Source: an uncultured Bacteroidota bacterium (GTDB taxonomy: Bacteria; Bacteroidota; Ignavibacteria; UBA10030; UBA8401). Taken from it: a stretch of 64,000 nucleotides of DNA. How positions within the stretch are numbered: the first letter of the stretch is position 1; every line of letters begins with the position of its first letter. The position numbers and the translations under genes are program-made. Below, piece by piece: positions 1 through 64,000 of the stretch. The notes beneath the pieces were generated by a model. It was not told the DNA's origin. It saw nothing but the letters and a program-made list of their open reading frames with translations, and did no database searches. The stretch is from the NCBI GenBank assembly GCA_963827085.1, contig CAWGZY010000001.1, positions 117,837 to 181,836 on the forward strand, in the 5' to 3' direction.

Positions 1-65
1 CCGATGGAACCGGTGGACCCAAGGATAGCGATGTTTTTTTGCCGGGAGTGCAATGACAAAACCAT
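1..65 (-). CDS. dxr: 1-deoxy-D-xylulose 5-phosphate reductoisomerase, 5' end only (runs off the window)
   Basis: Not in the ORF track. The minus strand reads MVLSLHSRQKNIAILGSTGSIG, the NADPH-binding N-terminal signature of Dxr. The start codon is uncertain. Confidence 0.85.
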   Translation of the reverse strand, partial: MVLSLHSRQKNIAILGSTGSI

Positions 66-207
66 TTTATTCTTTCAAAAATGTAACTAAATGTTGAGAG
101 TAAGTCAAGATAACCGCTTTTGCATTGCATTTAAAAGCGGTTTCGATTATATTCCTTCTTCAAATCAGTTTAATACCAATAGCTTGCAGTAAGGAGTTCG
201 TTAGGGT

Positions 208-2301
208 ATGCCTATAATGACCAAAATGCGCGACAGTATGCCGGTCATTCTCATCGCGCTTGTAATATTATTTGTCGTTATGATCGTCTTTGAATGGGGG
301 ATGGATTACCTCGGAATCAAGTCCGGCCGCCATGACTACGTGGGAATCATCGACGGAAAGAAAATTACGTATCAGGAGTTTTCGGAGCTCGTGAAGCGGG
401 CTGCAGAAAACCAGAAAAAGCAAACGGGACAAGACCCGGAAGAAGAGACGATGAAAGAGATTCGTGATCAAATCTGGAACAGCCTGATTGCTTCCACCCT
501 TGTTGCTAAGGAGACTCAGCGGGCTGGCATCACGGTGTCTGACCAGGAACTCGTCGATTGGGTGAAAGGAGACAATCCGCCGCAATTCTTGATGCAGCAA
601 TTCGAGGATTCGACCGGCAAGTTTAACCGGGCGGCGTACGACCAGACGATCAACGACCCCAAAAACAAAGACATCATGATTCAAGTGGAAACCGGTCTCA
701 GGGAGCAGCGGCTGTCCGAAAAAATGCAGAGCCTTATTTTTGCGGCAGTGCGCGTAACACCGGGGGAAATTCAGGAACGGTTTGAGAACCAGAGCACAAA
801 GCTCGAAGCGCAGTACGCTTTATTCGACCCCAACAGATTCTTTTCCGACAGTGCCGCTTCGGTTACCGACGACGATCTGAAAAAATATTACAATGAGAAC
901 CAGGAAGAATTTAACGCGAAAGCATCACGCAAACTGAAGTATGTGCTGTTCGGCGACCAGCCGTCGGCAAAAGATTCACAGGATGTGCTCGTTGAAGCGA
1001 ACAACATTATCCAGCAGTCGAAAGCCGGAATCGATTTTCTTGAACTCCAAAAATCATACTCGGAAACGCCGACGCCTCCTGCCTATTTCAAACACGGGCA
1101 GTTGTCGCAGGAAAAGGAGGAAGCCGTTTTCGGAGCGGCGGTCGGAGACGTTGCAGGCCCGGTGAAAGATTTTACCGGTTACCATGTCATGAAAATTCTT
1201 GAAGAAAAAAATGGAACCGACGTGTTCGTCCATGCGAGGCATATCCTGCTGAGCGTTAACGGAGGAGATGAATCGGCGGTCATGAAGCAAGCAAACGAGC
1301 TGATCGCTCGTGCGCGCAAAGGCGAAGATTTTGCGAACCTTGCACGGCAGTATTCTACTGAACCGAGTGCATCAACAACCGGCGGCGACCTCGGCTGGTT
1401 TGGCAAAGGGAAGATGGTCAAGGCGTTTGAAGATGTGGCACTGAAAGGGAAGCCTGGTCAAATCCTCGGTCCCGTGAAGACACAATTCGGGATTCACATT
1501 ATCAAGATCGAGGGGAGGGACAGCCGAGAGGTGAAGATTGCCGACATTACGCTTCCCATCAAGACCAGCCAGCAGACCAAAGACGACGCGTTCCAGCGGG
1601 CTCAAGACTTTGCGTACGTTGCCAAGGACGGGAAGCTTGAAAAGGATGCCGAAGGATTCGGCCTGCAGGTGCGAGAAACGCCCGCGTTCCCTAAAGGCGG
1701 GATGATTCCGGGTGTCGGCTTCAACGACGCGATTTCGAAGTTTGCCTTCGAGAAGGATTTGGGAGACATCAGTGAACCATATCAAGTGAACGGCGGCGTT
1801 GCGGTGTTCAAGATTTCTGAAGTGAAGAAGGAAGGCATTCGTCCATTCGATGAAGTAAAAGGTCTCTTGCAGCCGCGCGTTTTGCGAAAGAAGAAAATGG
1901 CGATGATGAATGAGGCAGTTGCAAAACTGCGTTCATCAATGAACGATTCCCTTGACCTCTCATCGCTGGCTGCTTCCGATGCCAGGATCACCGTTCAATC
2001 AACGGGACAGTTTTCCCCGACAGGAACAATCCCAACCATTGGGCGGGACAACGCTTTTCTCGGTGTCGCGATGACTTTGCCGTTGCAAAAGATCTCCCAG
2101 CCTGTTGAAGGAGAGAGAGGATATTATCTCATCAAGCTCGTAAGTAAAACTCCCTTTGATTCCACAGGTTTTAATATGCAGAAGAACATCCTCGCCGCTC
2201 AAATGTTGCAGGAAAAGAAACAGCGTATCGTTAACGAATGGCTCGCGAACTTAAAAACCAAAGCTGACATTGAAGACCTGCGGGATATGTTTTACCGTTA
2301 G
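208..2301 (+). CDS. ppiD: PpiD/SurA-like membrane-anchored parvulin peptidyl-prolyl isomerase
   Basis: N-terminal TM helix, SurA-N-like region, parvulin motifs ARHILL, FANLARQYS, GGDLGWF, GPVKTQFGIHIIK; RBS aaggag upstream. Confidence 0.88.
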   Translation: MPIMTKMRDSMPVILIALVILFVVMIVFEWGMDYLGIKSGRHDYVGIIDGKKITYQEFSELVKRAAENQKKQTGQDPEEETMKEIRDQIWNSLIASTLVAKETQRAGITVSDQELVDWVKGDNPPQFLMQQFEDSTGKFNRAAYDQTINDPKNKDIMIQVETGLREQRLSEKMQSLIFAAVRVTPGEIQERFENQSTKLEAQYALFDPNRFFSDSAASVTDDDLKKYYNENQEEFNAKASRKLKYVLFGDQPSAKDSQDVLVEANNIIQQSKAGIDFLELQKSYSETPTPPAYFKHGQLSQEKEEAVFGAAVGDVAGPVKDFTGYHVMKILEEKNGTDVFVHARHILLSVNGGDESAVMKQANELIARARKGEDFANLARQYSTEPSASTTGGDLGWFGKGKMVKAFEDVALKGKPGQILGPVKTQFGIHIIKIEGRDSREVKIADITLPIKTSQQTKDDAFQRAQDFAYVAKDGKLEKDAEGFGLQVRETPAFPKGGMIPGVGFNDAISKFAFEKDLGDISEPYQVNGGVAVFKISEVKKEGIRPFDEVKGLLQPRVLRKKKMAMMNEAVAKLRSSMNDSLDLSSLAASDARITVQSTGQFSPTGTIPTIGRDNAFLGVAMTLPLQKISQPVEGERGYYLIKLVSKTPFDSTGFNMQKNILAAQMLQEKKQRIVNEWLANLKTKADIEDLRDMFYR

Positions 2302-2770
2302 ACCCGCGCGCAGACCCAAATTCTGCGCTGCGCACATTGATTTTGTCGAGCGATTGTACTCTCCGTTATGCGGAATGATCAATAAGTTTTTTTGATGAAA
2401 CCACGATAGAAATTCTCATTCCGCACGACGGTTTTACCTGCTGGCTCAAATTAATTTTTTCTTGGTAACTTCCGAAGCCGAAGTTGTGATTCATATTGTA
2501 TTTATGCTTCATCCCACCAGACCTCCAGGCACGTCGCATCCGACAAACCCGCCCGGACATCCCCAAAATAGAAATGCGTTTTTTTTGTAAAAACTTTATT
2601 GCCTGGCAGCAATGTTCTCGGAACTGAAGAATTGACCGTAGTAGCTATGTATATTCTTTTCGCAGTGATATTTGAACCCTAGACATAAAATCGGTTTTTG
2701 ATTTTGCTATGCAAATTCTTAGATTAACGTTGCACTTCATTGGGAAAAACAATTAACTGTAAAACAGCCG

Positions 2771-4654
2771 TTGAATCAAAACAGCGAAAACCCGAAGACA
2801 ATAAAAAAAATCACGTTCGCCATCAGCGAGATGTTCGATGTGCTGCGGTCGCGCCTTCAATTCGGGAGCGTCAGGCTGCTTGTCATCTACAACAAAATTG
2901 TTCCCACAGAAAATCAAAGACTTTTTGTATTAACGCTTATTATCGGCGCTGTTTGCGGCTTCGCCGCGGTAGCTTTTCATCTCAGCATCAAGTTGCTTGA
3001 GGGGTATTTAATCAACAGAGCTTTTGGGGCGGCTTATCCCTCATCAGCTTTGTGGATTATTTTGACTCCCGCGCTTGGCGGCTTGGTTTGCGGTCTGCTC
3101 TTATATTATGTGGCGCCCGGTGCGCGGGGGAGCGGAATTCCTCAAGTGAAAGTCGCATTCTTTATGAAGGAAGACCGCATACCGTTCCGCGATGTCATCG
3201 GAAAATTCTTTATTGGAGCAATACAGATAGGATCGGGCTCGTCGTTGGGGCGCGAGGGACCGACAGTGCAAATTTGCGCAGGAATAGCGAGCCAGTTGGG
3301 TCGCAGTGCCGCGTTATCGCGGCAGAACCTGCGCCGCCTTCTTCCGGTCGGAGCCGCTGCCGGCATCGCGGCGGCATTTAACGCACCCATCGCTGCTGTG
3401 ACTTTTACAATCGAAGAAATTATCGGGACTCTCGACCAAACAGTATTATCAGGAGTGATCGTAGCAGCCGCACTCGCCGCTGTGATCGAGCGGAACGTCC
3501 TCGGCGAACATCCCGTTCTGGAAGTTCTTCAAGTCTATGGATTGCATCATGCGACATCACTTATTCTTTATGCCGTTCTCGGTGTTATTGCAAGCGGCGC
3601 ATCGATAGCATTCACCGACTCCCTCTTGAGCCTCAGAAAATGGTTCCAACGGAACACGTGGCTGCCCAAATGGGCACAGCCCGCTATCGGAGGAGGTGTA
3701 ACCGGGATCCTCGCTGTCGCTGCGCTTGTGTGGCTTCATTCTGGCGGTATCACAGGTGGGGGATATGAGACGCTGTCATTTGCTCTTGCCGGAAAATTGA
3801 CTGTGAAGGCGTTGGTCGTCCTCGCGATTATGAAAATCCTTGCGACAGTTTTTTCTTACAGCAGCGGTGGTGCAGGAGGTATTTTTGCGCCGGCGCTCTT
3901 TATTGGGAGTATGGTTGGGGGCGTGGTCGGTTATTTGGACGTTAGTTTATTGAACCATGCTCCGGATGAAATCGGAGCTTTTGCCCTGGTTGGAATGGGA
4001 GCAGTATTTGCGGGAATTATCAGGGCGCCGATTACCTCCGTTCTCATTATTATTGAAATGACGGGGGGGTATTCATTGATTCTTCCCCTGATGATTGCTA
4101 ACATGATTACGTACGGTTTGGTACGTCATTGGCGGCCGCTTCCGGTCTATGATGCGTTGCTGGCACAGGACGGAATTCATCTCCCTCACGGAGAAGGATC
4201 GTCAATCAATGGTTTAGACCAGCTAAAGGTTGGCGCTGCGATGAGTGCCAAGAACGTTCTCGCACTCAAAGGGTCGATGAGTATCGAACAAGCTTTTGAG
4301 CTTATTGCAATCTATAATTTTTCATCTTTTCCTGTGTTGGATAACGCCGGGAAGTATCTCGGGTTGGTCAGCGAATCTACACTTCGGCGGATGCTTGCAG
4401 AAGGGAAGCGCGGAGTGCATCTTCGCGAGATAGTGCGTGGTCACTCTGAATTATACGCCGATGACACCCTTGCGCGCGCTGTTGTTATGATGGAAAAATT
4501 TGAAAGACGGCAGCTCGGTGTTGTCGATCGGGCAGGCAAACACTCGCTCATCGGAATCATAACAATGGGAGACATCATTCATGCGCAAACTCATGCCGCT
4601 CTGGAAGCCGACATTACCGCTCTCCCTGAGACGCTTACTCCGCGTCAGGATTAA
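2771..4654 (+). CDS. ClC-family Cl-/H+ antiporter with C-terminal CBS pair
   Basis: Signature motifs GSGIP, GREGP, FNAP, GGIFAP; C-terminal CBS-like repeats. Start may be ATG 2831. Confidence 0.92.
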   Translation: MNQNSENPKTIKKITFAISEMFDVLRSRLQFGSVRLLVIYNKIVPTENQRLFVLTLIIGAVCGFAAVAFHLSIKLLEGYLINRAFGAAYPSSALWIILTPALGGLVCGLLLYYVAPGARGSGIPQVKVAFFMKEDRIPFRDVIGKFFIGAIQIGSGSSLGREGPTVQICAGIASQLGRSAALSRQNLRRLLPVGAAAGIAAAFNAPIAAVTFTIEEIIGTLDQTVLSGVIVAAALAAVIERNVLGEHPVLEVLQVYGLHHATSLILYAVLGVIASGASIAFTDSLLSLRKWFQRNTWLPKWAQPAIGGGVTGILAVAALVWLHSGGITGGGYETLSFALAGKLTVKALVVLAIMKILATVFSYSSGGAGGIFAPALFIGSMVGGVVGYLDVSLLNHAPDEIGAFALVGMGAVFAGIIRAPITSVLIIIEMTGGYSLILPLMIANMITYGLVRHWRPLPVYDALLAQDGIHLPHGEGSSINGLDQLKVGAAMSAKNVLALKGSMSIEQAFELIAIYNFSSFPVLDNAGKYLGLVSESTLRRMLAEGKRGVHLREIVRGHSELYADDTLARAVVMMEKFERRQLGVVDRAGKHSLIGIITMGDIIHAQTHAALEADITALPETLTPRQD

Positions 4655-4739
4655 AAGTGATGAATATGGGGAACCGATAAAGGGTGCCGGTTTGATGATG
4701 ATGCGCGCCCGGTGGAATTTCACATACTAAATTTTCCGA

Positions 4740-5516
4740 ATGGGACGAAAGTTTAAACGCTTCCTTTTTACAAGTTATGCTGCCCTTTTTTTGTTGTTCT
4801 TTGGCCTGCAGTATTTTATGAAAGCTGCGCTCGGTGAAGAGGGGAGGTATACTACGTTATTGTCCTATGACCATGAAGTTGTCATAGTGATGGAGGACAT
4901 TTTACTTTCTCTCCAACAGGCGGAATCGAATCGCCGCGGATATATCTTGACGAACAACCGGGATTTTATTCAAGATTACAACTCGGCGGTCAAATCGGTG
5001 CAACAATCATTCCTTTACCTCAAACAGTTGAATATGAGCGGCGGGTACCGGGATGAGTTCCTCGATTCACTGGGAGCTTCTATTAATGACAGGATCGAGA
5101 TTCTTAAGTCCTCGATCGACTTGGCGATGTCCAACAACTCTTCGGATTCCGCCCAGGCTGTTCTTACCGGCAAAGGAAAAGAACTGATGGAGTCGATCCG
5201 CAGTACAATTCTTGAACTCGTAAAAGAAAGGCGAAATTCACGCGACGACAGTTCCCGTGCGTTAAAACAAGTCAACATGGAAATTAACACTCTTTATGAA
5301 ATCGCTTTAGTTGTCATCGTCGTAGCCGGCGGCGGCCTTGCCGCCGCCACCTATTTTTCCTTTAGGAAGATTCATAACACGGAAGATGGGCTGCGACGAG
5401 AGTTGTTTCAGGCGAGACAGCAGGTTCAACATGCAACCTCCCGTTATCAGGATTTGAAGATTGAATTGAAGGAAAAGCTCAATTCGGATGAAGGCGAGCC
5501 GCCGGCAAATCCGTGA
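4740..5516 (+). CDS. CHASE3-domain membrane protein without a catalytic output domain
   Basis: TM, then LQQAESNRRGYILT...GKELMESIR (CHASE3-like), second TM and a short coiled coil. Confidence 0.75.
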   Translation: MGRKFKRFLFTSYAALFLLFFGLQYFMKAALGEEGRYTTLLSYDHEVVIVMEDILLSLQQAESNRRGYILTNNRDFIQDYNSAVKSVQQSFLYLKQLNMSGGYRDEFLDSLGASINDRIEILKSSIDLAMSNNSSDSAQAVLTGKGKELMESIRSTILELVKERRNSRDDSSRALKQVNMEINTLYEIALVVIVVAGGGLAAATYFSFRKIHNTEDGLRRELFQARQQVQHATSRYQDLKIELKEKLNSDEGEPPANP

Positions 5517-5631
5517 GATGGCACGCCATCGGTGCAAATATTTCGCATCGTTGATTTATTTTTGCGTATTTTATTGATTGTGTTCCATGTCAACCATCTC
5601 CCATAACACTTTCGCTGACAGCAGCATTCGT

Positions 5632-6189
5632 ATGGAAGACAACCACAAACGATTGATAATTTTCTTGACTGGATTTATGGGGAGCGGGAAAAGCACCATC
5701 GGTCCTATTCTTGCCAACACCATAGGATATAATTTTGTCGACCTGGACCTTTTCATCGAACAAAAGAAAAAGCGGAAAATCGGCGATATATTCAAAGAGG
5801 AAGGTGAAAGAGCATTCAGGGAAATGGAACGGACATTTCTCAAAGAGGTCGCCGGGGCTCCTCGTTCGGTTATTTCACTTGGCGGGGGAACCATTACGGA
5901 CCAAGATTCGCTCGACCTTGTGAAAGAATCGGGTGTTCTGGTGTATCTGAAAGTCAATCCGGAGTATATCTATAAACGTCTCCGCACCAAGAGCGACCGG
6001 CCGATGCTGCGCACTGCCGACGGAGAGTTGATGGACGCAGAACAATTGCAGATCCGTATCGATGAATTGTTGTCGAAGAGGAAGGGCTACTACGAACAAG
6101 CGCATGTTATTATCCATACCGACGATAAAAAAATCGGAAATACAATTGACGAACTTGTAAAAATGTTACGGCATCATATTGAAGACTAA
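5632..6189 (+). CDS. aroK: shikimate kinase
   Basis: IFLTGFMGSGKST P-loop, DLD, GERAFR, LGGG, RPML. Start chosen at ATG 5632 (ORF opens at 5578). Confidence 0.95.
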   Translation: MEDNHKRLIIFLTGFMGSGKSTIGPILANTIGYNFVDLDLFIEQKKKRKIGDIFKEEGERAFREMERTFLKEVAGAPRSVISLGGGTITDQDSLDLVKESGVLVYLKVNPEYIYKRLRTKSDRPMLRTADGELMDAEQLQIRIDELLSKRKGYYEQAHVIIHTDDKKIGNTIDELVKMLRHHIED

Positions 6190-7309
6190 TACTCGCTGTA
6201 AAACTGTCCGTGTTCCGCTTGGCAAGCGGAGCTATCCGATTTATCTCGGCACGTCAATTCTTCCGTCGATCGGTTCGCTTTTTCAGCGGCACCGCATGCC
6301 TAAAACGGCTGTTATCATCACGGACAGAAACGTAGCGCGGCTTTATTTGAGGAGAGTTAAAGAAAGTCTTGCCGCCTCGGGGTTTATTGTGCGGTCGATC
6401 ATCATTCCTGCCGGTGAAGGACAAAAGAATCTCCACCGTGCAAATGCAATATATTCAGACTTGCTCCGGTGGAATATAGAGCGTCAATCGACGATCGTAG
6501 CGTTGGGCGGAGGAGTCGTCGGCGACCTTGCGGGTTTTATTGCATCGACGTACCAACGTGGAGTTCGCTTTGTGCAGGTGCCGACCACACTGCTTGCTCA
6601 GGTCGATTCTTCCGTAGGAGGAAAAGTGGGCGTTAACCATGCGCTTGGGAAGAATATGGTGGGAACATTTTATCAACCGGATTTTGTCGCTGCGGATATC
6701 GAAACGCTCCAAACTCTTCCGCGGCGTGAAATCGTCTGCGGCCTTGGCGAGGTGCTCAAGTACGGTATCATCATGGACAGGAAATTCTTTGCGTACACCG
6801 TGAAGCACACCGATACCATCCTATCCAAAAACAACGCACACCTTATCAGAATCGTCGGTGAGTGTTGCCGGATGAAAGCGGATATTGTCTCACGGGATGA
6901 ACGGGAAAGGAACCTCCGCGCCATTCTTAATTTCGGACATACCGTTGGACATGCTTTAGAACATGCGGGAAATTATCGTTTGCTAAGACACGGCGAAGCC
7001 ATCCTCCTCGGAATGGTTGCCGAAACGTTCGCCGCTCTCCGTCTCGGATTAATTACTCCGATGGCAGCCGGACGAATCGAAAACGCCGTTCTCTCAATTC
7101 CTCTGCCGTCTTTGCGCGGCGTAAAATTTTCTCCGTCAAAGCTTCTCTCGACAATGCGCGTCGACAAAAAGGTCTCCGACGGAAAAATCAGGCTCGTGCT
7201 TCCGACGTCAATTGGAAAAGCGACGCTGGCAATCCCCGTCGACGAAAATATTATCCTCGACTCACTCTCGTATCTTCAAGGATTTTTGGCTTCGCGCAAA
7301 CTACTGTGA
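6179..7309 (+). CDS. aroB: 3-dehydroquinate synthase
   Basis: ALGGGVVGDLAGF, PTTLLAQVDSSVGGK, LNFGHTVGHALE, HGEA; overlaps the aroK stop. Confidence 0.96.
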   Translation: MKTNTRCKTVRVPLGKRSYPIYLGTSILPSIGSLFQRHRMPKTAVIITDRNVARLYLRRVKESLAASGFIVRSIIIPAGEGQKNLHRANAIYSDLLRWNIERQSTIVALGGGVVGDLAGFIASTYQRGVRFVQVPTTLLAQVDSSVGGKVGVNHALGKNMVGTFYQPDFVAADIETLQTLPRREIVCGLGEVLKYGIIMDRKFFAYTVKHTDTILSKNNAHLIRIVGECCRMKADIVSRDERERNLRAILNFGHTVGHALEHAGNYRLLRHGEAILLGMVAETFAALRLGLITPMAAGRIENAVLSIPLPSLRGVKFSPSKLLSTMRVDKKVSDGKIRLVLPTSIGKATLAIPVDENIILDSLSYLQGFLASRKLL

Positions 7310-7365
7310 TTACTCTGATGGCTCAGATTTTGCCGCAGACTGCAGGTTTATAGATACTTTCTATT

Positions 7366-8748
7366 TTACTTCCTCCCATCGCCGGCCAATATTTCTAATT
7401 CCCGGATCAATTGCGGAACGAATGCAAGATGTTCCGGCTTCATCAACGCACTGCGTAAAATCGTCATCATTTCGCGGTCGGGGTTGACCTGCGGGTGAAG
7501 CTGTTTTGCGTGTTTTGAATGAACATGGAGCAGGGCAAGGAATAATGGATGAGTGGAATGGTGCATTCCGTCCGAAAATATTTTTTCCGATCGTTGAGTG
7601 ATGAGTGAAGCTGCCAACGGTTTTGTTCTTGGGAAATAGGTAACGATATCAAGTTCCGGTTTGACAAACTCACTGAGTATGCTGCTGGAAGCAATGAGTC
7701 TCGAGAATTCGAGAGCAGCACGCCTGGTTTTTGACAGAATGGCTCCGAGACCCGCTTCAGGGTGCAACGGAATGCATTGCAGAGTGAACCAGAGCGCTGC
7801 TGCGGCTGCACCGGGACGCGAGCATTCAAGGCTGATCTCGCCGAGATGCAAATCATTCGAGGTGAAATAGGTATACGGCGAATCATGCTTGTAGAATCTT
7901 CCCGCTGACGGATCGCTGAACAATATGCAGCCGCAGCCGTACGGCTGCAGTCCGTGCTTGTGCGGGTCGACGACGATGCTGTCGCACTCGAATAAATGGA
8001 GATATGGTGCGGCGTTAATGAGCGAAGACTTTTGTTGCGCGAGCAGCATGAAGAATCCGCCGTACGCAGCATCGGCATGAACGCGGACGTTATGGTTCCT
8101 GCAGAGGGGAATGATTTTTTCCAGAGGATCGAGCGCTCCAAGGGATGTTGTACCGATCGTTGCCACCACCGTGCCGACTTTTCCCGCCTTCAATGCTTTT
8201 TCAAGTGCATCGCAGTCTATTCTTCCAAATTCATCAGATGGAATTTCCATCGACTCTGCTCCGATAACTTCGCACATCCGTTTATGCGTATAGTGGGCGG
8301 AAGCCGAAAACGCAATACCTTTCTTTGGATGAAGAGATCGCGCGACCCAGAGAGCTTCAAGATTCGCAATTGTGCCGCTGCTGGTGAGATGTCCGAGATG
8401 CTTTTCGTAACCGAACATGCGGGCAAGGTCTGCGACCACCTCAATTTCCATCTTGGCCGTCGCCGGTCCGCCGTCCAGTGCATGATTGTTGGGGTTAATT
8501 TTCATTGCCATCTGATACGTCGCCGCTGCAATAGGATGAGGCGGCTTTAACATCTGTCCGGCATAACGAGGATGAAAGAAAGGATAATTCTCTTTCATGC
8601 GTTCGGCAAATTCATCAGCCACTTTGTCGACAAGCAGAGGGTCAACCTTCAGCGTTTCATCATCCACGAATTCTCCCCATGTAGATTCCCATTCGTTTTC
8701 TAATGCCGCAAGGCGCTCGGACAACATCTCATATTTTGGTGATTTCAT
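7366..8748 (-). CDS. group II PLP-dependent decarboxylase family protein (substrate unknown)
   Basis: TSSGTIANLEAL, HADAAYGG, DPHK PLP-lysine motif. Confidence 0.85.
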   Translation of the reverse strand: MKSPKYEMLSERLAALENEWESTWGEFVDDETLKVDPLLVDKVADEFAERMKENYPFFHPRYAGQMLKPPHPIAAATYQMAMKINPNNHALDGGPATAKMEIEVVADLARMFGYEKHLGHLTSSGTIANLEALWVARSLHPKKGIAFSASAHYTHKRMCEVIGAESMEIPSDEFGRIDCDALEKALKAGKVGTVVATIGTTSLGALDPLEKIIPLCRNHNVRVHADAAYGGFFMLLAQQKSSLINAAPYLHLFECDSIVVDPHKHGLQPYGCGCILFSDPSAGRFYKHDSPYTYFTSNDLHLGEISLECSRPGAAAAALWFTLQCIPLHPEAGLGAILSKTRRAALEFSRLIASSSILSEFVKPELDIVTYFPRTKPLAASLITQRSEKIFSDGMHHSTHPLFLALLHVHSKHAKQLHPQVNPDREMMTILRSALMKPEHLAFVPQLIRELEILAGDGRK

Positions 8749-8844
8749 ACGCTAATTCTTTTTATTGGCAATATAATCTGAGAAGAGTCCCGATGCAAGA
8801 GATTGCTGAAAATTGAGAGTTGTGAAATTCATTTGACATGCTAC

Positions 8845-8900
8845 TTTAACAAAAGTCTTAATTTACTATTAATTAATGGGGGGATAACACTCTGATAACG
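8845..8900 (+). promoter_or_regulatory. Pho-box-like phased direct repeats upstream of the GT4 operon
   Basis: TTAAC 8846, TTAAT 8858, TTAAT 8869, then ATAAC 8884 and 8895 (11-12 bp phasing). Confidence 0.4.
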
Positions 8901-8944
8901 GCAACTTCCTACTTTTGTGCATGCAAATGAGGAAGGAAGCCTAA

Positions 8945-10087
8945 ATGAAAATTGCATATTTCAATGCAAACCTGAAAGTAGGTCAGGACGGTGTCACGCG
9001 CTGTATCTACAAAATGGTCGAGGGTGTTGTCGAACGGGGGCACAAAGCGATTGCAATCACGTCAACGCTCCCGATAGGCGAATCGCAAATACCGGTGTAT
9101 GGCGTTCCGTCGGTTGTCCTGCCGCTTCAAAAAAATTATCGCATTGCTCTTCCCGGGTATCAGTCCTTTGCAAAGTATTTGCATGAATTTCAACCTGATA
9201 TTCTGCATATCAACAGTCCTTGCACGCTCGGTTTTGCAGCAGTGAAATACGCGCGGCATTTCAGCATTCCGGTTATCGCAACGTACCACACGCATTTTCC
9301 GACTTATCCGAGATATTACAATCTTACCAGTTTTGAAGATTTGGCGTGGCGGGTTTTGCGCCGCCTCTACAATAACGTGGACCGTACTCTCGTGCCGACG
9401 AATCCGATTCTGCAGGAACTTCGCGATCATGGCGTAGAGCGCCTTAATTATCTTCCGAACGGAGTTGACACGGCAGTATTCAATCCGCTGAACCGATCGA
9501 ATGAATGGCGGCAGAGATTCAGCAGCGGAGAGAAACCGATTATCCTATTTGTCAGCAGGCTCGTGTGGGAAAAAGATTTGCGCATTTTGGCGCAGACGTA
9601 TCACGAACTTCGTTCGAAGCGAAACGATTTCGAAATGGTTATCGTTGGCGACGGCCATGCCCGTCAAGAATTGCAGGCGATGATGCCCGGCGCGCATTTC
9701 CTCGGATACCAATCGGGGAAAACGTTATCGGAGAGTTTTGCGTCGGCGGATGTTTTTGTTTTTCCGTCAACGACAGAAACATTCGGGCTTGTGACGCTGG
9801 AGGCGATGGCTTCCGGGCTGGCTCCCGTAGCGGCAAAAGTAGGCGGTGCAGTAGAAATTATCCAGGAAGGGCGCTCGGGATTATTCGCCGAGCCGCTGAG
9901 CAGCCCCGATCTTACAAAAAAAGTAGAATGGCTTCTCGACAATCCTAATCACAGAAAGGTCATTGCAGACCATGCACTCGCTCGTGCACAACAGTATCGA
10001 TGGGAACGAATTCTCGACCAGCTTTTTGAGAGCTACACGGAAGTTATCGAGGAGTTCCGTCTCCGACGTTTCCCGCGCGCAGCCTGA
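8945..10087 (+). CDS. GT4 (GT-B) glycosyltransferase, glycolipid-synthase-like (MgtA/Agt/SqdX type)
   Basis: DGV at the N-terminus, ATYHTHF, VSRLVWEK, FPSTTETFGLVTLEAMASG (EX7E). Confidence 0.9.
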   Translation: MKIAYFNANLKVGQDGVTRCIYKMVEGVVERGHKAIAITSTLPIGESQIPVYGVPSVVLPLQKNYRIALPGYQSFAKYLHEFQPDILHINSPCTLGFAAVKYARHFSIPVIATYHTHFPTYPRYYNLTSFEDLAWRVLRRLYNNVDRTLVPTNPILQELRDHGVERLNYLPNGVDTAVFNPLNRSNEWRQRFSSGEKPIILFVSRLVWEKDLRILAQTYHELRSKRNDFEMVIVGDGHARQELQAMMPGAHFLGYQSGKTLSESFASADVFVFPSTTETFGLVTLEAMASGLAPVAAKVGGAVEIIQEGRSGLFAEPLSSPDLTKKVEWLLDNPNHRKVIADHALARAQQYRWERILDQLFESYTEVIEEFRLRRFPRAA

Positions 10088-10127
10088 GACACGGTTCGCC
10101 GGGCATACGAGTCACCACAAAAGGCCG

Positions 10128-11099
10128 TTGGGAACGACGGAACCTGCAGGAGCATCATTCACCATCGCCCATCTTTCTGATCCCCACCTCAGCAGACAAT
10201 ATTACCGCGAACACATCAAATCATTTAAAATTCTTTTGCGAACAATTCTCGACCATGGCTGCGACCATCTCGTCATTACAGGGGACATAGTCAGTACTGG
10301 CGACCCGGACGACTACTACTTGGCGCGAACGATTCTCACAACCTTCGGCTTAATGGACAGCAAGAAACTCACGATTGTCCCAGGCAACCACGATGTTTTC
10401 GGCGGGCCCCATCGTGCTGTAGACGTGCTTAGTTTTCCCCGGTATATTCGTACGGTCGATTATCACAGGCGTCTTGCGCTTTTTGAAGAGGCGTTTGCAG
10501 AAACATTTGTGGGAGTGAGAAGACTCAATGAGGACAGTCTTTTTCCGTTTGTCAAAGAAGCGGGTCCGTACTCCATCATCGGCTTGAATTCAATCCTGCC
10601 GTGGTCGTTGTGGGACAATCCGCTCGGCTCAAACGGTATGCTGAGCGACGACCAGATTTCCGCTCTTGTGCAATTACAGGAACGCAAAGAAATCTGTGGA
10701 GGGATACCGCTTGTTGCAATTCATCATCACTTCAACGACCTGAACGATGGTTCGACTGACAACAATCTTTGGCGGAAGATCGAATCGAAGACAATGCGCA
10801 TGAAACGCCGCCGTAAAACCCTCAAACTGTTTGCTGCGCTTGGCGTGCACACGGTAATGCACGGACATGTGCATCGTAATGAGTTGTATCAACAATACGG
10901 AGTGCAGCTGGCTAACGGTGCGGGTGCCGTCTGCGATGACCCAGTCGCCATGCTGAAGTATAACCGTCTGACATACGAGGCGGGAAAGACTACTCTTCAA
11001 ATCAATACGCTGCCGATTGCGTTTCAAACTACATCCACGGCATTGTCGTTCCACCACTTCAGGTCGGTCGAACCTCGTCCCTATGTCGCACAATCATAA
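10128..11099 (+). CDS. calcineurin-like metallophosphoesterase
   Basis: HLSDPH, ITGD, PGNHD, HHH, HGHVH motifs. Start uncertain: TTG 10128 after aaaagg, or ATG 9972 overlapping the GT gene. Confidence 0.85.
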   Translation: MGTTEPAGASFTIAHLSDPHLSRQYYREHIKSFKILLRTILDHGCDHLVITGDIVSTGDPDDYYLARTILTTFGLMDSKKLTIVPGNHDVFGGPHRAVDVLSFPRYIRTVDYHRRLALFEEAFAETFVGVRRLNEDSLFPFVKEAGPYSIIGLNSILPWSLWDNPLGSNGMLSDDQISALVQLQERKEICGGIPLVAIHHHFNDLNDGSTDNNLWRKIESKTMRMKRRRKTLKLFAALGVHTVMHGHVHRNELYQQYGVQLANGAGAVCDDPVAMLKYNRLTYEAGKTTLQINTLPIAFQTTSTALSFHHFRSVEPRPYVAQS

Positions 11100-11101
11100 A
11101 A

Positions 11102-11222
11102 TGAGACATCTGAAAGATCGTCTCTCGCCAAGCCGCAAAGGCGCAAGGAGTCTATTTTTAAATCATTTTGCGGCTTTGCGTCTTTGCGTGAGCCATACTC
11201 TTGGAATTATTCAGAAGTCTTA
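11102..11222. mobile_element. MITE-like element, family A (TGAGACATCTGAA...TTCAGAAGTCT), with an internal imperfect palindrome
   Basis: Terminal inverted repeats; internal CGCAAAGGCGCAAG...TTGCGGCTTTGCG; related copies at 49620-49862. Confidence 0.7.
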
Positions 11223-11228
11223 AAATGT

Positions 11229-12074
11229 ATGATTCCCGTTCATCTCAAATATCAGATTGAATCGCTGGAAAACCGGGCAAGAACGTTGGGCGCGGATTAT
11301 GTGAAAATTGCCCTGTTCGACCTCGATAACACATTGATCATTGGCGACATTGGCGAGGCGGTATTTGCACACTTGCTGGCAGACGAAGCTCCTCTCAAAT
11401 GTACGTGGGAAGAGTATCAATCATTTCTTCGCTGCGACGTCTCAGCAGCTTGCCGTCTTGTCGTTGAATCAATGGCCGGGCTTACAGTCCGTGAGGTCGA
11501 AGAGGCCACGATGAAGGTATTAAAGAAACCTGCCTCCTTCATTAAAGCCGGAAACACACTCGTGCCGGTTCCGAAACCGCATCCGGGAATGAAGAAGCTC
11601 GTCTCATTGCTGCGAAAGCTCCGATACAACATCTATGTTATTTCGGCGAGCAATCAAATCTCCGTTCGAATGACGGCAGAAGAATTCTTTGGCATTCCTC
11701 CCGCATGTTCTTTTGGAATCGAAACAAAGACCGCGGACGGGTTTCTCTCGGCTACGCTTGTCAAACCGTTTCCTATTGCAGCCGGCAAGGCAGACGTATA
11801 TCATAAATATATCAACACTCTTCCGCCTCTGCTCACCGCAACCGACAGTTTGATCGATGCGCCCATGCTTGGATTGACCGACCCGATAGGGCTTTCATTG
11901 TGGGTGGGGAAATATCGATCTGAATTCAAAGCCGTGAAGGAGCGACTCGGCCAACTGAAGCGTTTTTGCTTTGTCCAACGTCCGAGAAATTACAACTTAA
12001 GGAACAGCGTGCGGACTTTTGGGGAACAGCGAAGCAGCGAGGTCGTGTCGTCGACTGTTTTTGCAGAAATGTGA
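11229..12074 (+). CDS. HAD-superfamily hydrolase/phosphatase
   Basis: ALFDLDNT motif I, ISAS motif II, GK, DSLID motif IV. Start set to ATG 11229, outside the MITE. Confidence 0.8.
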   Translation: MIPVHLKYQIESLENRARTLGADYVKIALFDLDNTLIIGDIGEAVFAHLLADEAPLKCTWEEYQSFLRCDVSAACRLVVESMAGLTVREVEEATMKVLKKPASFIKAGNTLVPVPKPHPGMKKLVSLLRKLRYNIYVISASNQISVRMTAEEFFGIPPACSFGIETKTADGFLSATLVKPFPIAAGKADVYHKYINTLPPLLTATDSLIDAPMLGLTDPIGLSLWVGKYRSEFKAVKERLGQLKRFCFVQRPRNYNLRNSVRTFGEQRSSEVVSSTVFAEM

Positions 12075-14395
12075 TTTGGGGAGGAGGCAGCTGCATTTTT
12101 TACTGCGAACGGAAGATAGATTTCAATGGCAGCCGGCAGAGACTCACCGCTGAAATTTCCTTCGAAGTGTATAACAGCGCTGGTTTCACCGGTGAACGAC
12201 AAGGAACATGAAATCTCGCCGAACGTTGTCGGTACATTCTTCAATTTCACATTCTTCCCCTTTTGGACCAATCTGTTGATATTCCCTTTGAAGAGTGAGA
12301 TGCCGCCATTCTCTTCTTTGACCATGCAGCTCCGAAGAAAAAGAATAATCTCTGCCGCAGCCCATCCATGATGCCCGTCGCCCATCGTCCCGCCGCCGGT
12401 GCGCGGATGAATGGCTTCAGGGAGAGAGTACGGCGGCGTCGCCTGCCGAAAAATCGTCTCTGCCACTTCCCACGCTTTGGCGACTTCGCCCAGTACCAAA
12501 AAAGAATGTGCGATCTGGAGAGTGAGATACGGATTGTATCCTGAATGGATGATGGGATGGAAAAATCCCTTCTCATCGACAAATTCCGCTTCAAGTTTTC
12601 GCAGCGTGTTGGAGAGATGATGCAAGCGATCCTCGAACAGCTCGAGCGGATAAATGCTGGATATCGAACCGATGGCACTCTCGTCGAAGCTGCGATCCTG
12701 TGTTGCCGGAATGAGTTTTTCGCCGATACGTCGCTCGACCTCCTGCAGAGATTGTGCAATGTCTGATTCAAACGCCTGAACTTCCTGCACAAAAAACTGC
12801 TCGTCGGCTTTCACGCTGAGCGCCGCGGCAATGCGGACCATCGCCTTGAGTCCCGCGAGAGACCAGAACGTATCCCAATAATATTGATCGACTGTGCCGA
12901 GATGTTCCGCACTGATGCCCGGCGGCATCAAGCCGTTATGGTATTGTTTTCGTTTGTGTGCGATCCACAAGGCGGCGCGTTTGAGATTGGGATACCAGTT
13001 TTTCAGCCAGAGATGCTGCCTATTAAGCAGAAAGTGTTGATGAACCGTCCAGAGAACGGCGCCGTTGGAATCCCACTCTCCGTCCGGCCCGCGAAAGAAC
13101 CCATCCGGCGTAAGACGCTCCGGAAATGCGTCGATCACCTGTCGTGAACGCTTGTGAAAACCGAGCACGTCAAGGGCCCGGATCATCAGCGTTGCGTCTC
13201 TGTACCAGAAGTGATGGTAAAGAAACGGTCCGGGCGAGATGAAATCGTTGTCGTTAAGTTCCAGTAGGGCAAGTCTGCTGGCATCGAACAATGTCTGTAA
13301 TTTTTTATCAGCGAATTCAAATTGGGCGCCCGTCGAGAGTTCTTTCTCCCATTTTGCCTGCTGGTCGGATTTCCGTTTCTCGAACGAAACCCGCCAAGTT
13401 TGTTTTGTCCCCCGCCGCCGGATCCGTTGTTCTTCCTCAAGCGCGGCGCTGTAATGAACGCACTTTTCTTCACCCGGCGCCAGGTCGAACATGAACGCCG
13501 CCACCGCGTGCGCGAGCCCGCGCTCGCACTGAGACGACGTTGTGGAATTCTCGTCGAATAACTTCATCGTTCTTTGCCCAAGAAGGTGAGCGAGGTCGCC
13601 ATTCTTGAGCGATGAGCAGAAAATTTTGTCGGGTGTTTCTGCAAAAACGACACCGGTGGATTTGTTCACTTGGGCAATGCGCGGTAATTTGAAATCGACC
13701 GAAGAAACCGGGGCAACACCCTCGGGGTTGAATGGCCGGATGGCGACACACAGTGCGCCGGTTTTTTTCTTGCCGCTGTTGTTTGTGGCCGAGGCTTTGG
13801 CAAACAGGACATCGAACGCGTGATTTGTCGGCGCGGCGAAATGCTCAAGCGTCAGGCCAACGCCATCCACAGTAAATCGAGTAGTAAGGCACGGGAACGT
13901 TGTTTCTATTGTTTGCTCCCCGCCGGCGGATAAGGAAGGAAAAAATACCTTGTCATCAACGACGAGCCATGTATCGATCGACCATTCGCGGGGGAGGGGT
14001 GTTGCGAGGCCGCAGGGGTCGATAATCGCTTCGTGAAATCCGTTCAGCGTTCCCACCATCGTCCAATTACGATGAGTGACATTGACGAGGAGCGGATTCT
14101 GCGCTCGCGGAATATAACTCTCGCTCTTCGGGTCGAGTTGTTTGTGCACCCAGAACGGATATATCCAGTCCCGCCTCATCTGCAATACCGCAAAGTTCAA
14201 CAGCCCCCGCACGATGACCGGCGTGCTGAGCAGAAAGAGTTCTTTCGGGAATCCCCTGCCTTCGACATCGCTAAACTTTCCGGCAAGCTGGAATTGCTTG
14301 ATGGAACTCTCCGGCAATTGCAGCCGCCGCAGCGCTTGCTCGAGTATGTACGAATTGAGATTCATTCGGCGTATTGCAAGGTTAATGGTAATCAA
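11990..14395 (-). CDS. large six-hairpin (alpha/alpha)6 glycoside hydrolase-like protein
   Basis: PGPFLYHHFWYRD, EWDSNG, SAEHLG, YYWDTFW, PEAIHP..GDGHHGWAAAE pattern typical of GH15/GH-L-clan-like barrels; 801 aa. Confidence 0.7.
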   Translation of the reverse strand: MITINLAIRRMNLNSYILEQALRRLQLPESSIKQFQLAGKFSDVEGRGFPKELFLLSTPVIVRGLLNFAVLQMRRDWIYPFWVHKQLDPKSESYIPRAQNPLLVNVTHRNWTMVGTLNGFHEAIIDPCGLATPLPREWSIDTWLVVDDKVFFPSLSAGGEQTIETTFPCLTTRFTVDGVGLTLEHFAAPTNHAFDVLFAKASATNNSGKKKTGALCVAIRPFNPEGVAPVSSVDFKLPRIAQVNKSTGVVFAETPDKIFCSSLKNGDLAHLLGQRTMKLFDENSTTSSQCERGLAHAVAAFMFDLAPGEEKCVHYSAALEEEQRIRRRGTKQTWRVSFEKRKSDQQAKWEKELSTGAQFEFADKKLQTLFDASRLALLELNDNDFISPGPFLYHHFWYRDATLMIRALDVLGFHKRSRQVIDAFPERLTPDGFFRGPDGEWDSNGAVLWTVHQHFLLNRQHLWLKNWYPNLKRAALWIAHKRKQYHNGLMPPGISAEHLGTVDQYYWDTFWSLAGLKAMVRIAAALSVKADEQFFVQEVQAFESDIAQSLQEVERRIGEKLIPATQDRSFDESAIGSISSIYPLELFEDRLHHLSNTLRKLEAEFVDEKGFFHPIIHSGYNPYLTLQIAHSFLVLGEVAKAWEVAETIFRQATPPYSLPEAIHPRTGGGTMGDGHHGWAAAEIILFLRSCMVKEENGGISLFKGNINRLVQKGKNVKLKNVPTTFGEISCSLSFTGETSAVIHFEGNFSGESLPAAIEIYLPFAVKNAAASSPNHISAKTVDDTTSLLRCSPKVRTLFLKL

Positions 14396-14471
14396 ATCTG
14401 CATTTGAATATAGACTCAGTTTGTCCCTGATTCAAGTAGCAACTGCGGTATTTGCCTGGATTTTCAAAGAT

Positions 14472-14510
14472 TTAACAATTCCTTAAAGTAAGTCTAATAT
14501 CAGGCTAACA
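14472..14510 (+). promoter_or_regulatory. four 11-bp-phased YTAAHR repeats (PhoB/PhoP-type box)
   Basis: TTAACA 14472, TTAAAG 14483, CTAATA 14494, CTAACA 14505; exact 11-bp period. Confidence 0.6.
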
Positions 14511-14574
14511 GGCAGATGGTATCATTATGCATTCAACGAGCGGCTCCGAATCTTCACATTTCCGAGGCGAAGTC

Positions 14575-14763
14575 ATGATACTTCAAAGAAATCAGATTGA
14601 ACAGCCCTTCATGTTTTGGTTGATCCGAGAACTGTTTGCCACTGAGCAAGGAATTGAAGAAGAGTTGAAGCCGATCAGCAACCGGGAATTTTATACATGG
14701 ATGGGCTTGCTTTCTGTCGCACTGCTTATCTATGGAGCCGTCTTCCGTTTTTTTGCCGCCTGA
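14575..14763 (+). CDS. small membrane protein with a single C-terminal TM helix
   Basis: GAGG RBS before ATG 14575; hydrophobic C-terminus FYTWMGLLSVALLIYGAVFRFFAA. Confidence 0.55.
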   Translation: MILQRNQIEQPFMFWLIRELFATEQGIEEELKPISNREFYTWMGLLSVALLIYGAVFRFFAA

Positions 14764-14963
14764 AAATTACCCCCCCAAAGTTGTTAAACTTCGACACTCT
14801 CCGGCGTGTCCCATAAACATGCTAAGACGCTGAATCCGATTTTATTTGATCAGAATGCTGTTGGTTCTGCACTCAGTAATTTCCGGGATATTAGTGTATA
14901 TATATCGATAAAAATAAACTTTAGTCCGGATCGGAAGAAGTGGTTGGTTGAAGGGACGGACGA

Positions 14964-14998
14964 AAGCCAATCGTATTAAACGTACGGTTGGCTTTTTT
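14964..14998 (+). terminator. intrinsic terminator-like hairpin
   Basis: AAGCCAATCGTA...TACGGTTGGCTT followed by a T-run. Confidence 0.5.
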
Positions 14999-15241
14999 AT
15001 TTGTAGACGTCGGACACTTTCTTGATTTATCTTACCAACTCATGGTACACATTTGTAAAGCGTCCACTAAGAACACTAAAAAACACGAAGGTTCAGATTC
15101 GCGAGAGGCGATATGTAAGATCGCCCAAAATTCTTCCTTCTTGATTATTCGCCATTCAACTCATATTTTTAAGGAGAAAAAGGAATCACTTCTTCCCCGT
15201 TTTTGTTTTGGAATCCGAACCGGTAGCCTCAGAGATAATGA

Positions 15242-15817
15242 ATGGAAGTCGGCAAAACATTATACGTGATAAACAGAAAACAATGGCGTTCGTGGCTGTC
15301 GAGGCACCACAAAACTACCGGCGACATTTGGCTTGTCTTCTATAAGAAGGAAAGTGGAAAGCGGCGAATACCGTACAACGACGCCGTAGAAGAAGCGCTT
15401 TGCTACGGATGGATTGACAGCCTCACCAAACCACGGGACAAAGAAAGCTGGGTTCAGAGGTTCAGTCCCCGGAGGAAGAAAAGTCCCCTTTCAGAAATGA
15501 ACAAAGAACGAGTACGCCGGCTCATTCATGCCGGGAAGATGACACGGTATGGTCTTGCACGTATCCAGCATCACATGGACGGAGAGTCCGCCAAAACACC
15601 GAAGCTAAAGAAGTTTACACTTCCCAATGACATTCTTCAACTGCTTGAATCTGACCCTGTTGTTTGGAAGAATTTCACAAAATTTTCTGCGACGTACAAA
15701 CGCATTCGCGTCGGGTGGATCGATGGATCGAGAAACCGCCCGGAAATATTCACCCAGCGGCTCCGATATTTTATGAAGATGACTGCCCGGAATAAAAAAT
15801 TTGGGATGGTCCAATGA
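15242..15817 (+). CDS. YdeI/OmpD-associated family protein
   Basis: WRSWL..HH, YNDAVEEALCYGWIDS, RFSPRR, C-terminal LPNDI..L. Confidence 0.88.
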   Translation: MEVGKTLYVINRKQWRSWLSRHHKTTGDIWLVFYKKESGKRRIPYNDAVEEALCYGWIDSLTKPRDKESWVQRFSPRRKKSPLSEMNKERVRRLIHAGKMTRYGLARIQHHMDGESAKTPKLKKFTLPNDILQLLESDPVVWKNFTKFSATYKRIRVGWIDGSRNRPEIFTQRLRYFMKMTARNKKFGMVQ

Positions 15818-15981
15818 TTACGCCCGTACGATTATTGGTTGCGGCTTATTTTCAGCCCTCTTGTTGCGAATAGAGATATAAGCCATCGCTAAAATTCTTC
15901 ACGTATTAAACTCGATTGCCGTGTCTTGTGTCTATTAAATATAAATTCACTAAACCACTACCACAACAATCTCATACAACT

Positions 15982-16314
15982 ATGAAAACATTTTTGAAGC
16001 TTGCACTGTTCTGCGGACTGCTTGCAGTTGCCATTCCGGCGTCCGCACAGCTCAATATCGGGGTGGGAATCAATATCGGCCCGCCGCCTCCACCGAAGGA
16101 GAGAATGATTGCCAGACCGTCTCGTGATGCCGTGTGGGTTGCCGGGTATCACCGTTGGGCGCCTCGCCGTCATCGCTACGTTTGGGTTCCGGGACGGTGG
16201 ATGCGACCGCCGCGGCCGCATACTGTGTGGGTAGCAGGCCACTGGGAAAGGCGAAACAATGAATGGGTTTTCTACGAAGGACGGTGGGAACCCGAACCGC
16301 CCCGAGGGAGATGA
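15982..16314 (+). CDS. secreted YXWGXW/WXXGXW-repeat protein
   Basis: Signal peptide, GPPPPP, repeats VWVAGYHRW, VWVPGRW, VWVAGHW, FYEGRW. Confidence 0.88.
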   Translation: MKTFLKLALFCGLLAVAIPASAQLNIGVGINIGPPPPPKERMIARPSRDAVWVAGYHRWAPRRHRYVWVPGRWMRPPRPHTVWVAGHWERRNNEWVFYEGRWEPEPPRGR

Positions 16315-16479
16315 CATCGCTTTTTTGAAACACTAGACCGCAAAGGCGCTTTCGAAAGAATCCCGTCGGAAGCACCTTTGCGGTGAAATACATTATTTTT
16401 GTGCCTTTCGCCTGCCCCTGGTCTCTCCTTAATGACAAGGGGGAAACGCTAAGCTTGAGGGGTAGTGTCTTAGGTTGAC

Positions 16480-16641
16480 CTAGTGCCGTTTCTCAAAAAT
16501 GTTCTGTATTCTAACCGCAGAGGACGCTAAGGTCGCAAAGAGGTTTTTTGAAAAATAGCAAGAATCCCTTGCGTCCTTGGCGCCCTTTGCGGTGAATTAA
16601 TTATTAAAAAGTACAATATTTATTTTTAGAAATGGCACTAG
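16480..16641. mobile_element. MITE-like element, family B (CTAGTGCCRTTTCT termini), enclosing an imperfect palindrome
   Basis: Left CTAGTGCCGTTTCTCAAAAAT, right ATTTTTAGAAATGGCACTAG; internal ACCGCAGAGGACGCTAAGGTCGCAAAG...CTTGCGTCCTTGGCGCCCTTTGCGGT. Confidence 0.72.
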
Positions 16642-16827
16642 TACTGCGTATTTTCTATCCATTCTGGTTTCATTCAATGATATTGCAATAGATTTTTTTA
16701 TGCCGTATTTTGTGATAGTTCATTCATGAGTTAACAAGAATTATTGCCGTAATTCGACAGTTGAGTTTTTTCCCGTCAAAATTATTCACTCTACAAGATT
16801 ACATTACTTCGTCGTAGAAAGGATCTT

Positions 16828-17574
16828 ATGAAAAGAGCTGTTCTTACATGTACTCTGTTGCTCTGTGCTATCCCGCTTTTTGCCCAACGCTGGGAATGGC
16901 CGGACAGTTCAAAAAACCTGACCGTACTTCCGAAAACGACTACGGCAAAAGAATTACAAAGAACGATGTTCAGCTTTACATCCGGGCTTGGCGTGCGGTG
17001 CATATATTGCCATGTAGGCGAAGAGGGAAAGGATTTCAGCGGGTATGATTTTGTTTCGGATGCGAAGCCAGAAAAAAATGAGGCACGCACAATGCTGCAA
17101 ATGGTAAACAACATTAACAACGTGTACCTGGCTGAGCTTCATGTTGACAGCAATTCGCCGCTGCGGGTTTCGTGCATCACCTGCCATCACGGCAATGCAG
17201 TCCCGATCCTTTTGGAGGATAAGCTGAAGAGGACTTTTGATCGCCACGGTATCGATTCGACCATCAAGCAATACCGTGCTCTCCGGGAGCAATTTTATGG
17301 TGGCTTTAATTACAATTTTAAAGAAGGAACCCTGGTGCGATTGGCAGAACTCATTTCGGATGATACAATAAAAATGTCCGCAGCGATCCAAGTATTGAAG
17401 CTGAACATTGAACTCTACCCAACGTTCGCGTTTTCGTATGCACGCCTTGCGGGCATCTATGAAGCGGAGGGAAATTCTGCGGCGGCGGTCGAGAATTACG
17501 AGCAGGCTCTTAAGCTTGACCCGAATAACAGAATGGCAAAAATGAGGCTGGAAAGATTGCAAGAGAAGAAGTGA
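16828..17574 (+). CDS. exported di-heme c-type cytochrome with C-terminal TPR
   Basis: Signal peptide; KNLTVL..LGVRCIYCH and VSCITCHHG heme motifs; TPR-like AYARLAGIYEAEGNSAAAVENYEQALKLDP. Confidence 0.85.
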   Translation: MKRAVLTCTLLLCAIPLFAQRWEWPDSSKNLTVLPKTTTAKELQRTMFSFTSGLGVRCIYCHVGEEGKDFSGYDFVSDAKPEKNEARTMLQMVNNINNVYLAELHVDSNSPLRVSCITCHHGNAVPILLEDKLKRTFDRHGIDSTIKQYRALREQFYGGFNYNFKEGTLVRLAELISDDTIKMSAAIQVLKLNIELYPTFAFSYARLAGIYEAEGNSAAAVENYEQALKLDPNNRMAKMRLERLQEKK

Positions 17575-17589
17575 GTGCGTGTGAGTGCA

Positions 17590-17737
17590 TTCCCTCTCCC
17601 ACGTGGAGAGGGAAAATCATTGTTACAGCCATCTCGTTCCCAAGCTCTGCTTGGGAACGGTTATTTCGTTTCCAGTCTTTGCTTCATCTCGTTCTCAATC
17701 TTCGTGCCGTCTCCTTCCCAAGCTCTGTATGGGAAGG
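17590..17737. repeat. cluster of REP-like palindromes
   Basis: TTCCCTCTCCCACGTGGAGAGGGAA; two copies TCTCGTTCCCAAGCTCTGCTTGGGAACG / TCTCCTTCCCAAGCTCTGTATGGGAAGG. Confidence 0.7.
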
Positions 17738-17779
17738 GTTTTTAAAACGGTTGTCGTTGCTGCGGACTGATCGTTTTCG

Positions 17780-18117
17780 TTTATGCTTTAAAAAAAATAC
17801 AACCCGAATCTTTCTTGCCGGTGTCATGAAGATTTCATGTTCTTTAACGATGATGGAGTTTATGCTGCCCGCACAACTAAAGAGATGTGGGAAAAGTATT
17901 TTGACAATCTTGATTGGTTGGTGAACAAATAGATTACTACAGAATGGAATAATAAATTTGGCAGGTCTTGAACCTGAAATTTTGGAAGAAACCTCCAGAT
18001 AAAGGAGTAGCAGAAATCTTGGATACAATTGCATTTAGAATCGCATGGTATGATGCAATTCAAGATGCGATTTTATCAGAAATTAATCAGGGTGGTCAAA
18101 AAAGAAATGGGGAATGA
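17780..18117 (+). pseudogene. degraded AT-rich coding remnant of unknown family
   Basis: Protein-like stretches (HEDFMFFNDDGVYAARTTKEMWEKYFDNLDWLVNK*, KPPDKGVAEILDTIAFRIAWYDAIQDAILSEI) broken by stops and frameshifts. Confidence 0.35.
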
Positions 18118-18125
18118 GCCGAACA

Positions 18126-18156
18126 TAAAAACTTAAAACCTAAAACTTACAACTTA
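18126..18156. repeat. short heptamer tandem repeat (TAAAACT-like x4)
   Basis: taaaaact taaaacc taaaact tacaact. Confidence 0.55.
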
Positions 18157-18164
18157 TCACATTT

Positions 18165-19385
18165 GTGAGCGATCACCCCCCTTCATCCCCCCGCCATGCC
18201 GCGGTACTATTCATCTTCGTTACCGTCGTGCTCGACGTTTTGGCATTAGGCATCATCATTCCCGTTCTGCCGAAGCTTGTCGAACAATTTCTCGGAGGCG
18301 ATACCGCACGGGCGGCCGAAATGTTCGGGCTTTTCGGAACCGTTTGGGCGTTGATGCAATTTATTTTCTCTCCGGTGCTCGGTGCGCTCTCCGACCAATA
18401 CGGCCGCCGCCGGGTCATTCTTATTTCGTGTTTCGGCCTCGGCGTCGACTATATCTTTATGGCATCCGCACCGACGTTGTGGCTCCTTTTTATCGGCCGG
18501 ATTATTTCCGGAATTACCGGCGCGAGCTTCACCGCAGCCGGTGCCTACATCGCCGATGTAACGCCGCCTGAAAAACGTGCCGCCGGATTCGGAATGATCG
18601 GTGCTGCTTGGGGACTCGGTTTTGTTTTGGGTCCGGCTCTTGGTGGTATTCTTGGCGGCATCGACACGCGCTTGCCGTTCTGGGTCGCGGCCGGTCTTAC
18701 TCTGTTGAACGCAATGTACGGTTTGTTTGTCCTCCCTGAATCGTTGAGTGTTGAGCACCGCGAAAAATTTTCATGGAAACGCGCTAACCCTCTCGGCTCG
18801 CTGAAGCTATTGCGCTCGCATCCGGAATTGTTCCGGCTCGCTACTGTCAATGGATTCTTCTACCTCGCTCATCAGGTGTTGCCGAGTGTGTTTGTACTGT
18901 ATGCCAGTTTTCGTTACAAATGGAATGAAGAGGCGGTTGGCATTGCGCTGGCAATCATGGGAGCGTGCGGCATGATTGTGCAAGGAGGAGTCGTAAAGCG
19001 TGTCGTCGCAGACTTTGGAGAACGCCACACACTTCTTGCCGGCTTACTTTTCGGCATGGTGGGATTTGCAATCTTTGGTTTAGCTCCGGTTGGAATAATC
19101 TTCTGTCTCGGCATCCCAATATTTTCTTTGATGGGAATGTACGGATCTTCGTCGCAGGGTCTCATGACGCGTCATGTTCAGCCGTCGCAACAGGGACAAT
19201 TACAAGGAGCGAACAACAGTATTATGGGAATTGCAGGCGTAGTCGGCCCCGGCATTTTTACCCTGACTTTTGCCAGCTTTATTGGGCGGCAAAGTAATTG
19301 GCATCTGCCGGGAGCTCCTTTTTTGCTGGCACTGTTGATGCTTGTGGCAGCGTTTGGTCTCGCATGGAGGGTGAAGGCTGAGTAA
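18165..19385 (+). CDS. TCR/Tet-family MFS efflux transporter (TetA-like)
   Basis: LDVLALGIIIPVLP, GALSDQYGRRRV (motif A), GRIISGITGAS, AYIADVT, GFVLGPALGG. Confidence 0.92.
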   Translation: MSDHPPSSPRHAAVLFIFVTVVLDVLALGIIIPVLPKLVEQFLGGDTARAAEMFGLFGTVWALMQFIFSPVLGALSDQYGRRRVILISCFGLGVDYIFMASAPTLWLLFIGRIISGITGASFTAAGAYIADVTPPEKRAAGFGMIGAAWGLGFVLGPALGGILGGIDTRLPFWVAAGLTLLNAMYGLFVLPESLSVEHREKFSWKRANPLGSLKLLRSHPELFRLATVNGFFYLAHQVLPSVFVLYASFRYKWNEEAVGIALAIMGACGMIVQGGVVKRVVADFGERHTLLAGLLFGMVGFAIFGLAPVGIIFCLGIPIFSLMGMYGSSSQGLMTRHVQPSQQGQLQGANNSIMGIAGVVGPGIFTLTFASFIGRQSNWHLPGAPFLLALLMLVAAFGLAWRVKAE

Positions 19386-19427
19386 ATAGGAGGCGAGAGG
19401 AAAATTATCTTCGGGGTGAAAGAGAAT

Positions 19428-19464
19428 AAAAGCCGATTGTGCTCATTGCACGGTCGGCTTTTTG
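19428..19464 (+). terminator. intrinsic terminator after the MFS gene
   Basis: AAAAGCCGATTGTGC-TCATT-GCACGGTCGGCTTTTT. Confidence 0.75.
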
Positions 19465-19519
19465 ATAACGGGGAGATTCTCCATTTCTTTTTTATAGTGG
19501 ATATATACAATGTAAGGCA

Positions 19520-19647
19520 CCACCCCCTGGCCCCCTCCTCGTGGAGGAGGGGGAACTATCACGACTCTTCCTGATGGAAGACATAAAAATAGGGCACAAC
19601 TCCCCTCCTCAATGAGGAGGGGAGGACGCGAAGCGTCAGGGTGGTGG
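19520..19647. repeat. palindromic repeats upstream of the DUF559 gene
   Basis: CCCCCTCCTCGTGGAGGAGGGGGAACT (inverted copy) and AACTCCCCTCCTCAATGAGGAGGGGAGGACGCGAAGCGTCAGGGTGGT. Confidence 0.8.
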
Positions 19648-19665
19648 AAAGAAAGGGGGAGTATC

Positions 19666-20072
19666 ATGTCGAACATCTTTAACCGGAAATCTCAAAAGCT
19701 TAAAAGACAATTTCTCCGCAACAATGCGACCACCCTGAACGCATTCTCTGGAGCAAGCTCAAAGGAAAACAATTACTCGGACAAAAATTCCGGCGGCAAC
19801 ATGGCATTGGTCCTTTCGTTGTCGATTTCTACTGCCACGAATGCAAACTTGCAATCGAGCTTGACGGCGCAACGCATTGGACGAAGGAGGCAAAAGAATA
19901 TGATCGACGCAGGGAAGAGTATATTGAGCGGTACGGAATTCACTTTCTTCGCTTTACAAATTCCGCCGTCGTTAAAAACCTTGACGGAGTGCTGATGGCG
20001 ATTGGAGAAGAGTTGAAAAAGGGCACACCACCGTTTAGCTCACTCCTCGGTGAGGAGTGGAAACAGTCATAA
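19666..20072 (+). pseudogene. DUF559 (Vsr-like) endonuclease, frameshifted
   Basis: MSNIFNRKSQKLKRQFLRNNAT, then a shift at the C-run near 19733 into PERILWSKLKGKQLLGQKFRRQHGIGPFVVDFYCHECKLAIELDGATH...YDRRREEYIERYGIHFLRFTN. Confidence 0.88.
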
Positions 20073-20120
20073 CTCCCCTCCTCATTGAGGAGGGGATGAC
20101 GCGAAGCGTCAGGGGTGGTG
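20038..20120. repeat. palindromic repeats downstream of the DUF559 gene
   Basis: CACTCCTCGGTGAGGAGTG and AACTCCCCTCCTCATTGAGGAGGGGATGACGCGAAGCGTCAGGGGTGGT, near-identical to the upstream copy. Confidence 0.8.
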
Positions 20121-20190
20121 TACGGAAGAATCGTAATTCTCGCTTGACTCTCCAGTCTGGAACGTATACTTTTCAATTGTTGAAAAAACA

Positions 20191-20369
20191 CTAGCAGGAT
20201 GAAAAAAAAGTCCATACAGCTTGCCACGAAGACACAACGACACTAAGAAATTAAAGTAAAAGACTATTGTCTTCAATATCATCAACGGTTGAGATAGCGA
20301 TTTGCTTAAAATTATTTCGTGCCTTTGCGACTTAGTGGCTCATAAAAGTGTTTTTCAGCGACCTGCTAG
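20191..20369. mobile_element. MITE-like element, family C (CTAGCAGG...CCTGCTAG), enclosing an imperfect palindrome
   Basis: Termini CTAGCAGGATGAAAAAA / TTTTTCAGCGACCTGCTAG; internal GCCACGAAGACACAACGACACTAAG...TTCGTGCCTTTGCGACTTAGTGGC. Confidence 0.65.
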
Positions 20370-20422
20370 AGTCAAATATGAATCACGATCAATGTGGGGG
20401 AAATAATTAACAGCGTGTTCCG

Positions 20423-20992
20423 ATGTTTACAAAATATCAGCTAGCGACAATATGCTTCTGGCTTGTTTCTGAATTGTATTGGGGCTTTCATTCCCGAGGC
20501 AACAAAGAAACAGTACATCAACAGAAAACTTTCGTACGGACGTTTACACTTATCGCTATTTATTTTGCTTTTGCCCTCATATATATTCCGGCTTTTTCTG
20601 TCGGAGTGTTTGCGTTGCGTGCAATTCCGCAGAATGATTTCTTTGGAGTTGTAGGAGTCGTTTTGTGCGGATCGGGAATTTCCTTTTCGATTTGGTCCCG
20701 CAGAACTCTGGGGAAAAATTGGAGCGGGCCTGTTGCCCTGAAAAAGGACCACGATCTTATCCGGAATGGTCCGTATGCAATTGTCCGCCATCCAATCTAT
20801 TTTGGGTCGCTGATCTCGCTTACCGGCTCGGCGACGACGACGGGGGAATTACGGGGCTTCTTTGGAGTGCTTCTGGTATTTTATGCATTATTGAAAAAGA
20901 TTGAAGAGGAAGAAGCTCTTCTTGAAACTTACTTCAAGGAATACGCCGAATACCGTACACACGTGAAGAGGTTGATACCCTTTGTTTATTGA
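20423..20992 (+). CDS. isoprenylcysteine carboxyl methyltransferase (ICMT/PEMT) family membrane protein
   Basis: LGKNWS, HDLIRNGPYAIVRHPIY, EEEALL..F.EYAEYR..VKRLIPF. Confidence 0.9.
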   Translation: MFTKYQLATICFWLVSELYWGFHSRGNKETVHQQKTFVRTFTLIAIYFAFALIYIPAFSVGVFALRAIPQNDFFGVVGVVLCGSGISFSIWSRRTLGKNWSGPVALKKDHDLIRNGPYAIVRHPIYFGSLISLTGSATTTGELRGFFGVLLVFYALLKKIEEEEALLETYFKEYAEYRTHVKRLIPFVY

Positions 20993-21049
20993 GAAGCGAA
21001 AACGTTCGACCTGCAAAGTCCTTTTGAATTGTTTGGTCCTATAGCTTGT

Positions 21050-21264
21050 TGTTTCGCGCGCCCGCGCGCTCTGAGAATTTGGTGCGACGTTTATTTTTCG
21101 GGAAAATACCCGGGAAAGACTCAAACCATGCTGTTGGCATCTACACTGGTTTTGAAGCAGACTTGAACGTCGCTCTCATTCTCGCCTTGATTCTTCTCGT
21201 CATTTCCTTTCTTGTAATTGCGGCAGTAAAGGGAATAATGGGGCAGCGTCTGACGATTTTTTAG
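21050..21264 (+). pseudogene. 3' remnant of a molybdate ABC permease (ModB-like)
   Basis: Frameshifted pieces read (A)RAL / EFGATFIF / GKYPGKTQTMLLA / IYTGFEADLNVALILALILLVISFLV, matching the ModB pattern ARALGEFGAT..FAGN.PG.TQT.PLAIY. Confidence 0.7.
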
Positions 21265-21352
21265 TCTTAAGATCGGCTTCCCGGTGCTTGACAGCACAAC
21301 TTTTACCCGAAATTATCGTATTGATTAGTGGAACTAATAGTACAACGAAACC

Positions 21353-22459
21353 ATGAACCACGATGATTCTTACAGCCAAAGCGAACCGCGCCTGCGGGAT
21401 ACTCTTCGCGATGATTTCAGCAAAGGGGGCCACTGGAATACCTTCCGCAAAGAATTTCGCGGCCTGAAAGAATTTTATATCGACGAAGAGAAGAAAAAGC
21501 GTTTAGAGGCGATGCAGCCTCTCAAACGTTGGGTCTACCTCAACGGGTGGCTCCTCAAGAGTTTGTTGATGAGGCTTACTCCGTTTCGACGCATTGTCCT
21601 GGTTCTTGGGATTGTTTTGCAAGTCTGGAGTCCCATTGTTATTGCGACAAACAGACATGTCCAGACAGTGGAACTTCACCTTGTCGGCGGCGCAATAATT
21701 TTATTAGTCCTCATGCTCGAGCTAAAGGACAAGCTTGTTGCACGGGACGAGCTCAGTGCAGGGAAGCGAGTGCAGCAGGCATTGATGCCCGAACAAAGCC
21801 CGTCGGTTCCGGGCTGGTCATTGTGGATCTATTCGAGGCCGGCAAACGAAGTAGGGGGAGATTTAATAGATTTTCTTCGTCAGAGCGAAAACAGGTTCGG
21901 CGTTGCACTTGCCGATGTTTCGGGGAAGGGTTTGCAAGCAGCCCTTATCATGGCAAAACTTCAAGCAACGTTGAAAGCCCTTGCACCCGATTATGATTCA
22001 ATCGGAAAACTCATAACAAAATTGAATGCGATCGTTCATCGCGACGGATTGCCGAACAGTTTTGCATCGCTCGTCTATGCCGAAGTCGCGTCGGATTCCG
22101 GAACTTTACGGTTTGTCAATGCAGGGCATCTTCCGCCAATTGTGCTCACGACCGGTGGACTTCAAGAGATGCATAAAGGCGAGCCGGCGCTCGGTTTGAT
22201 GGGGTCGACCGTCTATGCAGAACGGCAGCTTGAGCTTCAGAGCGGCGACGTTTTTCTTGTCTATTCTGACGGACTTACTGAAGCCAGCAACGAACGGGGA
22301 GAATTTTTTGGCTCGGAGCGATTGCTCAAGCGGCTCCCAATGCTGAGGGGTCGCTCCCCCGAAGAGATTGGAAAGACGCTGCTTGGCGAAATAGATTTTT
22401 TTGTGAAAGATGCGCCCCCCAACGATGACATTTCATTGGTCATACTTAAACGATCGTAG
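21353..22459 (+). CDS. membrane-bound PP2C/SpoIIE (RsbU-like) phosphatase
   Basis: Two TM helices, then VGGDLID, ADVSGKG, NAGHLPP, YSDGLTE, DDISLV. Confidence 0.92.
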   Translation: MNHDDSYSQSEPRLRDTLRDDFSKGGHWNTFRKEFRGLKEFYIDEEKKKRLEAMQPLKRWVYLNGWLLKSLLMRLTPFRRIVLVLGIVLQVWSPIVIATNRHVQTVELHLVGGAIILLVLMLELKDKLVARDELSAGKRVQQALMPEQSPSVPGWSLWIYSRPANEVGGDLIDFLRQSENRFGVALADVSGKGLQAALIMAKLQATLKALAPDYDSIGKLITKLNAIVHRDGLPNSFASLVYAEVASDSGTLRFVNAGHLPPIVLTTGGLQEMHKGEPALGLMGSTVYAERQLELQSGDVFLVYSDGLTEASNERGEFFGSERLLKRLPMLRGRSPEEIGKTLLGEIDFFVKDAPPNDDISLVILKRS

Positions 22460-22648
22460 CCGGATCGTGAGGGAAGCAGGAGTGCTCGCTCTACCGCCGC
22501 GTTGCATTTGATTTGTAAAATATTATATTCTTCTAAAGCACCCAGAATTCATCTTGCCGTCGCGATAGCAAGTTTCCCCTCAGAACGCGAATTTTCCTTC
22601 CAAAGAAGAATCCCCGGCGCACATAATTTTTCCAAAAGGAGCGTCGCC

Positions 22649-24136
22649 ATGAACATCCTTCTTGTCAATCCCTTTTTCCCGGATACTTTTTGGGGATTTC
22701 GTCATGCGTTGAAATTTGTTTCAAAAAAAGCTGCTTATCCTCCTCTGGGTCTTCTGACAGTCGGTGCAATGCTCCCCCCGCTCTGGAAGAAGAAACTTGT
22801 CGATATGAATGTCGAAGTGCTGAGAGACAATGATCTGCGTTGGGCTGATTATATTTTTCTCGGCGGAATGTCCGTTCAGCAAAAATCTGTGAGAGAAATT
22901 ATCGACCGCTGTAAATCGATGGGAAAAACAATTGTCGGCGGCGGCCCGTTGTTCACAGTTCACCATAAGGAATACGAAGATGTCGACCATCTCGTACTCA
23001 ATGAAGCGGAGCTTACATTGCCCCGGTTTATCGAAGACCTTGGACGCGGATCTCCTCGTCATCTCTACAAATCCGATTCGTGGGCAGACGTAACGACGAC
23101 TCCCGTCCCGCTCTGGAACCTCATTAACTCCAGGGTTTACGGATCCCTGAACTTGCAATATTCGCGCGGTTGCCCGTACGACTGTGAGTTCTGTGATATC
23201 ACGGTACTGTACGGCCGCGTTCCCCGGACGAAAACGAAAGACCAACTTCTTGCTGAACTCGAGGCACTGTACACATTTGGGTGGAGGGGCGGCGTGTTTT
23301 TTGTGGACGACAATTTCATCGGGAACAAGAACAAACTCAAGAAAGAAATTCTCCCCGCCGTTATTCAATGGATGGAGAAAAGAGGGCATCCGTTCGCTTT
23401 TAATACAGAAGCGTCTGTCAATCTTTCCGACGACGAGGAATTGATGCACCTGATGTCGAAAGCCGGCTTCCGCACTGTCTTTGTCGGCATCGAGTCTCCG
23501 CATGACGAGAGCCTCGCTGAATGCAAAAAGATACCCAACAGGAACCGCGACCTTATCGGATCCGTGAAGAAGATTCAGCAGCACGGCTTTCAGGTGCAAG
23601 GAGGTTTCATCGTCGGGTTCGACAGCGACCCCGGTTCGATTTTTCAGAAAGTGATTGATTTCGTTCAGGAGAGCGGGATTGTGACGGCGATGGTAGGTTT
23701 GCTGAATGCTCCGGTCGGCACAAGGTTGTATCAGCGTCTTTTGAAAGAAGGGAGATTATTGAAGGCGATGACTGGAGACAACACAGATTTCTCCATGAAC
23801 TTTGTTCCCCGGATGAATCGTGAAGCCCTTTTGAAAGGATACCGATCGCTCCTTGAACATATTTATTCCCCAAAACCGTACTACGCGCGTGTGAAGCAAT
23901 TTCTTCGAACGTACAAACCGCCCGTGGTTCATTTGAATCGTATTACATTCGCAGAGATAAGGGCGCTCGTCTCATCGACAGTCGTTCTCGGGATTGTGGG
24001 AAAGGAACGCGTTCAATATTGGAAGTTATTCCTTTGGTCGCTCTTCACGAGGCCGCGGCTTTTTCCGCTCGCGATCACATTTTCGATCTACGGACACCAC
24101 TTCCGCAAAATTCTCGAGGTCTATGCAGCAGGGTAA
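22649..24136 (+). CDS. B12-binding-domain radical SAM protein (DUF4070 type)
   Basis: PPLGLLTV, SRGCPYDCEFC (CxxxCxxC), FVDDNF, GFIVGFDSD; RBS aaaggag before ATG 22649. Confidence 0.9.
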   Translation: MNILLVNPFFPDTFWGFRHALKFVSKKAAYPPLGLLTVGAMLPPLWKKKLVDMNVEVLRDNDLRWADYIFLGGMSVQQKSVREIIDRCKSMGKTIVGGGPLFTVHHKEYEDVDHLVLNEAELTLPRFIEDLGRGSPRHLYKSDSWADVTTTPVPLWNLINSRVYGSLNLQYSRGCPYDCEFCDITVLYGRVPRTKTKDQLLAELEALYTFGWRGGVFFVDDNFIGNKNKLKKEILPAVIQWMEKRGHPFAFNTEASVNLSDDEELMHLMSKAGFRTVFVGIESPHDESLAECKKIPNRNRDLIGSVKKIQQHGFQVQGGFIVGFDSDPGSIFQKVIDFVQESGIVTAMVGLLNAPVGTRLYQRLLKEGRLLKAMTGDNTDFSMNFVPRMNREALLKGYRSLLEHIYSPKPYYARVKQFLRTYKPPVVHLNRITFAEIRALVSSTVVLGIVGKERVQYWKLFLWSLFTRPRLFPLAITFSIYGHHFRKILEVYAAG

Positions 24137-24139
24137 ATA

Positions 24140-24832
24140 CTAACCCTCATCAGTTCTTAATCTGTATCCGATGCCCGATTCCGTGAGAAGCATCTTCGGC
24201 TTCGACGGATCGTCTTCAATTTTTTTTCGCAGCTGGGCAACATAGATCCGCGTGTACTGTGTTTCCTCTGCGTTGGTGGGTCCCCATACCTGTTCAAGGA
24301 TAAAACGGTGGGTCAGCACTCTTCCCGCATTTCTCACGAAAAGTGCGAGCAATGCATATTCTGTCGCTGTCAGCTTCACCACTTCATTTCCCTTTTTTAC
24401 CAGCCGGGCCGACAGGTCGACTGTCAGACCTTGCATCGTGAAAACTTCTTTGTCGGGAAGCGATGTGCGGTGGCGGAGCGCTGTCCGTACGCGGGCGAGC
24501 AATTCGCCTGTGCGGAATGGTTTCACCAGATAATCATCCGCCCCGGCGCCGAGGCAATCGACGATATCCGCTTCGGCATTGCGGACGGAAAGAATAATAA
24601 CGGGAATCGTTGCCCATTCGCGAATTGCCTTCAGGACGCTTAGCCCATCGGTGTCGGGTAATCCCAAATCAAGAATGATGAGTTCCGGACGTTCGGTCGC
24701 CGCCATTCTCATCCCCTCATTTCCTGTTAACGCGAATTTAAGAGAATAGTCTTGCGGGCCGAGGGTCAATTCGAGAAGGCGGCGAATTTGTATTTCATCG
24801 TCAATAATCAGGATGACGGGCTTTGTGCTCAT
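24140..24832 (-). CDS. kdpE: KdpE response regulator (OmpR family)
   Basis: Receiver LDLGLPD, GADDYLVKPF; winged helix with YVAQLRKKIEDDPSKP..LLTESGIGYR; overlaps kdpD. Confidence 0.93.
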   Translation of the reverse strand: MSTKPVILIIDDEIQIRRLLELTLGPQDYSLKFALTGNEGMRMAATERPELIILDLGLPDTDGLSVLKAIREWATIPVIILSVRNAEADIVDCLGAGADDYLVKPFRTGELLARVRTALRHRTSLPDKEVFTMQGLTVDLSARLVKKGNEVVKLTATEYALLALFVRNAGRVLTHRFILEQVWGPTNAEETQYTRIYVAQLRKKIEDDPSKPKMLLTESGIGYRLRTDEG

Positions 24833-27501
24833 TGCTGTTTCGAAAGTACGGCGTTCATTGGGATCCGTAACGTGAATTCTGCTCCGGCCGGAGCGAGATT
24901 CTTTGCAGCCAGTGTCCCTTTATGCGCTTCGGCGAAACCTTTTGCGATCGTGAGACCGAGGCCTGAGCCGCCGCTTTTCATCCCTTCGGCACGATAAAAT
25001 TTTTCGAACACTTTAGGGAGGTCATCCTTTGTGAGTCCGGGTCCATTGTCTGCAACGACGATGACACATTCTTTCCCTTCAATTTTTGCTTCAACGGCAA
25101 TAGAACTCCCATCCTGTGTATGAACCGCCGCATTGTGAATAAGGTTCGTAAGGGCTTGTTCGACCAGCCCGAAATCCAATTTGACAAGCGGCATCTCATC
25201 CTGCACTTTGACGACAACGGAATGACGTACAAGCTCACGGTCTAATCCCTTGATCGCGGCATTGATAAGGTCGTGAACGTCGCACCAGTCCATCTTCGGT
25301 TGGATCATTCCCGACTCGAGCCGCGACATGTCGAGGAGGTTTGCAATGAGCCGGTTGAGTCGTTCGGCCGCGATGTGAATTTCTTTTGTATACTCATCCG
25401 ACGACGGAGCTGCCTGGCCGGCTGATGTCTTCATGAGGTTTTCTGAAGCGCCCATGATTGCCGCGATGGGCGTCCGAAGTTCATGCGAGATCGAATTGAA
25501 CAAGATTTTGTACAGCCGCTCCGATTCTGCGACGACGATCGATTTTTTGTTGACATCGTTCAACAGTTCCCGTTCCATGGCCGACGCGATTTGCGCAATG
25601 AAGTTGTCGAGCGACGTCTCCTCGTCGGAGGAGAGTTTTTCGTTTCGATGCAGCCGAACGCCGATTACGCCGAGAGGGTAGCGGGGACCGGAGACCGGAA
25701 AATATGTCGTCTCAGCCGATGGAAGTGTGTCGGTATATTTGCCTGCCTTTTTTTCATTCCAATATGTCCATGAAGCAACGCCGTATTCTTTTGCGTCAAG
25801 GTTAAAAGAGCTTGCTTTGTGCGGATGGGCCGATATTTCACCGTCCGCTTCACCGAGAATGATCGCAACGTCTGCATCGAAATATTTTTTGATGTTCGAA
25901 ACCGCCGCCCGGATCACCTCTTCCTGCGAATGCGCTGAGGAGAGGTCGTTTGTTAGGGCGAAGAGGGCAGACGTCCGCTCCTCGCGCTGTCGAACAGCTT
26001 TTTCTCTTGCCCGTACGCGCGCGGTGAGAACCCCCGTCACCAATGCCACGATAAAATAAACGCCGAGCATCATGACATCTTCAACGCGTCCTATGGAAAA
26101 GGTAAAGATCGGCGGGATGAAAAAAAAGTCCCACACTAACGCTCCCATGGCGGCTGCTATAAGCACGGGACCCGGGCCCATCCGTAAAGGAAGAAGGGAA
26201 ACGGTGAGCAGGATGATCATCGAAACAGTTCTATATCCGATGAGTTGTGCAAAAGGAAAACAACAAAGGGCGACAATGGCGACGATGGCTGATGCAAGGA
26301 TATATTGCGTTATGGTAGACTGAAGCTTGGGAATGGCGCGCCGTTTTCTTTCTTGCTGCGTAGTATCTTCCTGTCCGACGATATAGACGTCGACGTTGTG
26401 GCTTTTTTCGACAAGGTCCCCTATCAACCGCTGCGAACGCGAGAACAAGCCTCGCTTTGATTTTCCGACAAGAATTTGCGTCGCGTTCTGTTCGCGTGCG
26501 ACGCGAATGAGCGCGTCCGCAACATTTTCGTCCGAGGTCGTAATGATCTCCGCTCCTAATTTGCGAGCAAGGGAAATATTTTTCGACAACTGCTCTTTAT
26601 CGCTCTCCTCTAACGGTGCGGAAGTCTCGACGCATACTACCGCCCATGAAGCATTCATCGTGTATGAGAGCCTTCGTGCCCAGCGGAGAACGGAGACGGA
26701 GTGCGGGCTTGGACTGATGCCCACAATCAGACGTTGTCCGGATTTCCACGGACCGGCAATCCGTGCGGTACGCATATAATCGCGCAACTGATGGTCGACG
26801 CGCTCGGCTGTCAACCTGAGGGACATTTCGCGCAACGCCGTAAGGTTTCCCTTGCGGAAAAAATTCTGTATGGCTTGCTGCGAGCGTTCGGGAGCGTAGA
26901 CCTTCCCCTCTTCCAATCTCTTCAGAAGCTCGTCCGGGGGCAAGTCGATGACTTCGATATCATCCGCCCGTTCAAAGATAGAATCGGGAACAGTCTCCCG
27001 TATCACCGAGCCGGTGATTTGTGCAACAGCATCGGCGCGGCTTTCGAGATGCTGAACATTCAAAGTCGTATACACATCAATGCCGTTGTCAAGAAGCTCC
27101 TGGACATCCTGGTACCGTTTGAGATGGCGGCTTCCCGGAGCGTTGGTATGGGCGAGTTCGTCTACAAGAACGAGCTTTGGCTTCCGTGCGAGGATCGCGT
27201 CGAGGTCCATTTCCTCTACAACGCTGTCGCGATAGTCGATCTTTTTGCGCGGGATGAAAGGGAGGTTTGCAACGAGCGCTTCTGTTTCGGGACGCTTGTG
27301 CGTTTCGACGATGCCAATGACCACATCAATCCCTTTTGAGATGGCCTCGTGCGCTGCCGTGAGCATGTCGTATGTCTTGCCCACGCCCGCGCACATGCCG
27401 AAAAAGATTTTCAGCTTCGCCTTTGCGGCATTTTCCTCTTCTTTTCGTAAAGCGTGGAGAAGAGCGTCTGGGTCGGGTCGGGATTCATCGATGGAAATCA
27501 T
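24829..27501 (-). CDS. kdpD: KdpD sensor histidine kinase
   Basis: GMCAGVGKTYDML, VDELAHTN, KRYQDV, TTLNVQHLES, Usp domain, 4 TM, GAF, SHELRTP. Confidence 0.97.
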   Translation of the reverse strand: MISIDESRPDPDALLHALRKEEENAAKAKLKIFFGMCAGVGKTYDMLTAAHEAISKGIDVVIGIVETHKRPETEALVANLPFIPRKKIDYRDSVVEEMDLDAILARKPKLVLVDELAHTNAPGSRHLKRYQDVQELLDNGIDVYTTLNVQHLESRADAVAQITGSVIRETVPDSIFERADDIEVIDLPPDELLKRLEEGKVYAPERSQQAIQNFFRKGNLTALREMSLRLTAERVDHQLRDYMRTARIAGPWKSGQRLIVGISPSPHSVSVLRWARRLSYTMNASWAVVCVETSAPLEESDKEQLSKNISLARKLGAEIITTSDENVADALIRVAREQNATQILVGKSKRGLFSRSQRLIGDLVEKSHNVDVYIVGQEDTTQQERKRRAIPKLQSTITQYILASAIVAIVALCCFPFAQLIGYRTVSMIILLTVSLLPLRMGPGPVLIAAAMGALVWDFFFIPPIFTFSIGRVEDVMMLGVYFIVALVTGVLTARVRAREKAVRQREERTSALFALTNDLSSAHSQEEVIRAAVSNIKKYFDADVAIILGEADGEISAHPHKASSFNLDAKEYGVASWTYWNEKKAGKYTDTLPSAETTYFPVSGPRYPLGVIGVRLHRNEKLSSDEETSLDNFIAQIASAMERELLNDVNKKSIVVAESERLYKILFNSISHELRTPIAAIMGASENLMKTSAGQAAPSSDEYTKEIHIAAERLNRLIANLLDMSRLESGMIQPKMDWCDVHDLINAAIKGLDRELVRHSVVVKVQDEMPLVKLDFGLVEQALTNLIHNAAVHTQDGSSIAVEAKIEGKECVIVVADNGPGLTKDDLPKVFEKFYRAEGMKSGGSGLGLTIAKGFAEAHKGTLAAKNLAPAGAEFTLRIPMNAVLSKQQ

Positions 27502-27652
27502 ACGGTAATATATTGATTCTTTTGCCCATTTTCATCCACTCGTGTTTATTGGTAGTGGGGTCTTTTGCTTTTCAAACCGGAAGGAGGCTTAAATGAGCTT
27601 CTTTCGGCGTGACAAAATTTCAGGGAGAAGAATTTGGCATGGAAAAATTATT

Positions 27653-28108
27653 TCATTGCATCTCTGCAAGCTCGGTGTCAAATCGGTTTTTGCATTCTGG
27701 ACAAAGTGCGTAAGAACCCTTTCCAATATCCCAGTAGAATTGGAGAATCGACTTCTTTCTATCCTGATAGCACTTTGCGCAAATCCAGTGCATTGGCTCG
27801 GCGGTCTTATTCGATTCATTGGGCGCGTAAACATAAGCCCCCAATTTAAGTTTTTTAAGGCTATACAACGCGGCTGTATCATCCCAGCGTTCAAAGCTCA
27901 GAATTTTCTTTTCAAGTTCGTCTTTTTGCTTCAAGAGAGAAAAATGATCTTCTTGGAGCGTAAGTGCATTGCTTTGTATGGTGAAAATCCGTTCGCGCAA
28001 ATCAGAAGTAGCCTCAAAGATTTGTTTCTCATCGTGAATAGATTGTAAGCCTTTAGCGATGTTCGATAATGCGCCAATTGAACTAATAAACGCTGAAAAG
28101 TCTGCCAT
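27653..28108 (-). CDS. cargo protein: N-terminal helix/coiled coil plus a zinc-ribbon-like C-terminus
   Basis: RBS aagggaga before ATG; HWICAKC...LCPEC (two CxxC). Confidence 0.75.
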   Translation of the reverse strand: MADFSAFISSIGALSNIAKGLQSIHDEKQIFEATSDLRERIFTIQSNALTLQEDHFSLLKQKDELEKKILSFERWDDTAALYSLKKLKLGAYVYAPNESNKTAEPMHWICAKCYQDRKKSILQFYWDIGKGSYALCPECKNRFDTELAEMQ

Positions 28109-28158
28109 GATTTCTCCCTTGCTGGTTGGTGGTTGACAATATCTTTAGAATTAACCGA

Positions 28159-28223
28159 AAATTCAAATTTGAAAAAGGCTTAAAAATGACGTAAATTCAT
28201 TCAGAAAAACATCGTGTGCCGTC
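28159..28223 (+). promoter_or_regulatory. 65-bp repeat, copy 1: palindrome plus sigma70-like promoter
   Basis: 63/65 identical to 29395-29459; TTCAAATTTGAA palindrome 28162-28173; -35 TTGAAA 28169, 17-bp spacer, -10 TAAATT 28192. Confidence 0.8.
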
Positions 28224-28295
28224 CTGGATGCACGATAAGAGAATTTAAAAATCCCCCCGTTCCGCGCATTGACGCGGAGGGTGAACGCAAGTTCA
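28204..28295 (+). ncRNA. candidate structured RNA, copy 1, truncated by an IS end
   Basis: Leader hairpin ATCGTG..CACGAT; TCCGCG-CATTGA-CGCGGA; TGAAC-GCAA-GTTCA; interrupted at 28296 by GGTAGTG. Confidence 0.6.
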
Positions 28296-28332
28296 GGTAG
28301 TGCTCAATTTTGAAAGGAAGGCTTAAAATGAG
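28296..28332 (+). repeat. internal (nested) IS1-type left-end-like sequence
   Basis: GGTAGTGCTCAATTTTGAAAGGAAGGCTTAAAATGAG parallels the outer end GGTAGTGGGGTCTTTT...GGAAGGAGGCTTAAATGAG. Confidence 0.7.
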
Positions 28333-28678
28333 ACAGAATCAAGATGACAGAATTTCAGTAGATAAAACTTGGCACAATAAAGAACAAGGCTTGCTCGTCT
28401 TTGGACATTTCCTACATTCAAACGGTGGGATGGACTTGATTGACATAGACAGCGACGGAACGGATTTGATTATTCGGGTAAGAGAATACAGTATGGAGTC
28501 GATAAAATCTGGAGAAATAACAGATGATTCCAAGTCACTGGACTACGTAGAAATGAGAATAGCAATCAGTAGAATTAGGCGTAGATGGTTTAGGTCTTTA
28601 ATTGTACGTCTAAAACTCGGAGCGCGGAAGTCCAAACGGTATATAGATCATTATAGTGTCCGACTCGTACGTCCTTGA
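28328..28678 (+). CDS. hypothetical cargo protein
   Basis: ORF starts at the ATG after AAGGAAGG in the nested end; no recognisable motif; 3' end overlaps the convergent ORF. Confidence 0.4.
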   Translation: MRQNQDDRISVDKTWHNKEQGLLVFGHFLHSNGGMDLIDIDSDGTDLIIRVREYSMESIKSGEITDDSKSLDYVEMRIAISRIRRRWFRSLIVRLKLGARKSKRYIDHYSVRLVRP

Positions 28679-28832
28679 TTGTTTTGTCGTCTGGAATTAT
28701 CTCCACAAAGTATTCTTCCGGCACACGATGAGTTACTGTTACGCGGAAAGTTTTATCCTTGTATTTACAAGGTATAGTTTTTGATGTGTTATTGAGAGGA
28801 AGGAAGTCGTCTAAAGAAAGTGGAAAGTCCAT
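28590..28832 (-). CDS. hypothetical cargo protein (80 aa)
   Basis: RBS aggag upstream; directly downstream of the lipoprotein gene on the same strand. Confidence 0.6.
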   Translation of the reverse strand: MDFPLSLDDFLPLNNTSKTIPCKYKDKTFRVTVTHRVPEEYFVEIIPDDKTIKDVRVGHYNDLYTVWTSALRVLDVQLKT

Positions 28833-28872
28833 AGCAGCTCCTATAATTATGAGGACGCTTTATCATTTTTTA

Positions 28873-29319
28873 CTATCGGCATTGACCGTACAGCGGGATT
28901 GTTATTGGGCTGCTTGCCGTTGTAGCGTTGTGTTTGATAGTAAGATACCCGTAATGGTTTCCCGTAGCTAAGGGTTTGTATTGCATCAAAATATCAATCT
29001 CCGTGCCCGGCAATAACAGAAAATTTGGGCCGCCCGACATAAGAGAAAAATAGGTTCCTGTAACCGCTACGCTCCCCGAAAGGCTGGCGTTTGATGTTGA
29101 GGGGTTTAAAATGATTACGTTTGCGGTTGTGGCCGTTGAAACCGGGTTCAGCCCAAAGTAGAGATAGCCTTGATATGCTAAATCTGCGGTGATGGTAATG
29201 TTAATAACTGTCCCTGGTGGAGTGGTTACTGTTGACGTTTGGGGGTTGCTTGAATCCTTCTTACAGCTAAAGAAGAGAACTGAGCAAAGCAGAAGTGGTA
29301 AGTATAGAATGGTTTTCAT
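28873..29319 (-). CDS. cargo lipoprotein with a beta-sandwich (ASH/choice-of-anchor-D-like) domain
   Basis: RBS aaaggaga; signal peptide with lipobox FFSC-KKD; C-terminal GYLTIKHNA...ITIPLYG pattern. Confidence 0.75.
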   Translation of the reverse strand: MKTILYLPLLLCSVLFFSCKKDSSNPQTSTVTTPPGTVINITITADLAYQGYLYFGLNPVSTATTANVIILNPSTSNASLSGSVAVTGTYFSLMSGGPNFLLLPGTEIDILMQYKPLATGNHYGYLTIKHNATTASSPITIPLYGQCR

Positions 29320-29394
29320 GTGTTCTCCTTTGCGGATGGTGAAGGGCGTTAAGGTATTCTAAATTGCAACGGCAATATGCTTACAATTAAGTGT

Positions 29395-29459
29395 AAATTC
29401 AAATTTGAAAAAGGCTAAAAAATGACGTAAATTCATTCAGAAAAACATCGTGCGCCGTC
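29395..29459 (+). promoter_or_regulatory. 65-bp repeat, copy 2: palindrome plus sigma70-like promoter
   Basis: TTCAAATTTGAA 29398-29409; -35 TTGAAA 29405, -10 TAAATT 29428. Confidence 0.8.
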
Positions 29460-29560
29460 GCGGGTGTGCGACCAAAGAAATTTCAAAAAATCCTTCTCGT
29501 TCCCTGCTCGACAGGGAGGGCAATCGAAAGTTTGCTCCGCGACACGGGAGGGATTTTTTT
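29440..29560 (+). ncRNA. candidate structured RNA, copy 2 (leader hairpin, three-way junction, U-tail)
   Basis: 16-bp closing stem 29485-29500/29544-29559; TCCCTG-CTCGA-CAGGGA; GCAATC-GAAA-GTTTGC; junction TCCGCGAC complementary to GTCGCGGG 29457-29464; compensatory changes versus copy 1. Confidence 0.72.
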
Positions 29561-29569
29561 ATTGTGAAT

Positions 29570-30106
29570 ATGCCGCGAAAGAAAATTCCGGGAGAATTTC
29601 TGAGGATTAACGAAGAAGAAGATGGGCAATTCAGAATTGAGTACTCCTTTGAAGGAAATCCTTATTGGGTAAAGATGAGTGTTGGCTCAACGTCTATGTC
29701 CGCGGACGGTTTAGTTGGGGAACACAACGTAAACGCGCTAATCGAATTATTGGCTTCGCTACCGGAAGATAACGCCGATGCAATGAAGTTAAAAATACAG
29801 CTTCAGGAAAATAGAATTTTAGCAGTTTGGCCACAAATGTACATTGCTTACCGCAAGGGAGAGAACTTGGGGCAATTTTTTCAAGGCGATGTTAATCAAG
29901 AGAAGGAAATAAACCCTGTGGTTCCTATCAAGGAATGGTTACAAAGCAAAGCTAAGTTCGCCGAGTTCGTGAGGGATGAGTATGAGAAAAATCAGAATAA
30001 GTATAAGAGTTTAAAGGACGCAACGGAAAAGATATATGCTCAATATGTCTTTCCAAACGAAGAGTGGACATTTAAACAATGCTATGATTTTGTGAGGAAA
30101 AAGTAA
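29570..30106 (+). CDS. hypothetical cargo protein, possibly DNA-binding at the C-terminus
   Basis: ATG 29570 lies just after the RNA U-tail; 178 aa; helical basic C-terminus followed by TGTGA repeats. Confidence 0.65.
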   Translation: MPRKKIPGEFLRINEEEDGQFRIEYSFEGNPYWVKMSVGSTSMSADGLVGEHNVNALIELLASLPEDNADAMKLKIQLQENRILAVWPQMYIAYRKGENLGQFFQGDVNQEKEINPVVPIKEWLQSKAKFAEFVRDEYEKNQNKYKSLKDATEKIYAQYVFPNEEWTFKQCYDFVRKK

Positions 30107-30158
30107 AAATGTGAAAGAATGTGAAGGTTTGTGATTGATTATGTGAAGATTTTCGTGA
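30091..30158 (+). repeat. phased TGTGA repeats (operator/iteron-like)
   Basis: TGTGA at 30091, 30110, 30120, 30130, 30142 and CGTGA at 30154. Confidence 0.65.
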
Positions 30159-30202
30159 TAATTTGCCCTTTCCCGCCTGCTATATTATCCCTGTTCGTTT
30201 AA

Positions 30203-30344
30203 ATAAAAATCCCCCTTCCAATGAGCTTTGGAGAGGGGGCTAATTCACTAAAACCGTCCAACAATACGAAGGGAATAGGTGTATGAGTAACGTGCTTAAA
30301 ATAATACTGTCTGCCCGTTAGGGGAGGCGGGTTATTCCTTCGAC
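30203..30344 (-). ncRNA. candidate ~140-nt small RNA with its own promoter and terminator
   Basis: Minus-strand TTGATT(30379-30374)-N17-TATCTT(30356-30351); internal stem CGAAGGAATA/TATTCCCTTCG; ends in hairpin CCCCCTCTCCAA..TTGGAAGGGGG plus ATTTTTATTT; no ATG ORF. Confidence 0.55.
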
Positions 30345-30397
30345 AACTGAAAGATAAAAAGTTCTTTCGAGAGAATCAAGAAAAATTAAAATACTAC

Positions 30398-30426
30398 TTG
30401 ACAATAGATATAGTATGTATTATATT
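30398..30426 (+). promoter_or_regulatory. near-consensus promoter for a leaderless HTH gene
   Basis: TTGACA-N17-TATATT, 5 nt before ATG 30432; ATACTA..TAGTAT inverted repeat straddles the -35. Confidence 0.8.
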
Positions 30427-30431
30427 AAACC

Positions 30432-30629
30432 ATGACAAAGATGAAAGAGTTAAAAACGGTTGACGGCTCGGAATACTTTACGATCAAGGAAGCGGCGAAG
30501 ATATTGGGAATAGAAGCCAATTCCATCCGTAACTATCTATCATGGGGAAAGATCACAGCATACAAATTCAAGAGTTTAACGCTGATTAGCAGAGAAGAAA
30601 TCGAACGCTGGAAGGAGTTACAGAAGTAA
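30432..30629 (+). CDS. excisionase/MerR-like helix-turn-helix protein (HTH_17 type)
   Basis: YFTIKEAAKILGIEANSIRNYLSWGKITAYK...LISREEIERW. Confidence 0.88.
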   Translation: MTKMKELKTVDGSEYFTIKEAAKILGIEANSIRNYLSWGKITAYKFKSLTLISREEIERWKELQK

Positions 30630-30632
30630 ATT

Positions 30633-30708
30633 AAATAGCGAAGCCGCAAGTGTTTGTAGCACCTACGGCTTCTAAATCACTTGTCCGAGTGAACGGACAA
30701 ATAACCTC
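30633..30708 (-). ncRNA. candidate ~75-nt antisense RNA upstream of the transposase
   Basis: Minus-strand TTGATT(30743-30738)-N17-TACCTT(30720-30715); hairpin TTGTCCG..CGGACAA; 13-bp hairpin GAAGCCGTAGGTG/CACTTGCGGCTTC that pairs fully (with G-U) only on the minus strand. Confidence 0.55.
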
Positions 30709-30767
30709 GTTTAAAAGGTACGTTCATGATCGGACAAAATCAAGTCCAAAATAAAGGAGATTTTGCC

Positions 30768-31601
30768 GTGAACGCACTAACAACAGAAAAGAAAGCCCTT
30801 GTTCTTACGCACCTTGTAGAAGGGCTAAGTATCCGGTCCATCGAAAGAATCACTGGCATCACCAAGCGGGCTATTCTCCGCGTCCTCGTTGAGTATGGAG
30901 AGAGAGCTAAAGAGATTCAGGAACGAGAGATGGTAAACCTTCAATCTAACTTTGTCCAGGTAGATGAGATTTGGACGTACGTAGGCAAGAAGCAAAAGCA
31001 ATTAACACCGTTAGACAGTGAAGAGTTAGGCGATCAATACGTATTTGTCGCTATGGACTCCGAGACAAAGCTCGTGCCTTCGTTCTTAGTAGGCAAACGG
31101 AATATGGAAAACTCGCTCGAAATTATGAAGGATTTACAATACAGAATCACTAATCGTTTTCAGCTTACAACGGATGCCTTTATTCCTTATTTTAATGCGG
31201 TCGATTCAGTGTTTGGAGAGGATGTTGATTACGGACAGATTCACAAAGAGTATCGAGAAGAAACAAAAGGCGAGAAACGATATTCCCCCGCAGAGTTTGT
31301 GAGGGTAATAATAAAGCCCTTAATCGGAAGTCCAAAACGGTGGCGAATCTCAACGAGCCATATCGAAAGACAGAATCTTACAATCAGAATGCAAATGAGA
31401 AGATTTACACGGCTTACAAACGCTTTCAGTAAGAAGTTAGAAAACCTAAAAGCGGCAACAGCATTGCATTTCTTCCATTACAACTTTATGAGAATCCATT
31501 CGAGCCTCAGAGTAACGCCCGCAATGGAAGCGAAGATCACGAAAAAAGTATGGGAATGGAATGACTTAATGTCATACGGTCAAATAAAACAAGCGGCATA
31601 A
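30768..31601 (+). CDS. IS1-family DDE transposase (single ORF with N-terminal HTH)
   Basis: LVEGLSIRSIERITG HTH; VQVDEIWTYV, TTDAF, STSHIERQNLTIRMQMRRFTRLTNAFSKK; GTG start after aaaggaga (ORF opens at 30726). Confidence 0.93.
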   Translation: MNALTTEKKALVLTHLVEGLSIRSIERITGITKRAILRVLVEYGERAKEIQEREMVNLQSNFVQVDEIWTYVGKKQKQLTPLDSEELGDQYVFVAMDSETKLVPSFLVGKRNMENSLEIMKDLQYRITNRFQLTTDAFIPYFNAVDSVFGEDVDYGQIHKEYREETKGEKRYSPAEFVRVIIKPLIGSPKRWRISTSHIERQNLTIRMQMRRFTRLTNAFSKKLENLKAATALHFFHYNFMRIHSSLRVTPAMEAKITKKVWEWNDLMSYGQIKQAA

Positions 31602-31766
31602 AAAATGAAAAGACCCCACTACCTGTTTATTGGTAGCGGTATAGTTTGGAAGGCTTTCGGATACTTTCTTGGTTAACCCTATAAAACAAAACACGTATCG
31701 CGAATTCTCTAATAACTTCTCCGTTTGAATCAATTCGAAATTGAAATCAAGAGCCGAAGAGCAATT

Positions 31767-33869
31767 TCACGTAAGCCTCAACGCTACAAGAATCATGTCG
31801 ACGAGTTTAATACCGAAGAAGGGAGCGATGACGCCGCCCACGCCGTAAATGAATAAGTGCCTCCGCAGCAGCTGAACTGCGCTCACGGCGCGATATTTCA
31901 CACCTTTTAACGCAAGCGGTATAAGAACAACAATGATCAGGGCGTTGAAGATGACCGCAGAAAGTATGGCGCTTTCAGGAGTGGCGAGGTGCATGATGTT
32001 TAGTGCGTTCAACGCGGGGTACGTTGTCGCGAATGCCGCAGGGATGATGGCGAAGTACTTTGCCACGTCGTTAGCGATGCTGAACGTTGTAAGGGTGCCG
32101 CGTGTCATGAGAAGCTGTTTGCCGATTTCCACAATTTCCAAAAGTTTGGTTGGATTGCTGTCGAGGTCGATCATGTTCGCCGCTTCGCGCGCGGATTGAG
32201 TGCCGGTATTCATCGCGACGGCCACATCGGCTTGAGCGAGCGCCGGCGCGTCGTTCGTTCCGTCTCCCGTCATCGCAACAAGGCGTCCCCCTTTTTGATA
32301 GTCGCGGATCAATTTCAATTTATCTTCCGGCTTTGCTTCTGCAAGGAAATCATCGACACCGGCTTCAGCGGCGATGGCCGTAGCAGTCAATTGATTGTCC
32401 CCGGTGATCATTACGGTTTTAATTCCCATCTTCCGCAGATGTGCAAAACGTTCTTTGATCCCTCCTTTGACGATATCTTTGAGATGGATGACGCCAAGAA
32501 CTTCTTTGTTCTCTACAACGACGAGAGGTGTCGCGCCCGCGCGGCTGATATCCTGAACTAATTGTTGAACCGCTGCGGGGAACTGGCCTCCTAATTGTTC
32601 GATGTATGCTTTGATCGCTTCAGAAGCGCCTTTGCGGATTATTCTCTCGCCGTTTTTTCCCTCAGGCTGAATGTCTGCTCCGCTCATCCGCGTTTGTGCA
32701 CTGAAGGGGACAAAATGCGCGGCGATCTCGTTGACATTTCGTTCACGAAACCCATGCTTTTCTTTTGCAAGCACAACGATCGAACGTCCTTCCGGTGTTT
32801 CGTCAGCAAGCGATGCGAGCTGAGCAGCATCGGCGAGCCGCTCCTTTGTGATTCCTGGGGCGGGCGTGAACTCGGTTGCCATGCGGTTCCCCAGCGTCAC
32901 GGTGCCGGTTTTATCCAGAAGGAGAACATCGACATCTCCCGCGGCTTCAATTGCGCGCCCGGAAGTTGCAATCACATTGTGACGGATCATCCGGTCCATA
33001 CCCGCAATGCCGATGGCGGAAAGGAGTCCGCCGATCGTTGTTGGAATCAGGCAGACGAGAAGTGCGACCAGTACGGTGACGGTGACAGGCATACCCTGAC
33101 CCGCCGCCTGGACACTGAAAAGAGAATAGGGGAGAAGCGTCACGCAGACCATGAGGAAAATAATCGTGAATGCTGCGAGGAGAATGTTCAACGCAATTTC
33201 ATTCGGAGTCTTTTGCCTTTTTGCCCCTTCGATCAAACGAATCATGCGGTCGAGAAATCCGCCGCCGATTTCGGTTGTAGCGCGAATGATCAGCCAATCG
33301 GATAACACGCGCGTGCCGCCGGTGACGGCGCTTCTGTCGCCGCCGGATTCGCGAATCACCGGCGCACTTTCACCGGTAATTGCACTTTCGTCCACAGACG
33401 CAATGCCTTCAATGACCTCGCCGTCGACCGCAATCGTTTCGCCCGTTTCAACGAGGAACGCATCCCCCTTTTGAAGGAGGGTCGACGTCACCACCTCGAA
33501 AGCAGATCCGTGCTTAGGGCTCTTCAATCGCTTCGCTTTAGTTTCCTGTCGTGCCCGGCGCAATGCATCGGCCTGAGCTTTGCCGCGTCCCTCTGCGAGT
33601 GCTTCCGAGAAGTTTGCAAAGAGAACAGTGAACCAGAGCCAGAGAGAGACGCTTCCGATGTACCATCCGGCTGCTTCGCCGTGGCCGGATAATGCTTGAA
33701 TCCATAACGCTGAAGTAAGAACGCTTCCTACTTCAACGACAAACATTACCGGGTTGCGGACCATCAAACGCGGATTCAGTTTCGTAATAGAGTCGACAAT
33801 GGCGCGGCGATACATTTCGCTGGTGAGGCCCAACGGCTTCTTTAGTTGTTGTGAATTCTGTGTCGTCAT
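31767..33869 (-). CDS. kdpB: K+-transporting ATPase subunit B
   Basis: [45 protein letters not shown]. Confidence 0.98.
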
Positions 33870-33899
33870 TCTGTTATTTCCTTCAGCGCAATAAGCGAG

Positions 33900-35642
33900 T
33901 TAGTGGATCATCATGAAATGTTCAACGATGGGGCCGAGCGCAAGAGCCGGCAAGAAATTAAGTGCGCCGACAATAAGCACCACTGCAACCAGCCAGAAAA
34001 TGAACAGCGGAGTATGAGTCGGCAGCGTTCCTTCACTTACGGGAACGAACTTTTTACGGACGAGAGAACCGCCGAGAGCGAGGGTCGGAACAGCTAACCA
34101 AAAGCGCCCGATGATCATCGCGATTCCGCCGGTTATATTGTAGAACGGTGTGTTGACGCTTATTCCTGCGAAAGCACTCCCATTATTGTTTGCCTGCGAT
34201 GTAAAGACATACAACACTTCGCTGAAGCCGTGCGGTCCGGGGTTGAATATCCCGCTCGTACCCGCAGTGGTCACAACGGCGATGGCGGTGAGGACAAGCA
34301 CGGTAATCGGCATAATGAGAATCAAAAGAGAAGCCATTTTCATCTCGTATGTTTCTATCTTATGACCTAAATATTCCGGCGTGCGCCCGACAAGAAGTCC
34401 GGCAACGAATACCGCAACAATCACAAAGACGAGCATGCCGTAAAGTCCGGAGCCGACGCCGCCGAAAACTACCTCGCCGAAATGGAGCATCACGAGTGTG
34501 ACAAATCCGCCCAACGGGGTAAACGAATCGTGCATCGAATTTACCGAGCCGTTCGACGCAGAGGTAGTTGCAGTGGCCCATAGAACCGAGTTTGCGATAC
34601 CGAAACGGACTTCTTTTCCTTCCATATTTCCCCCGGGCTGGATGCTGTTTGATGTTTGATCGATGCCCATTGCAGTGAACGCCGGGTTTCCCTTTTCTTC
34701 TGCCCATCCGGCCAGAATGAGGAATCCGACGAAGATGATCATCATCGCAGTAAGTATCGACCATCCCTGGCGTGTATCCTTGACCATGAGGCCGTAGGTG
34801 TAACAGAGCGCTGCGGCGATAAGCAAAATGGAGAGCATCTCCAGGAAATCAGTCAGTGGAGTAGGATTTTCATACGGATGCGCAGAGTTGACATTGAAGA
34901 ATCCGCCGCCGTTCGTGCCGAGCTGCTTGATGGCAATTTGAGAAGCGGCCGGACCCATCGCCACAACTTGTTCCGTAACTTTTGCGCCGCTGGTGTCAGT
35001 CGTGGGCTGCAGGAGAGGCACGGAGACATACTGCGAAAAATTCTGAACGGTACCCTGGGAGACAAGCACCAGAGCAAAGATTATAGAAAGCGGAAGGAGG
35101 ATGTACAACGTACTTCGCGTCATGTCTACCCAGAAATTTCCCAATGTTCTGGCTGAGTGGCGGGCGAGTCCACGAATAAAAAGTGCGAGAATTGCCATCC
35201 CCGTCGCTGCCGAAACGAAATTTTGCACTGTCAAGGCGAGCATTTGAGTTAGATAGCTCATCGTTGTTTCTCCGCCGTACCCTTGCCAGTTTGTGTTCGT
35301 TGCAAAACTGACCGCTGTATTGAATGAGGAGTCCGGAGAAACTGCGGTCATGCTTTGGGGATTCAGCGGGAAGAACTGCTGCAGACGCTGCAGGGCGTAG
35401 ACGACGAGAAGCCCTGCAAAGTTGAAGACAAGCATTGCAATGGCGTTCTCTTTCCAATCAAACTCTTCGTCCGGATTAATCCCTGCAAGGCGATATATAA
35501 AGCGTTCAAGGGGGCCGAAGACCGGGTCGAGAAACGTCCGTTCCCGTTGGTACACGCGTGCCATAAAAATGCCGAGCGGTTTGACTGCAAGCACCAGGAC
35601 AACAAGGTAAAAGGCGATTTGAAGAATTCCATTGAGTGTCAT
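33900..35642 (-). CDS. kdpA: K+-transporting ATPase subunit A
   Basis: FATNTNWQ, KQLGTNGGG, SASNGSVN, NNNGSAFAG; real start ATG 35642 overlaps the kdpF stop (ATGA). Confidence 0.97.
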   Translation of the reverse strand: MTLNGILQIAFYLVVLVLAVKPLGIFMARVYQRERTFLDPVFGPLERFIYRLAGINPDEEFDWKENAIAMLVFNFAGLLVVYALQRLQQFFPLNPQSMTAVSPDSSFNTAVSFATNTNWQGYGGETTMSYLTQMLALTVQNFVSAATGMAILALFIRGLARHSARTLGNFWVDMTRSTLYILLPLSIIFALVLVSQGTVQNFSQYVSVPLLQPTTDTSGAKVTEQVVAMGPAASQIAIKQLGTNGGGFFNVNSAHPYENPTPLTDFLEMLSILLIAAALCYTYGLMVKDTRQGWSILTAMMIIFVGFLILAGWAEEKGNPAFTAMGIDQTSNSIQPGGNMEGKEVRFGIANSVLWATATTSASNGSVNSMHDSFTPLGGFVTLVMLHFGEVVFGGVGSGLYGMLVFVIVAVFVAGLLVGRTPEYLGHKIETYEMKMASLLILIMPITVLVLTAIAVVTTAGTSGIFNPGPHGFSEVLYVFTSQANNNGSAFAGISVNTPFYNITGGIAMIIGRFWLAVPTLALGGSLVRKKFVPVSEGTLPTHTPLFIFWLVAVVLIVGALNFLPALALGPIVEHFMMIH

Positions 35643-35731
35643 TCGAACGTCTCCGGCTTTAATAGAACAATGAAGAGGTAGATCAAAAGACCGGCCGCGA
35701 TTAATCCAGAGATGATATAAAGCCAGTTCAT
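35639..35731 (-). CDS. kdpF: K+-transporting ATPase subunit F (30 aa)
   Basis: MNWLYIISGLIAAGLLIYLFIVLLKPETFE matches the KdpF YL...LL.PE.F pattern; RBS aggaga; below the ORF-track cutoff. Confidence 0.92.
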   Translation of the reverse strand: MNWLYIISGLIAAGLLIYLFIVLLKPETFE

Positions 35732-35838
35732 AGATTTTCTCCTGATTTAAAGTCTCCGAGAGATTCACAAAGTCTCATCAATCCCAACGTCAACAAAAAA
35801 GAGACAGCAATAATACCGATATACATGAGATCGTCCAT
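35728..35838 (-). CDS. 36-aa hydrophobic Kdp-associated peptide upstream of kdpF
   Basis: MDDLMYIGIIAVSFLLTLGLMRLCESLGDFKSGENL; RBS aaggaga in the kdpC end; stop overlaps the kdpF start (ATGA). Confidence 0.78.
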   Translation of the reverse strand: MDDLMYIGIIAVSFLLTLGLMRLCESLGDFKSGENL

Positions 35839-35840
35839 TT

Positions 35841-36434
35841 CTATTTCTCCTTTGATACAGTTTGAGTTTCATCCAGCGCGAGATTCAATTCAAGGACGTT
35901 GATGCGGGATTCCCCGAGAAAGCCTAACTGCCTTCCTTCGGTGAATTGATTCATTAATGACCGGATCTGAGATGCGCTCATCCCCCGAACACGGGCTACG
36001 CGCGGAAGTTGATACAACGCCGCAGCAACGCTGATATGCGGGTCAAGGCCGCTCGCAGATGATGTGACAAGATCGACGGGAATCAACAGAGTGTTTGTTG
36101 AGTCGGCGGCTTTGAGGTCTTGCACTCTTTTCTTTACGCCGTCGATGAGTGCCGGATTAAGCGGACCGTAATTCGACCCCGACGAAGATCCTGCATTGTA
36201 GGCGTACGGACTTGTCGCCGACAAGCGGCTCCAAAAGTATTTTGGGTCGCTGAAGGGCTGGCCGATCAGCTCGGAACCAACAATTTTTCCACCCCTTTTG
36301 ATAAAGCTCCCATTTGCCTTCTCCGGAAAAACAATCTGTGCAATTCCTGTGACAACCAGGGGATAGATCACTCCGGTAAGGAGAGTAAACAGAATGAGAA
36401 CAACAAGCGTAGGGCGAATTTGCTTACGAAGCAT
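35841..36434 (-). CDS. kdpC: K+-transporting ATPase subunit C
   Basis: YPLVVTG, ANGS, GSELIGQ, SSGSNYGP, SASGLDPHIS, NVLELNLALD. Confidence 0.97.
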   Translation of the reverse strand: MLRKQIRPTLVVLILFTLLTGVIYPLVVTGIAQIVFPEKANGSFIKRGGKIVGSELIGQPFSDPKYFWSRLSATSPYAYNAGSSSGSNYGPLNPALIDGVKKRVQDLKAADSTNTLLIPVDLVTSSASGLDPHISVAAALYQLPRVARVRGMSASQIRSLMNQFTEGRQLGFLGESRINVLELNLALDETQTVSKEK

Positions 36435-36695
36435 AGTGTTCCTTATTGTTTATGATTCTTCAATGATGTACTCACGTGCGGGCGGCCTTTTTGGGCGGCA
36501 AAATGATACAATCGGTTGTGCAGGATTTCGAACTCATATTTAAAAATATCGCTCCGTTAAGGATCATCTTCTTCTGTTAGATTGTACTATGTCAGCTTCT
36601 CAGAATTAATGCATGCCAGTCATGTGAATTCAACGGGGCCAACCAGAAACCCTTCTGGCGTTTGGATTTTGAGTATCAGGGCGTTTATGGCTTTC

Positions 36696-36772
36696 AATAT
36701 AGAATCTCCCTTGAAGGAGCGCAATGAAGGGGATGTAAAAAAGTAGGCAGAAAGTATAAAAAATTTATAAAG
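36696..36772 (-). promoter_or_regulatory. kdp promoter with KdpE-box-like repeats
   Basis: Minus strand TTTATA..TTTATACTTT..TTTTTTACATCCC, resembling the E. coli KdpE site TTTATACTTTTTTTACA, directly upstream of TTGCGC-N17-TATATT. Confidence 0.75.
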
Positions 36773-36885
36773 ATGCTGCCAATTTCAGTAGCCATTTCCC
36801 CCATTCCGAACTGTTTGATCCTCGCTAAATAATTCCCTACCTTATACGTATTGAAACCGTATCACCTCACAAAAGAAGTTTGTCA

Positions 36886-37659
36886 ATGCTCAATGTTGCA
36901 AGGGAAGCCGCACTCGAAGCGGGGAAATTTCTAAAGGATAACCTCGGAAAAGTCAAGCATATCGAACGAAAACAGGGGCAAGAAACCAATCTTGTCACTG
37001 AAATCGACAAGCAGTCCGAAGCGCTCATAATCAAAAAGATCAAACAGCATTATCCCTCGCACGATATCCTTGCGGAAGAAAGCGGCAAGCATAATGTGCA
37101 GTCGGAGTACCGGTGGATCATCGACCCGCTCGACGGCACGACAAATTATACTCATTCCCTGCCGATTTTCTGTGTGTCGATCGGCGTTGAGTTGAACGGG
37201 GCAATTGTCGCCGGCGTAATCTACGACCCTTCTGCCGATGAAATGTTTACCGCCGAAAAAGGAGGGGGGGCATTCCTCAACGGTCAAAAAATTCATGTTT
37301 CGTCAAACGACTCGCTCATTAATAGTTTGCTCGTTACAGGTTTCCCCTATAACGTGAAGGAAAACCCGAACCATGTTGTCGACCATTTCGTGAAACTTTT
37401 GATGGAAGGGCAGGGTGTGCGCCGCCTCGGATCTGCCGCGCTTGATCTCGCGTATGTTGCGGCAGGGCGGTTGGATGGATACTGGGAGGTTTTTCTGTAT
37501 CCCTGGGATAAAGCTGCCGGCATATTGATGGTGCAGGAAGCGGGGGGTGTTGTCACAGATTTTAGGAACAATCCGGCGAACGTCTACGAGCCGACCACGC
37601 TCGCAACAAACGGAAAAATTCACCAACAGATGGTCGCTGTTTTACAAAAGTCTTTATAG
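36886..37659 (+). CDS. suhB: inositol monophosphatase family protein
   Basis: LVTEID, EE, WIIDPLDGTTNY, RRLGSAALDL, WDKAAG. Confidence 0.92.
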   Translation: MLNVAREAALEAGKFLKDNLGKVKHIERKQGQETNLVTEIDKQSEALIIKKIKQHYPSHDILAEESGKHNVQSEYRWIIDPLDGTTNYTHSLPIFCVSIGVELNGAIVAGVIYDPSADEMFTAEKGGGAFLNGQKIHVSSNDSLINSLLVTGFPYNVKENPNHVVDHFVKLLMEGQGVRRLGSAALDLAYVAAGRLDGYWEVFLYPWDKAAGILMVQEAGGVVTDFRNNPANVYEPTTLATNGKIHQQMVAVLQKSL

Positions 37660-37668
37660 CCTCAACGC

Positions 37669-38778
37669 ATGGCGTCAACTGGTTCAAAAATTCTTATTGT
37701 GGATGACGAACCCGACCTGCTCGAGATTACGGCAGAGTATCTGGAAATGGAGGGATACGTGCCGCTCACGGCGTTGAGCGGTGCCGCAGCCATGGAAATC
37801 TTAAACGTTACTATTCCCGACCTTATTATATCAGACATCACGATGCCGGGTATGAGCGGCTTCGATTTGTTTGAAAAGATTCGCTCCGATTCAAAGTTCC
37901 AGAATACTCCCTTCATTTTTCTCTCCGGTTATGCCGATCTCCAACATATAATGGCAGGTAAAGAGCTTGGCAGCGACGATTATTTGGTGAAGCCGTATGA
38001 GCCTGAAATGTTGATCTCTACGATCAAAGGGAAACTGAAACGCAGCCGGCAGCTGAACGATTCGATGTCTCAGCAAATAGAAAGCCTGAAGAATCAACTT
38101 TTCCGCCTTATCTCCCATGAAATGCGCACGCCGTTGACGTCGATTCTCGGCGCGGCCGAAATTCTCTCCGGCGGAAAGGAGGCGTTGTCTCCCGAGGACT
38201 TCACAGAATTTTTACAGATGTTGAAAATCGGCACGCTCAGGCTCAACAGGATGGTTGAAGATTTCTTGCTCGTTATTAAAATCGAGTCTGGCGAAGTTTC
38301 AAAGGAAATCGATTTCAACGGAGCGTGCATCGTTCCGCTGGAAATCGCGACCCGCTTTGCCTCCGTGCTTGAAGAAATAAAAAAGAATAAAGACATTACT
38401 CTCAGCATAGAGGTGTCGGACGAATCGCCGTACCTTTTTATTCATCCGCCGCACTTCGAAGATATTGTTGCCCGTTTGTTTGATAACGCATGTAAGTTTT
38501 CTCCGCCGGGTGCGGTCATAACGATCGCGTCGCACGGCGAAAACGACCGATACATATTCAGTGTAGCAGATAATGGAAATGGGATCCCCCTCGATAAGCA
38601 GGATCGGTTATTCCAAAAATTTTATCAAGTAGATCGCGAATCTCATGAGCAGCAAGGGGCGGGATTGGGACTATACATTGCGAAAAGGCTTGCCGAACTT
38701 AACAAATGCACGTTGTGGTGTGAAAGCGATCGGGGGAAAGGTGCCGCGTTCTATTTATCGATTCCAAAAAAAATGTAG
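37669..38778 (+). CDS. hybrid receiver-histidine kinase
   Basis: N-terminal receiver (VDDE, SDITMP, KP); SHEMRTPL H-box; DNACKF, DNGNGI, GAGLGL. Confidence 0.93.
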   Translation: MASTGSKILIVDDEPDLLEITAEYLEMEGYVPLTALSGAAAMEILNVTIPDLIISDITMPGMSGFDLFEKIRSDSKFQNTPFIFLSGYADLQHIMAGKELGSDDYLVKPYEPEMLISTIKGKLKRSRQLNDSMSQQIESLKNQLFRLISHEMRTPLTSILGAAEILSGGKEALSPEDFTEFLQMLKIGTLRLNRMVEDFLLVIKIESGEVSKEIDFNGACIVPLEIATRFASVLEEIKKNKDITLSIEVSDESPYLFIHPPHFEDIVARLFDNACKFSPPGAVITIASHGENDRYIFSVADNGNGIPLDKQDRLFQKFYQVDRESHEQQGAGLGLYIAKRLAELNKCTLWCESDRGKGAAFYLSIPKKM

Positions 38779-38790
38779 CATTGAGCAAAT

Positions 38791-38819
38791 GTGTAGGACG
38801 CCTTCAAAGTGTCCTACAC
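38791..38819. repeat. GTAG-type REP palindrome 5' of RAYT
   Basis: GTGTAGGACGCCTTCAAAGTGTCCTACAC. Confidence 0.8.
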
Positions 38820-38840
38820 CTACAGCATTGGGGGGCTAAA

Positions 38841-39349
38841 GTGAATTTTGAATTTGGAAAGTACTATCATCTCTATAATCGTTCAAACAACGAAGAGATC
38901 GTTTTTAGAACTGATGAGAACTATATTTACTTCCTTCAAAAATATCGTTCCCATCTTCTAAATTTGGTCAATACCATCGCGTATTGCTTAATGCCAACGC
39001 ATTTTCACTTTGTTGTGAGGGTTGCAACAACTGACGAAAATACTCTTCGTAAAACGATTGGACTGCTACTAAGTCGCTATACGAAAGCAATCAATAAACG
39101 ATATCATCGACATGGAGGACTTTTTCAACCGCATACGAAAGCAAAGGAAATATTCGGCGACCGGTATCTGTTGACAGCCATATCGTACATCCATCAAAAC
39201 CCAGTAAGGGCAAAGAAAGTAGTTAAACTTGAGGACTGACCTTATTCGAGTTACAGCGACATTGCAGGGATGAGATATGGTACGTTGCCGGACAAGGATT
39301 TTTACGGTAGGTATTTCAAATCGGAAGCGGAGTTCAAATGTTTTTCATA
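38841..39349 (+). pseudogene. REP-associated tyrosine transposase (RAYT) with a premature stop
   Basis: YYHLYNRSNN, YCLMPTHFHF (HUH), GGLFQ, YIHQNP; TGA at 39237-39239 sits where W of LEDWPYSSY is expected, and the reading frame continues PYSSY. Confidence 0.88.
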
Positions 39350-39372
39350 AAAAATGGTCGCAGGTATTAAGA

Positions 39373-39401
39373 TATAGGACGCCTTCAAGGTGTCCTCTAT
39401 A
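39373..39401. repeat. REP palindrome 3' of RAYT
   Basis: TATAGGACGCCTTCAAGGTGTCCTCTATA, a variant of the 5' copy. Confidence 0.75.
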
Positions 39402-39402
39402 A

Positions 39403-40665
39403 TTAAAACTCTTCCCCCTTTTCCCTCGTTATATCAGCCCCTAACCCCTGCAGTTTTTTTTCGATGGCTTCGTAGCCGCGGTCAAGGTGGTAGACGCGCA
39501 GGACTTCTGTCTCGCCGTGCGCTCGTAGACCGGCGAGAATCAATGCCGCCGAGGCGCGTAAATCCGTCGACATAACCTTTGCACCCGTCAATTTCTTAAC
39601 GCCGCGTATGACGGCGGCATTTTCATTCAGCTCGATGTCGGCTCCCAAACGAACCAATTCGGGAACATGCTTGAAGCGGTCAAAGTAGATTGTATCGGTT
39701 ACCGTAGATGAACCTTTCGCGATAGCCATCAACGCAATCCATTGAGCCTGCATATCAGTTGGAAAGCCGGGATAGATGGCCGTCGTAACGTCGACGGGAC
39801 CGACTTCCTTCGGCGCATGGATTTCAATCGATGTTGCACTGACCTTCACCTGTGCGCCCGCGTCTTCCAGACGTGCGGTGACTGCCGAAACGTGCTGGGG
39901 ATTGCATTCTTCGATTTTCACTTTCCCTCCGCATAGAGCGCAGGCGACAAGCATTGTACCGGTTTCGATTCGGTCCGGGATTGTTTCAATATCCGCAGGG
40001 TGCAGGGCATCGATCCCTTCTACCTCGAGTACGTTTGATCCAATCCCGTCGATTTTTGCTCCCATTGAAACAAGGAGTTCGGCGAGGTTAGTGATTTCCG
40101 GCTCTACGGCTGCATTTTCGATCAGTGTCGTTCCTTTCGCAAGCACCGCTGCCATCAAAATATTTCCTGTTGCCCCTACGCTTGAAATTTTGAACGAAAT
40201 TCGCGCGCCCTTCAACCGCCGCGCTTTTGCAATAATATATCCGCGCTCCAGGTCTATTGACGCCCCTAATTTTTTCAACCCCTCAATGTGGAGATCGACC
40301 GGACGCGGTCCCCATGCGCATCCTCCGGGGAGCGAAACTTTTGCATGTCCGTAACGGGACACCAGCGGGCCGAGCACATAAATGGATGCGCGCATTTTCT
40401 TCACGTGTTCATACGGCGCTTCGAATTTGTTGACGCGAAATGTGTTGATGAAGAGCGACCGGCCGCTTCGTTCGACGGTCACTCCCATTGTTTGAAGCAA
40501 GCGGGACATAGTGACAACATCGCGAAGGTCGGGGGTATTGTGCAGTTCGTACTTGCCGCTGGCGAGGAGCGTCGCCGGCATCAATGCGAGCGATGCATTC
40601 TTTGCGCCGCTGATGCGCACCGTTCCTCGCAGTGATTTACCCCCGTGAATAATGAATTTGTCCAC
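39403..40665 (-). CDS. murA: UDP-N-acetylglucosamine 1-carboxyvinyltransferase
   Basis: SGAKNA, MRAS, LPGGCAWGPRPVDLH, PDRIE, PGFPTDMQ, TDLRA, HLDRGY. Confidence 0.98.
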   Translation of the reverse strand: MDKFIIHGGKSLRGTVRISGAKNASLALMPATLLASGKYELHNTPDLRDVVTMSRLLQTMGVTVERSGRSLFINTFRVNKFEAPYEHVKKMRASIYVLGPLVSRYGHAKVSLPGGCAWGPRPVDLHIEGLKKLGASIDLERGYIIAKARRLKGARISFKISSVGATGNILMAAVLAKGTTLIENAAVEPEITNLAELLVSMGAKIDGIGSNVLEVEGIDALHPADIETIPDRIETGTMLVACALCGGKVKIEECNPQHVSAVTARLEDAGAQVKVSATSIEIHAPKEVGPVDVTTAIYPGFPTDMQAQWIALMAIAKGSSTVTDTIYFDRFKHVPELVRLGADIELNENAAVIRGVKKLTGAKVMSTDLRASAALILAGLRAHGETEVLRVYHLDRGYEAIEKKLQGLGADITREKGEEF

Positions 40666-40748
40666 GTCTATCCTCTACGGGAAAATCTTCAATAATGCCT
40701 GCCATGAACGGCTGGGTTTGCGTTGCTGCTGCCGCCGTTCCAGCGAGT

Positions 40749-43295
40749 TTACTTCTTCGCCGCAGGTTCTTCGCGACTGTTGCGCTTCCTCCACCAGAAA
40801 AATCCGACAGCCAACATCGCACACCACGAGAGAATGTTTGTGACGAGGCTGATGGTCCGTCCGATAAAATATTTTTCAGGATGGAATATGAATTCGACTC
40901 GATGCTTTCCCTTCGGAACGACAACCGAACGGAACGCGTAATCCGTTTTAAAGATCTCGGTCTCCTCTCCATCGATGAAAGCTCTCCATCCTTTCGGGTA
41001 ATAAATTTCACTGACAAAAAGGAGATTATTGCCCGATGCTTCGACGTCAAATGAAACATTGTGAATACCGAAATTGTTGACGGCAACCTTCGCCGTTGTG
41101 TCGGGGGGCTCGATGGCAATAGCCGGATTTTTTTCAAAAAAAGCGATGTGGTGCGGGTCGAACGACATGTCCCGAATGCGGTACAGGATTCCAAGCCCGG
41201 AGTCGACCGCAATAGAATCGACAAACCATGCCCGCTGGCTCCCCGGAGGATACGCAAGGACTTTTTTGTCCTGTCCTCGGAAAACAACTGGAAGGCCGGG
41301 TATATTTTCCTTCGGATCGGCGATGATGTACTTGGTATTCATCAACTCCCACACCGTTGGATTTCCGATTGTCGCAACATCGACGACATCCTGGTATACA
41401 CGAATCTTTGCGCCATGGTAGCCGCCGATGCTTTGAAGTCTATAGTATGCTAAGGTATTCGACGGCTCCCTTAAGTTTTCCGTGTCCAGCACTCGGTACA
41501 ACGATTTGTCCTGCTGGATTGCCTGCACATAGTCCGGAGTGACAAACTCGGCGGCTTGCTGTGTTGCATCGTGGAGCTGCATCGGTTTGTAATCGACTCG
41601 CCACAAGTCGGCCACCGCCAGTACAATAATTGAGAGGCTCAAAGTTGAAGACTTGATAAAATGTTTTCTGTATGCGTAGGCAAGCCCGAATATGGCCGCG
41701 ACAAGGAATGTCCCTATCAAATAATCTGATACCACCGAATCATAGAGAAAATCGAATACCATCGGACGGACCTGTGCAAGGACGTTCTCCTGCTGTCTGC
41801 CGACGAGTTCCGACAGCAATTTGGAAAGGCCGTCGCTGCCGACAAAGCTCCGATACAAGTCCTCGAACAGTCCCCGTCCGACAAGCCCGATAATAAATAA
41901 CACACCCGCACCGCCGATGATGTATTTGTATTTTTTTTCTTCCTCGGGTGAGAACTTTTCTTTCCCTTTGTCGATGATCGATTGGAGGCCGTACCCTGCA
42001 AAGATTGGCACGATAAGCTGCAAGAGGATCAGGATCATCGAAGGGATGCGGAACTTGTTGAATTCCGGGAAATAGTAGTACATCAGATCGTAGACGGGGG
42101 AGAAGTTCCTTCCGAACGAAACAAAAAGCGAAAGGCCGGCGACGATAAGCATCGCTTGGACAAAACGATCACGGCGGTTGTAATACACCCCCAGCACCGC
42201 AAAAATGAGGACGATGAGTCCCATGTACTGCGGTGCATCGGTAAATGTCATCTGTCCCCAGTACATATTCAGGTGCTGTTCCTGATTTCCGGTGAGGGGA
42301 CCTTTGTACAGTTGGTCTCCAAATCCGTACAACGACGGGATGAAAAATGTCATCGTTTCGCCCGGGCTGAACGACCAATTAGTAGCATACTCGTAATCGA
42401 GCCCCCCCTCGGCTGTCTTGGACTGCGACGGGGTTGCGGATTGAACGATCGGGTTTGTGCCGCGTATCGAATACGGATTGTATTCGAGCGTTGAAAGATA
42501 AATATCCGCGGACATTGCAAAAGAAAATGCTGCTGCCAGCCCAAAGACGATGCCGCTGCGGAGAACGTTAAACCATTGCTCCTTTTTGATGACCCGGACA
42601 ACGAGCAGATAGAGATAGTAGATCCCGATCAGGAGATAAGTATAAAAGAAGAACTGAATGTGAGAAGCAAGCTGCTGGATGTGGATGGCCACCATCAAGA
42701 CGATGCCGTGCCACCATTTGAAGTCGTCGATCATTTCTTCTATGAGCATGAGCACAATCGGCAGCAAACAAATTGACGCGATTTTAGTGTTGTGCCCCAC
42801 CATGATGAGGATGATCACGTATGTTGAAAAAAGTGTGGCAAGCGATGTGAACAGAGCTGCGAGCGGGGATTTCTTTTTGTGGATCATGAAAAAATACGTT
42901 GAAACGCCGAAGATAAAATAATAGAACATCACCGTCGTGCCTGCCTCGTTCCGAAGAACGAAGGTAAAGAGGTTGTGCGCCCAATCGACGAAAGTGGAAG
43001 TGAGATCGAAGATTCGATTCTGAGCGGAGAGGAGGCTCGCAAGCGAAGGCATTCCGCAAAAAATGTACGGCACCCATAAAGGGTAGATACCGTTCTTCTT
43101 TGCATCATCCAGATATGGCAAGAAACTCTTGGAGGCTATATTATCGCTGGCAAAAAAGACTTTTCCGGAAAAGACCACATCATGGAAGAAGAGAACCAGG
43201 GCCAGCAGGATGACGCCGACCGCTGCATAATGTTGATACTCTTTTGGAATGAAAGGACGTGTTTCCGCCCGCGGTTGATTTTTTGGTTTTGCCAT
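40749..43295 (-). CDS. YfhO-family multi-TM protein (GT-C-like)
   Basis: PLWVPYIFCGMP, many TM segments, SIGGYHGAK, SEIYYPKGWRAFIDG. Confidence 0.85.
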   Translation of the reverse strand: MAKPKNQPRAETRPFIPKEYQHYAAVGVILLALVLFFHDVVFSGKVFFASDNIASKSFLPYLDDAKKNGIYPLWVPYIFCGMPSLASLLSAQNRIFDLTSTFVDWAHNLFTFVLRNEAGTTVMFYYFIFGVSTYFFMIHKKKSPLAALFTSLATLFSTYVIILIMVGHNTKIASICLLPIVLMLIEEMIDDFKWWHGIVLMVAIHIQQLASHIQFFFYTYLLIGIYYLYLLVVRVIKKEQWFNVLRSGIVFGLAAAFSFAMSADIYLSTLEYNPYSIRGTNPIVQSATPSQSKTAEGGLDYEYATNWSFSPGETMTFFIPSLYGFGDQLYKGPLTGNQEQHLNMYWGQMTFTDAPQYMGLIVLIFAVLGVYYNRRDRFVQAMLIVAGLSLFVSFGRNFSPVYDLMYYYFPEFNKFRIPSMILILLQLIVPIFAGYGLQSIIDKGKEKFSPEEEKKYKYIIGGAGVLFIIGLVGRGLFEDLYRSFVGSDGLSKLLSELVGRQQENVLAQVRPMVFDFLYDSVVSDYLIGTFLVAAIFGLAYAYRKHFIKSSTLSLSIIVLAVADLWRVDYKPMQLHDATQQAAEFVTPDYVQAIQQDKSLYRVLDTENLREPSNTLAYYRLQSIGGYHGAKIRVYQDVVDVATIGNPTVWELMNTKYIIADPKENIPGLPVVFRGQDKKVLAYPPGSQRAWFVDSIAVDSGLGILYRIRDMSFDPHHIAFFEKNPAIAIEPPDTTAKVAVNNFGIHNVSFDVEASGNNLLFVSEIYYPKGWRAFIDGEETEIFKTDYAFRSVVVPKGKHRVEFIFHPEKYFIGRTISLVTNILSWCAMLAVGFFWWRKRNSREEPAAKK

Positions 43296-43321
43296 GTGAG
43301 GATGAGCGTTGGTGAAGTGGG

Positions 43322-44644
43322 TTACGAGGCCGCGCGTTCAAGCGAATCGTCGAACATCTGCGCCAACCTTTTTGTAATTTCTTTTCTCTCAAACTGAGCG
43401 ATCGCTTTCAGGTCTGGAGAAAAACTGGATTTATTATAGAGATAATCATTATAATATTCAAGAATGATACGTTCGATAGACGCGACGTCGTCGTTGCGCG
43501 CAACACGCCCGGTGCCCGTGGCTCGCAACAACTCCGCTACCGCTCCTTCATGGGCGATGCCGATGATCGGCCGCCGTGCGCCAATGTACTCAAAAACCTT
43601 TCCGGGGACGATTTCTTCGCCGCCTGCATATTCATCGACAATAAGCAACAGCGCATCGGACTTCATGAGATGTTCGATACTCTCGGAATGGGGGAGATAG
43701 GGGAGTCTTTCGATACAACCCGCGACGGCAGGTTCGTGAAACATCTCTACGACTTCGGCGCCGAACCTGCCGATGAATTTCAGGCAAAGCTTCATCGGGT
43801 CGACCTGTTTTGCTATGATGAGGTTTGCTGCCGCCTGCAGGAATGTTTTTGGGTTCCGAACGCCGTACATCGAGCCGGCATACGTTATCGTAAACTTTTC
43901 ATTCCGGCGGTATGCAGTCGATGGAAAATCGGCGCTGTCGAATCCGTTCGGTAAATGGGAGACCTTATCGACAGAAATTGCCGGATATTTTTTATGGAGG
44001 TCGAGAAGAATGCCGCGCCAAGCTACTTCGACACGTGTCGCTTCTTGGAAACAGCTCCGTTCAAAATACTTGTCTATTTTTTTTGGAAGAAACCAGCGGT
44101 TCGGGGTTGAGAGAAATCCTGTCCACGGGTCTCTGAATCCGGCTATCCACGGCAGGCCGGTCGCTCGATGAACATTTCGGGCAATCACCGCGCACGTGTA
44201 CGGCGGGGAAGAAGAGTAGATTGCATCAATCCGTTCCTGCTTGATAATTCGTTTTGCTTCGCTGACCGCGGTGAACAGCCAGCCGATCCGCGCATCGGGG
44301 ATGAAAAAGGTGGCCCGGATGAACTCAGCGATTGTCTCGGAGAAATTCTTTCGTTCTCCTTTTTTGGGAATGTTGTTGACGTCGACCGCAGTCCCGGGTT
44401 TCTTGCCGGTTATTCTCCTGTAGAAGCTGTACGGTTCAACGATCGGCGTTCTAAAAACCTTTAATGAAGGGGGAATTTCTTTCAGCAGCGATTCGTCACG
44501 TGCAGGGTAATCGCCATCTTTCACGGTCAATACGATAGGCTCCCACCCAAATTCGGGGAGGTACTTCACAAACTTCAGCACCCGTTGAACCCCAGGTCCC
44601 CCGGACGGCGGGAAATAGTATGTTATGATGAGAACTTTTTTCAT
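43322..44644 (-). CDS. GT4 glycosyltransferase
   Basis: KKVLIITYYFPPSGGPGVQR, FRDPW, PNGFD, PGKVFEY. Confidence 0.9.
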   Translation of the reverse strand: MKKVLIITYYFPPSGGPGVQRVLKFVKYLPEFGWEPIVLTVKDGDYPARDESLLKEIPPSLKVFRTPIVEPYSFYRRITGKKPGTAVDVNNIPKKGERKNFSETIAEFIRATFFIPDARIGWLFTAVSEAKRIIKQERIDAIYSSSPPYTCAVIARNVHRATGLPWIAGFRDPWTGFLSTPNRWFLPKKIDKYFERSCFQEATRVEVAWRGILLDLHKKYPAISVDKVSHLPNGFDSADFPSTAYRRNEKFTITYAGSMYGVRNPKTFLQAAANLIIAKQVDPMKLCLKFIGRFGAEVVEMFHEPAVAGCIERLPYLPHSESIEHLMKSDALLLIVDEYAGGEEIVPGKVFEYIGARRPIIGIAHEGAVAELLRATGTGRVARNDDVASIERIILEYYNDYLYNKSSFSPDLKAIAQFERKEITKRLAQMFDDSLERAAS

Positions 44645-44862
44645 TCCTGTCCGCGGTATCTGGTGCCCAAAGTCTGTTGTAAGAACCTCTCTTTACTCTC
44701 AAAACGTAAACGGCTGTAATGCCCATGCACCACAGCCGTGAAAAGCAATACATTCTTTGAAAAAATACAAAGAATCCAGTCTAAAGGCAACCTGAAGCTG
44801 TGCTATCGTAAACTGATCGCTCCTGTAGCAGTAATCGCAAGATTATTTACGGCCCCAATGTT

Positions 44863-47145
44863 TTACAATGAAGTTGAAAAGCTTAAGCGGATTACTCGAG
44901 GAGTTCCCGGGGTAAAATCTAAATCGGCGACGGGCGCCTGTTCATTTTGCAGCCGCGAAATGGTATAAAATTGTGCTTCGTTCCATTCAACGTTAAAAAC
45001 ATTTTCGACGGTCATCATTACTCGATATGTATGAAAATTGTAGGCAATGTTTGCATCGAAGACCGTATAACCAAGCGCCCTCACGCTGTTGTTGTCGTTT
45101 GCCGGCCGGCTGTCGATGCTCCGGTACCTTAAGCTCCCTTCCAGACCCGATGAGTGTCGTGCGGTAAGCCCGCCGGTGGACGACAATGTGGGTGCAAGCG
45201 GGATAAAATTGCTGCCGTTCGGCAAGTCGCGGAATCGTCCGTGCGAAAAATTGACGTCGACGTCGCTCCAAAGCCAATCCAATAATTGAAGGCGGGTGTC
45301 AAAATCTATTCCAACTCTGCGTGTGGGTCCTTGTTCCTCAGTCGTTCCATCATCTCCCGAATAGACAAACTCTCGCTGAAGATCCAGTCCCCAAAACGCT
45401 ATGGAGGCTGTGTACCTTCCGCTTGGCGTATAGCGTGTGCCAACCTCGGCTCCCACGGCGCGTGGAAGTGTTATGTCGGACCGTTGCGTAAGCACATCCC
45501 GCGCATCATTGGAGTGGAATCCGGAACCAAAATTCAGGAAAATATCCGTTGTCGTCGACGGCGAAATAATGATATTTGCCTTCGGGCTGAGAATGGATTG
45601 GTCTACGATCCCGGTGATGCTGCTCGGACTTCCTGCATGAAGAAGGTCGTTGACGTTGAACAAAAAATTATCGGCTCGAAGACCGAATTGAAATTTGACG
45701 AACGAGCTGAGGCGGTAATCTTGCTGCGCATACATTGAGATGTTTGTTTGCTTAATATCCGCGTCGACGCTGTCCTTGAGGCGCTGCCGTTTCACCGCAT
45801 GCCAAAGGCCGTTATGGATCCAATCATTACGAAGTGAAAATCCAATCAGAGTGGTTGACGCTGGATCGCTAAAGAGTGATGTTGTCGTATATTCAACCCG
45901 CCCCCCGGCAAGTGTTCGCCGGTCGTCCTGTTCAATTTCATCGCCGTTGACGGGGTCAACAAGAAAAAAAGTAAAATCAGAGAAGAGTTGAAAATTATAG
46001 CGCGATGCGTATGCTTGTGCGATAAGTGTTGACGACTCCCCCGAACGGGTATAGATAAGATTGATATTCTGTCGATACGTATTTCCCCCTTCAGATGGGT
46101 CGATAGAACCGAACCGTCCGATGATTCCTTCTTCAACCGCTCGCTCGGGTATCTGTCCCGACGCATCCCACGACGAGCTAAACCCGGATGCCCATAATGA
46201 GAGCGTCTGGCTGTCGCCGAGATACGTTGTCATTTTGCCGAAAAGATTATAGCGGTCGAAATCCTGGCTGTGATCGAAATAACTTTTGTTGTGGAAGATT
46301 TCTCCCGCAGCATACGCCGTGGTTTGGTCAGCGGCGAGCGGAATTTTTGCCATCCCCGATACTCTCTCTAATCCGAACGTTCCGGCTTCAGCATCGAGCG
46401 AATTGTAATCAATCTCATCGACTGTGGTAAATTGCACCGTTCCTGCCGTTGCGAAATCGCCAAACTGTGCGAAGTAAGGACCTTTATAGACATTCATTCC
46501 CTCGAGAACTTCCGGCATTATGAAATGAAGGTCGGCGTATCCTTGTCCGTGTCCGTGGCTTACCATATTCACCGGCATTCCATCCACGGAAATATTGACG
46601 TCTGTGCCGTGGTCTGCGTCGAAACCTCGTAAAAATATTTGTTCTGCTTTTCCGCCCCCTGCATGCTGAGCGATGAAAAGCCCGGGCACCATCCTCAGAA
46701 GATCTTGCGTTGATTCCTTTGGGCGTAACTCGAAATCCAGAGCGCTGATCATACCGGAAGAAGCTGCCGAAAGGGGAGCCTGGGCAGTCACGACCACTTG
46801 TTGCGTCGATGTCGTTGTTTCGGCCATCTCAAAGATAACTTTTGCCGTTTCTTTTTCCTGAACGACAATCTCCTTCACGACCTTGGAATATCCAACAGCG
46901 CTCGCTGCAAGTCTACAAGTTCCGGGCGGCACGCGGTTGATGATAAAAGAGCCGTCAATTTTTGACGAGGCACCGAGCTTTGTTCCTTCAACAGTGATGT
47001 TAACGAAGGGAATGGGTGTACGCGATGATTGATCGACTGTCGAGCCAGAAATCTTTCCGGTGGTTTGGCCGAACATATCGGCGAGACCTACGAACAGCAG
47101 TGCCGTCAATATTTGTGTTCTCGAACGACGGAATATATATGGCAT
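44863..47145 (-). CDS. TonB-dependent receptor, probably for nickel/metal uptake
   Basis: Signal peptide, carboxypeptidase-regulatory-like N domain, plug QHAGGGKAEQIFLRGFDADHG..HGHGQGYAD; downstream of nikR. Confidence 0.9.
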   Translation of the reverse strand: MPYIFRRSRTQILTALLFVGLADMFGQTTGKISGSTVDQSSRTPIPFVNITVEGTKLGASSKIDGSFIINRVPPGTCRLAASAVGYSKVVKEIVVQEKETAKVIFEMAETTTSTQQVVVTAQAPLSAASSGMISALDFELRPKESTQDLLRMVPGLFIAQHAGGGKAEQIFLRGFDADHGTDVNISVDGMPVNMVSHGHGQGYADLHFIMPEVLEGMNVYKGPYFAQFGDFATAGTVQFTTVDEIDYNSLDAEAGTFGLERVSGMAKIPLAADQTTAYAAGEIFHNKSYFDHSQDFDRYNLFGKMTTYLGDSQTLSLWASGFSSSWDASGQIPERAVEEGIIGRFGSIDPSEGGNTYRQNINLIYTRSGESSTLIAQAYASRYNFQLFSDFTFFLVDPVNGDEIEQDDRRTLAGGRVEYTTTSLFSDPASTTLIGFSLRNDWIHNGLWHAVKRQRLKDSVDADIKQTNISMYAQQDYRLSSFVKFQFGLRADNFLFNVNDLLHAGSPSSITGIVDQSILSPKANIIISPSTTTDIFLNFGSGFHSNDARDVLTQRSDITLPRAVGAEVGTRYTPSGRYTASIAFWGLDLQREFVYSGDDGTTEEQGPTRRVGIDFDTRLQLLDWLWSDVDVNFSHGRFRDLPNGSNFIPLAPTLSSTGGLTARHSSGLEGSLRYRSIDSRPANDNNSVRALGYTVFDANIAYNFHTYRVMMTVENVFNVEWNEAQFYTISRLQNEQAPVADLDFTPGTPRVIRLSFSTSL

Positions 47146-47206
47146 TAAAGAATGGTGATCAGTATCAGTTAGTTTCCGATGGTTTCGCTGTACTGCGATT
47201 CAATTG

Positions 47207-47617
47207 CTATTTGAGCGCGGAAGTGAGGATAAGTTTGCCGTGTTTTACCCCCTTGAAGCTGAGAATCTTGTGTGCGATCTGTTGAAGCTCTAGTGCTTTT
47301 CCTTTCATGACCACCGATTCGAGACAGGCATCGTGATCGATGTGAATGTGTGTGGTCGACACGATCTGCTTGAAGTGATGATGCTGAAAATCCGTGAGCA
47401 TTCCCTCAAGCTCACGCTGATGATGATCATAAACGTATGAGATAATTCCAAACGTCGGGGTGTTGGAATGGTGAACCGCCTCATCGACAAGTTTTTCCCG
47501 GACAAGGTCACGAATCGCTTCTGAGCGGTTGGTATATCCCCGGCGGGATATGAGAAGGTCGAACTTTTCAAGAAGGCTCTCTTCCATCGAAACGCCGAAC
47601 CGATTGAGTCTTTTCAT
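47207..47617 (-). CDS. nikR: nickel-responsive regulator
   Basis: RFGVSM ribbon-helix-helix, NRSEAIRD, YDHH, THIHIDHDACLE, GVKHGKL; ATG at 47617. Confidence 0.96.
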   Translation of the reverse strand: MKRLNRFGVSMEESLLEKFDLLISRRGYTNRSEAIRDLVREKLVDEAVHHSNTPTFGIISYVYDHHQRELEGMLTDFQHHHFKQIVSTTHIHIDHDACLESVVMKGKALELQQIAHKILSFKGVKHGKLILTSALK

Positions 47618-47619
47618 GC

Positions 47620-47665
47620 GTAGCACCTTTTTTATTAATATAGCACAATTTCGGATAACTTGCAA
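47620..47665 (-). promoter_or_regulatory. nikR promoter with a direct-repeat NikR operator
   Basis: TTGCAA-N17-TATATT; GTGCTAT-N13-GTGCTAC (47646-47620) overlaps the -10. Confidence 0.75.
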
Positions 47666-47801
47666 TCATCGATATCAAGGAGTGATGTCAGGACTTCTTA
47701 TAAACTGACATAATTACGGGATAGGCCATCCCCAAATAACCTGGGGCACTGCACCACTTTTCATACTGTAAAACAACGACAATGCGTTGGGTCTTCTACA
47801 C

Positions 47802-49583
47802 CTACGAGCTCAGCACTTCCCACCCTCGTTTATTGATTCTGTAATAAATGATCCCGCCGAAAATGAACCCGATTGTGAGAAGGCCTATCCCGGTAGACAT
47901 GCTTCCTAAAATTATTTTACCCGTTCCGAAAAGAAAGGCGTAGATCATAATGACGCCGCTTATCCAGTTCACAAGGTTGAAGATGCCATCCTTTTGAGGA
48001 ACGATGTCGGTCGCTTCGGCTGCTATCGGTTTCCACATCGTTGGGTTGGGACGGACACGGCGGTAGAAGGAAAGTAATTTTTCCCGGGGTTCGGGTAGTG
48101 TCAGAAATGTCACTGAAAGCCAGACGGCCGTTGTCGCTGTCACTGTGATGAGAAGAAGGTAAGCGAATTCTTTCGGTTCGCCTTCGTTGAGATGAAAAGC
48201 AAATTGAAGTATCATCGACATGACGAATGCCGCGATCATCGCCGAGATTTCGCTCCACGCATTGATGCGCCACCAGAACCAGCGGAGGATATAAACGAGG
48301 CCTGTTCCCGCGCCGACTGCCATCAAAAATCTCCATGCATTGCCGATTGAATCCATATAGAATGTGACGACGGCAGAAAGAATCATCAGCAGCATCGTGA
48401 TGACTTGCGAGACAGCGACGTAGTGTTTCTCGTTTTTGTTCGGCCTCCAGAAACGGCGGTAGACATCGTTTACGAGATAGCTCGCCCCCCAGTTCAGCTG
48501 CGTGCCGATCGTGGACATGTACGCTGCCGCAAACGCAGCCAGCATCAGGCCGCGCAGGTATGCCGGCAGATCCGAGATAAGAATGCGAATGTAGCCCGAT
48601 TCGGGATCCGCTTGAAACGCCGGATCGTGTTGGTAACGGACTACTGCAACGAGTCCGACCAAAATCCACGGCCAGGGGCGTATTGCGTAATGCGCCACGT
48701 TAAACCATAGGGTTGCAAGGAGGGAGTGCTTCTCGTTTTTTGCAGAGAAGATTCGCTGAGCAATATACCCGCCTCCTCCCGGTTCTGCTCCCGGATACCA
48801 CGATGCCCACCAGTTCACGGCAATGAAAACGAAGAATGTTATCAGCGGCATCCATGCCGAATTGATGTCTGGGACAAATGACAGAATCGATCCTTGCGAT
48901 CCTCGCGTCTCGTCAATTGTATGAAGCTGTACGACCATTGCATGCATACCTCCCGTCGCATTAATCGCGAAGACGGCGAGCAGGATGACCATCCCCATCT
49001 TCAAAGCAAACTGGAATAAGTCCGTCCACAACACGCCCCACAAGCCCGACAGCGTTGAGATTGATGCGGTAATGAACATGATGGCAATCGCGATAACGAG
49101 CGCTTCAATTTTTGAAATTCCAAGTGCCAGCATCATGATTTTGACGATGGCGAGGTTCACCCATCCCAAAATAATCAGGTTGATCGGCAGTCCGAGGTAC
49201 ACGGCGCGGAACCAGCGAAGAAACGTTGCAGGTTTCCCCGAATACCGAATCTCGGCAAATTCCACGTCGGTGAGCACGCCTGCGCGCCGCCACAGTTTGG
49301 CGAAAAAGAATACGGTAAGCATTCCACTGAACGCCATGCTCCACCAAATCCAGTTGCCGGCGATGCCGTTTCTTGCGACTAGGCCGGTGACCACCAGCGG
49401 GGTATCGGCGGCGAATGTCGTTGCAACCATCGATGTGCCGGCAAGCCACCACGAGACGTTTCTTCCAGAGATAAAAAAATCGCTGACACTTTTCGTCGCA
49501 CGCTTGCGGAGGAAAAGGGCAACTGCAAGGTTAATCGCGAAGTAAAGGGCGATCACAATCAAATCTATTATAGTCAGCTGCAT
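47802..49583 (-). CDS. sodium:solute symporter family transporter
   Basis: FFISGR, SMVATTFAADTP, YIAQR, AAYMST; many TM segments. Confidence 0.92.
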   Translation of the reverse strand: MQLTIIDLIVIALYFAINLAVALFLRKRATKSVSDFFISGRNVSWWLAGTSMVATTFAADTPLVVTGLVARNGIAGNWIWWSMAFSGMLTVFFFAKLWRRAGVLTDVEFAEIRYSGKPATFLRWFRAVYLGLPINLIILGWVNLAIVKIMMLALGISKIEALVIAIAIMFITASISTLSGLWGVLWTDLFQFALKMGMVILLAVFAINATGGMHAMVVQLHTIDETRGSQGSILSFVPDINSAWMPLITFFVFIAVNWWASWYPGAEPGGGGYIAQRIFSAKNEKHSLLATLWFNVAHYAIRPWPWILVGLVAVVRYQHDPAFQADPESGYIRILISDLPAYLRGLMLAAFAAAYMSTIGTQLNWGASYLVNDVYRRFWRPNKNEKHYVAVSQVITMLLMILSAVVTFYMDSIGNAWRFLMAVGAGTGLVYILRWFWWRINAWSEISAMIAAFVMSMILQFAFHLNEGEPKEFAYLLLITVTATTAVWLSVTFLTLPEPREKLLSFYRRVRPNPTMWKPIAAEATDIVPQKDGIFNLVNWISGVIMIYAFLFGTGKIILGSMSTGIGLLTIGFIFGGIIYYRINKRGWEVLSS

Positions 49584-49619
49584 CGAAAACTCCTGCGAAT
49601 GGGGTATGATAAGCGATTC

Positions 49620-49862
49620 GAGACATCCGCCAAATTTTCTCGCGCCACGCCGCTGGCGAAGCCATCCCCTTGGAATTTTGCGCGAGCAGTACTTTTGGAA
49701 TTATTCAGAAGTCTCAATTCGGAACATCTGAAAAATTGTTTCGCGCTAAGCCGTTAAGGCGCGAAGGATCTGTTTTAGAATCATTTTGCAACTTTGCGTC
49801 TGGCAAGCCATCCCCTTGGAATTTTGCGCGAGCAGTACTTTTGGGATTATTCAGAAGTCTCA
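49620..49862. mobile_element. two tandem copies of MITE-like family A
   Basis: 49620-49716 and ~49720-49862 share AAGCCATCCCCTTGGAATTTTGCGCGAGCAGTACTTTTGGRATTATTCAGAAGTCTCA; similar to 11102-11222. Confidence 0.75.
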
Positions 49863-50041
49863 GTTCGTAATTTTGGTGCACGATCAAAGCAACGGCAGAA
49901 AAATGAGGACTCATGAGAGGATTTTTTTTGGCGACGGGAGTTCAGTGAACTACGGCGGGTTTAATGCAACGCATTTTCTCGGCATCAGCGAAGAAGGCGG
50001 CATGCAATTGGAGATTGCAGAAAACAAGGGGATAGAATGCT

Positions 50042-50374
50042 TCACTCTTTCGTCGCTTTAGCAACGGTATCGAATATTGGAAAAACGCGGTCGAGCTGGG
50101 AAATTTTAAGAAGTGCCATAACTTTCTTGTGCACGCCAACGAGGATGACCTTGCCCCCGTGCCCGCGCATCTGGCGTTCAGCGATGAGGAGGGCGCTCAA
50201 TCCGCTGCTGTCGCAAAACTCGACATCGGTCAAATCCACCACGAGCGATTTAAGAGTGGGGCGGCAGAGAAGGATAAATTCCCCTTTCAACTCCGGCGAG
50301 ACCGAAACGTCGAGTTTCCGTTCCTTTATCTTGATGACCGTTTGCTGCGTATTCTTTGTAATGTCAAACTTCAT
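50042..50374 (-). CDS. STAS-domain anti-sigma-factor antagonist
   Basis: VVDLTDVEFCDSSGLSAL. Confidence 0.92.
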   Translation of the reverse strand: MKFDITKNTQQTVIKIKERKLDVSVSPELKGEFILLCRPTLKSLVVDLTDVEFCDSSGLSALLIAERQMRGHGGKVILVGVHKKVMALLKISQLDRVFPIFDTVAKATKE

Positions 50375-50392
50375 TGGACCTCCAACGCTCCG

Positions 50393-50965
50393 TCAAAACA
50401 TTGCCATGGTGCGCAACAACTGCTCGAAGCTTCGCTGCGGACTCTTTTCGTGGGATGTCTTCAACTGAAAATTGTAGAACTTGTCGCCGTTTTCTTTCAC
50501 GAAGCCGACTTTCAACGCTGCGTTCGCGCTGCGGCAGAGGTATGCAGCGTGAAGAACCATCGGGAGGTTGAGGTCGAAGACGACGTCGTATTTTTGGCGG
50601 CTGAGCTTTTGCACTGCCTTCTTCTTGGGAAGATAGAAAAAACTGATATTATCTTTTGTCATCGGAAAAACGTCGCAATGAGCCAGCGAACTCGAGAGGT
50701 CGCGAAAAGAATCGTAGATCACGATAGTCAATTTGTCCCCGCGGAATTTATTCTGCAGCGACGTCAGTAACGGAATCGCCAGCGCACGGTGCTCGCTGTC
50801 TTCAGGAGCTATTACGAGAGCAGTGCGCGCTTCGGAATACAATTTTGTGAATTCCGTCTGCGGATAATTATGCTTGCGAAAATGAAACCCCGCAAGAGCC
50901 ATCCCGATCCGCATCCGTAAGGATTCCAGCATAATAAATTCGTTGCTCTTTCTCTGGCTGATCAA
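50393..50965 (-). CDS. conserved hypothetical protein (DUF6913/GT9-N-like)
   Basis: YDVVFDLN...LKVGF..FYNF pattern; stop abuts the STAS RBS. Start may be ATG 50932. Confidence 0.6.
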   Translation of the reverse strand: MISQRKSNEFIMLESLRMRIGMALAGFHFRKHNYPQTEFTKLYSEARTALVIAPEDSEHRALAIPLLTSLQNKFRGDKLTIVIYDSFRDLSSSLAHCDVFPMTKDNISFFYLPKKKAVQKLSRQKYDVVFDLNLPMVLHAAYLCRSANAALKVGFVKENGDKFYNFQLKTSHEKSPQRSFEQLLRTMAMF

Positions 50966-51004
50966 AGTTGCAAAAGGTTTATCTTAAAAGCAAGCCGTGC
51001 ATAA

Positions 51005-51080
51005 AGATGTAGGACGCTTTGCTGATTGCCTTGCTAAATATTTTAGATGAATGTTGGCATAAGTACGAAGTGTCCTACAT

Positions 51081-51082
<2 letters not shown>
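51005..51082. repeat. REPIN-like inverted pair of the RAYT-associated REP
   Basis: AGATGTAGGACGCTT...(~50 nt)...AAGTGTCCTACATCT, abutting the ligA stop. Confidence 0.72.
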
Positions 51083-53937
<2,855 letters not shown>

Positions 53938-54016
53938 TGGCGATTATAGTGTTAAAAAAATGCAGTTGTAACATACGTATTGGCGGATTATTTTTCAACA
54001 AAAGAATTGCTGGATC

Positions 54017-56254
54017 TTACGATTTGTGGTTCCTGTCCAACACTTCGCGGATTTTTTTTGAGAGGTCCTCGATCTGATACGGTTTCTGTAGAAATCCGTC
54101 GACTTTTTTTGCGAACGTGTCTTCCCCCAACACAGAGTCGCTGTATCCGCTTGAGATAATCACTTTTGCATGAGATTTTATTCGCCGAATTTTTTGAAAA
54201 ACTTCTTTTCCCCCCATTGCCGGCATTGTCATATCGAGGAGTACCAGGTCGATCTTTTTCTTTTTTGCGAGAATGTCCAGGGCTTCCTTCCCGCCTGGCG
54301 ATGATTCGACCGTATAGCCGAGGTCCGACAGCATGGCGCTGATTGTCGTGCGCACAATTTCCTCGTCGTCGACTACTAAAATTGTTTCTTTTCCGCCGAC
54401 TATTTTTCTCTCCGATCGCACGGTTTTTGACTTGAACGTCTCGGGTAATTTTGGGAGGAGGATGGAGAATGATGTTCCTTTCCCCGGTTCGCTCTGAACC
54501 GAAATGTAGCCTCCATGCGTATTCACGACGCCGTACACCACTGATAATCCGAGGCCGGTTCCTTTTCCCTGCTCTTTTGTCGTAAAGAAGGGCTCGAACA
54601 TCTGCTGCTGCACTTCTTTGCTCATTCCGATGCCGCTGTCGACAACTCTCACTGCGATGTAACTTCCGCTGCGGGTTTCGCCCGACAGCGTACTGCGGTC
54701 CTGTTCGGAATATTGAACGGGCGACGTTTCTATTGTCAGCGTCCCGCCGTTCGGCATTGCGTCCCGTGCATTGATGAAAATATTCAGCATTGCCTGCTGG
54801 ATTTGTCCCTCGTCGCCGTTCACGATCGCCACTTCTGAAGTAAAATTTGTGACGATGGATATGTTCGGGCTGACGCTTCGTTCAAAGAGATGGATCGTTT
54901 CGGTAAGGATCGCGTGGATGTCAACGGGATGCACCTCGACGTTGCCGCGTCTGGCGAACGTCAGCAGCTGGCGTGTGAGCGATGCTCCCCGTTTCGCCGC
55001 CGTTTCGATGATGTCGACGAAGGGAAACCATTTGTCGTTCTCATTCATTCGGCGGCGCATGATCGACGATGAGCCGAGAATGGAGGCGAGGATATTGTTG
55101 AAGTCGTGCGCGACGCCGCCGGCAAGGTTGCCAATGCTGTCGATTTTCTGCGCCTGCATGATTTTCTGTTCGAGTTTTTTCTTTTCGGTAATATCGCGGA
55201 CGACGCAGCGCATCAGCACCGGGAGGTGTTTGTCGTCGTAGACGAGCGACGTGTTAACGCTCACGTCGATGATCGCTCCGTCACGCTTTATCATTTGTTC
55301 TTCCATCCCTCGGAATTCGTGTCCGTTCTCGAATGCTTTTAACAATGTCTCGAGTACACTGAGCCGGTACTCCGGCGGATAGAGCTGCGTGAGGGGATGA
55401 CCGATGATGTCGGTTTTCTGATAGCCGAGCGTCTGCACTTCCGTTTGGTTGCAGCTGATGACGAGTCCTTCGCGGTTCACGAGGTGGTACATGTCCGGCG
55501 AGTGCTCGAACAAATCAGCATACTGCTGTTCCGATTTTCTCAGCCGGTCGAAAAGATGCGCGTTGTTCAGCGCAACATTGATATGATTGCCGAACGCAGC
55601 GATGAGGTCAACCTGCCGTTCAGAAAAGAACCCCTTCACGGTTGTTGCAAGCAGCAACACTCCCGCAAATTGGTCCGCGGCTCGCAGCGGCACCGATACC
55701 CATGATGAAATTCCAGCTCGTAGCACGCTTTCATCGATGAATGATGTACTCGCAAACGTATCCTCTTTTTGTGTATGGATTTTTTGTATCCACGGGATAA
55801 GCTCAATGTTGTCGAGAGCTTTGTCGTTGAAAAAGCTGAACGAGGCGCCGCGCGAATTCCGCAGCTCCAGCTTTGTATCCACCACGATGTACAGCCAGCC
55901 GTATTCCGTCCGGGCAAGCTCGACCACTATCTGAAGTACGTTGCTGAGAAGATAATCGAGGTCGATCGATTGGTTCACCGATTCCGCCACGCGGTTCAGC
56001 GCTTCAAGTTCTCGCTTCTGCGCTTCGAGCTGTCTTCCGTATTTGAGCGAGAAATAAACGCTCGCGAAGCCGATGATACCGACGGTGATGATGCTGATGA
56101 AGTCGAGCGGAGTGAGTTCCAGGTTCAGGACAATGTTTGCGCTGATGATCGTCACCATGATGACGACGACGGCCGTTGAGGCGACAATCTGTGCCTGCTC
56201 GACAAGGCCTAAGTTCTGAAAAAACGCCCGCAGTTTTCGGATGAAATGTTTCAT
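54017..56254 (-). CDS. hybrid sensor kinase (2 TM-GAF-PAS-HisKA-HATPase-REC)
   Basis: LAGGVAHDFNN, INARDAM, FEPFFTTK, GTGLGL, C-terminal receiver. Confidence 0.94.
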   Translation of the reverse strand: MKHFIRKLRAFFQNLGLVEQAQIVASTAVVVIMVTIISANIVLNLELTPLDFISIITVGIIGFASVYFSLKYGRQLEAQKRELEALNRVAESVNQSIDLDYLLSNVLQIVVELARTEYGWLYIVVDTKLELRNSRGASFSFFNDKALDNIELIPWIQKIHTQKEDTFASTSFIDESVLRAGISSWVSVPLRAADQFAGVLLLATTVKGFFSERQVDLIAAFGNHINVALNNAHLFDRLRKSEQQYADLFEHSPDMYHLVNREGLVISCNQTEVQTLGYQKTDIIGHPLTQLYPPEYRLSVLETLLKAFENGHEFRGMEEQMIKRDGAIIDVSVNTSLVYDDKHLPVLMRCVVRDITEKKKLEQKIMQAQKIDSIGNLAGGVAHDFNNILASILGSSSIMRRRMNENDKWFPFVDIIETAAKRGASLTRQLLTFARRGNVEVHPVDIHAILTETIHLFERSVSPNISIVTNFTSEVAIVNGDEGQIQQAMLNIFINARDAMPNGGTLTIETSPVQYSEQDRSTLSGETRSGSYIAVRVVDSGIGMSKEVQQQMFEPFFTTKEQGKGTGLGLSVVYGVVNTHGGYISVQSEPGKGTSFSILLPKLPETFKSKTVRSERKIVGGKETILVVDDEEIVRTTISAMLSDLGYTVESSPGGKEALDILAKKKKIDLVLLDMTMPAMGGKEVFQKIRRIKSHAKVIISSGYSDSVLGEDTFAKKVDGFLQKPYQIEDLSKKIREVLDRNHKS

Positions 56255-56426
56255 GCCTGAAATGTGTGCATCATGGATTAGACGATAGTGCCGGTTCTAA
56301 AAAGCAAAGTTAAAGTTATCATTCTGTTGCATCAAAGGATTCATCGGCTTCACCTCCAAGGGAATTTCCGAAGGGGGCGATTGAGGGGCGGTCGCAACAA
56401 TACAATATTTATTTTCGGTACTGGCG

Positions 56427-57515
56427 CTAGTTCCTTGACGTCGGTCTTACTCGTTTTATTTCGCGCGACCGCTTCAGCTTCCCCTCGATTGTGGCCGTGA
56501 GCAATTCCGCATCAAACGGCTTTGTAATGTAATCGTCAACCCCCATTTGTTTTCCTGCCCGCACGACGATGTCCTGGTCGAGTCCGCTCATAAAGATAAA
56601 CGGCACGTCGACAAACCGGTCGATTCCCCGGAATTTTTCGTAAAATGTAAAACCGTTCATCTTCGGCTTCACGAAATCGATATCACACACGACGATATCG
56701 GGCGTGATTGTTTCGAGCGCCTTCAATCCATCCTCACCGGAATTCACCGCGAAACATGTATAGCCGGATTCGGTCAAAACATCTTTAAGAACACTGAGGA
56801 ACGAATTATCATCATCGAGCAGCAGCACCGTTCCTTTCGCCTTCAGCGATTGAAGAAACTGGTTGATTTTCTGCTCGACACTTAAATGCTCCTGATCCGT
56901 AATCTTGAATCGTTTACGGATATCGACGAAAGACGTTACGCCCATTTTCCACGCCTCCCTGATCGCGGCGAGGTATGCCTCAATTCTAACCTGGCCCTCG
57001 ATCTCGGCATGATCTTTCTCCGTAATCTCAAACGTCTCTTTCATGGAATCGATCTGCGACTGCTCTTCGGCACTCACATTACCGTCCGACCAAATTTCCG
57101 TCAGCAGCGTTCGATACGCCTCGAGTGCAGCGGGGGAGTGGGGGATGTGGAGCGCGGCAACTTTTGTGTAGGATGGTTTCGCACGAGGGGGTGCGGCCGG
57201 CTTTTCTGCAAAAGAGACAGGGATTTTCTCTTCTATTATTTTCTCATCTATTTTCTCTTTCTCGACCGGTGGCACTGCTTTCGTGCGAGGAGGTTCTTCC
57301 TTTTTCGCAAGGGCGGCATTATCCTTTGCTTCGGCATCTTTTAAAGCGAGGATTCGCTCTTTATACGCACGGGCGTAGACATTGCGCTGTTCGATTTCAA
57401 AAACCCGCTCAATGAAGCCAAGGGCGGCGTCCAGATTGTTATCTTTGATCGAACGGTCAGCGGACTTCAAGAGTTCGCTGATTGAGCGTCGATTGTTGTC
57501 CGATTCTATCGCCAT
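56427..57515 (-). CDS. response regulator with a C-terminal receiver and an atypical N-terminal helical region
   Basis: LLDDD, VCDIDF, DDYITKPF at the C-terminus; TPR-like and EIWSDGNVSAEE segments at the N-terminus. Confidence 0.85.
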   Translation of the reverse strand: MAIESDNNRRSISELLKSADRSIKDNNLDAALGFIERVFEIEQRNVYARAYKERILALKDAEAKDNAALAKKEEPPRTKAVPPVEKEKIDEKIIEEKIPVSFAEKPAAPPRAKPSYTKVAALHIPHSPAALEAYRTLLTEIWSDGNVSAEEQSQIDSMKETFEITEKDHAEIEGQVRIEAYLAAIREAWKMGVTSFVDIRKRFKITDQEHLSVEQKINQFLQSLKAKGTVLLLDDDNSFLSVLKDVLTESGYTCFAVNSGEDGLKALETITPDIVVCDIDFVKPKMNGFTFYEKFRGIDRFVDVPFIFMSGLDQDIVVRAGKQMGVDDYITKPFDAELLTATIEGKLKRSREIKRVRPTSRN

Positions 57516-57533
57516 GAGATTTGCTGTTGAAAA

Positions 57534-59045
57534 CTATTTCGATGATTTCCGATCTCCGCTTGCGGCCAGTGCCGGTTCAGACAATACAACGTTTGAAAGA
57601 TTGCTTTCATTTCCTGCCCGGTCTAAAGCTGTTACTGCATAATACCATTGTCTCCCATCAGCGGTCGAGTCGATGTACTCAACGGCGTTTCTTGACGTTA
57701 CGTTGAGAATATTCTTCGCGTCTTTTGTATCGACCGCCTGCGTCGACGAACGGTAAATATCGCAGTACAACGGTCCGTTTTTATCCGCCGTGAGGTTCCA
57801 TGAAATTTTCACATTTTTCCCGCTGGCTTTCACTTGAACTATGACCGGTGCTTGCGGTGCAATGGAATCCTTCCATGCCATTGGCGGCACGTTCGACCAG
57901 TACGGGAACTTGTCCGTTCCGAGCGTGCCCCATGTTTTCTCCAGGGCTGCTGCGGAGAAGAATACAACACCGACTGCGCCCCTTGTCCTTGCTGCATCAA
58001 TTTCGTTCGAAATTTCAGACCACCCAAACTTCTCTCCGAGGCCCAGGAGGATTCCGGGTATGACCTGCCGGTCGTAGGCAACACGCGACGTCCATTCCGT
58101 CACCAACGGACCGAACGGATGGGTTTTGTGATCCATTTCCCAATAGACCATCGGTACGACAAAATCCATTTTACCGAGTTCCATCCACCGGCGAACATCT
58201 TGATAAACGGAAGTGTACGCCGTCCAGCCGGTCCCGGAGTATTTTCCAATAACCGATGCCGAAACTTTTATCCATGGTTTCTTTTCAACGATCGCGTTAT
58301 ACGCGGAGAAAACAAATTGGTTGACCTGTTCTCGCTGCCAATTGTCCCAATCCATTCTGTCCGGATTTCCTTCGGCGCTCTTGAAGCGTGCAATGCTTAT
58401 TGAATCGTGCGAGTAGCCGAGTTTTGGAGAATCTTCAGGATAGCGAACATAATCGAAATGCACGCCGTCAATATCGTAGTTGTTGACGATGTCGAGCGCG
58501 ACCTTTACGACATGGCTGCGCGCCTCGGGGACGCCGGGTGAAATATTGACGTAATGTTCGTTCAGCGGCATCGGTTTTCCGTCCGCACCGCAGACGAGCC
58601 ACTCGGGGTGGTCAAGGTACACGGAGCGCGGTGAAGATTCAACGGGAGGTTTCTTCCCGCTCCAGATTGTAAAGACGTTAATCCATACATGAAGTTCCAG
58701 CCCAAGCCGGTGTGCTTCGTGCAAAGCGTATTCCAGCGGATCCCACCCCGGATCTTTTCCCAGCGTTCCAGTTAACGGTTCAGCCCAAGGCTCGAACTGC
58801 GATTTGTAATATGCGTCGCCGGTACCGCGCACTTGAAAAAAAATCATGTTTAATTTTGCCGTACGCGCTCTTTCGAAGATTTCTGTAATACGAGCTTTGG
58901 ATTTTGCCGAATCGACGTCGGCGTATTCAAATCGTGATATCCACACACCTCTCGCTTCGCGCTTACCCGTGAAGACTTCTTTGCATCCGGTCAAGGCGAA
59001 AATCGTTAGAACGATAAGGGCGGAGGTGATGCTCCGTCGAGCCAT
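57534..59045 (-). CDS. GHL10/YddW-like glycosyl hydrolase lipoprotein with C-terminal Fn3
   Basis: Lipobox LTGC, EARGVWI, WDPL..AH..GLELHVW, YDIDGVHFDY, YAVTALDRAGNES. Confidence 0.9.
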   Translation of the reverse strand: MARRSITSALIVLTIFALTGCKEVFTGKREARGVWISRFEYADVDSAKSKARITEIFERARTAKLNMIFFQVRGTGDAYYKSQFEPWAEPLTGTLGKDPGWDPLEYALHEAHRLGLELHVWINVFTIWSGKKPPVESSPRSVYLDHPEWLVCGADGKPMPLNEHYVNISPGVPEARSHVVKVALDIVNNYDIDGVHFDYVRYPEDSPKLGYSHDSISIARFKSAEGNPDRMDWDNWQREQVNQFVFSAYNAIVEKKPWIKVSASVIGKYSGTGWTAYTSVYQDVRRWMELGKMDFVVPMVYWEMDHKTHPFGPLVTEWTSRVAYDRQVIPGILLGLGEKFGWSEISNEIDAARTRGAVGVVFFSAAALEKTWGTLGTDKFPYWSNVPPMAWKDSIAPQAPVIVQVKASGKNVKISWNLTADKNGPLYCDIYRSSTQAVDTKDAKNILNVTSRNAVEYIDSTADGRQWYYAVTALDRAGNESNLSNVVLSEPALAASGDRKSSK

Positions 59046-59097
59046 CTTCGTCTATGGAAATACGTGGCACATCCGCCCGATGTTCAGTAAAGGCCTT

Positions 59098-59952
59098 TTA
59101 GGATGCGTTTTTGATGTACGATTCTTTCGCTTCACGGGTTAATACTTCGTTCATACTCCCCGTCCGATATCCCTGGAGGTCGAGTGTAACGTACGTGAAA
59201 CCCAGTTCCTTCAATTGCGCGACAAGAGAGAGCCGTAATGTATCGTCCAACAAGCGGTGAAGTTCTTCCGCGCCTACTTCGATACGCGCAGTTTTTTCAT
59301 CATGATGGCGGACGCGAAAGTATTTAAATCCTGCATTTCGAAGCAGCATCTCCGCACGGTCGACCTTCGTTAAATTTTCTTTTGAAATGCCGAAGCCGTA
59401 TGGAAACCGGGACGATAAGCATGCAAACGACGGCTTGTCCCACGTCGGCAGGTTCAAATGACGGGAGATTTCGCGCACGTCATTTTTTGATAATTCAGCT
59501 TCGAGCAGAGGAGAACGGACATTGTTTTCTTTCTTGGCTCTCATGCCCGGGCGAAAATCTCCCGTGTCATCGGTGATAGTTCCGTCGGCAATCCACGCAA
59601 TATTTTCCTGCTTCGCTACCTCGGTGAGCTTGCCGAATAATTCCGTTTTGCAGAAGTAACACCGGTCCGGGGGATTCTCCTGAAATTTTAGCACATCGGT
59701 TTCTTCTGTTGCGACTTCGATGTACCGTGCGCCGAATCCTTTTGCCAGCCCCGCCGCTTCCTCGTACTCCGCAGTCGGGTACGTTTCTGATTTCCCGATG
59801 ACGGCAATGGCTCTTGTCCCAAGCACGTCGATTGCAACTTTCAACAGCAATGTGCTGTCGACCCCGCCGGAGTAGCCTATGACGACCGAGCCAAGCTCCG
59901 CGACAATCGACCGGAGGCGTTCGTATTTTATTTGAGTTTGCTCAGACAGCAT
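59098..59952 (-). CDS. larE: LarE ATP-dependent sulfur transferase
   Basis: YSGGVDS PP-loop, RCYFCK, DFRPG, KPSFACLSSRFPYG, GYRTGSMN. Confidence 0.93.
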   Translation of the reverse strand: MLSEQTQIKYERLRSIVAELGSVVIGYSGGVDSTLLLKVAIDVLGTRAIAVIGKSETYPTAEYEEAAGLAKGFGARYIEVATEETDVLKFQENPPDRCYFCKTELFGKLTEVAKQENIAWIADGTITDDTGDFRPGMRAKKENNVRSPLLEAELSKNDVREISRHLNLPTWDKPSFACLSSRFPYGFGISKENLTKVDRAEMLLRNAGFKYFRVRHHDEKTARIEVGAEELHRLLDDTLRLSLVAQLKELGFTYVTLDLQGYRTGSMNEVLTREAKESYIKNAS

Positions 59953-60010
59953 GTCGGAATGCTCCGTGTGAATATGATTGCTGATGAACTGTGTTCTTTT
60001 ATGGAACGGT

Positions 60011-60874
60011 TCACACTGTTATCAAAGCCTTCAACACCGCTTGCCGTGCCACGTCGACGGGAAAAGGCATTCCTGTCCACAATTCAAACGCCTTTGCCCC
60101 TTGATAAACAAACATTTCCACTCCGTTGATCGTTGCCGCGCCATCCGCTTTTGCCTTGCGCAGGAACGCCGTTTCGACAGGAGTGTATATAATATCGAAA
60201 ATTATTTGATGATTTGAAAATCGAATTGTCGAAGGGATAGGAAGGCCGTCGATGTTTGGCGTCATACCGGCGGGTGTTGTATTCACCACCAGCTCCGAAT
60301 CTGCGATGACGGCTGGAAAATGCCGCATATCGGGTAAATTTTCATAGGCAATGTCCGGAAACATCTTCCGGAAGTCATCGGCAACCTGTCCGGCCCGGCT
60401 GGGTGTACGGTTATAGAAACGGACTGATGCCGGTGAAAAGTTCTTTGAGATCGCGTACGCGGCAGCCCTCGCACCTCCTCCGGCACCGAGGATAACGACG
60501 GATGCATTGCGAATTCTTCCTTTGAAAGGCTCGAGTGCCTGCTGAATTCCCGTAACGTCGGTATTGTAACCGGTAAACTTGCCATCATGATTGACAATGG
60601 TATTGACGGCCCCGATTGTTACGGCGTCTTCGTCCACAGTATCGAGCCATGGAATGATGCGCTGTTTATGGGGAATGGTAACGTTGGCACCGGCGAATCC
60701 ACTTTTTCGCATGGATGCTACCAGCGCCGGAAGAAATTCATCGACGACGTCAAACACGCCGTATGTGAACGGTATGCGGAGTTCGGCGAATGCCGCTGTG
60801 TGCATCGCCGGCGAGAGAGTGTGAGCGATCGAGTGTCCGATAATACCGACACGTTGATGTGATTGCGATTTCAT
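60011..60874 (-). CDS. aroE: shikimate dehydrogenase
   Basis: HTLSPAMH, NVTIPHK, GAVNT, NTDVTG, GAGGGAR, YQGAKAFELWTG. Confidence 0.96.
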   Translation of the reverse strand: MKSQSHQRVGIIGHSIAHTLSPAMHTAAFAELRIPFTYGVFDVVDEFLPALVASMRKSGFAGANVTIPHKQRIIPWLDTVDEDAVTIGAVNTIVNHDGKFTGYNTDVTGIQQALEPFKGRIRNASVVILGAGGGARAAAYAISKNFSPASVRFYNRTPSRAGQVADDFRKMFPDIAYENLPDMRHFPAVIADSELVVNTTPAGMTPNIDGLPIPSTIRFSNHQIIFDIIYTPVETAFLRKAKADGAATINGVEMFVYQGAKAFELWTGMPFPVDVARQAVLKALITV

Positions 60875-60915
60875 GAGAATAATATTAGAAACTTATCTTA
60901 TGCATTGAAAGATGT

Positions 60916-61177
60916 CCACGAAGAACACGAAAAGGCACGAAGTGTGAAGCTCGTATTACGAAAATCAACGCTTTATCCTATAAATAATTATCGAGTGGAC
61001 ATCTTCACAAATACGTTCTCTTAGTCCCTTTCGTGGATGTAACGGACCCACGAAGGACACGAAAAGACACAAAGGTAAAAGCTCACTTTACCAGAATCAG
61101 CGTTTTTCTCATAAAGAATTTATCAAGGGGAAATCTGCAAAAATACGTTCTCTTAGTGTCCTTCGTGACCTTCGTGG
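60916..61177. repeat. two tandem diverged ~125-bp palindrome-bounded units
   Basis: 60916-61036 and 61048-61177: CCACGAAG.ACACGAAAAG.CAC.AAG...AAATACGTTCTCTTAGT...TTCGTGG. Confidence 0.75.
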
Positions 61178-61212
61178 ATTGTTTCATGCTTTTGTAACAC
61201 CGGTGAGAAATT

Positions 61213-61247
61213 AAAAAACCTAATCTCGCCGTTCCGGGATTAGGTTT
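61213..61247 (-). terminator. intrinsic terminator of the TPR gene
   Basis: AAACCTAATCCCG..CGAGATTAGGTTTTTT on the minus strand. Confidence 0.75.
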
Positions 61248-61277
61248 CGAGTATAAAGCCATAGTGTCAGAAAAACC

Positions 61278-62703
61278 TTATCGCTGGAGCAGCGAAGAAA
61301 ATTCTTTGATCGACTTCACACCCAGGAATTCGGTTTCGAACCTCTTGCGGAGGTCGCTGTGCAGTGCGAACGCCGACTTCAAAGAGTCGACTGCATCCAG
61401 CATCTTTTTCATCACGAAGAGTACCTTCGCGCGGGTATAATACGCTTCCGCGAACTGCTGGTTGATCTCGATGCAGCGATTCAACGCTTTCAGCGCTTCT
61501 TTCAAATACCCCAGTTCGAACAGTGTGTCGCCGTAGTCGAACCAGGCCTCGTAATTTTTTTTATCGAGCTGCACAACCATTTTGTAGCCGATCAGGCATT
61601 CACGGTATTTTCCCAGATTGTATTCAACGTCTGCTTTGGCGTACCATAACTCCGGATAATCGCGGCAAATTTCGAGCGCACGGTTATAGTCCTGCAGCGC
61701 CTTTTTATATTGCTCGAGCGTATCGTAGCAGCTCCCGCGTCCGAAGAACGATTCGTAATGCTCGTTGTCGTATTTGATCGCTTGCGTGAAACATTTAATC
61801 GCTTCGGTATAATTTCCCAGCTCCTCGTACGCATTCCCCATATTATGCCATGCGGGGACATCCTTCGATTCATGGCGGAGTGTTTGCGAATAACATTCGA
61901 CCGCTTCGTGGAACTTTCCCATGTTGGCGAATGCATTGCCTTTGTTATACCATGCAGCGCCGAAATCATCCTTGATGGCTATGCACATGTCGTAGCTGTC
62001 TATCGAACGGGTAAAATCACCCATCCGATTCAAGACGATGCCCCGGTTGTACCATGCATTATAATTGTACAGGATCGAGGTTGAGATGTTCGTCGTAACA
62101 TTTGAGAGATTCTTCAAGCCGGTCCATAAAGTCATAGCAAAACCCGAGCTCGAACATTGCATCTTTGTTTTCTTTATTTTCTTTCAGCAGGAACTCAAAA
62201 ATCTCTGCGGCATCTTTGTACCGCTCTATTTTTTCGAGTGTCACTGCTTTATTAAAGAGGGCCTCATCGCTGCCGGGTTCAATCGACAAGGCCTTCTCAA
62301 AACTTTCGAGGGCTTCATCGACTCTGTTGGCATTATCGAACGTAATGCCAAGATTGATATATATTTCGCATTCATTCGGATTGAGGCTCACGGCGCGCTC
62401 ATAACATTCGATTGCCTCGTCGTACCGGTACATGTTATTTAAAATCATCCCCCTGCGTACCCACGCGTCCGAGCTGTACGGGACAAACTCGATCAACTGG
62501 TCGGCAAAGTGCAGCGCTTCATCGAACTTTTCCTGTTCGAAATAAAAATCCACAATCTCCTCAAGCGCCTCTATGGTCCGGATCCCATTTCCCCCTTTTT
62601 TCAGGATATCCTTGTAACGCTCAATCTCCTCATTCCGGTCATTACGCCGTGGGGGCTGGCTTCCTAACTCATCGTCAAAATTGTCGGAATCCAAATGAGA
62701 CAT
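61278..62703 (-). pseudogene. multi-TPR protein split by a 1-nt insertion (or sequencing error)
   Basis: ORFs 62059-62703 and 61278-62162 join as ...HLNLDP|YNYNAWYNRG if one base at ~62070 is removed (~474 aa). Confidence 0.85.
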
Positions 62704-62910
62704 ACGATTTGCGATTGGTTGATGGCATGATTGCTTGTTTTAATTAAACAAAAAAGCCGTTTTAAGTCAATAGCGGCAGGGCGCAACTCAAGTAATTTAA
62801 CGGCGAGTCCAATTGATAGTTAAACTTAAAGCATAAGTGAGGAAGAGTTACGCTATCTTCTTTATTGTTTTTGAAGCTTTAATGAGCTATATTTAATATT
62901 CAAGCCGCAA

Positions 62911-63612
62911 ATGATCGCTGAAAACGTTAAAAATATACAGGAAAAGATTAAAAATGCCTGTATCGCGGCAGGGCGAAATCCGGACTCAGTCGCGCTGATT
63001 GCCGTTTCAAAGACTTTTGGGCGCCATGAGATTGAGGAGGTGGCTCAAGCCGGTGTTCTTGACGTGGGAGAGAATTACGTTCAAGAAATCAGGGAGAAAC
63101 GGACGCAGGTTGTAGAGCCCGCTATCCGCTGGCATTTTATCGGCCATTTGCAGTCAAACAAAGTTAAATATATTGCCGACTGGGTTCATTTGATCCATTC
63201 AGTCGACAATGAGAATGTTGCGGCAGAGATTCAAAAGCGGGGAGCAAAGTTCGGTCGAGTGATTGACGTATTGATAGAAGTGAATACGTCGGGGGAGCGT
63301 TCGAAATTTGGCGTTACACCCGGCAAAGCGTTAGATTTGGTTCGAAAGCTTTCAACACAGCCGAACATCAGGATGCAGGGATTAATGACAATCAGTTCGT
63401 ACTTGCCCGACCCTGAGGAGTCACGACCATCGTTTCGGTTGTTGAAAAGAGTCTTTGATGATATTAACGCAGCCGATATTCTGCCGGAACCGATGAAGCA
63501 TCTCTCGATGGGAATGACGCACGACTTCACGGTAGCAATTGAAGAAGGCTCTACAATGGTACGGATCGGCACGGCGATTTTCGGGACAAGGCCAAAACCA
63601 AACGTTCACTGA
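62911..63612 (+). CDS. yggS: PLP homeostasis protein
   Basis: LIAVSKT, GENYVQE, WHFIGHLQSNK, LSMGM, VRIGTAIFG. Confidence 0.96.
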   Translation: MIAENVKNIQEKIKNACIAAGRNPDSVALIAVSKTFGRHEIEEVAQAGVLDVGENYVQEIREKRTQVVEPAIRWHFIGHLQSNKVKYIADWVHLIHSVDNENVAAEIQKRGAKFGRVIDVLIEVNTSGERSKFGVTPGKALDLVRKLSTQPNIRMQGLMTISSYLPDPEESRPSFRLLKRVFDDINAADILPEPMKHLSMGMTHDFTVAIEEGSTMVRIGTAIFGTRPKPNVH

Positions 63613-63623
63613 AGGAGGCATCG

Positions 63624-64000
63624 ATGAAACTCACACCTCTCGATATAAAAAAACAGGAGTTCAAGAAAGTTCTTCGCGGATACGACCCCGTTGAGGTGGA
63701 TTCATTTTTGGATATGATGTCAAATGAATTTGCCGATTTGCTGAGACAGTCCAAGGAAATGAGCGGCCAGCTCGTCGAATTTGAAACACAGCTTCGCGAT
63801 TACCGGCAGATGGAAAAGACTTTACAGCAGACCCTTATGCAGGCACAGGAGGCAAGCGGGAGATCGATCGAGAACTCCCGGAAAGAGGGGCAGCTCATCA
63901 TCCAGGAATCGGAGTTGAAGGCAAACCAGCTTCTGGACCGTGCACGAATGGATCTGTCCAGAACGCGAGAAGAGATCGCAAATCTCCGGTCGAAAAAAGA
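63624..64000 (+). CDS. divIVA: DivIVA-domain protein, 5' part (runs off the window)
   Basis: MKLTPLDIKKQEFKKVLRGYDPVEVDSFLD followed by coiled coil; RBS aaggagg. Confidence 0.92.
   Translation, partial: MKLTPLDIKKQEFKKVLRGYDPVEVDSFLDMMSNEFADLLRQSKEMSGQLVEFETQLRDYRQMEKTLQQTLMQAQEASGRSIENSRKEGQLIIQESELKANQLLDRARMDLSRTREEIANLRSKK

Follow-up and report, generated by a model that had tools for sequence, protein, structure and literature searches.

The 64,000-nt window of DNA analysed here contains a mobile element of 4,073 bp (27551-31623) that lies between kdpD and kdpB and forms one unit within terminal inverted repeats (Table 1). An earlier note on this DNA had described an element with perfect 16-bp repeats and an 8-bp duplication that splits kdpB from kdpDE, and this description holds: the ends start with GGTAGTG and match at 16 of 16 positions, TGTTTATT is present on both sides, and kdpD and kdpB flank the unit. 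A repeat finder delimits the inverted-repeat arms at 22 nt with 91% complementarity. The G+C content of the element is 0.410, compared with 0.457-0.486 for contigs and 48% for the genome, and there is a sharp step at its edges, from 0.51-0.56 outside to 0.36-0.43 inside.

Table 1 Features of the element and its flanks (window coordinates)
Feature	Position	Strand	Basis or remark
kdpD	24829-27501	-	left flank of element
Promoter-like site for kdpD, ATGAAA-N17-TATATT	27507-27535	-	9/12 match; 5 nt before ATG
Target-site duplication, 8 bp, left copy TGTTTATT	27543-27550	.	single copy in empty-site contig
Outer IRL, GGTAGTGGGGTCTTTT...	27551-27572	+	16/16 and 20/22 match to right end
Remnant of sequence normally behind an IRL	27593-27652	+	homologous to 28328-28390 (left-end alignment)
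Cargo, 151-aa coiled-coil and C-terminal CxxC...CxxC zinc-ribbon protein	27653-28108	-	phrog_1244, E 3.3e-32, function unknown
RNA module copy 1, 5' two thirds, cut inside helix P4	28169-28295	+	CM match 60.7 bits; ~80% identical to copy 2
Promoter of RNA copy 1, TTGAAA-N17-TAAATT	28169-28197	+	within RNA module copy 1
Inner solo IRL of sibling element, GGTAGTGCTCAATTTTGAAAGG	28296-28317	+	21/22 identical to IRL of bounded 2,479-bp relative L100
ORF, 116 aa	28328-28678	+	adjoins inner IRL; conserved over first ~25 codons only
Orphan ORF, 80 aa	28590-28832	-	ORF list
Cargo, 148-aa lipoprotein, signal ...LFFSCKKD	28873-29319	-	Ig-like ASH / choice-of-anchor-D type domain
Promoter of RNA copy 2, TTGAAA-N17-TAAATT	29405-29433	+	conserved in alignment of relatives
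Complete structured RNA (copy 2)	29440-29563	+	CM match 131.8 bits; MFE -48 kcal/mol, z -3.86
RNA P1	29448-29471	+	
RNA pseudoknot, 6 bp	29457-29462 with 29538-29543	+	
RNA P2	29485-29500 with 29544-29558	+	
RNA P3	29501-29517	+	
RNA P4	29518-29537	+	
RNA U-tract	29554-29560	+	
ORF_X, 178-180 aa, start GTG 29564 or ATG 29570	29564-30106	+	orphan two-domain protein in variable slot behind RNA
G+C-rich hairpin after ORF_X	30211-30239	.	read from sequence
Promoter of HTH_17-transposase unit, TTGACA-N17-TATATT	30398-30426	+	11/12 match; conserved in 18/18 aligned loci
HTH_17 / excisionase-family DNA-binding protein, 65 aa	30432-30629	+	PF12728 1e-11; TIGR01764 2.3e-9
13-bp hairpin between HTH_17 and transposase	30640-30672	.	
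Single-ORF IS1-family DDE transposase	30726-31601	+	Pfam, NCBIfam, annotated relatives, alignment
IRR	31602-31623	-	reverse complement of IRL; 16/16 stretch at 31608-31623 vs 27551-27566
Target-site duplication, 8 bp, right copy TGTTTATT	31624-31631	.	adjoins IRR
Flank resembling left end, GGTAGCGGTATAGTTTGGAAGG	31632-31653	+	18/22 to IRL of L106
kdpB	31767-33869	-	right flank of element

A recent insertion upstream of kdpD

A search of the 4.28-Mb genome finds the exact 16-mer of the element ends in two places only, both belonging to this element, which by this measure is the sole copy; the 19 other matches each carry 3 mismatches. The flank beyond the right duplication that resembles a left end may have been left by an older element or may be a sequence favoured for insertion.

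A 597-nt contig from run X3, a soil metagenome in the same metagenome study, has identical flanks and joins 27542 to 31624, skipping exactly 4,081 bp with 0-1 mismatches (its shorter side is 255 nt). This is a precise empty site of the kind that the earlier note had proposed looking for in relatives, and the insertion is therefore recent and polymorphic. The element is likewise missing from X1 and X5 contigs that belong to a diverged strain, and in four same-genus genomes (G006, G008, G010 and G001) the matched parts of kdpD and kdpB lie ~90-360 bp apart. Because the ends are perfect, the transposase ORF is intact and the precise empty site occurs in the same metagenome study, the element is probably still active, as had been suggested when it was first read as a recently inserted transporter insertion sequence (tIS) with non-transposase genes between its repeats.

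The insertion point falls between kdpB and kdpD and is 42-49 nt upstream from where the kdpD coding sequence starts. It lies 8 nt from the promoter-like site of kdpD, which is intact after insertion, and the block adjoining the start codon is conserved in same-genus relatives. The insertion would stop read-through from kdpCAB into kdpDE while keeping the kdpD core promoter, with the minus-strand zinc-ribbon gene transcribed towards kdpD; the earlier note had suggested that it may uncouple kdpDE from the K+-limitation-induced kdp transcript.

Transposase, HTH partner and cargo

The transposase ORF encodes 291 aa in full, although the true start is probably GTG 30768 behind AAGGAG, giving 277 aa. 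The protein scores 32.4 against Pfam PF03400 (cutoff 24.1) and its best NCBIfam match is IS1 (NF033558, E 1.6e-18), with a score of 67.4 that falls below the IS1 equivalog cutoff of 100. It is matched by 24 plasmid records, among the 15 listed of which seven are named 'IS1 family transposase' and one 'IS1 transposase', and relatives annotated 'IS1 family transposase' are 41-44% identical to it. D80, D150 and E214 (291-aa ORF numbering) are invariant across 13 aligned transposases and are candidate catalytic residues. These matches uphold the original assignment to the IS1 family with an intact single-ORF transposase, and by sequence comparison the protein is a distant single-ORF IS1-family DDE enzyme.

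The transposase resembles that of classical IS1 in matching IS1 models, and the GG...TG ends and 8-9 bp duplications agree with the IS1-family consensus in ISfinder. The element differs from classical IS1 in being five times longer, in having one ORF and not insA/insB' with a frameshift, in lacking the zinc finger and in possessing a separate upstream HTH_17 gene with its own leaderless promoter. ISfinder lists a long IS1 subgroup (ISMhu11) whose length reaches about 4.6 kb; a literature search by the name ISMhu11 found no paper.

In 22 loci, among them duplicates of one contig, an HTH_17 gene immediately precedes that of the transposase, and this recurrence identifies HTH_17 as a conserved partner of the transposase rather than cargo. 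The spacer of its promoter is palindromic in most of the 18 aligned loci. Since the promoter ends 5 nt before the ATG, the HTH_17 mRNA is predicted to be leaderless. At the right end, this leaderless promoter would drive first the HTH protein, a probable autorepressor, and then the DDE transposase.

Among the remaining genes, the zinc-ribbon protein has a 40%-identical homologue in one relative (L076) and no Pfam match, and the domain matches of the lipoprotein are weak, all falling under curated cutoffs (Pfam Cep192_D4 1.4e-7 and ASH; NCBIfam choice_anch_D 2.2e-6). The 80-aa orphan ORF has no match in any library searched; the coding status of the 116-aa ORF, which has no family match, is doubtful. 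ORF_X has 87 distant relatives, of which 42 were scanned against Pfam, 41 belonging to no family and one giving a marginal Rubrerythrin match. Its AF2 model (pLDDT 91.1) has a three-strand sheet and helices, and the N-domain of the model has a weak likeness to SSV1 A100 (Z 7.8).

A structured RNA ahead of ORF_X

The 'candidate RNAs' of the earlier note correspond to a conserved fold of ~120 nt, built from four helices and a 6-bp pseudoknot, that has a promoter of its own and a predicted terminator. The pseudoknot forms between a hairpin loop and the junction strand of a three-helix junction. Compensatory changes occur in 21 of 42 pairs among 14 sequences (pseudoknot 6/6, with 100% of cells paired) and in 27 of 42 among 38 distinct sequences (pseudoknot 6/6 at 98.2%). 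None of 500 shuffles reaches the observed value on four of five measures with the 14 sequences, or on any of the five with the 38, and with the latter set slid controls are 39-55% paired compared with 96.7% for the RNA model. Pair 134/175 is G-U on the plus strand in 36 of 38 sequences, and such plus-strand G-U pairs mark the plus strand as the one transcribed. The RNA is a previously undescribed, strongly conserved fold upstream of the element's own genes.

An ORF of at least 180 aa begins 3-19 nt past the U-tract in 11 of 14 RNA loci, and near-identical RNAs in L147 and L152 precede unrelated ORFs. Of 13 genome loci, 7 have an IS1-like transposase within ~1-1.7 kb downstream of the RNA and two others have partial copies; HTH_17 or transposase matches follow it in 11 of 25 metagenome loci (flanks at most 1.5 kb). 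Across 92 sources searched by CM, the RNA is present in the window and in one of 91 loci with relatives of the transposase or the kdp flanks; in this sampling it is not general to the transposase family. It also adjoins IS1595-family transposases and occurs in a tyrosine-integrase element, which indicates a portable module and no dedicated IS1 part. The RNA need not control the transposase, because the HTH-transposase unit has its own promoter. A DUF3800 gene lies near the RNA in one relative (L148).

The RNA is most likely a cis-acting terminating leader, a reading to which we give roughly even odds. The sigma-70-type promoter of the module would drive the ~120-nt RNA, whose 15-bp closing stem and U-tract resemble an intrinsic terminator. 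Such a leader would end most transcripts and mask the GAAGGA that immediately precedes ORF_X; expression of ORF_X, and of the transposition genes by any read-through, would then require the fold to open.

It is possible, though rather unlikely, that the RNA is a stable trans-acting small RNA whose terminator stem just sets the 3' end. Together with an element or host protein it might, for example, assist or regulate transposition, or take part in conflicts with phages or competing elements. The conserved promoter and U-tract would suit such an RNA, as would the P2 sequence, which is near-invariant to a degree that base pairing does not require (8 of 15 pairs are constant across 14 sequences), the occurrence of the same RNA before unrelated ORFs and its position near the left end of compact relatives (in L194 and L169, 23-53 nt separate it from the IRL). 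It would also be in line with the complex 3'-terminator motifs that Weinberg et al. 2017 (PMC5737381) describe together with nearby proteins, their function being unknown. However, the close spacing between U-tract and ORF is a 5' leader layout, and by eye the loops show no complementarity to ends or target duplications in six bounded elements. An improbable alternative is that the RNA and ORF_X are a cargo pair, either a type III-like toxin-antitoxin system or an abortive-infection system, comprising promoter, RNA antitoxin, terminator and toxin. The ToxIN layout is promoter, pseudoknotted RNA, terminator and ORF, an order that the module shares, and relatives do carry such cargo (PemK/MazF in L016, HigB in L144), but the RNA contains no tandem repeats (0 rows at score >=30), several unrelated sequence groups of ORF_X stand behind near-identical RNAs, PADLOC finds nothing for ORF_X, and the ORF_X model has no barrel-like nuclease fold. 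It is highly improbable that the fold works at the DNA level, in a single strand or a cruciform, to provide a site for recombination or replication: the sigma-70-type promoter upstream and the U-tract downstream are conserved and without exception share their strand with the ORF behind them, and DDE cut-and-paste or copy-in transposition does not need a folded single strand, even though the module of L144 adjoins a rolling-circle-type Rep and an integrase and comparative methods alone do not separate single-stranded DNA from RNA (Weinberg 2017, PMC5737381).

RNAs of other insertion sequences include IS10 RNA-OUT, with fold-back inhibition, the IS110 bridge RNA and the omega RNA of IS200/IS605. 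The element likewise has a non-coding RNA near its left end and upstream of mobility genes, but its enzyme is of another class, the RNA does not overlap the transposase start in antisense and no variable loops match ends or targets. The RNA also resembles DUF3800-I, drum, skipping-rope and FuFi-1, described by Weinberg et al. 2017 (PMC5737381) as complex RNA motifs with 3' terminators and function unknown, which share a highly conserved multi-helix RNA, pseudoknot-grade covariation, a following intrinsic terminator and mobile or variable gene contexts. In contrast to those motifs, the RNA is usually in a 5' leader position and has no match in Rfam 15 (E up to 1; window and 11 relatives).

Proposed mosaic origin and tIS relatives

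The ~60 nt that follow the inner IRL are also similar to L100; no right end pairs with this inner end, and no duplication accompanies it. The alignment places the break in RNA copy 1 at the inner IRL, and a second contig likewise contains two copies, the second of them preceded by an IRL. The remnant behind the outer IRL overlaps the zinc-ribbon gene on its antisense strand and is unlikely to be a gene in this element. We infer that the element is a mosaic in which the solo left end of a sibling at 28296 interrupts one copy of the RNA module. In our reconstruction the sibling would have landed where the outer element encodes helix P4 of its RNA, and recombination between two homologous right halves would then have deleted the inner right end; no intermediate of this nesting history was found.

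A metagenome-derived assembly with an inner left end might also yield a 4-kb block that is a chimera, or two unrelated insertions side by side. Among the listed contig pieces none was seen bridging either element-flank junction, so the support for these junctions comes from the assembly, from the duplication and from the empty site. Yet the perfect inverted repeats and 8-bp duplication bound exactly the segment missing from the empty-site contig, an X1 contig spans 27610-28656 across the inner end with 0 mismatches, and the inner end lacks both a flanking duplication and a second right end, making either artefact or coincidence extremely improbable.

Twelve distinct bounded relatives of 2.5-4.2 kb have GGTAGTG ends, 8-9 bp duplications and variable cargo, showing at the sequence level that they and the element form a family of transporter insertion sequences. 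Our best overall explanation (probability about 0.8) is that the element is a tIS of the single-ORF branch of the IS1 family that moved as one 4,073-bp unit. In the tIS concept, as given in two papers (PMC9330008, PMC7986276), passenger genes move inside one inverted-repeat pair in IS1595, IS1 and other families. The element fits in holding transposition-unrelated genes within one such pair, but differs in that the RNA module, ORF slot and HTH_17 recur as a fixed architecture and in being a mosaic of two siblings. The ~3.1 kb of passenger DNA proposed in the earlier note thus stands insofar as the repeats enclose genes besides that of the transposase, but part of it, namely HTH_17 and its promoter together with the slot of RNA and ORF, is architecture that relatives share. 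The 'elaborate regulatory region' of that note is partly the product of the nested sibling; the label 'phage-like' has as its only basis the phrog_1244 match of the zinc-ribbon protein and the excisionase-type HTH.

The element and its relatives

The element lies between kdpB and kdpD, with kdpD and kdpE on one side and kdpB, kdpA and kdpC on the other. On inspection its left end is the 16-bp sequence GGTAGTGGGGTCTTTT and its right end the reverse complement, and the 8-bp target duplication TGTTTATT stands on both sides, exactly as the earlier note described them; a repeat finder lengthens the inverted-repeat arms to 22 nt (91% complementarity). The IS1-family consensus in ISfinder combines GGnnnTG-type terminal inverted repeats with 8–9-bp duplications, which the GGTAGTG ends and 8-bp duplication match. 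G+C content is 41.0% over the 4,073 bp, compared with 45.7–48.6% for the contigs, and falls sharply at each end.

The transposase ORF probably begins at a GTG codon 8 nt past AAGGAG, where relatives start. It scores above the cutoff of Pfam PF03400 (DDE_Tnp_IS1; 32.4 versus 24.1 bits, E = 1.4e-7), and plasmid-borne relatives of 41–44% identity are annotated 'IS1 family transposase'; together with the GGTAGTG ends, these results uphold the family assignment made earlier. The best NCBIfam family is the IS1 equivalog NF033558 (67.4 bits, E = 1.6e-18), yet this score is below the cutoff of 100, which points to a distant branch of the IS1 family. A candidate acidic triad (DDE; D80, D150 and E214) is invariant across 13 transposases of 42–83% identity. 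Classical IS1 has overlapping insA and insB' ORFs joined by a −1 frameshift; that arrangement is not present, and the uninterrupted ORF places this transposase with the single-ORF members. The N-terminal zinc finger of acidobacterial relatives is absent from the window transposase.

Scanning one genome per species with a transposase pattern gave 168 pattern matches and 133 encoding stretches, mainly in metagenome-assembled genomes of Ignavibacteria/Bacteroidota and Acidobacteriota. A strict script that required GGTAGTG ends and 8–9-bp duplications bounded 12 distinct relatives with these features (2,479–4,233 bp); most transposase matches could not be bounded in this way, and some unbounded relatives have further genes 3' of the transposase, for example what is presumably a DNA methylase, judging from its first residues. 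In the element, the zinc-ribbon and lipoprotein genes sit within one pair of inverted repeats, as in a transporter-IS (tIS), a concept set out in passages of PMC9330008 and PMC7986276. No paper under the name ISMhu11 was found in the literature search. Given the ends and sizes of the 12 bounded relatives, these and the element are a family of transporter-ISs.

In 22 loci, including several duplicates of one contig, an HTH_17/excisionase-type gene (65 aa) directly precedes the transposase. Its upstream region is kept in 18 of 18 aligned loci as CTTGACA, a 17-nt spacer, TATATT, 5–7 nt and ATG (promoter match 11/12), and the spacer is palindromic in most of them; judged from this layout, the HTH_17–transposase unit probably has a leaderless, self-repressed promoter. 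The remaining genes differ among relatives. In the element they encode the zinc-ribbon protein (phrog_1244, function unknown), the lipoprotein (weak Ig-like matches) and two small orphans; cargo in relatives includes MazF-like, VapB-like and ImmA/IrrE-HTH genes, and PADLOC matched no defence system in the cargo. Five relatives (L147, L152, L048, L067 and L068) share a basic protein of ~81 aa, encoded beside the left end within ~330 nt of it, with the motif NPAAVALGKLGG.KGG..RA..LS...R..IA..AA..RW, which has no Pfam match and is absent from the window.

The search for siblings in the same genome proposed in the earlier note found none of full length: there was one transposase match, and blastn of the element returned only itself. 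The exact 16-mer of the ends has no further site in the 4.28-Mb genome, the 19 other matches having three mismatches each. The window transposase is the sole IS1-like transposase of this genome, which also holds thirteen MITE-sized elements (124–247 bp) with GGTAGTG... inverted repeats of other subtypes; 12 of the 13 are flanked by 8–9-bp duplications, nine perfect and three with one mismatch. The element is a new member of an already known kind of transposon, and an IS1-family transposon with cargo beside kdp would be ordinary on its own. What is added is the structured RNA module that it carries.

Coordinates of features in the window and in related loci
Feature	Location	Strand
Element	window 27551–31623	
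Left inverted repeat	window 27551–27566	
Right inverted repeat	window 31608–31623	
Blocks of type TTCAAAnnnGAAnnAGGCTTAAA	window 27571–27593, 28162–28184, 28305–28327, 29398–29420	
115-nt direct repeat	window 28137–28251, 29373–29487	
RNA module copy 1 with promoter (cut)	window 28169–28295	+
Inner left end GGTAGTGCTCAATTTTGAAAGG	window, from 28296	
RNA copy 2 (complete)	window 29440–29563	+
Pseudoknot strands	window 29457–29462 with 29538–29543	+
ORF_X	window 29564–30106	+
HTH_17 gene	window 30432–30629	+
Transposase ORF	window 30726–31601 (probable start 30768)	+
End-like host flank	window 31632–31653	
kdpB	window 31767–33869	−
kdpA	window 33900–35768	−
kdpC	window 35841–36434	−
kdpD, kdpE		−
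MITE-sized elements (examples)	C2:493286–493409, C3:417953–418076, C3:874503–874633, C3:953648–953778, C7:64394–64525	
IS1595-family transposases	L148:9511–10452, L153:5196–6119	
RNA–ORF_X–HTH_17 cassette	L144 (G085:C33):4906–8648	
Stretch between GGTAGTGACTCATTTTGAA ends	L157:1638–3838	
tRNA-like gene	L142:6051–6136	−
tRNA-like gene	L149:7496–7583	+

Polymorphism at the kdp spacer

Contigs of four public soil-metagenome runs were aligned to window positions 26800–32300. In run X3, a 597-nt contig (depth 14.1, 0–1 mismatches) covers 27273–27542 and then 31624–31950, omitting 4,081 bp, which is the whole element plus one copy of the duplication. The earlier note had called the element a recently inserted transporter-IS and suggested looking for its empty site; this contig, with the flanks joined, is that site, and with the passenger genes lying inside the repeats it bears out both descriptions. 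Contigs of a somewhat diverged strain in X1 and X5 likewise unite the flanks and have five different letters where these meet. Pieces of the element occur in all four runs at a contig depth, a rough measure, below that of the flanks, and an X1 contig crosses 27610–28656 without mismatch. None of the pieces listed bridges the outer element–flank junctions, so the evidence for these comes from the assembly, the duplication and the empty site. The element is therefore mobile, a recent insertion that is polymorphic in the population, and this presence/absence polymorphism in a natural soil population provides, for an uncultured lineage, a clear case of an active transporter-IS that can be dated. 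Other contigs of X1, X3 and X5 match the element over 27573–27639 only and diverge on either side, indicating that these soils also contain a related left-end sequence in a different setting.

Among other species of the genus, a one-copy TGTTTATT site is not recognisable, the spacer being too diverged for base-by-base comparison. Their kdpD and kdpB matches lie about 90–360 bp apart in four genomes and, in two further ones, are separated by 1.5 kb and 11 kb. In these two (L097, G007:C9; L098, G009:C14) the same spacer carries other insertions, one of about 1.5 kb and one of about 11 kb, with no homologues of the element's genes.

The insertion point is 135 nt past the kdpB stop codon and 42–49 nt 5' of the kdpD ATG. 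Between the element and kdpD a promoter-like sequence persists (ATGAAA-N17-TATATT, 5 nt short of the ATG), and the block adjoining the kdpD start codon is conserved in relatives; the zinc-ribbon gene is oriented towards kdpD. Read-through from kdpCAB would have to traverse 4 kb of foreign DNA with several hairpins, and on this layout the insertion may uncouple kdpDE from kdpCAB transcription. The order kdpC, kdpA, kdpB in the window, with kdpD and kdpE coming next, differs from the textbook kdpFABC.

A covarying RNA module

The 115-nt direct repeat in the element is a portion of a longer conserved block, which DNA similarity places at 13 sites in 10 other genomes among 276 of the order. A pattern scan for the RNA across 185,579 species genomes returned 12 stretches; metagenomes gave 33 and viral contigs no match. 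A covariance model made from 14 sequences recovers 45 full-length copies in the loci searched; in a class-wide sample of 151 genomes it matched none beyond G000.

In the consensus, hairpin P1 is followed by an A/U-rich linker and then by P2, a stem of 15 bp enclosing hairpins P3 and P4. Inspection by eye revealed that the loop of P1 is complementary to the segment joining P4 to P2, forming a pseudoknot. In a set of 38 distinct sequences, both partners have changed at 27 of the 42 pairs, and pairing is kept in 96.7% of cells. Covariation extends to each of the six pseudoknot pairs, with 98.2% pairing, and this support is independent of the covariance model because the model did not include the pseudoknot. 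None of 500 shuffles reached these pairing values, and slid controls were 39–55% paired. G-U pairs are confined to the plus strand. A promoter-like sequence, TTGAAA-N17-TAAATT, lies 5' of the RNA, and P2 (a G+C-rich stem of 15–16 bp) directly followed by 5–7 U is a predicted intrinsic terminator in 36 of 36 full-length distinct sequences; a simple terminator scanner omits it because the 'loop' of P2 is a branched junction. Against Rfam 15, window 27000–32200 had no hit with E ≤ 1, and 11 relatives had only tRNAs and two chance matches, all elsewhere in the loci; the module was not found in the papers searched either.

Among genome loci with the module, seven of 13 have a full-length IS1-like transposase further on in the same orientation, and two more have a partial one; in metagenome loci, HTH_17 and/or transposase lie within the short flank in 11 of 25. 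The module begins 23–53 nt inside the left end in compact relatives. It also adjoins IS1595-family transposases (L148 and L153) and, in L144, has a tyrosine integrase on one side and HTH_17, SpoVG and Rep genes on the other, showing that it is a portable module of mobile elements and not peculiar to one transposase. The IS1595-family transposases (zinc ribbon plus DDE_Tnp_IS1595) converge on an RNA–ORF_X cassette, and L148 also has a DUF3800 gene. The L144 cassette is inside a different mobile element, whose Rep is of rolling-circle type, with a HigB toxin nearby.

RNA copy 1 is interrupted within P4 by a second left end, 21/22 identical to that of the bounded relative L100, which the next ~60 nt also resemble. 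There is no right end to match this inner end, nor a duplication beside it, and the right end of the whole element pairs with the outer left end. A sibling probably inserted into the RNA of the outer element, recombination between homologous right halves would then have deleted the intervening part, and the composite would afterwards have moved into the kdp spacer as a single unit. One metagenome contig has the same layout, with two RNA copies 1,006 nt apart and a left end ahead of the second. The host flank next to the element itself resembles an end (18/22 to the left end of L106), so insertion adjacent to or within kin may be a habit of these elements.

Possible roles of the RNA and the ORF behind it

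With four helices, a pseudoknot covarying at all six pairs and no Rfam model, the RNA is a concrete object that could be a terminator, a switch or a cofactor. We favour, with a probability of about 50%, a cis-acting leader. The RNA would be transcribed from its own promoter, mostly ending at P2 and the U-tract; P2 would also pair, and so may mask, GAAGGA 7–20 nt ahead of the ORF_X start, and ORF_X, plus any read-through, would be expressed only once the fold opens. The HTH protein and the transposase would work on the GGTAGTG ends. In 11 of 14 loci an ORF of 180 aa or more begins 3–19 nt past the U-tract, the other three having short ORFs only. Near-identical RNAs (L147 and L152) are followed by unrelated ORFs. 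An RNA acting in trans is a distinctly less probable reading than a leader. No relation of the pseudoknot sequence to element ends or target duplications was seen by eye in six bounded elements.

That RNA and ORF_X form a type III-like toxin–antitoxin pair appears very improbable: the two are adjacent, but Tandem Repeats Finder reported no repeat in the RNA at a score of at least 30. We hold it similarly improbable that the conserved fold is a site acting at the DNA level. Other insertion-sequence families have lately turned out to depend centrally on structured RNAs, and we know of none for DDE elements of the IS1/IS1595 group. The RNA might represent a novel type of functional RNA borne by DDE transposons and related mobile elements and taking part in their life. 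Not a passive terminator, it would be a sensor or protein-bound cofactor that decides when the genes of the element switch on, and IS1-like, IS1595-like and integrase-based elements of soil and sediment bacteria of the Ignavibacteria type would carry it as a portable module at their left end; in this full form we consider the proposal speculative and rather unlikely.

The ORFs behind the RNA form a mosaic network: the C-terminal ~55 aa are common to the window and L153, an N-terminal part to L153, L152, L146 and L144, and another C terminus to L146 and L142, whereas the ORFs of L147, L148, L150 and L151 have no BLAST match to any shared part. For ORF_X, a 1.8-billion-protein library yielded 87 distant relatives, with two modules, and a word-based search one; a Pfam scan of relatives matched one of 42, a marginal Rubrerythrin, and the Atlas gave unnamed clusters only, at 0.92. 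Its predicted fold is confident (pLDDT 91 for the whole, 89 for the C-domain alone). The best Foldseek E value is 0.05 and the best VIA matches reach Z 7.8 (N-domain, to SSV1 A100) and 4.7 (C-domain alone), and no fold is assigned because such Z values fall where models without true matches commonly fall.

Several smaller features surround these cassettes. L157 and L199 contain RNA and ORF_X in a 2,201-bp stretch between matching GGTAGTGACTCATTTTGAA ends that has no IS1-like transposase match and no duplication, and may be a non-autonomous derivative. tRNA-like genes (86–88 nt, anticodon GAT or four-base 'gata'; ARAGORN) lie within related elements, between ORF_X and HTH_17 in L142 and L149 and 5' of the HTH_17 gene in L019; the window has none. 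The ~23-nt TTCAAAnnnGAAnnAGGCTTAAA-type block comes after both left ends of the element and overlaps the −35 of both RNA promoters, a placement that suggests it may be a repeated protein-binding site.

What the first reader, a model, noticed from the sequence alone, without database searches (positions are those of the whole stretch)
28159..29560. Duplicated promoter plus covarying three-way-junction RNA inside an IS1 cargo transposon (c4/CI-like antisense module)
Seen: a 65-bp repeat (63/65 identical; 28159-28223, 29395-29459) holds a palindrome overlapping TTGAAA-N17-TAAATT. Downstream, sequence identity falls but structure is kept: a leader hairpin, then UCCGCG/CGCGGA versus UCCCUG/CAGGGA (two compensatory pairs), GG, and a GNRA hairpin (GCAA versus GAAA). 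The complete copy closes with a 16-bp stem and U-tail. Its 8-nt junction UCCGCGAC can pair with the leader loop GUCGCGGG (29457-29464). G-U pairs favour the plus strand. Known: phage P1 c4 and P4 CI RNAs are branched antisense RNAs that pair with complementary sites in their own transcript. Inference: an RNA switch or immunity module controlling the gene at 29570. The differing leader loops (GUCCUGG versus GUCGCGG) could be specificity variants. I do not recognise this arrangement in an IS.
Basis: partly seen in the sequence, partly recalled or inferred. Interest (0 to 1): 0.85.

Follow-up and report, generated by a model that had tools for sequence, protein, structure and literature searches.

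The report
New pseudoknotted leader RNA in IS1-family transposons
The repeat marks two copies, one intact and one truncated, of a previously uncatalogued ~120-base folded RNA that sits in front of variable cargo genes on IS1-type jumping genes, and it most likely acts as a built-in transcription brake rather than as a phage-style antisense immunity RNA.

Summary
Positions 28137-28251 and 29373-29487 are a direct repeat, 83% identical over 115 nt with a 63/65 core.

Comparative data show the RNA is real. Two covariance models found 14 full copies in genomes (13 of 151 sampled genomes of the order) and 39 in metagenome contigs. In a structure-blind alignment of 43 distinct sequences, all five helices covary. 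The 8-bp loop-junction pseudoknot is 99.7% paired, with compensatory changes at 6 of 8 positions, and neither the search pattern nor the models contained it. Rfam 15 has no match.

The RNA lies in a 4,073-bp IS1-family transposon with 22-nt inverted repeats and an 8-bp target duplication. It sits just upstream of a hypervariable orphan gene ("X"). Its closing 12-bp helix is followed by a U-tract in 45 of 45 copies.

Copy 1 is truncated after P3 and lacks the junction, the 3' strand of P1 and the U-tract.

Best reading (about 0.45): a cis-acting attenuator leader of cargo genes. The c4/CI-like antisense reading is not supported: no family match, no downstream target, and the same pseudoknot sequence recurs in many elements.

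The parts
27543..27550 (.). Left copy of the 8-bp target-site duplication TGTTTATT
   Evidence: Read. The same 8-mer lies directly after the right inverted repeat.
27551..27572 (+). Left terminal inverted repeat (IRL) of the 4,073-bp IS1-family transposon; begins GGTAGTG
   Evidence: the repeat finder I1: 22 nt, 91% complementary to 31602-31623. Related elements have the same GGTAGTG terminus (G170a I6; G008 I2).
28162..28197 (+). Copy 1 promoter-like site: palindrome TTCAAATTTGAA overlapping TTGAAA-N17-TAAATT
   Evidence: The motif AAAAATGACGTAAATT is conserved, with one or two changes in some, upstream of the RNA in 11 of 15 aligned copies.
28208..28295 (+). Copy 1 of the RNA, truncated. Kept: P0 (28212-28218 / 28229-28235), loop GUCCUGGA (28221-28228), a decayed P1 5' strand, P2 (28261-28266 / 28273-28278) and P3 (28282-28286 / 28291-28295). 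Missing: junction, P1 3' strand and U-tract.
   Evidence: CM score only 43.5 bits against 116.2 for copy 2. Fold z = -0.9. The partner 8-mer TCCAGGAC occurs nowhere else in the window. Sequence identity to the intact relative L344 stops right after P3.
28296..28302 (+). GGTAGTG, an IS1-type terminus motif, at the break point of copy 1. It is followed by an SD-like AGGAAGG and the ATG of ORF 28328-28678.
   Evidence: The resemblance to the IRL at 27551 is limited: 7 + 5 nt plus the GGAAGG(A)GGCTTAAA block. That this is a remnant IS end is inference.
29398..29433 (+). Copy 2 promoter-like site: same palindrome and TTGAAA-N17-TAAATT
29444..29562 (+). Copy 2, the complete RNA. P0 29448-29454 / 29465-29471. 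Pseudoknot strand in the P0 loop 29457-29464. P1 29489-29500 / 29544-29555. P2 29501-29506 / 29512-29517. P3 29520-29524 / 29531-29535. Junction (pseudoknot partner) 29536-29543. U-tract 29556-29562.
   Evidence: CM hit of 116.2 bits. The MFE fold equals the drawn structure, z = -3.5. All five helices covary in 43 distinct homologues. RNAalifold independently returns P0-P3.
29570..30106 (+). Cargo gene X (178 aa), 8 nt after the U-tract: an orphan N-domain plus a ~57-aa C-terminal three-helix domain
   Evidence: No Pfam, NCBIfam or PADLOC family. phmmer found 87 relatives; the C-domain (residues ~120-177) lies at the C-terminus of proteins of 63-545 aa. AF2 model of the C-domain: pLDDT 89.6, three helices.
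30268..30340 (+). Conserved 3' element downstream of X: core GGTGTATGAGTAACGTGCTTAAAATA (30278-30303) plus a hairpin
   Evidence: The 19-mer recurs, with <= 3 mismatches, downstream of X in G170a, G170b, L331, L333, L337, L345 and L353, and in a G005 locus that has no copy of the RNA (alignment). It is the point where G170a and G170b become identical again after their different X cassettes.
30432..30629 (+). HTH_17 / excisionase-family small protein with its own strong promoter-like site (TTGACA-N17-TATATT, 30398-30426)
   Evidence: PF12728 E = 1e-11; TIGR01764 E = 2.3e-9. Promoter scan 11 of 12.
30726..31601 (+). IS1-family DDE transposase (291 aa)
   Evidence: PF03400 E = 1.4e-7, 32.4 bits, above the 24.1 cut-off. 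NF033558 E = 1.6e-18, 67.4 bits, below its 100 cut-off.
31602..31623 (-). Right terminal inverted repeat (IRR)
   Evidence: I1.
31624..31631 (.). Right copy of the target-site duplication TGTTTATT

Best explanation
The repeat is two copies of one new family of ~120-nt structured RNA. The RNA forms the 5' leader of cargo genes ('X') carried by a lineage of IS1-family transposons.

Anatomy, 5' to 3': a promoter-like site; hairpin P0; an A/U-rich linker; then a three-way junction (P1 closing P2 and P3). The junction strand between P3 and P1 pairs over 8 bp with the P0 loop, forming a pseudoknot. The 12-bp P1, which is highly conserved in sequence, is followed at once by a U-tract. The start codon of X lies 11-22 nt after the GGA that ends P1.

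Proposed mechanism (inferred): the compact pseudoknotted fold locks P1, and P1 plus the U-tract acts as an intrinsic terminator. The leader would then attenuate transcription into X, either leakily or in response to a still unknown ligand or protein.

Copy 2 (29444-29562) is intact and governs the gene at 29570. Copy 1 (28208-28295) lost the junction, the P1 3' strand and the U-tract at a break that carries an IS-end motif. It now serves only as a promoter plus an unterminated leader for ORF 28328-28678.

Shown: the structure, its strand, its conservation, its position and the truncation of copy 1. Inferred: transcription from the predicted promoter, termination at the U-tract, and any switching.
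For: Structure:
- 14 full copies from 13 of 151 sampled genomes of the order.
- In a MAFFT alignment of those 14, 98.1% of cells are paired against 86.4% in shuffles and 40-53% with slid partners. 22 of 38 pairs show changes on both sides. The pseudoknot is paired in 100% of cells.
- With 31 added metagenome copies (43 distinct rows): 98.0% paired, 24 pairs with two-sided change, pseudoknot 99.7% paired with 6 of 8 positions compensatory, 0 of 500 shuffles as high.
- The pseudoknot was in neither the search pattern nor the two covariance models.
- RNAalifold independently predicts P0-P3.
- Strand: many G.U cells; + strand z = -3.5 against - strand z = -1.1.

Terminator-like platform:
- T-rich tract directly after P1 in 45 of 45 aligned copies.
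- In G170a, G170b and G147 the RNA has no promoter-like site of its own and lies between a 78-81-aa ORF and X. It is then an intra-operon element, which fits an attenuator.

Leader of X:
- An ORF of 178-279 aa starts within about 25 nt of the U-tract in 12 of 14 genome copies, and an ORF of 135-255 aa follows the RNA in the 3 metagenome loci examined.
- X ORFs are intact, so read-through must occur.
- G170a and G170b are about 97% identical through the RNA up to the U-tract, then carry unrelated X genes (217 vs 192 aa).

Not needed by the transposase: 0 of 16 loci holding related IS1-family transposase genes have the RNA at E <= 1. In the window, the HTH_17-transposase unit has its own promoter-like site.
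Against: - No transcript data: no RNA run was listed for this DNA, so promoter use and termination are untested.
- No conserved alternative (anti-terminator) pairing was found. By eye, a candidate linker/P1 pairing did not follow the P1 changes in the AAUGC variants.
- A three-way junction closed by a 12-bp stem is an unusual terminator.
- The extreme sequence conservation of both P1 strands (6 of 12 pairs never vary) hints at a sequence-specific partner that the model does not explain. Part of that invariance comes from selecting the metagenome hits with a P1 pattern.
- Two intact copies (G084a, G084b) have no full-length X behind them, so X is not always the regulated target.
- The sequences are related, so covariation counts overstate the number of independent events.
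Confidence: 0.45

Rival explanations
1. The RNA is a product in its own right. In this reading it is a stable ~125-nt small RNA, ended by P1 plus the U-tract, that works with or against the protein encoded just downstream. The layout would match a type III toxin-antitoxin or another RNA-protein cargo module: promoter, pseudoknotted RNA, terminator, protein gene.
For: The order promoter - structured RNA - U-tract - ORF is kept in 12 of 14 genome copies. The RNA-X unit is small, hypervariable in X, repeated within elements (window; L352) and carried on mobile DNA. X has no known family. The conserved P1 sequence could be a protein-binding site.
Against: No tandem RNA repeats; there is one unit per ORF. 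X has no ToxN/AbiQ-type or other toxin or defence family hit. The RNA stays nearly constant while X is swapped for unrelated sequence. Only short C-terminal segments of some X proteins resemble one another. Two intact RNAs lack a full X.
Confidence: 0.2
2. The RNA is a 5' UTR element acting after transcription. It would stabilise the mRNA 5' end or tune translation of X. In that case the U-rich tract is an unstructured ribosome landing site rather than a terminator.
For: The start codon lies 11-22 nt after the GGA of P1, with no SD-like sequence in between. The P1 3' strand (GAAGGA or GGAGGG) is SD-like and is sequestered in P1.
Against: The SD-like sequence is 10-22 nt from the start, too far for a usual SD. 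The tract is T-rich rather than A/T-rich in 45 of 45 copies, which fits a terminator better. A five-helix pseudoknotted fold is more than a stabiliser needs.
Confidence: 0.15
3. One reading: a c4/CI-like antisense immunity RNA. A processed RNA would use its junction 8-mer to pair in trans with the leader loop of its own or an incoming element's transcript, with loop variants acting as specificities.
For: The loop-junction complementarity is real and covaries. The RNA is on a mobile element and in the leader of its own operon, as with P1 c4 and P4 CI (recalled from the literature, not checked here).
Against: No Rfam hit at E <= 10. The two 8-mers lie at a fixed spacing within one fold. Their variation is no greater than that of P0 or P3. 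GCCUUAGA or GCCUUGGA occur in most copies from different genomes, and both copies of one element share one sequence. There is no downstream + strand target in the element at <= 1 mismatch. In the window, copy 1's loop does not match copy 2's junction.
Confidence: 0.07
4. The conserved sequence works as DNA. In this reading it is a recombination or binding site that marks the 5' edge of exchangeable X cassettes, and the apparent RNA structure is secondary.
For: The identity between G170a and G170b breaks exactly at the 3' end of the RNA and resumes at a second conserved element. An IS-end motif sits at the break in copy 1. P1 is a 12-bp inverted repeat of nearly fixed sequence.
Against: Compensatory changes in five helices and frequent G.U pairs that would be A.C on the other strand. 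Only the + strand folds well. A DNA site would not need a pseudoknot. Homologous recombination in conserved flanks explains the cassette swap without any site-specific function.
Confidence: 0.03

Closest known systems
Phage P1 c4 / P4 CI antisense RNAs (Rfam C4-type families; properties recalled, not read here)
   Same: A structured RNA encoded in the leader of its own operon on a mobile element. It carries a short segment complementary to another site of the same transcript, and that complementarity covaries.
   Different: No covariance-model match. The pairing here is an internal pseudoknot of one fold. There is no downstream target near the regulated gene. The host element is an IS1-family transposon, not a prophage immunity region. 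The pseudoknot sequences are not diversified between elements.
Transcriptional riboswitch or attenuator leaders built on a three-way junction with a loop-junction pseudoknot (for example the SAM-I architecture; recalled)
   Same: 5' UTR position, multi-helix fold with covariation, a conserved core around the junction, a long-range pseudoknot, and a U-tract right after a helix.
   Different: No known ligand and no alternative anti-terminator helix found. The closing helix of the fold is itself the terminator-like stem. The downstream genes are orphan, hypervariable cargo proteins rather than metabolic genes.
RNA control elements of other insertion sequences: IS10 RNA-OUT, and the IS200 left-end terminator with its 5' UTR hairpin (recalled)
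   Same: An RNA-level brake encoded inside an IS.
   Different: Those act on the transposase mRNA and are simple hairpins or antisense RNAs. This RNA precedes cargo genes, is absent from 16 of 16 related IS1-family loci tested, and is a five-helix pseudoknotted fold.
Type III toxin-antitoxin loci such as ToxIN (only the search listing and abstract of PMC5086642 were seen; details recalled)
   Same: The order promoter - pseudoknot-forming RNA - terminator - protein gene, carried on mobile DNA.
   Different: No tandem repeats. The downstream protein has no ToxN/AbiQ-like or any other family hit.
IS1-family elements with passenger genes (the ISfinder 'ISMhu11'-type description is recalled; two papers mentioning IS1 family and passenger genes were seen only as listings)
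   Same: GGTAGTG-type inverted repeats, an 8-bp target duplication, a single-ORF IS1-family transposase, and cargo between the IRL and the transposase.
   Different: Three literature searches found no description of a conserved structured RNA in such elements.

Membership tests
C4-type antisense RNA (P1 c4 / P4 CI; Rfam C4, c4-2, c4-a1b1) | Match to the family covariance model | tested here: not met
   cmscan of the whole window at gathering score: 0 hits. 27900-29800 at E <= 10: one unrelated lncRNA hit only.
C4-type antisense RNA (P1 c4 / P4 CI; Rfam C4, c4-2, c4-a1b1) | Complementary target sites both upstream and downstream of the RNA in the same transcript, the downstream one near the regulated gene (feature recalled) | tested here: not met
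   The upstream partner exists (29457-29464). No + strand match to GTCGCGGR at <= 1 mismatch between 29465 and 31623.
C4-type antisense RNA (P1 c4 / P4 CI; Rfam C4, c4-2, c4-a1b1) | Excision from the primary transcript by RNase P-type processing | not testable with these tools
   No RNA run was listed.
C4-type antisense RNA (P1 c4 / P4 CI; Rfam C4, c4-2, c4-a1b1) | Recognition sequences diversified between heteroimmune elements | tested here: not met
   U-A at column 17 in 34 of 43 rows and C-G at columns 15 and 16 in 36 of 43 each. The two copies of one element share the same 8-mer (L330a and L330b).
Intrinsic-terminator attenuator / riboswitch-like leader | Conserved structured domain in a 5' UTR, supported by covariation | tested here: met
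   position relative to the ORFs.
Intrinsic-terminator attenuator / riboswitch-like leader | Stem followed directly by a U-tract | tested here: met
   P1 then T-rich tail in 45 of 45 copies. The simple terminator scan does not list it, because that scan allows loops of 3-8 nt only.
Intrinsic-terminator attenuator / riboswitch-like leader | Mutually exclusive alternative structure (anti-terminator), or a known ligand or effector | tested here: inconclusive
   No covarying alternative was seen by eye on the alignments. RNAalifold pairs the invariant GG of J2/3 with the invariant UC that the pseudoknot also uses, which could be a competing contact or a base triple. Ligand unknown.
Type III toxin-antitoxin | Antitoxin RNA made of tandem direct repeats | tested here: not met
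   One RNA unit per ORF; the copies lie 1,236 nt apart with genes between them.
Type III toxin-antitoxin | Toxin of a ToxN/AbiQ, CptN or TenpN family | tested here: not met
   No Pfam or PADLOC family above noise for 10 X proteins.
IS1 family insertion sequence (host element) | IS1-type DDE transposase | tested here: met
   PF03400 at 32.4 bits against the 24.1 cut-off. NF033558 at E = 1.6e-18 but below its equivalog cut-off.
IS1 family insertion sequence (host element) | Terminal inverted repeats and a short target-site duplication | tested here: met
   22-nt inverted repeats, 91% complementary. 8-bp TGTTTATT on both sides.

The most novel reading that the evidence does not exclude
The RNA is a sensor, either a ligand-binding or a protein-binding riboswitch-like domain. 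Its pseudoknot-locked closing helix would gate expression of exchangeable, hypervariable cargo cassettes in IS1-family transposons. It would work together with a second conserved element at the 3' side of each cassette, which in several relatives is followed by a type-II tRNA gene with a UAU anticodon. That would make this a cassette-expression system of a kind not described for DDE insertion sequences.
Probability: 0.2. Interest if true: 0.8.

Novelty: new variant of a known kind. Interest (0 to 1): 0.62.

Why it matters
IS1 is one of the oldest studied insertion-sequence families. Its known control is protein-based (InsA repression and frameshifting; recalled). A strongly covarying five-helix pseudoknotted RNA inside IS1-family transposons is not in Rfam 15 and did not turn up in three literature searches.

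The RNA marks the 5' edge of a cargo slot whose gene is swapped between otherwise near-identical elements. It therefore gives a handle on how such transposons carry and express variable cargo.

It is also a clean candidate for a new RNA family. It has about 45 sequences, independent support for a pseudoknot and a testable terminator platform, so the question of function can go straight to reporter, Term-seq and in-line probing experiments.

Tried and rejected
- Rfam: nothing at gathering score in the window. Nothing relevant at E <= 10 in 27900-29800 or at E <= 5 in 30100-30450.
- Exact 14-mer scans of genome contigs and viral contigs gave only chance hits. One hit, L022, was read and is not the RNA.
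- The viral-contig scan with the two-strand P1 pattern gave 2 loci, neither of which matches model R2.
- Expression data: no RNA holder was listed. This counts neither for nor against expression.
- Class-level sample: 1 of 151 genomes had a hit, and that was the window's own genome. Only 24 first-look candidates per genome were scored, so weak or divergent copies may have been missed.
- Anti-terminator: a linker/P1 5' strand pairing was considered and dropped. The linker does not follow the C-to-G change of P1 in the AAUGC variants G108b, G084b and L322 (by eye).
- Bridge-RNA-like guide idea: the variable 8-mers do not match the IS ends or the target duplication of the window or of G170a (by eye).
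- Idea that the -35 box lies inside an IRL: in L352 copy b, GGTAGTG lies 21 nt upstream of TAAATT, but the spacing differs from the window's promoter. My pattern for the general case found 0 of 367 loci. Not claimed.
- Inverted repeats of IS type were not found within the 3.1-kb loci of G026, G022, G123, G100, G039 and G108b.
- X protein: the atlas gave only unnamed clusters. The word-index search gave 1 hit. Foldseek against the PDB with the C-domain model gave no match at E <= 0.001; the best rows are three-helix DNA-binding domains at E >= 3.6. 'HTH-like' is therefore only a lead.
- Literature: three searches and passages of one preprint (which mentions IS110 only) showed nothing on an IS1-family structured RNA. 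Papers were seen as listings, abstracts or passages only. Supplements were not opened.
Full report
1. THE OBSERVATION

The repeat finder reports 28137-28251 and 29373-29487 as a two-copy direct repeat of 115 nt at 83% identity. In the pairwise alignment the core 28159-28223 / 29395-29459 differs at 2 of 65 positions.

The core holds the 12-bp palindrome TTCAAATTTGAA overlapping TTGAAA-N17-TAAATT. The promoter scan lists that site at 28169-28197 and 29405-29433.

Downstream, identity drops but pairing is kept. P2 is TCCGCG/CGCGGA in copy 1 and TCCCTG/CAGGGA in copy 2. P3 ends in GCAA versus GAAA.

Only copy 2 has the closing stem (29485-29500 with 29544-29559, 88% complementary, I16) and a T7 tail. 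The loop 8-mer at 29457-29464 and the junction 8-mer at 29536-29543 are complementary, with 7 Watson-Crick pairs and one G.U.

Copy 2 folds into exactly this shape on the + strand (-48 kcal/mol, z = -3.5). The - strand gives z = -1.1, and copy 1 gives z = -0.9.

2. IS IT A REAL RNA?

Rfam 15 has nothing at gathering score in the window, and nothing relevant at E <= 10 around the repeat.

A BLAST of the whole element against 40 relatives picked up short matches to the RNA part in two genomes. In both, the loop and junction 8-mers had changed together: GCCUUAGA/UCUAAGGC and GCCUCGGA/UCCGAGGC.

I built a covariance model from these three sequences, leaving out the pseudoknot. It found:
- hits in 3 of 54 genomes of the family;
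- hits in 13 of 151 sampled genomes of the order;
- 14 full-length copies of 86-123 bits in all.

On a MAFFT alignment of those 14:
- 98.1% of pair cells are standard pairs, against 86.4% in column shuffles and 40-53% when the partners are slid;
- 22 of 38 pairs change on both sides;
- the pseudoknot is paired in every sequence.

A metagenome scan with a degenerate pattern for the two P1 strands gave 78 loci. A second model, again without the pseudoknot, scored 39 matches at 92-123 bits in them.

With 31 non-duplicate metagenome copies added (45 rows, 43 distinct):
- the structure is 98.0% paired;
- 24 pairs show two-sided change;
- the pseudoknot is 99.7% paired with compensatory change at 6 of 8 positions;
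- 0 of 500 shuffles reach the observed values.

RNAalifold independently predicts P0, P1, P2 and P3.

Caveats:
- The sequences are relatives, so cells are not independent events.
- The metagenome set was selected on P1, and both sets on P0, P2 and P3 through the models.
- The pseudoknot was selected by nothing, so it is the cleanest test.

Weaker, divergent copies keep the architecture. G001 pairs UUUCCGAA with UUCGGAAA, and G026's second copy has a shifted 6-bp pairing. G102 has a deletion derivative that retains only P0 and the outer part of P1.

3. WHERE IT SITS

The window's element runs from 27551 to 31623 (4,073 bp). It has 22-nt inverted repeats starting GGTAGTG and an 8-bp direct repeat TGTTTATT on both sides. 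It is single-copy in its genome.

It encodes:
- an IS1-family transposase (30726-31601);
- an HTH_17/excisionase-family protein (30432-30629), which has its own strong promoter-like site;
- several orphan ORFs.

An IS1-family transposase gene lies downstream of the RNA in 7 of the 14 genome copies: window, G084b, G170a, G170b, G147, G123 and G100. The same holds for 3 of 3 metagenome loci whose genes I read: L352, L288 and L294.

None was seen in the DNA examined for the other seven:
- G022 (an IS1595-like gene by eye, on the other strand);
- G026 (a two-gene island between argF-like and uppS-like genes, named by eye);
- G039;
- G118;
- G108a (a tyrosine integrase by eye, upstream);
- G108b (only 1.5 kb downstream read);
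- G084a.

Conversely, 16 loci with related IS1-family transposase genes have no copy of the RNA at E <= 1. At least one of these, in G008, is a 3.6-kb element with GGTAGTG ends. The RNA therefore belongs to the cargo part of these transposons, not to the transposase core.

4. WHAT FOLLOWS THE RNA

In 12 of 14 genome copies an ORF of 178-279 aa begins within about 25 nt of the U-tract. G084a and G084b have only 39- and 20-codon remnants there.

These X proteins match no Pfam, NCBIfam or PADLOC family and are 10-22% identical to the window's X.

For the window's X, phmmer over 1.84 billion representatives found 87 relatives. They split into an N-domain (residues 4-130) and a ~57-aa C-domain. The C-domain occurs at the C-terminus of proteins of 63-545 aa. 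It models as a three-helix bundle (pLDDT 89.6) and has no significant PDB neighbour.

G170a and G170b show the logic of the locus. The two elements are about 97% identical from the IRL through a small ORF and the RNA, up to the U-tract. They are then unalignable across X (217 vs 192 aa). They become about 95% identical again from a second conserved element through the transposase. X is thus an exchangeable cassette between two conserved non-coding elements.

The window carries the same 3' element at about 30268-30340.

5. COPY 1

Its loop, GUCCUGGA, is that of a sub-lineage whose junction reads UCCAGGAC (L336, L344, L350, L292, L353). The window has no such 8-mer except the complement of the loop itself.

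Copy 1 matches L344 through P3. It then continues with GGTAGTG (28296-28302), an SD-like AGGAAGG and the ATG of ORF 28328-28678, where the junction, the P1 3' strand and the U-tract should be. Its P1 5' strand has two T-to-C changes.

Copy 1 is therefore a truncated copy, and the break carries an IS-end motif. That this reflects a nested or abutting IS end is inference.

6. MECHANISM

Shown:
- a strand-specific fold in a leader position;
- a P1 that is near-invariant in sequence;
- a T-rich tract directly after P1 in 45 of 45 copies;
- a start codon 11-22 nt after the GGA of P1 with no SD in between.

In G170a, G170b and G147 the RNA has no promoter-like site of its own. It lies between a small ORF and X.

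The simplest reading is a cis-acting attenuator. The pseudoknot ties the P0 loop to the junction and stabilises the three-way junction, and P1 plus the U-tract then terminates transcription. Intact X genes imply read-through that is either leaky or regulated.

I found no covarying anti-terminator and no effector, so 'switch' remains conjecture. I put the attenuator reading at about 0.45. The existence and shape of the RNA I put above 0.9.

Rivals:
- a stable small RNA acting with X, type III TA-like in layout but without repeats or a known toxin (0.2);
- a post-transcriptional 5' UTR element (0.15);
- the c4/CI-like antisense model (0.07);
- a DNA-level site (0.03).

7. AGAINST THE c4/CI READING

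- No family match.
- The two 8-mers are parts of one fold at fixed spacing.
- Their variability equals that of ordinary helices.
- The same 8-mers recur across many genomes and within two-copy elements.
- No downstream target exists.

It resembles c4/CI only in being an operon-leader RNA on a mobile element with internal complementarity.

8. NOVELTY

This is a new RNA family. It is absent from Rfam 15, and three literature searches found no description.

It belongs to a known general kind, the structured leader or attenuator. Its setting is new: cargo slots of IS1-family transposons.

In the samples searched it is confined to one bacterial order. At order level 13 of 151 genomes have it. At class level only the window's own genome did, out of 151.

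Interest is moderate to high. The structure is unusually well supported and the function is open and testable.

Noticed in passing
window 30268-30340; also L267 2400-2480, L275 520-600 (-), L331, L333, L337, L345, L353, L020: A second conserved non-coding element lies downstream of the X cassette. Its core is GGTGTATGAGTAACGTGCTTAAAATA, followed by a hairpin and flanked by GGAATAGG/CCTATTCC-like arms. It marks the 3' edge of the swapped cassette in G170a and G170b. It has no Rfam match at E <= 5.
   Followed up: partly
L352 3089-3177 and 4050-4140; L330 1482-1570; L331 1327-1412 (-); L337 1607-1692 (-); L333 594-682 (-); L345 3155-3243 (-): In several metagenome relatives the 3' element is followed by an 86-91-nt type-II tRNA gene (long variable arm). 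The anticodon is UAU, except in L331, where ARAGORN reads a four-base anticodon (gata). One copy scores 64.7 bits with Rfam tRNA and another only 35.9 bits with tRNA-Sec. A long-arm tRNA body with an Ile anticodon is odd. The window has no tRNA.
   Followed up: partly
window 30091-30160: Five TGTGA(A/T/G) repeats spaced about 10-12 bp apart lie just after the stop codon of X, and resemble iterated protein-binding sites. The stretch 29930-30191 is 82% identical to a place in G001.
   Followed up: no
window 29927-30103 (X residues 120-178); proteins P0011-P0088: A ~57-aa C-terminal domain with no Pfam family, consensus W.GTK.EFA.FV..EY...YKSL.DA..KLF..Y.F...WTK..CYDLVKK. It is attached to many unrelated N-terminal regions in proteins of 63-545 aa. 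The AF2 model is a three-helix bundle.
   Followed up: partly
window 31632-31648: Directly after the right target duplication comes GGTAGCGGTATAGTTTG, which resembles the IRL (D11, 80% over 25 nt including the duplication). The element may have landed next to an older solo IS end.
   Followed up: no
window 27593-28108: Two overlapping 151-codon ORFs lie on opposite strands. The - strand one (27653-28108) has a coiled-coil-like N-half and CxxC...CxxC zinc-ribbon-like motifs (weak Pfam DUF4379, E = 0.051). The + strand one looks like a shadow frame. Its start region resembles the promoter/SD block of the RNA repeat (D3).
   Followed up: no
L267 1247-1492; L275 1627-1872 (-); L270 1634-1870 (-): A 78-81-aa basic protein with the motif RNPAAVALGRLGGLKGG lies immediately upstream of the RNA on the same strand in G170a, G170b and G147. 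The G170a protein has no Pfam family at E <= 0.05.
   Followed up: partly
L273 1501-1563 (-), genome G102: A deletion derivative of the RNA keeps P0 and only the outer AAUCC/GGAUU part of P1 plus the U-tract. The whole three-way junction is missing.
   Followed up: no
L352 3221-3262: In this metagenome element an IS1-type terminus, GGTAGTGTCTTAATTTGAAA, lies directly upstream of the second RNA copy. It is nearly the same as the IRL of the G170 elements. This suggests that stacked left-end segments build multi-cassette elements.
   Followed up: partly
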